NCBI RefSeq assembly: GCF_033153115.1 | Contig: NW_026889753.1 | Span: forward strand, 3,782,001 to 3,846,000 | From: Saccostrea echinata | Lineage: Eukaryota | Direction: 5' to 3' | Length of the DNA: 64,000 nt | Part shown: one piece after another, positions 1 through 64,000 of the stretch | Layout: each line of letters starts with the position of its first letter | Position numbering within the stretch: position 1 is the first letter of the stretch | Program-made: the position numbers and the translations under genes | Notes under the pieces: model-generated | Database searches by the model: none | What the model was told of the DNA's origin: nothing | What the model saw: the letters and a program-made list of their open reading frames with translations, nothing else

Positions 1-12893: not shown

Positions 12894-13440
12894 TTAATGA
12901 CTATTGATGTTAATTGCCAACTTAACAACTTAATTGCTAATATGCCCCCGTATGACAAAAGGGATGATCGACTTCAGCTTTTCCACCTCCGACTTCCTCA
13001 TATTTATTTGGTAACATTCCACTATCACCTCCATACGGTGGTTAATCTCCAAACTGGTTTAGACTGGCAAAAGGATACTTTTTAACTGAGGCAGGCTACT
13101 AAATGGTGATGTTACAGGGTTTTCAAATTCTTTTAAGTCAGCAAATTTTATGGTCGTTATAATGACCTTGTTTGGAAAAACGACCTATCGTAGGATCATA
13201 TTTTGATTGCTATTTTATATCAATAGTTAGGCCAGTGTTTCTATACTAATTACTCTATTTACCTGATCAACTCAGAGCGCTCACGGCGGATGTTACATTT
13301 GACAGGGGATGATTACTCCTCCTAGTCACCTGATTCAACCTCTGGTGTCACTAGAGGTCAGTGAATTTTCCCTTTTCAGATTCGTGTTTTTGAAAGGATT
13401 CATGCTATTGATCCCTGTTCTTTATCTCCAGTTTTTCATT
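12894..13440 (+). mobile_element. Degenerate 3' fragment of a Penelope-like retroelement
   Basis: YDKRDD-type C-terminal RT motif, then the cacggcgg...ctcctcctag..cacctgat tail shared with 23621-23690. Confidence 0.7.
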
Positions 13441-14125
13441 CTTTATACTTGGAGTTACAGGTGGCTTAAATAAAAACCAGATCTAATTAGTTAAGAAAAA
13501 ATGATGTTATTGCTTCAAATAACAGCAATATGGTTTTCATAAGAAATAAACCTTTGACACTTACATCGCTTCTTTCCCGCACAATTATTGCGCCATTAAT
13601 TACCATTTTTCTAAATTGTCCTTGCAAGCTCAAGTTTTCTCTAAAAGTATGCACTTGCAAGAGATTTAAAATTTGAACTGAACTGAAATGTTGGATTGAT
13701 AAACTAAAAAAAACGTGAAAAATTAATAATCTGTACTCTTTGTTTAAAAAAAAAAGAAAAAAAAACTAAGAGGAATTCAAACATCTGCAATATAAGTATT
13801 GAAGGAACAAAATGAACTTTATCACCTGCAAATTTATATTCTCTCTTAATTAACGGCAATATATGCAAATACCTAAAATAACTAGTCGAAAATAGCTGAA
13901 AACTAAGAAATGCTAGTCTATAACATATTAAGTGTACTTACATGTAGTGTATAACTATTTTCTGGGGAAATGAAAATTATAAAGATTTTGAAACCTAGTC
14001 TATGCAATAATTTTCTAAATTAGATCTTTATGTAAAAATGATCTTTTAATCCATATATCGCTGGTTTGTTACTATGTAAAATATAAAGTTTCTTAATTTT
14101 CTCTTTTCTTATCAATATATTGTCT

Positions 14126-14174
14126 TAGAAAATTTGGTGTTATGACTATTTTATTCATAACACCAAATTTTCTA
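14126..14174. repeat. Perfect 20-bp inverted repeat with a 9-nt loop
   Basis: tagaaaatttggtgttatga / tcataacaccaaattttcta. Confidence 0.9.
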
Positions 14175-14559
14175 TTTTAATAAAAATTTGTGGGAAGACA
14201 ATATTTACATTCTACAAATATTTTTCGCGGGATCTACATTTACGAGATTTTTTTCGTTTTGTTTTTATCTGTTAAATCGAACGTTTCCTGCAGGATTCTC
14301 TTATGATACGTTGTTAAGAACAATCGATTATTTAATAAAACTTTAAAATGTTATTAATAGTCATTAATGAGGATAAAAAAGTTAATATACATTAAGTGTT
14401 AATAATTATTGATTGCTCTTTACATTTTACATGCTTTCATTGAGAGAAAAAGTTAATTGCAACATTCAATTTATAGTAAGTAAGTTAATATATAAATATT
14501 TTATCATAGTGACTTGTGTATAGCATAATTTTAAATTCATTAGACAAATAAACATACAA

Positions 14560-15494
14560 CACCCATGCAGTCCATCGGACCTATAAGTCACTTTTAGCAA
14601 TATAGATATTCATTACATACGTGTGATTTTTTTTGGTCTTATATGCATTATTTTTATCATGAAACTCACAGTTTTACGTGGGAAATGAGTTAATAGATAT
14701 TTAAATAGAACATTTAAATCATTATTATGTATATTTGAAATTCCAACATTTCTTAGAAAATCATGTGTACAGTTTTTATACAGATTACATTTTAATAGAA
14801 AATGAAGTTCAACCTCTACTTTGTGCAAATCATAAAGACTACATATTCTGTCTGGAATTGGTTCTTCTCGATAGCGACCAGTCTTGATACGCAGTGGGAG
14901 CACCCCACACCGGAATTGCGCCATTGCAGACCTAGCTGATTTTGGCAAGTCCATCGCTACGTATTGTTTAAGGCCGTATTCTTCCTTAATAGTACGGTAC
15001 ATTCGTAATTTTGCAGATTTTTGAATATCAGATTGCCATTTGGATTGTTGATTTGAAAGTTGTTTCTGAATAAAAATTTGAATATAGTATGCTTACCTAT
15101 TGTGCTTTAATGCACGATGAAATGCAAAATATGTTTATTCTTGTGATTAATAGATTTGTAGCAGTGTTATTTAACTGTCCATACATCCTTAAATTGCACT
15201 CAGATTTAATGCTGTTGAGAGCCGTTACATCTTCGTCAAAGATTTGTAGCAGTGTTATTTAACTGTCCATACATCCTTAAATTGCACTTTAATGCTGTTG
15301 AGAGCCGTTACATCTTCGTCAAGTCATGCAAGATTGAAGAAGTTGATGGCTTTAAGTCCCCGCCATGTGCATTACGTAATTTTTTTTCAATCTGCAATTA
15401 CCTTCTCGCGAAGCTCGATAGCGATTTTCAGGATACTTTTCTTGGAAGATGTACATGTACTACCAATACACACAAGGGTTTTGTGACAAGTTAA
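14560..15494 (-). mobile_element. 5'-truncated, decayed CR1/L2-group LINE 3' end
   Basis: ORF2 C-terminal signature KLRMYRTIK...RSAMAQFRCGVLPLRI.TGRY...RICS...VE.ELHFLLKC; left and right limits approximate. Confidence 0.75.
15152..15322. repeat. Tandem duplication of ~85-89 bp
   Basis: agatttgtagcagtgttatttaactgtcc...catcttcgtcaa occurs twice, differing by a small indel. Confidence 0.9.
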
Positions 15495-15781
15495 ATAGAT
15501 GCATATGATTTTTTTCTAACAAAGACTTGTGATTAAGGGTTTAGTAATAACTGTATGTAATTACTAAGGTTGAAAATAATTTTCAAAATAAATTAAACAT
15601 GTATATTCTCAAAAAAGGGTGCCAAAGCTTAGGTTTTGAATAGACGGTATATTTTTCACACCATCTTTGCACAAAGTTTCAAGGAAAGTATTCATTGTAT
15701 AAAAAAGAATTTCTAACTAAGTTCCGTTATTGTAATACTCGTTTAATTAATTCGGACCCAAGGTGTTTACAGCCGAATCCG

Positions 15782-17955
15782 TTAGAGTACGTTGTTATAA
15801 ATGGTCTGGAAAAGAAGAAAATATAAGATGATTTTTGACGTGTGTTTACTACTGTTTCCCACTTTCATTTCAATTAAACTTAGTGTATGTATTTTTTAAA
15901 GTTTTTCACAAAAATTATTTTTGGCAATTATATGGAAAAATGTATTATATGTTTTTAAACAAACAAATTAATACGGAAAAAAAACTATTACAGAACTGAA
16001 ATTGTAGTCGTACTAATGGGATTTTTGCTGATTTTCGTTCCAGTTTTGAAACTTGACCCGGAGATAAGTAAGAGATCAAAATTTAAGCTTATTAATTTAT
16101 ACAGCAGAAAATTATGCTTGGTTGTAATATTGTATTCCCAGACTGGATAACAGAAATCTGAATGACCAATTACTGAAAACGGTTCTCATAAGGAAGACCG
16201 CATGGATCCCTTATAAGCTAATATTTGCTGCGAATCAATGTATTATGATACTTTAATATTTGTTAATTAATGGAATAATGCTGCATTGTTATTTTAACTA
16301 ATGGATTAATGCTGCATTGTCATTGTTAAAATAAACTACAAATAATAATCATAACTCACTGTTCTCATGTAGTGGTCGAATTCTCCAAAGTCTATGACAC
16401 CATCTAAAAATGGTAGAAAAAATGCATAGACAATTAATACAGAAATGGAGACGGTCGTTAAATATTTCATTAACCCTGAATGATCAGATAGTTTCCCTTG
16501 ATCTGGTTTTAGTGGGTTACAAGGTTGTAAATTCCTTGCAAATAGTGCAGTTTAGATCGACAAAACGCCAGACTTGAATACCTGTATTATCAGCATGTAT
16601 AGTTACTTTTTATTTTCTGGATGAAAACCAGGATGTCATAGCGTACATTTTAAAACTAAACCAAAGAAAACAGTTTGTACATGTTGACCGTAAAGAAAAC
16701 GATCAGCGATACAAGCAAAAGAACACAGCAATTATTCAATGGTCTGATGCAGCTGGCAATGCGTAACCTGCTTACACAGTGAATCAGTGATATAAATATA
16801 AAACGTACTTGAAACTGGGATTTGTTTTGAACTATATGCACCGATATCATGAATTAGGAGACGAATGAAGTAAGAGGTTTATAATCCAAAGCAACCCTGT
16901 AATTCGAGTATTTCTACATATTCTACAATTACGCAACCTTTTACAAAGTAACAACCATAAATTCCAATATCTAACTCTCAAGTCGAGCACCATATGTACC
17001 ATCTCTATAAAACAAAAACATAAAAAAGGACTCACTTCTGTTTTGGTCAGCTGTTCCAAAAACCGTGACAAGGTCAATCTCAGTGAGAGCGCCATTTTTA
17101 TTTGAGTCCATCTGATTAAAGTTGTGTTCTTTCTGTGCGTCGGTGTCCCCATAATCCCAGCTCTGTTTAAATTCATTCAGGTCTATGCTAACAGGCAAGT
17201 TACCTGGAAAAAAACTTATTTTAGACAAACCCAATTTATTGTTATGATTAAATAATTATGAGAAAAAGGAGAGATGTACGAGTATGACTCAGGTGTTGGA
17301 TAGCTATTTTGGGGATGTACCTTTATAATTCAAGGAGATCTCTTGAATGAATATGGTGAATTATTATCCAGTAAATCAAACTAAGGCATTTTTTTGTAAA
17401 TTTTACTCTGATTTGACTTGTTTTATCCTCTACTTTAAGAACATAGCTCATTGAAAACGTATTGCTATACATTAGACTAGCCTGATTTTTTTATGCCTAC
17501 AGCATCGCGATTACTGTTGTATACATGTAAGCATAGAGACAAAAAGTCATCAAGAGAAACAAGAAGCAAACATATAGAAATCGCGATATCCTTAATAGTA
17601 CACAACTAATAAATACTTTTAGTAAATTAATGTTCTTGGACGACTTTCAAGATCGACGTTGATTTATAAGGTGATGGCATAAATAAACTAAATCTATCAA
17701 TGACATATTCTATATTGTCTTTTATATTATTGAAGCACAAATCAATGTATAAATTTTTCAAAATATTTGCTTAATTTCTACAATTTTTTTTTTGTTTTAC
17801 CAGGATTATTCAGGTCATATGGAACAAAAAATGCCGAGATTTCGGTCGTAGAAATGAAGAAGTCTTTGTCAGCATCCATGTCATGGAAAATCTGGCCGAT
17901 CTTGGTCTCCAAATTAAAAGGAATGGGATGGTGTCCGTTTCCATGCTGACTGATG
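15782..17955 (-). CDS. Spliced four-EF-hand calcium-binding protein, resembling small secreted molluscan shell-matrix EF-hand proteins; exons 17955-17801, 17203-17036, 16403-16360, 15805-15782; first exon not resolved
   Basis: GT-AG introns with matching phases; EF loops DADKDFFISTTE, DSNKNGALTEID and DQNR|NGVIDFGE (completed across a splice), plus an extended DLNNP|GNLPVSIDLNE; ends TIYNNVL*. Confidence 0.8.
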
Positions 17956-18675
17956 CTATTTACAAAAAAATAATAATAGATATATAAAAAATAAATAAGA
18001 TAAAAAAAAAAAAAAGAATTGAGAGTTTTATCGAAAAAGACAACTCGTCTTAAAGCCGTGTGCACATCTTGATCACAGGTACTTGACGCTTTAATTATTT
18101 CGCTTTATGTATTATAAATCAAACTATTATTATATAATAACAGTATGGAAATTTTTTATCAATAAAGAGAAATATTCAAACTTCAAGTCCTTGTGATCTT
18201 GGTGTATAACGAACAACAATCTACTGATTCACTTAGCATATTAAACATACATGTATGTCAAATGCCTTACTTTCTTGTGATTATTTTTGTAAAACAAAAA
18301 ATTAAACATATGTACTGTGATTTAAATTTTGCAAGTACTCTTTGACGTTGTATATATATATATATATTTTCTTGCCTTGAACTATATTTGCTGAAGTAAT
18401 TAAATACCAATTTTCTTAAATACAAAATATCGTTTGCTATTTGTTGTGAAATTCTGGCTTGCCAGGTTCCCAACAATGGGCAAAACAGTTTTACATTAAA
18501 GACAACTGGCAACAGAAGAAGCTAAAAGTGTTTTCTGCGACATAAAAGTTTTATTTCACAATAGTAATAGTAATTGAAACGTAATTTATGACACATTGTT
18601 TCCTTATTCCAAACTATTTTTTTTTAATTTGTTTTATATTTTTAAAGTCATTGAATGGGCCTTACAAGCACATGA

Positions 18676-20998
18676 GGGTGAATTAAAAAAAAAATATGAC
18701 CAAACGCATATTTATCAACCCACACTAAAAATACAGGCAATGAAAATAGATTTCTATGTCTCAGCATATGTCTCTAGATAGTGTCTAAATACCTGCCAAA
18801 TATCTCGTTGATAAAAGTTATGCCAAAATGATGCTAAAATTGTCAGGAGTGCAGCACCTTTTTGTGACATTTTGAAATTTCAATATTTTTTGGAGATCTG
18901 TGAAATAAAAAATAATGCTTCATGTTGAAAATAAAGACTTTCCTGATAATATTCAAAGTATTGAGCTTTAAATGTGGACTGTAGTAACTTTTGTTTAATC
19001 AGGTTGTGGTCATGGCTGATGTTTAAAAAAATGTTATACCATGTCAGGAGTGCAACAGAAAAAATGTAGTGTTGCCAAAAAAACATCAATTGTAAAGTTC
19101 TGATAGAAAATTAAGACAAAAAAGAATTTTGGAAGTGTGAAATAATAACTGATATACATTTTAAAACTTAAAAATGTTATATAAATCACAAGCAGCATTA
19201 ATGAGAGTCAAAAATATGTGCATACCCCAAAATGTCAGGAGTGCAACATTGGACATTTTGCTCCCAAGCATGAAAAAACTATTATCATTATATGATTTTC
19301 TTATTTTTATTTTGGAAAATAGAGACACAAAGAACATTTTTACCAAATAGATTTATCAATTACAGGATCTGTCTGTGCTTCAGATCCATATTTCTATAGT
19401 CAGGAGTGCAACACATTCTTTTAAAGATTCAAGTTGTGTGACGAAAAGACTTCTATTCATGCTTAGAAGTATTAATTAATTAATTAATTAATGATCTTTT
19501 TGTATAATTTAATGCTAAATTATTGACAGTTTTATTATTAAAATCCTTCCTTTTTCAATTTTATCAATTCAGATGTGTTTTTTTCTTTTTTGTGATTTTT
19601 TTTTAATGAACATTAAAAATAAACACCCTAAAACATTGTCATAAAATTCGAATAATTCCTCCTCAACTTCACTGAAACAACAGAACAAGTTCTTATGTAA
19701 TTTTCACTTCACAATTCTACTTTAAAGGTCCCAATGCTTTTGGTCAGGAGTGCAACAAATATGTTAGAATTATAAATCATCCAATAAGAATAAAAAGAAA
19801 GAAAAAATGATGAGTAGAATTTTTCTGGTGGGTTACTGTGTTTGTCTTCTAAAGGAAAATATGCTTTAAAATATATTTTATCTTCTAAATATACATTTAA
19901 GCTAGTTTTTTGGCATAAAAGATGGTATAATTCCAGATAAAATGCGAATTTTAAATACTTTCATCTGTTTTAATTATGAAGTATTGGACTATAAGTATTG
20001 CACAATTTCATTACCACTTGATGTTGCCAACACTTTATGAATTTTTGTGTTCTGTGGTTTTAATTTTAAACTTTACTGCAGTCAGGAGTGCAACAAAACT
20101 GCTTCATAATTACCGATGCTTTTTAACTATCTTTACTAAAAATTAAGTTGAAAAAAATGCTTGATACTATTTGATGTTCAAAACACTATGTCTATCAACA
20201 AATTACAGAAATTTTACAGTCAATTCAGCGAATAGTTTTCATCATTTCACATATATTTTTAATACAATTTATATATATTACACTTTGCAAATAATCATGT
20301 TTTAAGGTCTTCAAAATATGAAAAACCTGCTGTAAACGATGAAAAATATCAACACGACAAATTGATTTACAAAGTAAGAGTGGGTTATTGTGTGTCATAA
20401 TTTTTAAAACAATGTTAAATAAAATACATATCAGATGTTAGGAGTGCAACACAATAATGTAACATAGGGTCACTTCAAAATCTAGTATTTTTCGTAAGAG
20501 AACTCGTATATAACAATTCTTTTTTGGCTTAGATTTAAAGAATTAACTTGAACGGACAAGAAAGTGAATTTTGGGGAATTTTATTGCTTCATATTTTTTT
20601 CATATTAAAACTTTTCAAACCAGAATTGAAAAAATAATGTAAAATAACAATCAAAAAGCCAATTTTTTGTCACATGTGCAAGAGAAGATATTCATTCAAG
20701 GTCTAGATTTAATTATTTATACCCCTTTTACCATTTTAAAGCATAAAAAACTATAATTTCTTGTGATTATGTACTTTAGAAAGTCTTTTAAGGTGTAATG
20801 ATATTTTCTTTTTTCAAAAGAAATTTTACTAATAAAAATTCTGAAACTTTTTAATCCAATTATCTGTTCTATTGCCACTTCAGGATTTTAAACTAGAATG
20901 CATTTGCAATATGATGATATAAGTGAAAAATATGTTATAAGTAGTTGAATTTTGCCAAAAAAATTCAGTTTGGTGGTCATTTTTTTTTTAATTCACCC
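18676..20998. mobile_element. 2.3-kb non-autonomous DNA transposon, Sola2-like termini
   Basis: TIRs gggtgaattaaaaaaaaaa(t)atgacca / tggtcattttttttttaattcaccc; flanks atga / ataa suggest a 4-bp TSD with one mismatch; no long ORF. Confidence 0.7.
18842..20451 (+). repeat. Seven dispersed direct copies of 15-bp GTCAGGAGTGCAACA with unrelated spacers
   Basis: Starts at 18842, 19043, 19234, 19399, 19743, 20081, 20437; five exact, two with one mismatch. Confidence 0.95.
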
Positions 20999-22814
20999 AT
21001 AAAGTTTAAAAGAATTTTAAATTTACAGAACTCGCAGGATGCTCTGTTTTACACAGATACACTATAACAATATACAATGAACAATCTTTTTTAATCAGTT
21101 TCACAAGAAAAAATACACATAGTTGTATGATACAATGTTTCGTAAACTACAGTGAACAAACAAAAAATATAGTTTTATCTTGTTACCGAGAGATCTACTT
21201 TTAAAAGTTAACAAAAGTTGTTGTAGATTTACAACTCTCAAGTAAAGCCCAATTGTACATTTGTAATCATAACTACCAACATGATCAGTAAAAAATACAG
21301 CATATATAGTTGGTATTGAACATAGTAATCAAAGTTTTAAGATGGAAACTTTGGTTTGTGCTTAGGAACTTTGATAGCAAATCTAAATACATGTACATGT
21401 TTCCTGTGCAAAAAACTTTAAGCTTCTTTTTGTTGGTGATGTTGTAGTTTTTTTCTTTTTGTTTTTGTCTTCTGCTACGCTTTGCAAACGACCACAGCGT
21501 TGGGGAAACCCGGAGCTTTTGCATTATCACGCGATTATATAACATGTTTTTACATTGTTCGACTCATTTACTATCTGATATTTTTTAATTTACTTTATGG
21601 AATTTGCGTCAGTTGGGTTGCAAATTTGACAATTTTGTTTCAATTTTATTCCATACATATGTTTTGACATGTGTCGACCAAAAAACTATGAAAAGAGGGA
21701 AGATGGAAAATTAAGAAAGAAATCAAACTTAGACTTGCCTTGCGGCACCAACAAACGAAATAAGGGCAAAAAATGCAATCATAGTTGGAAATCTGCAAAG
21801 AAAAAAAAATCAAATTATTTCAGACCAACAAATTGGCACGATTGCCGCTCCCTCTATGATCCTAACTTCCTTTGTGAAATACAAATTAAATGTATATATC
21901 AAACAATGTTTATTCTGCTTTCGAATACAGAAAAAAATCAAGCCATACCTTATGTCTCCTATCACTATTTAATGACAAGATAAGGGGCTGAATAACCCAG
22001 ATAAATTGATAAAAAGAGTGCCTCCAGTTCAGAATGATAAATGAAAGTAATAGATAATAATTGTTTCCATTTGATTTACTGAAACAAATGTTAGAAAAAG
22101 AGGACATGTAAATAAAATGTGCAAATAATGGCATCCTAAATAATCGTTCACCTTTATCATGTAAAGGAATTAGCGCTCCTCATGTTCTATTTTCAAAAAT
22201 CCCATATATACTAAAATTAGAATGGTGAAAAGTAATGGGGTCCCTCCTGGTCACTGTGTAGAAATTCATTACTTTAAAACATTAATTTCTTGTGTATGAG
22301 AGAAATGAATATTTTTTTTATATTTGAAAACAAAATGTTTCCCGACGCAATTTCGACTGAGAGTTCAGTAAATCGTATTGGAATGCCATCTTTATTAAAA
22401 AAAAAAGAAAAAAAAGACAACTCGTGCGCATTCACATTGGGTTTCTGTAACATTGCATTAGAATTAAATTATTTATAAGTGTTCCAATAATTTTGATGTT
22501 GGACCAAGAGCTGGTCCAATATGGCTCCACTCAACATCTGATATATTGGACTTTTTACACGAAGTATTTGTTCAGTACAATATTTAAAGGGGTATAACAG
22601 ATATCATGAATGATGTTCTCAAAGTTTATCATGAAAACTCAATAACACAGGTTCTTGTACACTAGTGCATATGCACTTCTAGGTCAATATAGTCGTGATC
22701 CTAATTTTGATAAGCCCTGATCTTAAATAAAGTGGTCAATGTGAATCTTTAATGGAAAAACTGGTACATGTAATTAACTACTGTTTGGAATCCACAAAAA
22801 TAAAGGCGAATACC

Positions 22815-23760
22815 GATTAATAAATATTAAATAGACACCTGTAGTTAAAGGATCCAAATAAAACGAACTCTACAGCAACCAAATTGTTTTGTTAAAAATC
22901 CCTCCAATTCTACACACAAGTACTCTAAGTCGATATTAACAGGATGCTGGAGTTCCTCATTGACAACATTTTGTAGTCTTCGGAGACCATGTCTTCTAAC
23001 AAATGTTGGAATTCCTAGAGGCACCATTTGTGCTCCTTTATTATAGCCGACCTGTTTTAAAATTCCTATGAAGCAGAATTTACTCAAAAACTTCTACGAG
23101 AGAAGAAAACAGTTGCTCTGGCTTTCAACTCGACATTAAGATATACAAGACGCTTTATCAATTAACAAAAGTTACTTCCATTCATACTTCAACTCGATAT
23201 ATCCCAGTGAACTTGAAATAAAAGACACCGCAGAGTCTGCCACAATTGCTTGGATTATAGACGATAAGGGCCAACTAACAACTAAATTTCCATCGCCAAC
23301 TTAAATTCCCTAATATTCCGCCATCACCTGCATATAGTGTTTACGTCTCCAAAATTATTAGATACTCAAGAGCATGCTCTGATTTTGACACGATGCAGGC
23401 TTCTGACAGATAAGTTAATGTTACAGGGATTTCAACAACCTCGTTTAAAGTCAGCATTTCGTAAAATCTATGGACGTTATAATGACCATGTTAGCTAATA
23501 TAACCTATCATTGGGTCGTATTTTGGCTGACGTGTTTCATACCAATTGTTAGGCCTTTGTTTTTATGCTAAAGTTGACTAGGGAATGATCCGTCTACCTG
23601 ATCAATAAATACATAGGGTTCACGGCGGGTGTGACCGGTCAACAGGGAATGCCTACTCCTCCTAGGCACTTGATCCCACCTCTGAAATTTCCAGGGGTTC
23701 GCGACCGTGTTTTATGTCCTGTACAAAGATTTGTATTGCTTGTAGGTTTTTTTTTTTTAT
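22815..23760 (+). mobile_element. Decayed Penelope-like retroelement RT fragment with 3' tail
   Basis: Remnants of GIPMGTNCAP, FNSTFRYIDD-like, IYPSELEIKDT and NIPPSPAYSVYVS.IIRYSRACS motifs with frameshifts. Confidence 0.75.
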
Positions 23761-24011
23761 CTTCATGTTTTTTTTTAAATCCAAAAATCTGCTAAGTTGA
23801 CCTTAAATGCAACTTTACCGTTTCTTTGTGCCTTACCATTATTATAACGACGCAAGACATTTGCTCAAACCACTACGCAATGCGGGCGACAAAATCGTGG
23901 AGGTAATCGGATTTAGTGAAGTTGTTGAAAATTTCCCACCGTTTTTGTGAATCAGTACCTGTACTTATTAAGTTACTGAACTAGACACTCTTGCTTGGCA
24001 AACTATGTGAA

Positions 24012-24175
24012 TGAAATATGAGGTAACGAACAGTATTCAATCTCCAAAGTCCAATGAAACGATACAAATTCGGAGCAGAGCAAACACGAACCTCAAAATT
24101 TAGAGGTTGGATCAGATGCCATGGAGGAGTGAACATCCCCTGCCGACCGGTCACACCCGCCGTGTGCTCCTTGTC
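24012..24175 (-). mobile_element. Inverted copy of the same Penelope-like 3' tail
   Basis: Reverse complement of the cacggcgggtgtgaccggtc...gatcc(c/a)acctct segment at 23621-23685. Confidence 0.75.
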
Positions 24176-24192
24176 ATAATCGGAAAAAATTA

Positions 24193-24379
24193 CAGTGGCG
24201 GATCGAGGAATTTCATAACGGGGGGGGGGGGGGGCGCAGTAGTATCATTTTATCAATTTATGTACTAAACTGGACTAAACCGAAGGTAAACGCTTGTTAT
24301 ACAAACAAAATTTCAAAAAAAAATAATAATTCAAACGGGGGGGGGGGGGGGGGCACACCCGACGCTGGATCCGCCTCTG
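24193..24379. mobile_element. hAT-like MITE with poly-G subterminal tracts
   Basis: cagtggcggatc ... gatccgcctctg TIRs; no clear TSD. Confidence 0.65.
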
Positions 24380-24731
24380 CCTTATAAAGCGATTCTATTT
24401 ATTTTTATCTAAGAAAAAAAGTCGCTTAGGTTATAATAAGTTCCCTATAACCGAGATTTCCGTATAAGCAAGTTCTTTAAAATCGAGTTTTACTGTATTT
24501 TCAATTCAACTCATTTATTGACATCATCATACATTGGCATATAATCATGAATACAGCAAACAAAACTTGACATACATGTACCTACTGCAGTCATATGAGT
24601 GCATATCAGTTATTTTAAAGTATTTCTTTTCTGATACCAAAGCTCTTCTTTTTTTTTTTAGAAAGTTACAAAATGTTTTTCCATTTCAATAAACTAGTTT
24701 GCAAGAATGACATACACGATTTTCTGTAGGT

Positions 24732-25375
24732 AAACAAGAGGCCTGTGTATCTCCCCATTTCAATATGTAGTACAGAGGAACTAATTCGTAGTTTTTTTTC
24801 CAATTACATCAATTATCATATAGGTGACTAGCAAAGGGAAATGACTTCTCTCAGTCGGATAAAAATAGAGCCCTGTCCAGCACTAGAACAGTTGAACAAG
24901 TGGTCCAGAATTTCAAAAATCTGGTAAAAATGCAGTCCGTTTGCCCCTTAGATGGTCAGAAGCAGAGAAGAATTTCAAGAAATAATGCATTTTCAGCATA
25001 CGTGTATAATCAATAGAGCCCCCCCCCCTTGAACCCCACACCGTGGGACCACACATTTCACAATTTTGGAATAGGCAACCTAGTTTGCTCATCATAACCA
25101 TGCTCTTAGTTTTCTTTTAAATTCCCAGGAGCAGAGAAGGAGATTATAATAGAATTTATGCATTTTCACTATATGTCATTATAGCCCTGTCGTAACTCCA
25201 GAACCCTGACTCTGGGGCCATGAATTTCACAATTTTGGTTGAGGGCTCCATGCTTAATTATCACGATCACACCAAGAGTTCGACTGCTTGATGTTCAGGA
25301 GTAAAGAGGTAATTATTTACAGATAACACAAATTTTGAATGGTTTAAATCCCAACCCAGGTCCCGGGGCCGGGGA
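24732..25375 (+). mobile_element. Helentron-type non-autonomous fragment with ~166-bp satellite-like monomers
   Basis: aaacaagagg start; monomers homologous to 40030-41230. Confidence 0.7.
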
Positions 25376-51998: not shown

Positions 51999-52659
51999 CA
52001 GGTCCAGGAAAATTACTATATTTAGCTATATAGCTTAATTTACCTATATAGCTTTATTTACCTATATAATATAGCTTTATTTAGCTATTTTAGAATAAGT
52101 TTCTGTTTTATGAAAAGCAAACAAAAAGTCGAATGAAAATTATGGCTGATATTTTTTTAAAAAGGTTTGATAAAAACAACCTAGAGCATAGATAGTAAAA
52201 ACATTGCCTCATTTAAACACTTTTTAACCAAAAAATGCATCTCTATTGTTTGGATAGCTGTCCATTACTGGAAGTGCGATGAGGCATGACTAAGTGTAAT
52301 TGCCTTGCATTGTGCTGAATTATTACCAATCAATTATCTTGTTGACCAAAACTGCTTTTCTTTGTTAAAGTAGCTGCTTATTCACAGATTAACTGTTATA
52401 CATAGCCCCAAAACTTTTAGATCTTTGATTGTAATTGCACAAAAGGAGAAACATTATTAAAAGTGGGTTTTTGGTGAATTGTTTTCAGTCCATTTCAAAG
52501 TTGAAAACTAATACTGCCTCATTATGCGACTTTTTGTCTGCTTTTCATAAAACAGAAATTTACTCTGAAATAGCTAAATAAAGCTATATTATATAGGTAA
52601 ATAAAGCTATATAGGTAGATTTAGCTATTTAGCTAAATATAGTGATTTTCCTAGACCTG
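51999..52659. mobile_element. Long-TIR MITE with 5-bp TSD (hAT5-like)
   Basis: caggtccaggaaaat / attttcctagacctg; TSD gtgaa; arms complementary over more than 100 bp. Confidence 0.85.
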
Positions 52660-53809
52660 GTGAAAATGATAGAAAGTAATCATTTTTTGGCCAAAAAATT
52701 TTGTTGTATTCTGCATGTATCAAGAAATTTGGTACTAACCATCCTGTGCCGTTCCCGCGTTTAGGCATGAAATGCAAGTAAAGCAAAAAGTAGGTAAAAA
52801 TAGCTACCTGGAGTAGGTTTAATCACCTAGGTAGCTATAATTAGCTACGTAAGTAGAAAGTCTTTAGACTTGACCTGGCTACATCATGCGGGCCAGTTGA
52901 CAGGTTGATTTATGAGATTGATCACTGTTCGTTATCTTTACCTTTTAAATGATTCTTAATTCAAAATGTTAAGAACCTTTCTTAATATATCATCTTACTA
53001 CCTTATTTACAGACAATTTCCAAAATTAGAGGGGGAAAACCCTGAAAACTGAAAAGGCATCAAACAGGAGACCAAACCAGGCTTCACAAGTTTTAGTAAA
53101 TCGTTCTATTAATTGTCGTTCGAACGATTTACATCACAATTTATATGTAGAAGCTGTTTTTCTAAAGCACTCAAAGTAATGAAGTATGCATCGAAAAAAT
53201 ATTGGAAGTGACTGCTTCAGTTTAATTGTTTTCTTTAAATGGTTTAGAATATCTGGATGATTGAATGCTGGTTATCATATGTACGAGTTATCAAAGAGGA
53301 AAAGGCGATTAACCCAAAAGGTCCCCATTATAACAACAAGTGAACAACTTAACAAAGACTATCCCATTAGATAAATATTTTGCACTTCTTTAAGCATGTC
53401 AGACAAATTTTAATCACTCTTCATCAGTGACATGCTTCTGTCTTATCTATCCATTTAAAATAATAATTTGCATCGACTGTGATGACATATGGCCAAAGCA
53501 AAACAGCCGGCCACTTTATTGCCACAGGCTGCAGAAAATTATATAATTCTAATTAACCTAATTAGGTTTGGAGAAATGATTACCAATACATGATAAGATG
53601 ACATTCATTTCAAAAGAGGCAGGATATTGGCTCACCATAGGAATGCATAGGAAAAAAAATCGTTAAAAACCTTCTCCTCAGGAACATCTGGGTCAAAAGA
53701 GTTCAAACTTAGGTGAAAGCTTAATTTTATAGTATTGTTTCAAGTTTGTACAAATCATGACCCCCGGGTACTTATAGGGTGGAGCCACAATGGATTAACA
53801 TAGGAATTG

Positions 53810-55290
53810 ATACTTCATCCCCCATCGAAACATTTTTACATCTTTTTGATCATATGATAAAGCCGATTGCATTATATGGCTGTGAAATATGGAGAACCCT
53901 TACATCGCATATACAGGAAAAGTACGAACATTTATGGTATTTTTAAAAAGTGGTAGGAAAAAACCATTTATATGATATTTTTAAAGAGTGGTAGGAAAAA
54001 CCCTTAAATATTTTGTAAATATCGATTGGAAGCTGCGAAAAATGTACAAATATTACAATAATTTCTGAATTGGGAATATACCCTATGTATTTCTCAATTC
54101 AAAACATATATATCTTATTATACTGGCATCGGTTGGAATCAAGTCCAGAATCCCCCTGTTACATAATGCATATACAGAAAATACTAACCTTAGTCTAGGC
54201 AATGTTAACTGTTGCTACAAAAATGTAATTTATCTCAGTAAGAAAATTAACATTTCATTATCAGAATGTAAAAAAAAAACAAAAAAACCCCCCAAAAAAC
54301 ACACACACAATCTGATTAAAATCAGCTGTTTGGATACGTTTACTACGTACTACACCACAAACTTGTGACGTAATACGTAGTGAACGTTGCCAAACAAACA
54401 GCTAATTTTAATCAGATTGAAAAATACAAAAGCACATTAAAAAAAAAAACAAGTTAAAAATATTTGAAAAAAAACAACATTTTCTACAATGTTAAACAAT
54501 GAAACGTAAAGAAGGACTTAAATCAGGAAAACTTGAAACTACTTATTTTATGTCTAAAGAAAATCTTACAATGACAGGTTCTCCATCATTTGAAATTTTA
54601 CTGTGTTGCGGACTTTACGTGAAACGCGAACCACTAATATTCGCGGTATTTTCGCGATCAAATTCGCAACTGAACCACTATTCATTATAATTGCAAAAGC
54701 ATGTACGTGTGTACATACACGGCAACTCTTTTGAATCGCCAATTCGGTACACAAATGGTATGGTCGTACATATTAATAAAAAAATAAATTAATGAAATGG
54801 ATATTTAAAACAATTATTTTTTTTTCCATATAATAATGTACATACAATGTAATATAAGACAAACAAGCTTTCCATTATGGAAAACTATATGTATATCCAA
54901 CTCATGAAATAAAAATATCTATATATATAGATTTAGAATAAGTGACCATGAATTAAGAATTGAAAAAGGTAGATATGAATCTGTGAAAAATAATACTGGT
55001 CAAAGAATTCCTTTAGAGAGAAACAAAAGTTCTAGATACATATTTGTATACTGGTATATATTGTTAATACAGGTTTATGATCACTTGTCAATTGCAATTT
55101 GATAACCCCAACTGCTGCACGTACAGTTACTTGTATGGACTTGTATGAATTATATCATATTATGATATATATGCATGTATATGTGTGTGTGTCTATGTAA
55201 CCTTTCATTCAGAACTTTCTATCTTATAGTTGTAAAAAGCTTGTATGCCTTCTGGGCCCAAAATTCGAAAATAAAATTATCTTATCTTAT
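53810..55290 (+). mobile_element. Decayed CR1/L2-group LINE 3' fragment lying within a Helentron-type remnant
   Basis: LHLFDHMIKPIALYGCEIW and ELGIYP motifs; tail aataaaattatcttatcttat; Helentron-like ends at ~53560-53790 and 55291-55335. Confidence 0.65.
54308..54419. mobile_element. ~112-bp palindromic mini-element
   Basis: caatctgattaaaatcagctgtttg / caaacagctaattttaatcagattg, with inner arms also pairing. Confidence 0.8.
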
Positions 55291-56645
55291 AGGGAAAAAA
55301 AGACCACTAGGGCCATACTGACTCAGGTGAGCGTTGTGGCTCATGAGCCTCTTGTCTTTTAACATTTGTACATGTAATTTTATTATTTCTCCATTTATCC
55401 TATAACTTTTTCATTAATTTCATGAATGATAAGGAAAAATTGTCTAAATATGTTCACAGTATGAATTCTGTGCGTTTCTACTTTCTATGCACAAAAATGT
55501 CTTAATATAAATTGTCAATCTACATATCCCTACTTTTTTAAAATTTGTTTCCGTGAATTCTTAGCATTCAATATTGACATCATACTCTCAATATATCGTG
55601 TGTTGGGACGTTGAAAAATATCATCAGAACAGAGAAACAAGAAATAAAAACAACAAAAATTACACAGATACGTTCAAAGATTTGCTTCAAATTCGACAAA
55701 TTAATAAATTAAATCTTCCGTTTTTCTTTTTATTTTCTCGTGACCTTTCCCAAGTATGGAAATAAGGTATCAATAATTAAGGAAAATTCAATTCATCTCA
55801 GGAAATTGCCCTTAATTTATTTTAAGTGGTTCCCTCATGTACAAGTATTGAAATGAGGAAAACTCTATGAACTGAACCATATTTAGAAATACGCATTGCC
55901 ATCAATTTAATAAACTCCACAAAATCTGTATATACTTTAATATGCTGATGATCGTTTTCTTATAGTAATTTGTTGATAATCCATATAGCCTGTGGGGAAA
56001 ACCTTACAACTGGATCAGCAAATGAACATTGGCTTTGCCAAAGCCAGGTACGAATAATTCCTTTCTTTTAAAGTGTGAACTGATATGCAGCATACAGCAA
56101 AGCTTTTTGGCATACACATGCACAAGCATCCTGAAAGTTCAAACATACGGAAAATCTTGGCCAAATTCATGGCTCTATCAACTTTATGGATGTACGGAAC
56201 CGGTGAGAATCCCTTTCTGGATCTTGTACAAAAAATTCTCAATTGTTCAGCCAATTAGCAGAATTTTTACTGTTATTATACAAACAGTTATATTGATCTT
56301 GTATCACCACGAATATCAAACCATTACATATTTCCTGTATTTATAAATATTTTCTAGTTTCGTTTTTAAATAAGGAAGTCATTGTCTGATCATGCAACGG
56401 CCCGGAGTTCACATGTAGCTCTCTTACAAAATGGCAGATAACCACACACTTTGGACGAGGTTTGCAAAAGAAAGAAATGAACAAAGTAAAAATTTCATCC
56501 TAGCAGACCACCGTCGTATGTGATGTTAGCAAACTACAACAGAAATTGTGTGTCAAAGCATCATCATATGTTTTTTAATTTAAATAATTTTTTAATTGAA
56601 ATTTGTATTCATTGATGTGAAGACCAGGGCAAAATATAGAGAAAA

Positions 56646-58052
56646 ATGGTGGATAATTATGAATACGATCTCTTCATAGTTCATAGTTCTGAAAACTCCA
56701 CCAAAGCTAGAGATTTGATGATGGACCTTGAAAACAGATTTAAAGTGAAGTGTTGTTTTGCAGATCGGGAATTCCTTCCAGGAACTGAAATTATAGAAAA
56801 CGTAACAAATTTCATGGACAAGTCGGATAAAATTCTGGTGCTGCTCAGTCCAGCTTCTGTAAGCAGTGGATGGTGTTTGCTGGAATTACAAGAAGCCTTT
56901 AGAAAGAATGTCCAGGAGAAAAGGAATTGCATTATTCCAGTTATGCTTGAAGATGCGGAGGTACCAAAACTATTACGGAACATGACATATATAGATTTTC
57001 AAAAGGAAGCAGATCCCGCCGAAAAAATACACAGAGCATTTCGACAAGAATTTCCAATCATTCCATTTGACATCTCATTAACTGAAGACGAAGATTTCAC
57101 CGATTTGGAAGACAGTCTAGAACTTATGAAAGAGGAAACACATGTAGCAACCCTTCAAGAGTATTTTGATGAAGCATTAAGTAAAAAAGATTTAAAACTT
57201 TGCCAGTGTATTTTGGAGAATGGTCATACTCGACTGAGTTTAAATAACATTTTTAACTTTTGTACAGATTTATCTAAAGAACAATATAACCAGGAATTAG
57301 TGGAGATGGTGTTCCAGAAACATGAACGTGGTCTTTCAATGGCTGATTATAAGAACGCTTACCGTGCCGCCTGTTGGAGAGACATTGGGTGTCTAGTCGC
57401 TGAATTCAACAAACTGGGTTGCCAGGAACTTCTGAATGTTTCTTTCGTATGTGACCTAATTTCAAATATGAAACTCCTCACCTCTGCAGAGGAGAATTTC
57501 ACGCTCTCCAACATTCTGAAAGGCACAAAATGGGCATTCGGAGACCTAAAGCTATTTATAGACGAAGCAATTTCTACAAAAAACCAGAAGATACTTGAAA
57601 TTTTGCTTTCACTCATTCCCATTTTACCTTTCAAACAGTTTTCCCAGTTGATATTAATTTTAGATGAAGAAACTTGTACTGAGGTATTTGACAGAGAAAA
57701 GTACGCAAACCAAAACAGTTTACAAGAAGCTTTATTCCAAGCGTGTATCAAAGACATGAAAAGTTTAATGAAAGAAATATTAAAGCAAGGAGTACAGCTG
57801 CAACCAGATTTCCTCAACAAAGATTTCAGCTTTGGGATAGTCGAAATTTTAATTCTAGACTATCAATGGACTTTAAGCGAACTACAAGAAATGGAGAAAT
57901 TTTTGACGCGGCCAAAATGTAGAAGATTGCTCCGAACTGAGATCAAGAAACTTTTGAATACCCCCACTGACAAATGTACAGTTTTGTATGAAAGAAATGC
58001 AAGTACATGTTTTAAGGAAAATTTTCGCAATAAAAGATCCGATTTATCCTGA
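56646..58052 (+). CDS. Intronless TIR-domain protein with acidic linker and degenerate ankyrin-like helical repeats, paralog 1 (468 aa)
   Basis: YDLFIVHS, DREFLPG, ILVLLSP, SGWCLLEL, IIPVML, YIDF TIR motifs; no TM or signal peptide. Confidence 0.92.
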   Translation: MVDNYEYDLFIVHSSENSTKARDLMMDLENRFKVKCCFADREFLPGTEIIENVTNFMDKSDKILVLLSPASVSSGWCLLELQEAFRKNVQEKRNCIIPVMLEDAEVPKLLRNMTYIDFQKEADPAEKIHRAFRQEFPIIPFDISLTEDEDFTDLEDSLELMKEETHVATLQEYFDEALSKKDLKLCQCILENGHTRLSLNNIFNFCTDLSKEQYNQELVEMVFQKHERGLSMADYKNAYRAACWRDIGCLVAEFNKLGCQELLNVSFVCDLISNMKLLTSAEENFTLSNILKGTKWAFGDLKLFIDEAISTKNQKILEILLSLIPILPFKQFSQLILILDEETCTEVFDREKYANQNSLQEALFQACIKDMKSLMKEILKQGVQLQPDFLNKDFSFGIVEILILDYQWTLSELQEMEKFLTRPKCRRLLRTEIKKLLNTPTDKCTVLYERNASTCFKENFRNKRSDLS

Positions 58053-58798
58053 TTATGACTACTAGTATATGGTAGAGAGAACGTCAAAGTAGGCAAAGCC
58101 ATTAACAGATCACAATAGTAGTGGTATGGTTTAGATATGGAATCTTGGCCGTCCATCCGATAACTGATGATTGAAAACGTCAAACTTTGCGGTGTATGAT
58201 TAAACTATATATGAAATCAAGACTTGGCAAAAATACACATTATCAACATCAATTCAATGAAATCCAGTTCAAAAATGTAAATAAAAAAGTAGTAAATAAA
58301 AAAATCCAGATGAAAAATAAATAACTGACCAGTTTGTGTAAATTGTTTGTTACATGTAGGTCACCTTAGTTAATCTGAGGTAATCTATTGCTATCTGTCT
58401 GTGTCCGTCGTAACAATTAATCTTAACTAATTTCTACCAATTTTGGTTATTAGCATAAATTGGTAAAGGGGAACACAAATAAAGATTTTCATGGTCTCTG
58501 CCTCCATGTGTCCCGAGGGTAGTGGCCAAAACCATAAAACTTTATGCAATCTTAAAACCTTTTTTCCCTGGACATCAGGCAGTCGAACTGTTGGTTATTA
58601 TATTAAACTATGAAACGCCTACGACAATTGTGAAATTCGCGGCCCATGGGTAAAGGGTTCAAGCTCCAGGGTGGGGCATCGTTTGTCATATATTGAAAAT
58701 GCATTATACTTGTATCTTATAAAGTCTTCTTTAATCATGGACATATAGCAGGTACGAAAGCCTATTAGGATCAATCTATGGAGAAATTTTTTTTTAAA

Positions 58799-59088
58799 TA
58801 GGCGTAATAACGCCTTTCAAAAAGGCTTAATAACGCGAAAAAAGGCATTATTACGAATGTTCAAAAGGCGTTATTACGCCTTTCAAAAAGGCTCTATTAC
58901 GCCTTTTCAAAAGTTGTTATTACGCCTTTCAAAAAGGCGTTATTACGCCTTCTCAAAAGGTGTTATTACGCCTTACAAAAGACGTTATTACGTATTTTCA
59001 AAAGGTGTTATTAAGCCTTTCCAAGAGGCGGTATTGCGTCTTTCTAAAAGGCTTTATTACGCCTTTTCAAAAGGCGTTATTGCGCCTT
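58799..59088. repeat. Tandem array of ~21-22-bp self-complementary units (aaaaggcgttattacgcctttc), about 13 copies
   Basis: Direct reading; no spacers. Confidence 0.9.
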
Positions 59089-59520
59089 ATATTTTTAATA
59101 CATGGCTAACTTAGCCCACCCTGGGGGCTGAAATCTTACTTTTGGAACATGGATTTCACAAATATAGAGCTAATTTCTCAAAAAAATAATTTAAACAAAT
59201 TTTAAGTAGATTTCCAGGAAAAGATTTTGAAATGTGTAATATATTTTCAATGTTATACCTGATGCCAGACACCTCTACCAAGGGTCATGGATTTCACAAA
59301 TTTAGTTGAAAGCTAATTGCCATTATACCCATGCAAATAGTTTGCCTGCTTTTTTCCAAGAGGAGAGAAAAATATTTTCAAATTTGACATGGATTTTTAA
59401 TTACATGGCCAGCAAAGCCCCAAGCTGCATCTGCCTATATCCTGGATTTTCACAAGTAGAGTGTTGACTTTTCTTAGTACGCATGCAAACAGTTGTCTGC
59501 GAGATGTGCAGGAATATAGA

Positions 59521-59818
59521 TTATGATTGTTTGTTGTTAAAGTCCCTCTCGAGAATTTTTCACTCATATGGAGACGCCATCATTTGCCGGTGGAGGGCTA
59601 CGAATTTTGACCTATACTCGGCACTCAGGGCCATTGAGCAGTGAGGGATCTTTTTCGTGCCAGCACCTACTGCGAAACGGGACCTCGGTTTATACGGTCT
59701 CACCCGAAGGACCGGTCTCCACGTCCCGCAGTGGGGTTTCTAACCCGCGACGTAAGGATAAACTCCTTACTACGCGACTCTAGAGCAGACGCTCTAACCA
59801 CTGCGCCACGCGGGCCAC
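59521..59818 (-). mobile_element. Full-length tRNA-derived SINE, same family as 39433-39732
   Basis: Reverse-complement homology; 12-bp TSD caggaatataga. Confidence 0.92.
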
Positions 59819-60048
59819 CAGGAATATAGAAAATACTTTTAAATATTGCATAAATTATGATGGCTTTGATTCAATCTTTCATATATTTATTAATATAAAA
59901 TAACGACTTTCCTTTTCTGGATATAACGGCTTTTCAAACATGCCCCCCCCCCCCCACTTTTTGGAGAATAGTCTTGCCATCGTTTAAATATAAAAATTCA
60001 TTTATTGACTGTTTGTTCCTGAACATTGTGTTGCAGTAAAGTAAAACT

Positions 60049-60120
60049 CATCGTCGCAATTCTATTTCCACAAACGTTGTGGAAATAGAATGGACACAAA
60101 ACCCGTGGCTTGCGACGATG
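60049..60120. mobile_element. 72-bp mini-transposon with 9-bp TSD
   Basis: catcgtcgcaa / ttgcgacgatg TIRs; agtaaaact duplicated; internal 15-bp-stem hairpin. Confidence 0.85.
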
Positions 60121-60280
60121 AGTAAAACTCTGGCAAATAATTGCATTTAAAGAAAGTTATAGCGAAAAGTTAGAAAAAAGATCCCCCTCGAGTTTAGGCA
60201 GTTTTGTTTTTATTGGGGGGGGGGGTGTTTCTTGTTTTTTTTACTTATAATTGCTTGTCATTTTTTAGCACAGGCCTGTT

Positions 60281-60382
60281 AAAGGCATAATAATGGCTCT
60301 TCAATCGGCATAATAACGCCTTTTAGAAAGGCGTTATAAAGCCTTTTGAAAAGGTGTTATAACGCCTTTTGGAAAGGCGTAA
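60281..60382. repeat. Second short array of the 21-22-bp unit
   Basis: ggcataataacgcctttt-type units, mostly in the opposite orientation to 58860-59088. Confidence 0.8.
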
Positions 60383-60566
60383 TTTAGAGAGATAAACTGT
60401 TGTTTGTGATTCTGTCATTTGAACTCTAATAAACCGAATAATATTGTTTCAGAAGATGCAACACACAAAAAAAGTTTTATTGCACCATGGCTAGACATAA
60501 TACCGGAACACACACATGTGTCATCGTCAGCAATGTCAATGATTTTATTTTTAGATTGTACTTTAA

Positions 60567-61611
60567 AGAAACTGGGGGGATAAGCCGAGCCATATGCCTA
60601 CATAACGATCGATAAAAAATCAATAAATTCATTTTACAAAAATTTCACTTTTTGTTGAATTAATGTAATGCTTATTACCATTTGCATATAAATTTGACAA
60701 AACCTGAATACTGTAACAGCGAAAATGATTCTGATTAACACAACAAAATGGCATCACGCTCAATTTTCACAGAAACTGACATAAATTGGATGATATAACT
60801 ACATTTTTTAAATAGAGTGGGTCATCGTACCATTTTTTTGAGAACGATTAATGAAAGGCAATGGAAAGATGTTGCTTTTTACACTTGCAAAAATTTGGTT
60901 TGAAGACCCACTTTACATAAAAAATTAAGTTAACTTACTTAAATTTTCACCGTGGTCTTAAAAAATTCTAAGTCCAAAAACGCTTGCTAAATATAGAGAA
61001 CTGTATGCTATTTAAATGGAAATGTTAGTGTGACTCCGTGGTCTAGTGGTTAGCGATGAGCTCTTTAAAGGGACGTTTATTGAGGAAAGTGTTCGAGTCA
61101 TGCTCTGATTTTTTTTTTTGAATTTTTTAGTTTTAATTTTGTTTTACTTTATAAAAAATGTCTATAGGAATAACATATTTTTCACTGAAAATAAAATATA
61201 TATATGTAATAATGAACTTATTTACAGTAAATTATTTAAAATGCCGGATAAAAATTATAATAGATATTTGAATACTTTTATTCCCGTTTTATTTATTTTA
61301 AATAAAAGCGCTTCTAGATCACCATTATCATTATATACGACGTTAACATTTTTATAATATCTCCACAATAAGTGTAAACACTCAATATGCAGATTAATTA
61401 ATAGAAGTCCTTACCCATGTTAGACATTTGTGACAGTAAATGAAAGTCAACTGTTTAGCTTGTTTAGAATATAAATATCATTTTGAAAACTACGGTAAAC
61501 ATTAAAATGCTCAAGTAAATTCGAACAATTGAGAGATTTTTTCCAATAAATGTTCTTGCATAGCCGAAAAATGGGCATGGGCACATGGCTCGTCTTATCC
61601 CCCCAGATTCT
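60567..61611. mobile_element. TTAA-site non-autonomous DNA transposon (Kolobok-like AG termini) containing a tRNA-like Pol III remnant
   Basis: ttaa|agaaactggggggataagccgagccatatgcc ... ggcacatggctcgtcttatccccccagattct|ttac; A box tggtctagtgg and B box gttcgagtc at ~61038-61099. Confidence 0.82.
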
Positions 61612-61848
61612 TTACTTGGGACTTCTTTTTATTTGGCTATCGAAGCTTGTGATGCGTCAGTACGTGACATCGACAAGCATTATAATTGTTTTCTATTCTC
61701 GTCCAGAACCAAGGAAATAATTAAGGATGCAATACGAGTACCCCGTCATAATTTATGTAGACAAGTTAAGTATATAATACAGTATATAAACATATGCCGG
61801 CGTGAGTTCATTGATTCTTTCTCTGTGGTGAAAACGAAATTGAGAATA

Positions 61849-63258
61849 ATGGCGGATAAAGCATACGAGTACGATCTCTTCATAATTCACAGCTCTGAAA
61901 ACTCCGCCAAAGCTACAGAGTTAATGATGGACCTTGAAAACAGATTTAAAGTGAAGTGTTGCTTTGCAGATCGGGAATTCCTTCCAGGAACTGAAATTAT
62001 AGAAAACATATCAAATTTCATGGACAAGTCGGATAAAATTCTGGTGTTGCTCAGTCCAGCTTCTGTAAGCAGTGGATGGTGTTGGCAGGAATTACAAGAA
62101 GCCTTTAGAAAGAATGTCCAGGAGAGAAGGAATTGTATTATTCCAGTTATGCTGGAAGATACGGAGGTACCAAAACTATTACGGAACATGACATACATAG
62201 ATTTTCAAAAGGAAGCAGATCTCGCCGAAAAAATCTACAAAACTTTCACAAAGCTAGGAAGTGAAAAAGCATTTATCTCGGATGATGAGAGTTTATCAGA
62301 TCCAAGAGGATACCTTGAGGAGGTTGTATGTGCATATGACGACGATTTTAGCGATAGTGAAGAGCGCTTAGAATTTTTGAAAGAGGAAGCAAATATATCA
62401 ACACTTCAAAATTATTTTGACGAGGCTGCAAGAAAAACAGATTTAGAACTTTGCCAATGCATCTTAGAGAACAATCATACGGCTCTAAGTTCCAAAAATA
62501 TTTTCAACTTTTGTGTGCATTTTCCTAAAGAGCAACTTAACCAGGAGTTGGCCAATGCAGTATTTCAAAAACGCGAGGGTGCTCTTTCTTTCACCGATTT
62601 TAAGAACTCGTATCTTGTAGCTTGTTCAAGAGATATTCCATGTCTAGTGACCGAATTTAACAAGTTGGGATGTAAGAAACTTATAAATGCCTCATTTGTT
62701 GGCAACATAATACCAGGAATTCCTGACAATTCCACAGTGGAGAACGAGACATTAACGAATATACTAAAAGAAATGAAGTGGAATGATGAAGATGTATTGT
62801 CTTTTCTAGAGGTAGCCATTCAGTCAAGAAAATCAGCAGTCATAAAAGTATTGCTTTCACTCATTTCCACGATTCCATTCCAGACCTTTTACCAACTGAT
62901 TTTTGTATCAGATGAAGAAACTTGCACTGAGGTACTACATATAGGAGAGTACAAAGAGGAAAAGGGTTTGAGAGATGTCTTGTTTAGAGCATGCTTGATG
63001 GACATGAAAATTTTAGTAAAGGAAATTTTAAGGCAAGGAGTGAAGCTTCAACCAAATTTTCTTGACAGAGATTTTAATTTTGGTATAGTGGAAATTTTAA
63101 TCCAGGAATATTCATGGAATTTAGAGGAACTACGAGAAATTGAAAAATTTTTAATGTGGCCGAAATGCAGAAGATTGCTTCAAAAAGAAATCCAAATTAA
63201 ATTAAATGCCCCTACTGATAAATGTTCAGTTCTGTATGATAGAAATGCATGTATTTAG
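61849..63258 (+). CDS. Intronless TIR-domain protein with ankyrin-like repeats, paralog 2 (469 aa from MADKAY)
   Basis: Collinear with paralog 1; SGWCWQEL; ATG 61849 aligns with the paralog 1 start. Confidence 0.92.
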   Translation: MADKAYEYDLFIIHSSENSAKATELMMDLENRFKVKCCFADREFLPGTEIIENISNFMDKSDKILVLLSPASVSSGWCWQELQEAFRKNVQERRNCIIPVMLEDTEVPKLLRNMTYIDFQKEADLAEKIYKTFTKLGSEKAFISDDESLSDPRGYLEEVVCAYDDDFSDSEERLEFLKEEANISTLQNYFDEAARKTDLELCQCILENNHTALSSKNIFNFCVHFPKEQLNQELANAVFQKREGALSFTDFKNSYLVACSRDIPCLVTEFNKLGCKKLINASFVGNIIPGIPDNSTVENETLTNILKEMKWNDEDVLSFLEVAIQSRKSAVIKVLLSLISTIPFQTFYQLIFVSDEETCTEVLHIGEYKEEKGLRDVLFRACLMDMKILVKEILRQGVKLQPNFLDRDFNFGIVEILIQEYSWNLEELREIEKFLMWPKCRRLLQKEIQIKLNAPTDKCSVLYDRNACI

Positions 63259-63532
63259 TAAAGGTTAGCAAAATAATTTAGATCTGATTTTTCCTGATGA
63301 TGACTACTAGCATATGGTAGAGAGACTGTTAAAAGTAGGTAAAACCATGGAACCAGAGAAGTGATAAAGTTCAGAGGTGGAATAAGGGGCAGGAATCGCC
63401 ATAGAAATTTAAAGCTAGAAGGACTGCATTGTTACTTGTGACCAATATCTACAATAGGGTCCGCCAACAGCTTATCTCCCCCTCGCGCCGCTAGAGGCGC
63501 TGTTGTAATATGAGGTATTCGAGATAAACAAC

Positions 63533-64000
63533 ATGGCGTACGCTTCGTACTCCGTACAGAAATTGAAAAAAGAATTGATGTTGCGCGGCGCTGTAACTAC
63601 GGGAAGAAAAACAGATCTCATAGAAAGGTAAGAAAAACACTAATACTGTTAAAAATAAACGATTTTCATTGAAGTAATCGTAATATGATTAAAATAATTA
63701 GGGTTATCAGAGTCAAGTCACACGAGTGCTACATTGTCAGTGATTGTACTGACATTATGCCTACAAAAACTGTTAAACAAATTTCATATTACTGTGTAGG
63801 TTGGAAGCATACGAACGAAATTTTAACTTTAGCGGTCCCGTAATAGAGCTGCCAGCGGAAAGGAAGGTAGACTGGCCCACCACTGGGTATAAACAAATTA
63901 CATCAGAGCATTATGACTTATTGCCACATAGGCCCTATATCAGAAGCCCATATCGAAGGTACAGTAATATGGGGGAAAATCGCTTAAGTATGTTAAAAAA
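63533..64000 (+). CDS. 5' part of a spliced SAP-domain ORF (exons 63533-63627 and from 63800), probably transposon-borne and possibly frameshifted
   Basis: MAYASYSVQKLKKELMLRGAVTTGRKTDLIER|LEAYERN fits the SAP consensus (LxxELxxRGxxxxGxKxDLIxRL); GT-AG intron in phase 2. Confidence 0.7.

What the first reader, a model, noticed from the sequence alone, without database searches (positions are those of the whole stretch)
18842..20451. Repeat-spacer-like array: seven conserved 15-mers at nucleosome-scale periodicity inside a TIR element
Seen: GTCAGGAGTGCAACA seven times, all on the same strand, with start-to-start distances of 201, 191, 165, 344, 338 and 356 bp, i.e. about one or two units of 165-200 bp. 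Spacers are AT-rich and show no mutual similarity by eye, so this does not look like an ordinary satellite. The copies are internal rather than clustered at the ends like typical transposase sites. I saw no full copy of the motif elsewhere in the window. Inference: a selected protein-binding scaffold (transposase or host factor) that may phase nucleosomes, or an RNA-processing signal, carried by a mobile element.
Basis: partly seen in the sequence, partly recalled or inferred. Interest (0 to 1): 0.82.

Follow-up and report, generated by a model that had tools for sequence, protein, structure and literature searches.

The report
Transposon with seven conserved, evenly spaced boxes
A high-copy, gene-less cut-and-paste transposon of a mussel-like animal genome carries seven identical 15-base boxes. 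The boxes and the distances between them are conserved between distant relatives, while the DNA in between is not, which suggests docking sites for a protein the element needs to spread.

Summary
Seven same-strand copies of GTCAGGAGTGCAACA (five exact, two with one change) lie at 18842-20451; 0.06 are expected by chance. They sit in a 2,323-bp ORF-less element (18676-20998) with roughly 30-nt imperfect inverted ends (outer 20 nt perfect) and a 4-bp target duplication.

- **Copy number:** the 923-Mb genome holds 4,355 exact boxes, nearly all at the same six distances, so several hundred copies.
- **Not a decayed satellite:** spacers show no mutual similarity and there are no degenerate extra boxes.
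- **Boxes are selected:** variants shared between copies are about 9-fold rarer in boxes than in spacers. Private variants are only about 1.5-fold rarer.
- **Relatives:** two relatives from other organisms have spacers about 60% identical or unalignable. They keep the boxes 14-15/15 and the distances to 0-2 bp (short spacers) or 2-4% (long). Box 5 is inverted in both.
- **RNA readings:** no Rfam match and no consistent fold.

Best reading: cis-acting protein-binding boxes needed for the element's propagation, held one or two nucleosome lengths apart. The binding protein and the autonomous partner were not found. The scan had already noted this family elsewhere in this genome (s1-810979, s1-816237, s1-803171).

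The parts
18676..20998 (+). Whole non-autonomous TIR transposon copy, 2,323 bp, with no ORF of 70 aa or more inside
   Evidence: Similarity to 28+ other genomic copies starts and stops at these bases. It is 97% identical to the majority sequence of the family. ORF list.
18672..18675 (.). Left target-site duplication, ATGA (one change from the right copy)
   Evidence: 23 of 28 copies have perfect 4-bp duplications. No other tested length (2, 3, 5, 6 or 8 bp) fits more than 7 copies. ATAT is the most common sequence.
18676..18705 (+). Left terminal inverted repeat, GGGTGAATT + A-run + TGACCAAAC
   Evidence: Inverted-repeat pairs I5 and I20. Conserved in all 28 copies. Related termini are present in L073 and L075.
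18842..18856 (+). Box 1, GTCAGGAGTGCAGCA (one change; exact in the family majority)
   Evidence: A box lies at the same distance, 180 nt from the left end, in relative L073.
19043..19057 (+). Box 2 (exact)
   Evidence: Exact in L075 and absent from L073.
19234..19248 (+). Box 3 (exact)
   Evidence: Exact in L073 and L075.
19399..19413 (+). Box 4 (exact)
   Evidence: Exact in L073; 14/15 in L075.
19743..19757 (+). Box 5 (exact)
   Evidence: An exact box lies at the equivalent distance in L073 and L075, but on the opposite strand.
20081..20095 (+). Box 6 (exact)
   Evidence: Exact in L075.
20437..20451 (+). Box 7, GTTAGGAGTGCAACA (one change; exact in the family majority)
   Evidence: Exact in L075.
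20968..20998 (-). Right terminal inverted repeat
20999..21002 (.). Right target-site duplication, ATAA

Best explanation
The locus is one copy of a young, high-copy, non-autonomous cut-and-paste (TIR) DNA transposon. Its interior is a conserved scaffold of seven identical boxes of at least 14 bp. The boxes are held at fixed distances of about 165-200 bp or about twice that, and the DNA between them is free to change.

I read the boxes as cis-acting sites that the element needs in order to be propagated. Most likely they are high-affinity docking sites for a sequence-specific DNA-binding protein. That protein could be the transposase or an accessory protein of a still unidentified autonomous partner, or a host factor that the machinery uses. 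The spacing would place every box in linker DNA between one or two nucleosomes.

Shown here: mobility, selection on the boxes at the level of propagation, conservation of the spacing, and orientation-independence of box 5. Inferred: protein binding, which protein, and the nucleosome rationale.
For: **Mobile element.** TIRs and 4-bp target duplications are present in 23/28 copies. The genome holds 4,355 exact boxes against 0 for the reversed control pattern. Copies are 94-96% identical to the window copy. Of 71 neighbour distances sampled, 52 match the six canonical distances and 7 match their sums.

**Not a satellite.** No spacer similarity. No degenerate extra boxes: one site with 5 or fewer mismatches, against 1.5 expected. 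The flanks of the seven boxes share nothing.

**Selection on the boxes.**
- In 28 young copies, substitutions are 0.68% in boxes and 1.76% in spacers (p=1e-6). This holds within G/C and within A/T sites separately.
- Variants shared by two or more copies, that is, propagated by transposition, number 1 per 105 box sites against 187 per 2,223 spacer sites (p=0.003). Private variants are only 0.17 against 0.25 per site (p=0.065).
- In older copies (70-88% identical), boxes that were not used to find the copy are 91.3% identical and spacers 84.4% (p=4e-5).

**Relatives from other organisms.**
- L073 has a related TIR, and its left arm and spacers are about 59-63% identical. It has exact boxes at positions equivalent to boxes 1, 3 and 4.
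- L075 has all seven boxes at 14-15/15, with spacers at or below the limit of detectable similarity.

**Spacing is conserved.** Family versus L075: 201/202, 191/191, 165/165, 337/350, 338/346, 356/362, and right arm 546/539. Family versus L073: left arm 179/179 and 165/166. Dead copies inside the genome, at only 12-25% divergence, drift by a median of 7 bp. The cross-lineage median is 1.5 bp (Mann-Whitney p=0.006).

**Works on either strand.** Box 5 is inverted in both relatives. This fits a DNA-binding site better than a transcript signal.

**Box confined to this family.** All 12 examined hits with a non-family flanking base were still family copies.
Against: - No protein was identified and no autonomous partner with these TIRs was found.
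- The boxes are unrelated to the TIR. They are spread over the interior instead of clustering near both ends, and in this genome all point one way. That is unlike classical transposase-binding subterminal repeats.
- The cross-lineage evidence rests on two single, partly truncated contigs. Both were found by requiring two exact boxes 150-180 nt apart.
- Spacer lengths are not absolutely fixed. Spacer 5 is 338 in the young subfamily, about 357 in an older one and 346 in L075.
- The deficit of private mutations in boxes (ratio 0.67, p=0.065) leaves room for some host-level constraint.
Confidence: 0.5

Rival explanations
1. The boxes are binding sites for a host transcription factor, so the element acts as a portable enhancer or anti-silencing module. 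One proposal is seven metal-response elements for MTF-1. The benefit could go to the element (open chromatin at donor sites) or to nearby host genes.
For: The reverse complement of the box, TGTTGCACTCCTGAC, contains TGCACTC. This fits the MRE core TGCRCNC (consensus as given in PMC1635269). Other first-reader notes report arrays of different exact motifs at similar spacing in other transposon families of this genome, one of them RFX-like (unchecked). A bound factor in either orientation fits the inverted box 5.
Against: - All 14-15 positions are invariant across 19 sites in three lineages, not only the 7-bp core.
- A random 15-mer contains TGCRCNC on one strand or the other about 1% of the time, and many factor motifs could be matched after the fact.
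- Private mutations in inserted copies hit boxes nearly as often as spacers, whereas propagated variants avoid them. That is selection for propagation, not for host benefit at each insertion.
- The exact box was not seen outside this family in the sample examined.
Confidence: 0.25
2. The boxes are recombination or junction sites. The interior would then be an assembly of units joined or exchanged at the 15-mer: a cassette-like array, or an array growing by unequal exchange between boxes.
For: In run X5 (another organism label) a contig joins the end of box 3 to the sequence that follows box 1 (19248 to 18859). Depth over 18658-19294 is two- to three-fold higher than further downstream. This fits a variant with a duplicated box1-box3 block whose junction is a box. 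One genomic copy has boxes 4 and 5 brought together by loss of most of spacer 4.
Against: The order, number and length of units are the same in nearly all copies and in the distant relative L075. No permutations were seen. Rare box-to-box duplications or deletions are what any 15-bp direct repeats would produce passively.
Confidence: 0.07
3. The boxes act in RNA, as a processing, guide-pairing or small-RNA-related signal in a transcript of the element.
For: All seven boxes are co-oriented in this genome. A perfect 15-nt identity would suit base pairing with a guide RNA.
Against: - No Rfam family matches at E up to 1.
- Folding z-scores around the boxes scatter around 0 on both strands, and the box is paired inconsistently.
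- Box 5 is on the other strand in both relatives.
- No run on record as RNA holds the element. The runs that hold it are of unknown kind.
Confidence: 0.05
4. The array is a functionless relic of an old 165-200-bp tandem repeat, and the 15-mers survive by chance or by mutation bias.
For: Satellites of about 156-168 bp are common in this genome, including one in the window at 40389-41100 and several in flanks of other copies. A tandem-duplication origin would explain the co-orientation and the unit lengths.
Against: Seven 15/15 identical boxes sit in flanks with no similarity at all. The boxes are kept at 14-15/15 in relatives whose spacers are about 60% identical or unalignable. Boxes are G+C-rich in a genome where G/C sites change faster, so mutation bias works against them.
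Confidence: 0.03

Closest known systems
Subterminal transposase/accessory-protein binding repeats of plant and animal TIR transposons (Ac/Ds AAACGG repeats, En/Spm TnpA 12-bp motifs, P-element internal transposase sites) - from general knowledge
   Same: Multiple copies of a short motif that differs from the TIR lie inside a TIR element. Non-autonomous derivatives keep them because they are needed in cis.
   Different: Those motifs are 6-12 bp, degenerate, densely clustered within a few hundred bp of both ends, and in both orientations. Here the boxes are at least 14 bp and invariant, 165-356 bp apart across 1.6 kb of the interior, co-oriented in this genome, and at conserved distances.
Su(Hw) binding-site array of the gypsy retrotransposon (12 sites separated by AT-rich spacers) - from general knowledge
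   Same: A mobile element carries an array of sites for one multi-zinc-finger-type DNA-binding protein, separated by AT-rich spacers that are not conserved.
   Different: The gypsy array is compact (about 350 bp, sites about 25-30 bp apart), sits in a retrotransposon, and its sites are degenerate. Binding here is not demonstrated.
CENP-B box in alpha-satellite DNA (17-bp box in about 171-bp monomers, often every second monomer) - from general knowledge
   Same: A 15-17-bp box recurs at one or two nucleosome lengths. The box is far better conserved than the DNA around it.
   Different: Alpha-satellite monomers remain clearly similar to each other and form megabase tandem arrays. Here the units share nothing but the box, and the array is a fixed seven-box module inside a dispersed transposon.
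Bivalve MITE-like or Helentron-derived elements with an internal core of about 160-170-bp tandem repeats (pearl, DTC84 and similar) - from general knowledge
   Same: Non-autonomous mollusc elements with an internal periodic structure of about 160-200 bp. Such satellites are common in this genome.
   Different: Their internal repeats are recognisable tandem monomers and they lack classical TIR plus TSD ends. This element has roughly 30-nt imperfect TIRs (outer 20 nt perfect), 4-bp TSDs, and spacers with no mutual similarity.
Kolobok superfamily (TTAA target duplications, 5'-RR...YY-3' termini; PMC9587614)
   Same: 4-bp target duplication and GG...CC termini.
   Different: None of 23 perfect duplications is TTAA. 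There are no long terminal direct repeats as in KolobokP. No transposase is available to test membership.

Membership tests
Non-autonomous class II (TIR, cut-and-paste) DNA transposon | Terminal inverted repeats | tested here: met
   20 nt at 100%, extending imperfectly to about 30 nt, in the window copy. The same termini are present in 28 copies.
Non-autonomous class II (TIR, cut-and-paste) DNA transposon | Target-site duplication of fixed length flanking independent insertions | tested here: met
   23 of 28 copies have perfect 4-bp duplications, with different sequences at different loci. Other tested lengths fit 0-7 copies.
Non-autonomous class II (TIR, cut-and-paste) DNA transposon | Dispersed multi-copy family without coding capacity | tested here: met
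   4,355 exact boxes on many contigs. Full-length copies lie on more than 20 contigs. No ORF of 70 aa or more lies inside 18676-20998.
Non-autonomous class II (TIR, cut-and-paste) DNA transposon | An autonomous partner with the same termini that encodes the transposase | not tested
   No candidate was seen in the loci held. Further genome DNA could not be fetched.
Kolobok superfamily | TTAA-specific 4-bp target duplication (PMC9587614) | tested here: not met
   0 of 23 perfect duplications are TTAA. ATAT, ATAA and TTAT dominate.
Kolobok superfamily | Termini 5'-RR ... YY-3' (PMC9587614) | tested here: met
   GGG...CCC.
Sola superfamily | 4-bp target duplication (from general knowledge of the superfamily description) | tested here: met
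   Group-specific termini and the DDD transposase could not be compared.
Sola superfamily | Sola-type transposase in the autonomous partner | not testable with these tools
   The element is non-coding and no partner was found.
Satellite / decayed tandem repeat | Units align to one another | tested here: not met
   All spacer pairs have z below 4. TRF finds no long-period array at 18.8-20.5 kb, although it does find the ordinary 168-bp repeat at 40389-41100.
Array of metal-response elements (MTF-1 sites) | Core TGCRCNC (PMC1635269) | tested here: met
   The reverse complement of the box contains TGCACTC (read directly from the sequence; consensus).
Array of metal-response elements (MTF-1 sites) | Constraint limited to the core, with variable flanks, as in natural MRE clusters (from general knowledge) | tested here: not met
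   All 15 positions are identical in the seven majority boxes, and 14-15/15 in 12 boxes of two relatives.
Array of metal-response elements (MTF-1 sites) | MTF-1 binding and metal-induced transcription | not testable with these tools
   No usable expression data. The runs that hold the element are of unknown kind.
Classical subterminal transposase-binding repeats | Clustered near both ends, in both orientations | tested here: not met
   The boxes lie 180 to 1,782 nt from the left end of a 2,328-nt element, all on one strand, and 165-356 nt apart.
Structured small-RNA gene cluster (miRNA, snoRNA and similar) | Match to a known RNA family, or a stable conserved hairpin at each unit | tested here: not met
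   No Rfam match at E up to 1. Folding z-scores range from -2.2 to +1.1 with inconsistent pairing of the box.
CRISPR-like repeat-spacer array | Spacers acquired individually, so they differ between arrays; structured repeats; prokaryotic context | tested here: not met
   The spacers are the same in all copies of the element. The host is a 923-Mb animal-type genome.

The most novel reading that the evidence does not exclude
The element stands for an undescribed design of DNA transposon. In this design the interior is a 'ruler': invariant protein-docking boxes kept one or two nucleosome lengths apart, with spacer sequence free but spacer length constrained. A bound factor and phased nucleosomes would then keep all boxes accessible together and so promote mobilisation. 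Several unrelated transposon families of the same genome may have converged on this design with different boxes. Unchecked first-reader notes describe 13-bp, 16-bp and X-box-like arrays at about 175-bp spacing.
Probability: 0.2. Interest if true: 0.8.

Novelty: new variant of a known kind. Interest (0 to 1): 0.6.

Why it matters
Non-autonomous DNA transposons are usually thought to need only their ends, with interiors that are neutral filler. In this family the interior holds the most conserved features of the element besides the TIRs: an invariant box of at least 14 bp and the distances between its copies, kept while the rest is substituted to near randomness.

If the boxes are docking sites at nucleosome spacing, the family gives a natural, several-hundred-copy test bed for two questions. 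How does chromatin organisation affect transposon mobilisation? How do sequence-specific factors phase nucleosomes? It would also add a new kind of cis requirement to transposon biology. The family also scatters several thousand identical high-affinity sites through a mollusc genome, which could matter for host gene regulation.

Tried and rejected
- **Known RNA families:** Rfam at permissive threshold over 17-23 kb found nothing.
- **RNA folding:** windows of 135 nt around each box, both strands, gave no consistent structure.
- **Hidden monomer homology:** TRF and pairwise spacer alignments found none. Cross-comparison of non-homologous spacers between the family and L075 also found none.
- **Dead boxes in the long spacers:** a scan for degenerate boxes in the middle of the three long spacers, to test 'double units with a dead box', found none beyond chance.
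- **Literature:** a search for the 15-mer and its sub-words returned only unrelated mouse primers. A search for similar transposon architectures returned nothing relevant.
- **Expression:** the five runs that hold the element are Logan contigs of unknown kind, and their tiny size with high depth fits low-coverage DNA. Nothing can be said about transcription.
- **Viral contigs:** no hit.
- **L074:** an unrelated G+C-rich 59-bp satellite that contains the 15-mer by chance; discarded.
- **OTU-like gene in L073:** tested as a lead to an autonomous partner. It was not found in this genome, and no right-arm homology or clear right TIR of the element was found in L073, so whether the gene belongs to the element is open.
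- **Tight box pairs or inverted box-5 arrangement in this genome:** one deletion derivative and none, respectively.
- **Autonomous partner and other motif-array families:** I did not try to obtain that DNA by another route.
- **Superfamily:** Kolobok is rejected on target sequence. Sola and others remain open.
- **Majority sequence:** a majority-rule sequence of 28 copies of this non-coding element was used inside scripts only, as a coordinate frame. It is not printed.
Full report
**1. The observation.** GTCAGGAGTGCAACA, with up to two mismatches allowed, occurs exactly seven times in the 64-kb window. All hits are on the + strand: 18842, 19043, 19234, 19399, 19743, 20081 and 20437. Five are exact and two differ at one base. 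The chance expectation is 0.06. Tandem Repeats Finder sees no long-period array in the region.

**2. The carrier is a transposon.** A perfect 20-nt inverted repeat (18676-18695 / 20979-20998), continuing imperfectly to about 30 nt, brackets the array.

- A search of the window's own genome (923 Mb, 425 contigs) with the region returned full-length matches on many contigs at 94-96% identity. All of them began and ended at window 18676 and 20998.
- In 28 extracted copies the ends are GGGTGAATT[A/C]-A-run-TGACCA ... TGGTCA-T-run-[T/G]AATTCACCC.
- 23 of the 28 copies are flanked by a perfect 4-bp duplication that differs from locus to locus. ATAT is the commonest and none is TTAA. No other tested length fits. 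The window copy has ATGA/ATAA.
- No ORF of 70 aa or more lies inside the element.
- The exact 15-mer occurs 4,355 times in the genome (1,977 forward, 2,378 reverse). The reversed control pattern occurs 0 times.
- In the first 100 places listed, 52 of 71 same-strand neighbour distances are within 6 bp of one of the six canonical distances. Seven more equal sums of adjacent ones, which means a mutated box in between.
- Hits chosen to have a flanking base never seen in the family (36 genome-wide) were still family copies in 12 of 12 cases examined.

So the box is essentially private to this family, which has several hundred copies. The copies are about 98% identical to their majority sequence, and in that majority all seven boxes are exact.

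**3. It is not a decayed satellite.** With the boxes removed, none of the six spacers (150-341 nt, GC 0.24-0.27) or the two arms aligns to another better than shuffled controls, all with z below 4. The one exception is the TIR match between the arms. A scan of the majority sequence for degenerate boxes found one site with 5 or fewer mismatches, against 1.5 expected. The twelve positions on either side of the seven boxes share nothing. The box is therefore sharply bounded. The three long spacers contain no recognisable dead box. The genome does contain ordinary 156-168-bp satellites, which the same tools detect readily.

**4. The boxes are under selection, and the selection acts on propagation.**

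- *Young copies.* Among 28 copies, substitutions are 0.68% in box columns and 1.76% elsewhere (p=1e-6). The deficit holds within G/C sites (0.9% against 2.6%) and within A/T sites (0.4% against 1.5%), so base composition does not explain it.
- *Shared versus private variants.* Variants carried by two or more copies were present in a source element and spread by transposition. They number 1 per 105 box sites against 187 per 2,223 spacer sites, a nine-fold deficit (p=0.003). Variants private to one copy are 0.17 against 0.25 per site (p=0.065). Box changes are therefore seldom propagated, whereas inserted copies decay almost neutrally.
- *Older copies.* In copies 70-88% identical to the majority, boxes other than the one used to find the copy are 91.3% identical and spacers 84.4% (p=4e-5).

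**5. Relatives from other organisms.** I scanned public collections for two boxes 150-180 nt apart.

- *L074* is an irrelevant G+C-rich 59-bp satellite.
- *L073* is a metagenome contig. On its minus strand, an exon resembling succinyl-CoA ligase alpha is followed, in what looks like an intron, by the left end of a related element, GGGTGGTTTCAAAAAAAATGAC.
  - Its left arm aligns to family positions 1-375 at 59% identity, and a second block aligns to 562-754 at 62%.
  - Exact boxes lie at element positions 180, 574 and 740 (family: 180, 572, 737). There is an extra box 24 bp after the third, and an inverted one at 1,098 (family box 5: 1,074).
  - Box 2 is absent.
- *L075* is a low-coverage contig in an assembly labelled as a SUP05-cluster bacterium, and evidently contaminating animal DNA. 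To my knowledge, this bacterial group lives in gills of deep-sea mussels.
  - It carries a relative whose left end is cut off next to a Tc1-like transposase fragment. Its right end is a related TIR.
  - All seven boxes are present: five exact and two changed only at the last base.
- *Spacing, family versus L075.* Box-to-box distances are 201/202, 191/191, 165/165, 337/350, 338/346 and 356/362. The right arm is 546/539 nt.
- *Spacer similarity.* Forced global alignments give 61-68% identity for all spacers. Spacers 4-6 are no better than shuffled sequence under either global or stringent local scoring. With stringent local scoring only spacer 1 is significant.
- *Length drift.* Dead copies inside the genome, at only 12-25% divergence, have drifted by a median of 7 bp per interval. 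The cross-lineage median is 1.5 bp (Mann-Whitney p=0.006).
- *Box 5* lies at the equivalent distance on the opposite strand in both relatives. Support for a local inversion is weak.

Two caveats apply. These are two single contigs, and each was found by requiring two exact boxes. The counts above for L075 still leave five boxes that were not used to find it, at 73/75 identical positions.

**6. What it is not.**

- *RNA.* Rfam gave nothing. Folding around the boxes gave z-scores scattered around zero and inconsistent pairing. Together with the inverted box 5, this disfavours an RNA signal.
- *Expression.* The sequencing runs that hold the element are small contig sets of unknown kind. They say nothing about expression.
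- *A variant in another organism label.* In one run a contig joins the end of box 3 to the sequence that follows box 1, and depth over that block is raised. This suggests a variant with a duplicated box1-box3 block. One genomic copy has lost most of spacer 4. Both are what 15-bp direct repeats would occasionally produce, and do not amount to evidence for a cassette system.

**7. The metal-response-element idea.** The reverse complement of the box does contain TGCACTC, which fits the core TGCRCNC (consensus from PMC1635269). There are three objections:

- The whole 14-15 bp is invariant, not only the core.
- A random 15-mer carries that core about 1% of the time.
- The pattern of shared versus private variants points to selection for propagation, not for host benefit at each insertion.

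I keep a host-factor reading as the main rival, without committing to MTF-1.

**8. Mechanism.** The best-supported statement is that the boxes are cis-acting sites required for the element to be propagated. Their mutual distances matter, while the sequence between them does not.

- *Inferred:* an invariant site of at least 14 bp that works in either orientation suggests a sequence-specific DNA-binding protein.
- *Speculation, consistent with the numbers:* the spacers are 150-186 nt or 322-341 nt, enough for one or two nucleosome cores plus linker. This suggests an arrangement that keeps all boxes in linkers.
- *Not determined:* which protein binds. No autonomous partner was identified.

**9. 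Classification.** The element is a non-autonomous TIR transposon. A 4-bp non-TTAA duplication and GG...CC termini exclude canonical Kolobok (TTAA; PMC9587614). Sola-type and other superfamilies with 4-bp duplications remain open. I do not assign a superfamily.

**10. Earlier notes of the scan.** The same family was noted at other places of this genome (s1-810979, s1-816237, s1-803171). Other transposon families with exact-motif arrays at about 175-bp spacing were also noted (s1-803491, s1-807573, s1-803115). If they hold up, this design recurs in unrelated families of this genome.

**11. Verdict.** The feature is real and is under selection. The element is an ordinary kind of thing (a non-autonomous DNA transposon), but its internal design is, to my knowledge, undescribed: conserved boxes and conserved distances with free spacers. 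Interest is moderate to high. The mechanism is inferred, not shown.

Noticed in passing
window 38905-42866: Two direct repeats of roughly 470 nt (38905-39373 and 42399-42866, 86-92% identical, 3,494 bp apart) flank an internal region that holds a 168-bp tandem repeat. The repeat is at 40389-41100, with 4.2 copies and 85% matches. The layout and repeat length recall the LTDR-INT-LTDR structure described for KolobokP elements of bivalves (PMC9587614), or a small LTR-type element.
   Followed up: partly
window 43573-43648: A perfect 24-bp tandem repeat, 3.2 copies (CTTCTTCTCTACTTACAGAATCAA).
   Followed up: no
L075 (FXLX01000078.1), whole contig: A 2.7-kb, very low-coverage contig in an assembly labelled as a SUP05-cluster bacterium is AT-rich animal-type DNA. 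It holds a Tc1-like transposase C-terminal fragment followed by a relative of the transposon studied here. This looks like host contamination of a symbiont assembly.
   Followed up: partly
L073 (VAPA010661193.1), minus strand, index about 1500-2270: Downstream of the related element lies a three-exon ORF with a weak OTU cysteine-protease match (Pfam E=0.027; DGNCYFWA motif). No counterpart was found in the window's genome. Whether it belongs to the element in that organism is open.
   Followed up: partly
window 18859-19248, as laid in run X5: In a run labelled as another organism, a contig joins the end of box 3 to the sequence that follows box 1. Depth over 18658-19294 is two- to three-fold higher than downstream. 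This suggests a common variant with a duplicated box1-box3 block.
   Followed up: no
L008-L011 (about 100-1,250), L040 (4381-5201), L027, L055: The flanks of several copies of the element contain ordinary satellites with 156- or 166-bp monomers. Such arrays seem frequent in this genome.
   Followed up: no
L074 (brine metagenome contig), minus strand, index 1-700: An unrelated G+C-rich 59-bp satellite whose monomer contains near-copies of the same 15-mer. It is a chance coincidence that produced a false hit.
   Followed up: yes

Follow-up and report, generated by a model that had tools for sequence, protein, structure and literature searches.

Two genes arranged in tandem within the 64-kb window (the whole stretch of 64,000 nucleotides analysed) encode proteins with the same order of parts: an N-terminal TIR domain, an acidic linker and a helical domain of ~270 amino acids (Table 1). 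The sequence-only reading of this DNA had described two intact, intronless genes, and this holds: both frames are open, and none of the splice-type joints listed (both joints in one set, 15 of 68 in another) falls within either coding sequence. A 469-aa product identical to that of gene 2 is already recorded in NCBI/UniRef, and the exact product of gene 1 has no record there. Assembled contigs from sequencing runs that, like all six considered, are only presumed to be RNA span both gene starts and both TIR-ankyrin junctions. We also considered the possibility, raised in the same reading, that the open reading frames are exons of a larger known receptor. This was ruled out by an in-frame stop three codons upstream of the gene 1 ATG, by the contigs that cross both starts, and by full-length homologues (459–494 aa) with the same architecture; a search of 7,990 candidates found no fused longer form, although this is weak evidence. 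A short C-terminal tail carried by the Saccostrea homologue has apparently been lost from both genes, with a vestige in another frame after each stop.

Table 1. Positions of the two genes and their parts within the window.
Feature	Position	Strand	Description
Gene 1 CDS (P0001)	56646..58052	+	468 aa, one coding exon, ATG-to-stop open
Gene 1 TIR	56658..57044	+	Pfam TIR_2 E 1e-20; TLR-type BB loop DREFLPG; alphaC WCLLE
Gene 1 putative gene-conversion tract	56718..57017	+	codons ~25-124; ~96% DNA identity to gene 2
Gene 1 Glu80 codon	56883..56885	+	catalytic position of enzymatic TIRs
Gene 1 acidic linker	57045..57140	+	D+E 12/31 residues; low confidence in model
Gene 1 ankyrin-like solenoid	57144..57956	+	~8 helix pairs, capping helices; AF2, VIA-align, repeat test
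Gene 2 CDS (P0002)	61849..63258	+	469 aa, one coding exon, ATG-to-stop open
Gene 2 TIR	61864..62250	+	Pfam TIR_2 E 1.3e-21; WCWQE
Gene 2 partner tract	61924..62223	+	matches putative gene 1 tract
Gene 2 Glu81 codon	62089..62091	+	equivalent Glu within WCWQEL
Gene 2 acidic linker	62251..62391	+	D+E 16/46 residues
Gene 2 ankyrin-like solenoid	62395..63204	+	58% identical to gene 1 solenoid; sub-threshold Ank_3

Neither protein gave a Pfam match up to E=1 to LRR, death or NACHT domains, and the same was true of SAM, NB-ARC and NACHT across both proteins and the family members. Peak hydropathy over 19 residues was 1.6 for gene 1 and 1.5 for gene 2, which indicates that neither contains a transmembrane segment. 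The earlier claims that TM, LRR, death and NACHT domains are lacking and that the linker is acidic (Table 1) are thus both borne out. No DBB domain was matched in Pfam, the gap between TIR and ankyrin domains consisting only of the 31–46-aa acidic linker; kinase-homology and RNase domains were likewise unmatched, and both proteins stop soon after the solenoid. Both proteins are cytosolic, without a membrane anchor or known oligomerising domain. In this they differ from Toll-like receptors, which have an LRR ectodomain and a TM helix, and from MyD88, which has a death domain.

The family is small. The genome yielded only two copies (such counts are lower bounds), with none besides these in the window or the adjoining 40 kb, and a profile search of 1.84 billion representatives returned 13 matches. 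Several homologues are fragments, and one is credibly named, from the rock oyster Saccostrea. A bacterial origin of the C-terminus is unsupported, the 13 matches including one bacterial ankyrin protein and one repetitive protein. Our literature search, which lay mostly outside subscription journals, found no description of a TIR-ankyrin family or of LOC134282119. These genes therefore apparently represent a small family of cytosolic TIR-ankyrin proteins that is undescribed so far, as the sequence-only reading had proposed in calling them uncharacterised.

Structure prediction with AF2 returned a single helical solenoid for the C-terminal domain of gene 1 (pLDDT 90.4, pTM 0.80), in which the first six helix pairs are spaced by 31–33 amino acids. 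When this model was compared with known structures using VIA-align, 11 of the top 13 rows were ankyrin proteins, seven by title and four that we take to be ankyrin; the other two were axoneme chains. The best match was the ankyrin domain of RNase L (Z 10.9–11.0, rmsd 5.4–5.5, ~250 aligned residues, 14% identity), on a par with a designed DARPin (Z 10.9) and with ankyrin-1 (Z 10.7); the highest score, ~11, falls under the bar of Z 13 for repeat folds. The first Atlas match was an Ank_2 cluster (0.95, 151 shared features), and the family profile matched a bacterial ankyrin protein at repeat unit R7 (E 3.5e-6). Pfam Ank_3 scored 13–16 bits, below its curated cut-off of 22.3, and weak Ank_3 and Ank_2 matches were seen in 3 and 2 of 15 family members, respectively. 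The top PDB rows in Foldseek were PPR-type solenoids (E 2e-3), no ankyrin protein, RNase L included, came up when the profile was run against PDB sequences, and a BFVD fold search had no match at E<=0.001, its weak rows including many viral ankyrin proteins. A fold search with the low-confidence full-length model was uninformative. The structure prediction and Foldseek search that the sequence-only reading had proposed as a check thus gave a confident helical solenoid whose identification as ankyrin stays below threshold; from the model, the domain is probably a degenerate ankyrin solenoid.

The same reading had seen an A-B-A'-B' duplication in the repeats, marked by DEALSKK, RAACWRD, DEAISTK and QACIKD, all four of which belong to gene 1. 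In a test of 28 unit pairs that left out P0011, P0012, P0013 and P0015, three pairs matched in register (R3 with R7, z 5.7; R1 with R5 and R1 with R7, each z 3.9), with a best autocorrelation lag of 124. These results lend the duplication modest support, which was not extended by an hhalign self-comparison of the units, where probabilities were below 10% and not significant. The short sequences P0012 and P0013, two of the 15 rows of the folding alignment, have a composition resembling bisulfite-converted DNA.

Turning to the TIR domains, both scored well above the curated Pfam TIR_2 cut-off of 28 bits (74.9 for gene 1, 77.8 for gene 2), in agreement with the initial assignment, and both carry WCxxEL, as WCLLEL in gene 1 and WCWQEL in gene 2. 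The Trp and Glu of the alphaC WxxxE are kept in all six full-length family members, as is the BB loop D-R-(E/D)-F-x-P-G. The closest PDB sequences to the gene 1 TIR are TLR15, TLR6 and oyster TIR-STING. With the family profile, TLR15, TLR6, TLR2, TLR1, oyster TIR-STING (the second-best PDB match), MyD88 and MAL come nearest (E 1e-19 to 1e-11), with much weaker scores for the plant enzymatic TIRs L6, Roq1 and RUN1 (E 3e-8 to 0.1). In a tree, the oyster TLR clade excludes the family TIR (split 97/98).

Might these TIRs be enzymes? In such a scheme, which we regard as a serious but less likely alternative, the ankyrin domain would restrain the TIR until a danger signal binds, after which the TIRs would cluster and Glu80/81 would cleave NAD+, most likely yielding canonical cADPR. 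SARM1 gates its TIR through ARM and SAM domains, and TLR4-type TIRs are able to make cADPR, so that a TLR-like BB loop is compatible with catalysis. The conserved Trp and Glu, the effector-linker-repeat layout and the presence of oyster TIR-STING among the closest solved TIRs all fit this scheme. However, the Glu is present in all 28 of the nearest TIRs examined in the genome, 18 of them TLR-like, and in the literature it also occurs in the inactive TLR2, IL-1R9 and IL-1R10. The Glu is thus not diagnostic of an enzyme, and the original caveat that non-enzymatic TIRs also carry it was right and stronger than stated. The lack of an oligomerising domain also counts against gating of this kind. 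The full-length model shows no confident TIR-ankyrin packing (pTM 0.43, TIR pLDDT ~55, four-sequence alignment), a result that is less negative than uninformative. In a recent survey (a 2026 preprint) of animal TIRs bearing the Glu, 12 of 61, a mollusc TIR included, are reported to be active in E. coli, mostly producing cADPR, although by the authors' account the assay misses oligomer-dependent activity (10.64898/2026.04.20.719644). For oyster TIR-STING itself, three papers describe the TIR as NADase-active, 'suggested' and 'unclear', respectively. Bivalves have many cytosolic TIR proteins. Being small, soluble and encoded by single exons, the oyster pair is well suited to the newly open question of whether animal TIRs beyond SARM1 act as signalling enzymes within the full-length protein, and its near-identical TIRs on different C-terminal domains constitute a natural swap experiment.

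The two paralogues are 87–90% identical in the TIR and 58% in the C-terminal domain, a contrast that the sequence-only reading took as a constant effector joined to a variable sensor, parallel to plant TIR-NLR logic. Silent sites show the same contrast: synonymous differences affect 5 of 87 TIR-core codons versus 74 of 161 ankyrin-domain codons, and dS is 0.09–0.17 versus 1.55. Since the likeness of the TIRs reaches silent sites, it most likely comes from gene conversion between the two genes, as judged from these sequences, although for the TIR, ordinary orthology survived an AU test (p 0.15). Moreover, purifying selection acts on the ankyrin domain, whose dN/dS of ~0.18 between the paralogues is not above that of the TIR (0.25–0.33). 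An expanding family of pathogen sensors, whose repeat domain would diversify under pathogen pressure, is therefore unlikely, the more so with only two copies found in the genome, so few matches in the profile search, and neither NB-ARC, NACHT nor SAM present. Beyond the difference in identity, observations that would fit such a family are tandem copies in another source (P0020 and P0008, whose longest contigs have the same length of 50,804) and a run X1 contig with a divergent gene 2 3' end, carrying seven amino-acid changes in codons 437–464 among the listed differences. Because gene conversion can yield a conserved-effector, variable-sensor pattern, silent sites need to be checked before immune diversification is called. 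A weaker form of the constant-effector idea survives, in that conversion sparing the ankyrin half could be selectively favoured, as has been argued for TLR1/TLR6, tandem paralogues that share partners and whose TIR-coding DNA is described as undergoing gene conversion (PMC2077338).

Two contigs bear on the exchange of sequence between the genes. One from run X3 links the 5' end of gene 1 to gene 2 (56805 to 62012), and a gene 2 contig from run X1 carries three gene-1 bases. Both fit ongoing conversion, but assembly chimeras explain them equally well, since the identical runs of 35–45 bases exceed the 31-base word length; we do not count them as evidence.

As improbable as an expanding sensor family is the possibility that the genes are non-immune or dispensable lineage-specific duplicates, in which a TIR joined to ankyrin repeats by domain shuffling would have a housekeeping or weak role. 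The apparent loss of the C-terminal tail retained in Saccostrea and the fragmentary homologues would agree with this. Yet both frames have stayed intact despite a split at dS ~1.5, and 53 positions are invariant across seven aligned ankyrin domains.

We favour, at roughly even chances and by analogy, a reading in which these proteins would form a small family of cytosolic TIR adaptors or dampeners of TLR/MyD88 signalling, resembling BCAP without its DBB domain. Several elements of this reading are directly observed: the architecture, the TLR-type BB loop, the absence of an anchor or oligomerising domain, the presence of two copies in tandem, and silent sites that are homogenised only in the TIR. 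The TIR would make protein contacts with other TIR domains, presumably by docking onto the TIR assemblies of TLRs and MyD88, and the role of the ankyrin part would be to bind a partner or to dimerise. With purifying selection and 76% identity between the gene 1 ankyrin domain and its Saccostrea orthologue, that part looks like a binder of a conserved partner. Conversion may keep both TIRs matched to one common partner while the ankyrin halves retain separate ones. Low-level cADPR output might coexist with this role and is unnecessary to it. In the survey, the 49 of 61 Glu-bearing animal TIRs that were inactive in E. coli speak for an adaptor, and the report that active animal TIRs lie mostly outside TLR clades (10.64898/2026.04.20.719644) speaks against one, together with the place of the family TIR outside that of the oyster TLRs in our tree.

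Among the closest known systems, BCAP/PIK3AP1, BANK1 and Drosophila Dof are soluble proteins with an N-terminal TIR followed by ankyrin repeats, described as regulating the TLR pathway, of which BCAP is TIR-DBB-ANK, uses DBB/ANK to dimerise and interacts with MAL and with the TIRs of TLRs (PMC5241739). They differ in having a DBB, whereas the oyster pair has ~8 degenerate repeats that follow a short linker directly; the PDB matches included no BCAP sequence. Shuffling of a TIR onto a repeat domain is also described for invertebrate cytosolic TIRs (oyster ARM-TIR, TIR-TPR, EGF-TIR, IG-TIR and TIR-only MyD88-like proteins; ecTIR-DC), which have been proposed to be adaptors or regulators (PMC4346834, PMC6321704, PMC5549309). 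TIR-ankyrin is missing from the oyster TIR classes in a figure legend of one of these papers (PMC4346834), and the ecTIR-DC families are said to occur widely among invertebrates, whereas the one credible name among our 13 matches is Saccostrea. Crassostrea gigas TIR-STING (PDB 6WT6, E 1e-18) also joins an N-terminal TIR to a C-terminal module, but there the module is STING and not an ankyrin-like solenoid. Some ecTIR-DC families reportedly carry ankyrin repeats in the study that defined them. SARM1 and the plant TIR-NLRs RPP1, Roq1 and L6 have the alphaC WxxxE in common with the pair, and the repeat domain could be a sensor as in these proteins, but the pair lacks SAM and NB-ARC, has a TIR much nearer the TLR/MyD88 type and belongs to a tiny family under purifying selection. 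Like the pair, mammalian TLR1/TLR6 are tandem paralogues with homogenised TIR DNA, there by gene conversion, and diverging binding domains; they are, however, membrane LRR receptors with conversion described in nine species (PMC2077338), whereas the putative conversion in the oyster pair is seen in one genome.

The ankyrin sensor domain of RNase L was the best-ranked fold match over the whole oyster C-terminal domain, although tied, and the pair lacks the kinase and RNase domains of RNase L. It is a long shot that the solenoid senses a nucleotide second messenger, 2-5A for example, and is coupled to TIR NADase/cADPR output and not to a nuclease. Were this so, the TIR-ankyrin pair would supply the reader that oyster OAS lacks, and conversion would maintain a common enzyme on two sensors, each with its own ligand. 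In C. gigas, OAS is reported to be present and RNase L absent (PMC6307210). In the genome studied here, an OAS1_C match lies over its cut-off. Ribonuc_2-5A matches one locus, presumably IRE1.

Both genes of the pair encode a protein that has a TIR domain at its N-terminus (matching Pfam TIR_2 at E 1e-20 and 1.3e-21), continues through an acidic linker and ends in about 270 residues over which no Pfam family scored above cut-off in either case. Neither protein has a Pfam match to an LRR, death, NACHT or SAM domain, nor was a transmembrane stretch found in either; Pfam, linker composition and the transmembrane scan thus agree with the sequence-only reading, which had described cytosolic TIR proteins with such a linker and no membrane, LRR, death or NACHT region. 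The genes lie 3.8 kb apart on the plus strand. In sequencing runs guessed to be RNA, contigs run through the start region and the TIR-ankyrin junction of each gene without a listed splice joint, and a GT..AG joint just downstream of gene 2 suggests that two of these runs are indeed RNA. Because these regions are crossed unspliced, it is very unlikely that the two genes are fragments of a bigger receptor, the outcome that the sequence-only reading had named as counting against it. After both stop codons, in another frame, lie the stretches IYPDYDY and IFPDDDY (57990-58060 and 63238-63310); as these resemble the Saccostrea C-terminus IFPNYDN, the same short tail appears to have been lost from both genes.

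Features in and beside the window (window positions unless marked L003, a locus of the same genome)
Feature	Position	Strand	Remarks
Cys-loop ligand-gated ion channel gene	6063-7307	-	Pfam Neur_chan_LBD + Neur_chan_memb
Cys-loop ligand-gated ion channel gene	7898-9280	+	Pfam Neur_chan_LBD + Neur_chan_memb
Daxx-like gene, multi-exon	~27285-45361	-	Pfam Daxx; 669-aa acidic exon; extent inferred from ORFs
Gene 1 ORF	56646-58052	+	468 aa
23-bp tandem repeat array	58792-59088		13 copies; between gene 1 and gene 2
23-bp tandem repeat array	60313-60380		3 copies; between gene 1 and gene 2
Gene 2 ORF	61849-63258	+	469 aa
Next gene after gene 2	63453-63959		spliced contigs, GT..AG 63625 to 63798; two runs
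YqaJ-domain ORF	L003 2333-2977	+	
Transposase-like ORF	L003 ~3490-4695	-	convergent with YqaJ ORF

The C-terminal domain is predicted to be a degenerate ankyrin-like solenoid. An AlphaFold2 model (15-row alignment; pLDDT 90.4, pTM 0.80) has about eight helix pairs, with first helices beginning at model residues 7, 39, 72, 105, 138, 169 and 196. Compared with 48,161 solved chains, it drew ankyrin proteins in 11 of the top 13 rows, seven by title and four that we take to be such. RNase L led (Z 10.9, rmsd 5.5, 251 aligned) over ankyrin-1 (Z 10.7) and in a repeat comparison tied with a designed DARPin (11.0 and 10.9), all under the tool's bar of Z 13 for repeat proteins. The top ESM Atlas match was an Ank_2 cluster (0.95, 151 shared features), and the family profile matched a bacterial ankyrin protein at R7, one of the helix-pair units; Foldseek placed PPR solenoids first, without significance, and Pfam scores over the solenoid all fell below cut-off. 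The proposed A-B-A'-B' duplication gained modest support among 28 unit pairs from R3~R7 (z 5.7) and R1~R5 (z 3.9), but R1~R7 scored equally with the latter (z 3.9). The tied RNase L match, an OAS-like gene in the genome (OAS1_C above cut-off; contig C12:9949894-9950740, minus strand) and the report, in the part of PMC6307210 available, that C. gigas lacks RNase L make a nucleotide (2-5A) reader our boldest conjecture, and a very improbable one.

The family is small. Its C-terminal domain was found at two places in the 923-Mb genome, both inside the window (eight candidates scored; a distant-member query gave the same), and a profile run against 1.84 billion representatives returned 13 matches, 11 of them members or fragments; word-based searches added two full-length members. 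The TIR-linker-solenoid layout is common to 4/4 full-length homologues, and the weak word-based search gave no fused longer form (longest homologue at most 866 aa). The only credibly named homologue is Saccostrea cucullata LOC134282119, annotated 'uncharacterized'. A fragment deposited as a Bonamia ostreae protein (P0016) shares a 90% cluster with an oyster-type sequence and is therefore probably host contamination. Their defining domains separate BCAP/BANK1, TLRs, MyD88, SARM1, TIR-NLRs and RNase L from the pair. Cytosolic TIR-repeat fusions are already known in oysters and other invertebrates, as excerpts of PMC4346834, PMC6321704, PMC5549309 and PMC5094078 indicate; no description of this family turned up in the literature searched, and it is a real, probably undescribed variant among them.

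Identity between the paralogs is 87-90% across the TIR but falls to 58% across the solenoid, a contrast mirrored at silent sites: dS is 0.09 over codons 25-124, 0.17 over codons 5-129 and 1.55 over codons 166-450, and synonymous differences among same-residue codons number 5/87 in the TIR core against 74/161 in the solenoid (Fisher 4e-12; p<=5e-5 by a sliding-window permutation that takes account of window choice). Selection on protein cannot produce such silent-site likeness; gene conversion or unequal crossing-over can account for it. With Saccostrea as third sequence, sites uniting the paralogs against those uniting gene 1 and Saccostrea number 9:2 in the TIR core and 17:70 in the solenoid (Fisher 7e-5). 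In the tree built from the solenoid, gene 1 groups with Saccostrea at 100/100 and a clade of the two paralogs is rejected (p-AU 1.6e-8), which places the duplication before the species split. That conversion occurred is firmer than its date, because the TIR tree neither separates the three sequences nor rejects the gene 1-Saccostrea grouping (p-AU 0.15). The suggested constant effector and variable sensor does not survive this: silent sites show the same contrast, and dN/dS between the genes gives no sign of a diversifying sensor, being no higher over the solenoid (about 0.18, with dS near saturation) than over the TIR (0.25-0.33). We consider an NLR-like diversifying family improbable, below the adaptor and enzyme readings. 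What may be defended of the idea is conversion keeping shared-partner domains alike, as argued for TLR1/TLR6 in the accessible text of PMC2077338. Separately, a gene 2 haplotype in a contig from one run (X1; 63133-63256) shows 12 listed differences over about 125 bases, seven with gene 1's base: an old allele, conversion or an assembly artefact.

Glu80 and the Trp four residues earlier are kept in 6/6 full-length members. The caution that this Glu also occurs in non-enzymatic TLR TIRs was well placed: at least 93 genome TIR matches were found (150/259 candidates scored), and all 28 best non-self ones examined carry it, 18 with a transmembrane stretch just upstream and a TLR-like appearance. 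By sequence the pair's TIR is nearest to TLR15, oyster TIR-STING, TLR6, TLR2, TLR1, MyD88 and MAL, with plant enzymatic TIRs well behind; in a 17-row tree it falls outside the oyster TLR clade. In the portion of Hurieva et al. available (10.64898/2026.04.20.719644), 12/61 Glu-bearing animal TIRs were active in E. coli, mostly producing cADPR with NAD+ undepleted; TLR4 and a mollusc TIR were active, TLR2 inactive although it has the Glu. From these counts the prior for catalysis would be roughly one in five, perhaps higher, with cADPR a likelier output than NAD+ depletion; second-hand accounts of oyster TIR-STING activity, seen in part, differ in strength. A ligand-gated cADPR/NADase is possible but less likely than not. 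As the likeliest reading we give about an even chance to cytosolic adaptors or dampeners in the manner of BCAP (described in the available part of PMC5241739), inferring every step past architecture: the solenoid would bind a partner or dimerise, and the TIR would enter TLR/MyD88-type assemblies; scaffold and enzyme assemblies are contrasted in extracts of PMC8635717. A dispensable or non-immune role seems unlikely, again ranking below adaptor and enzyme.

The nearest genome TIRs, ~40% identical to the pair's, look like N-terminal TIR exons, and both loci read (n=2) have a two-helix membrane exon downstream. Genes with a TIR exon of this kind, ~35-40% identical to the pair's, cluster at L009-L015 and L017 (contigs C12, C15 and C45) and at L040 and L041, and appear to form an expanded TIR-membrane family outnumbering the pair.

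The pair's neighbourhood is animal, judging by the upstream ion channel genes, divergent and single-exon in appearance, and the Daxx gene. The next gene begins about 200 bases past gene 2, followed in locus L005 by a GTPase-like exon, presumably resembling GNL1. About 2 kb past the window end lies the transposase-like ORF, which with its YqaJ neighbour is probably a DNA transposon.
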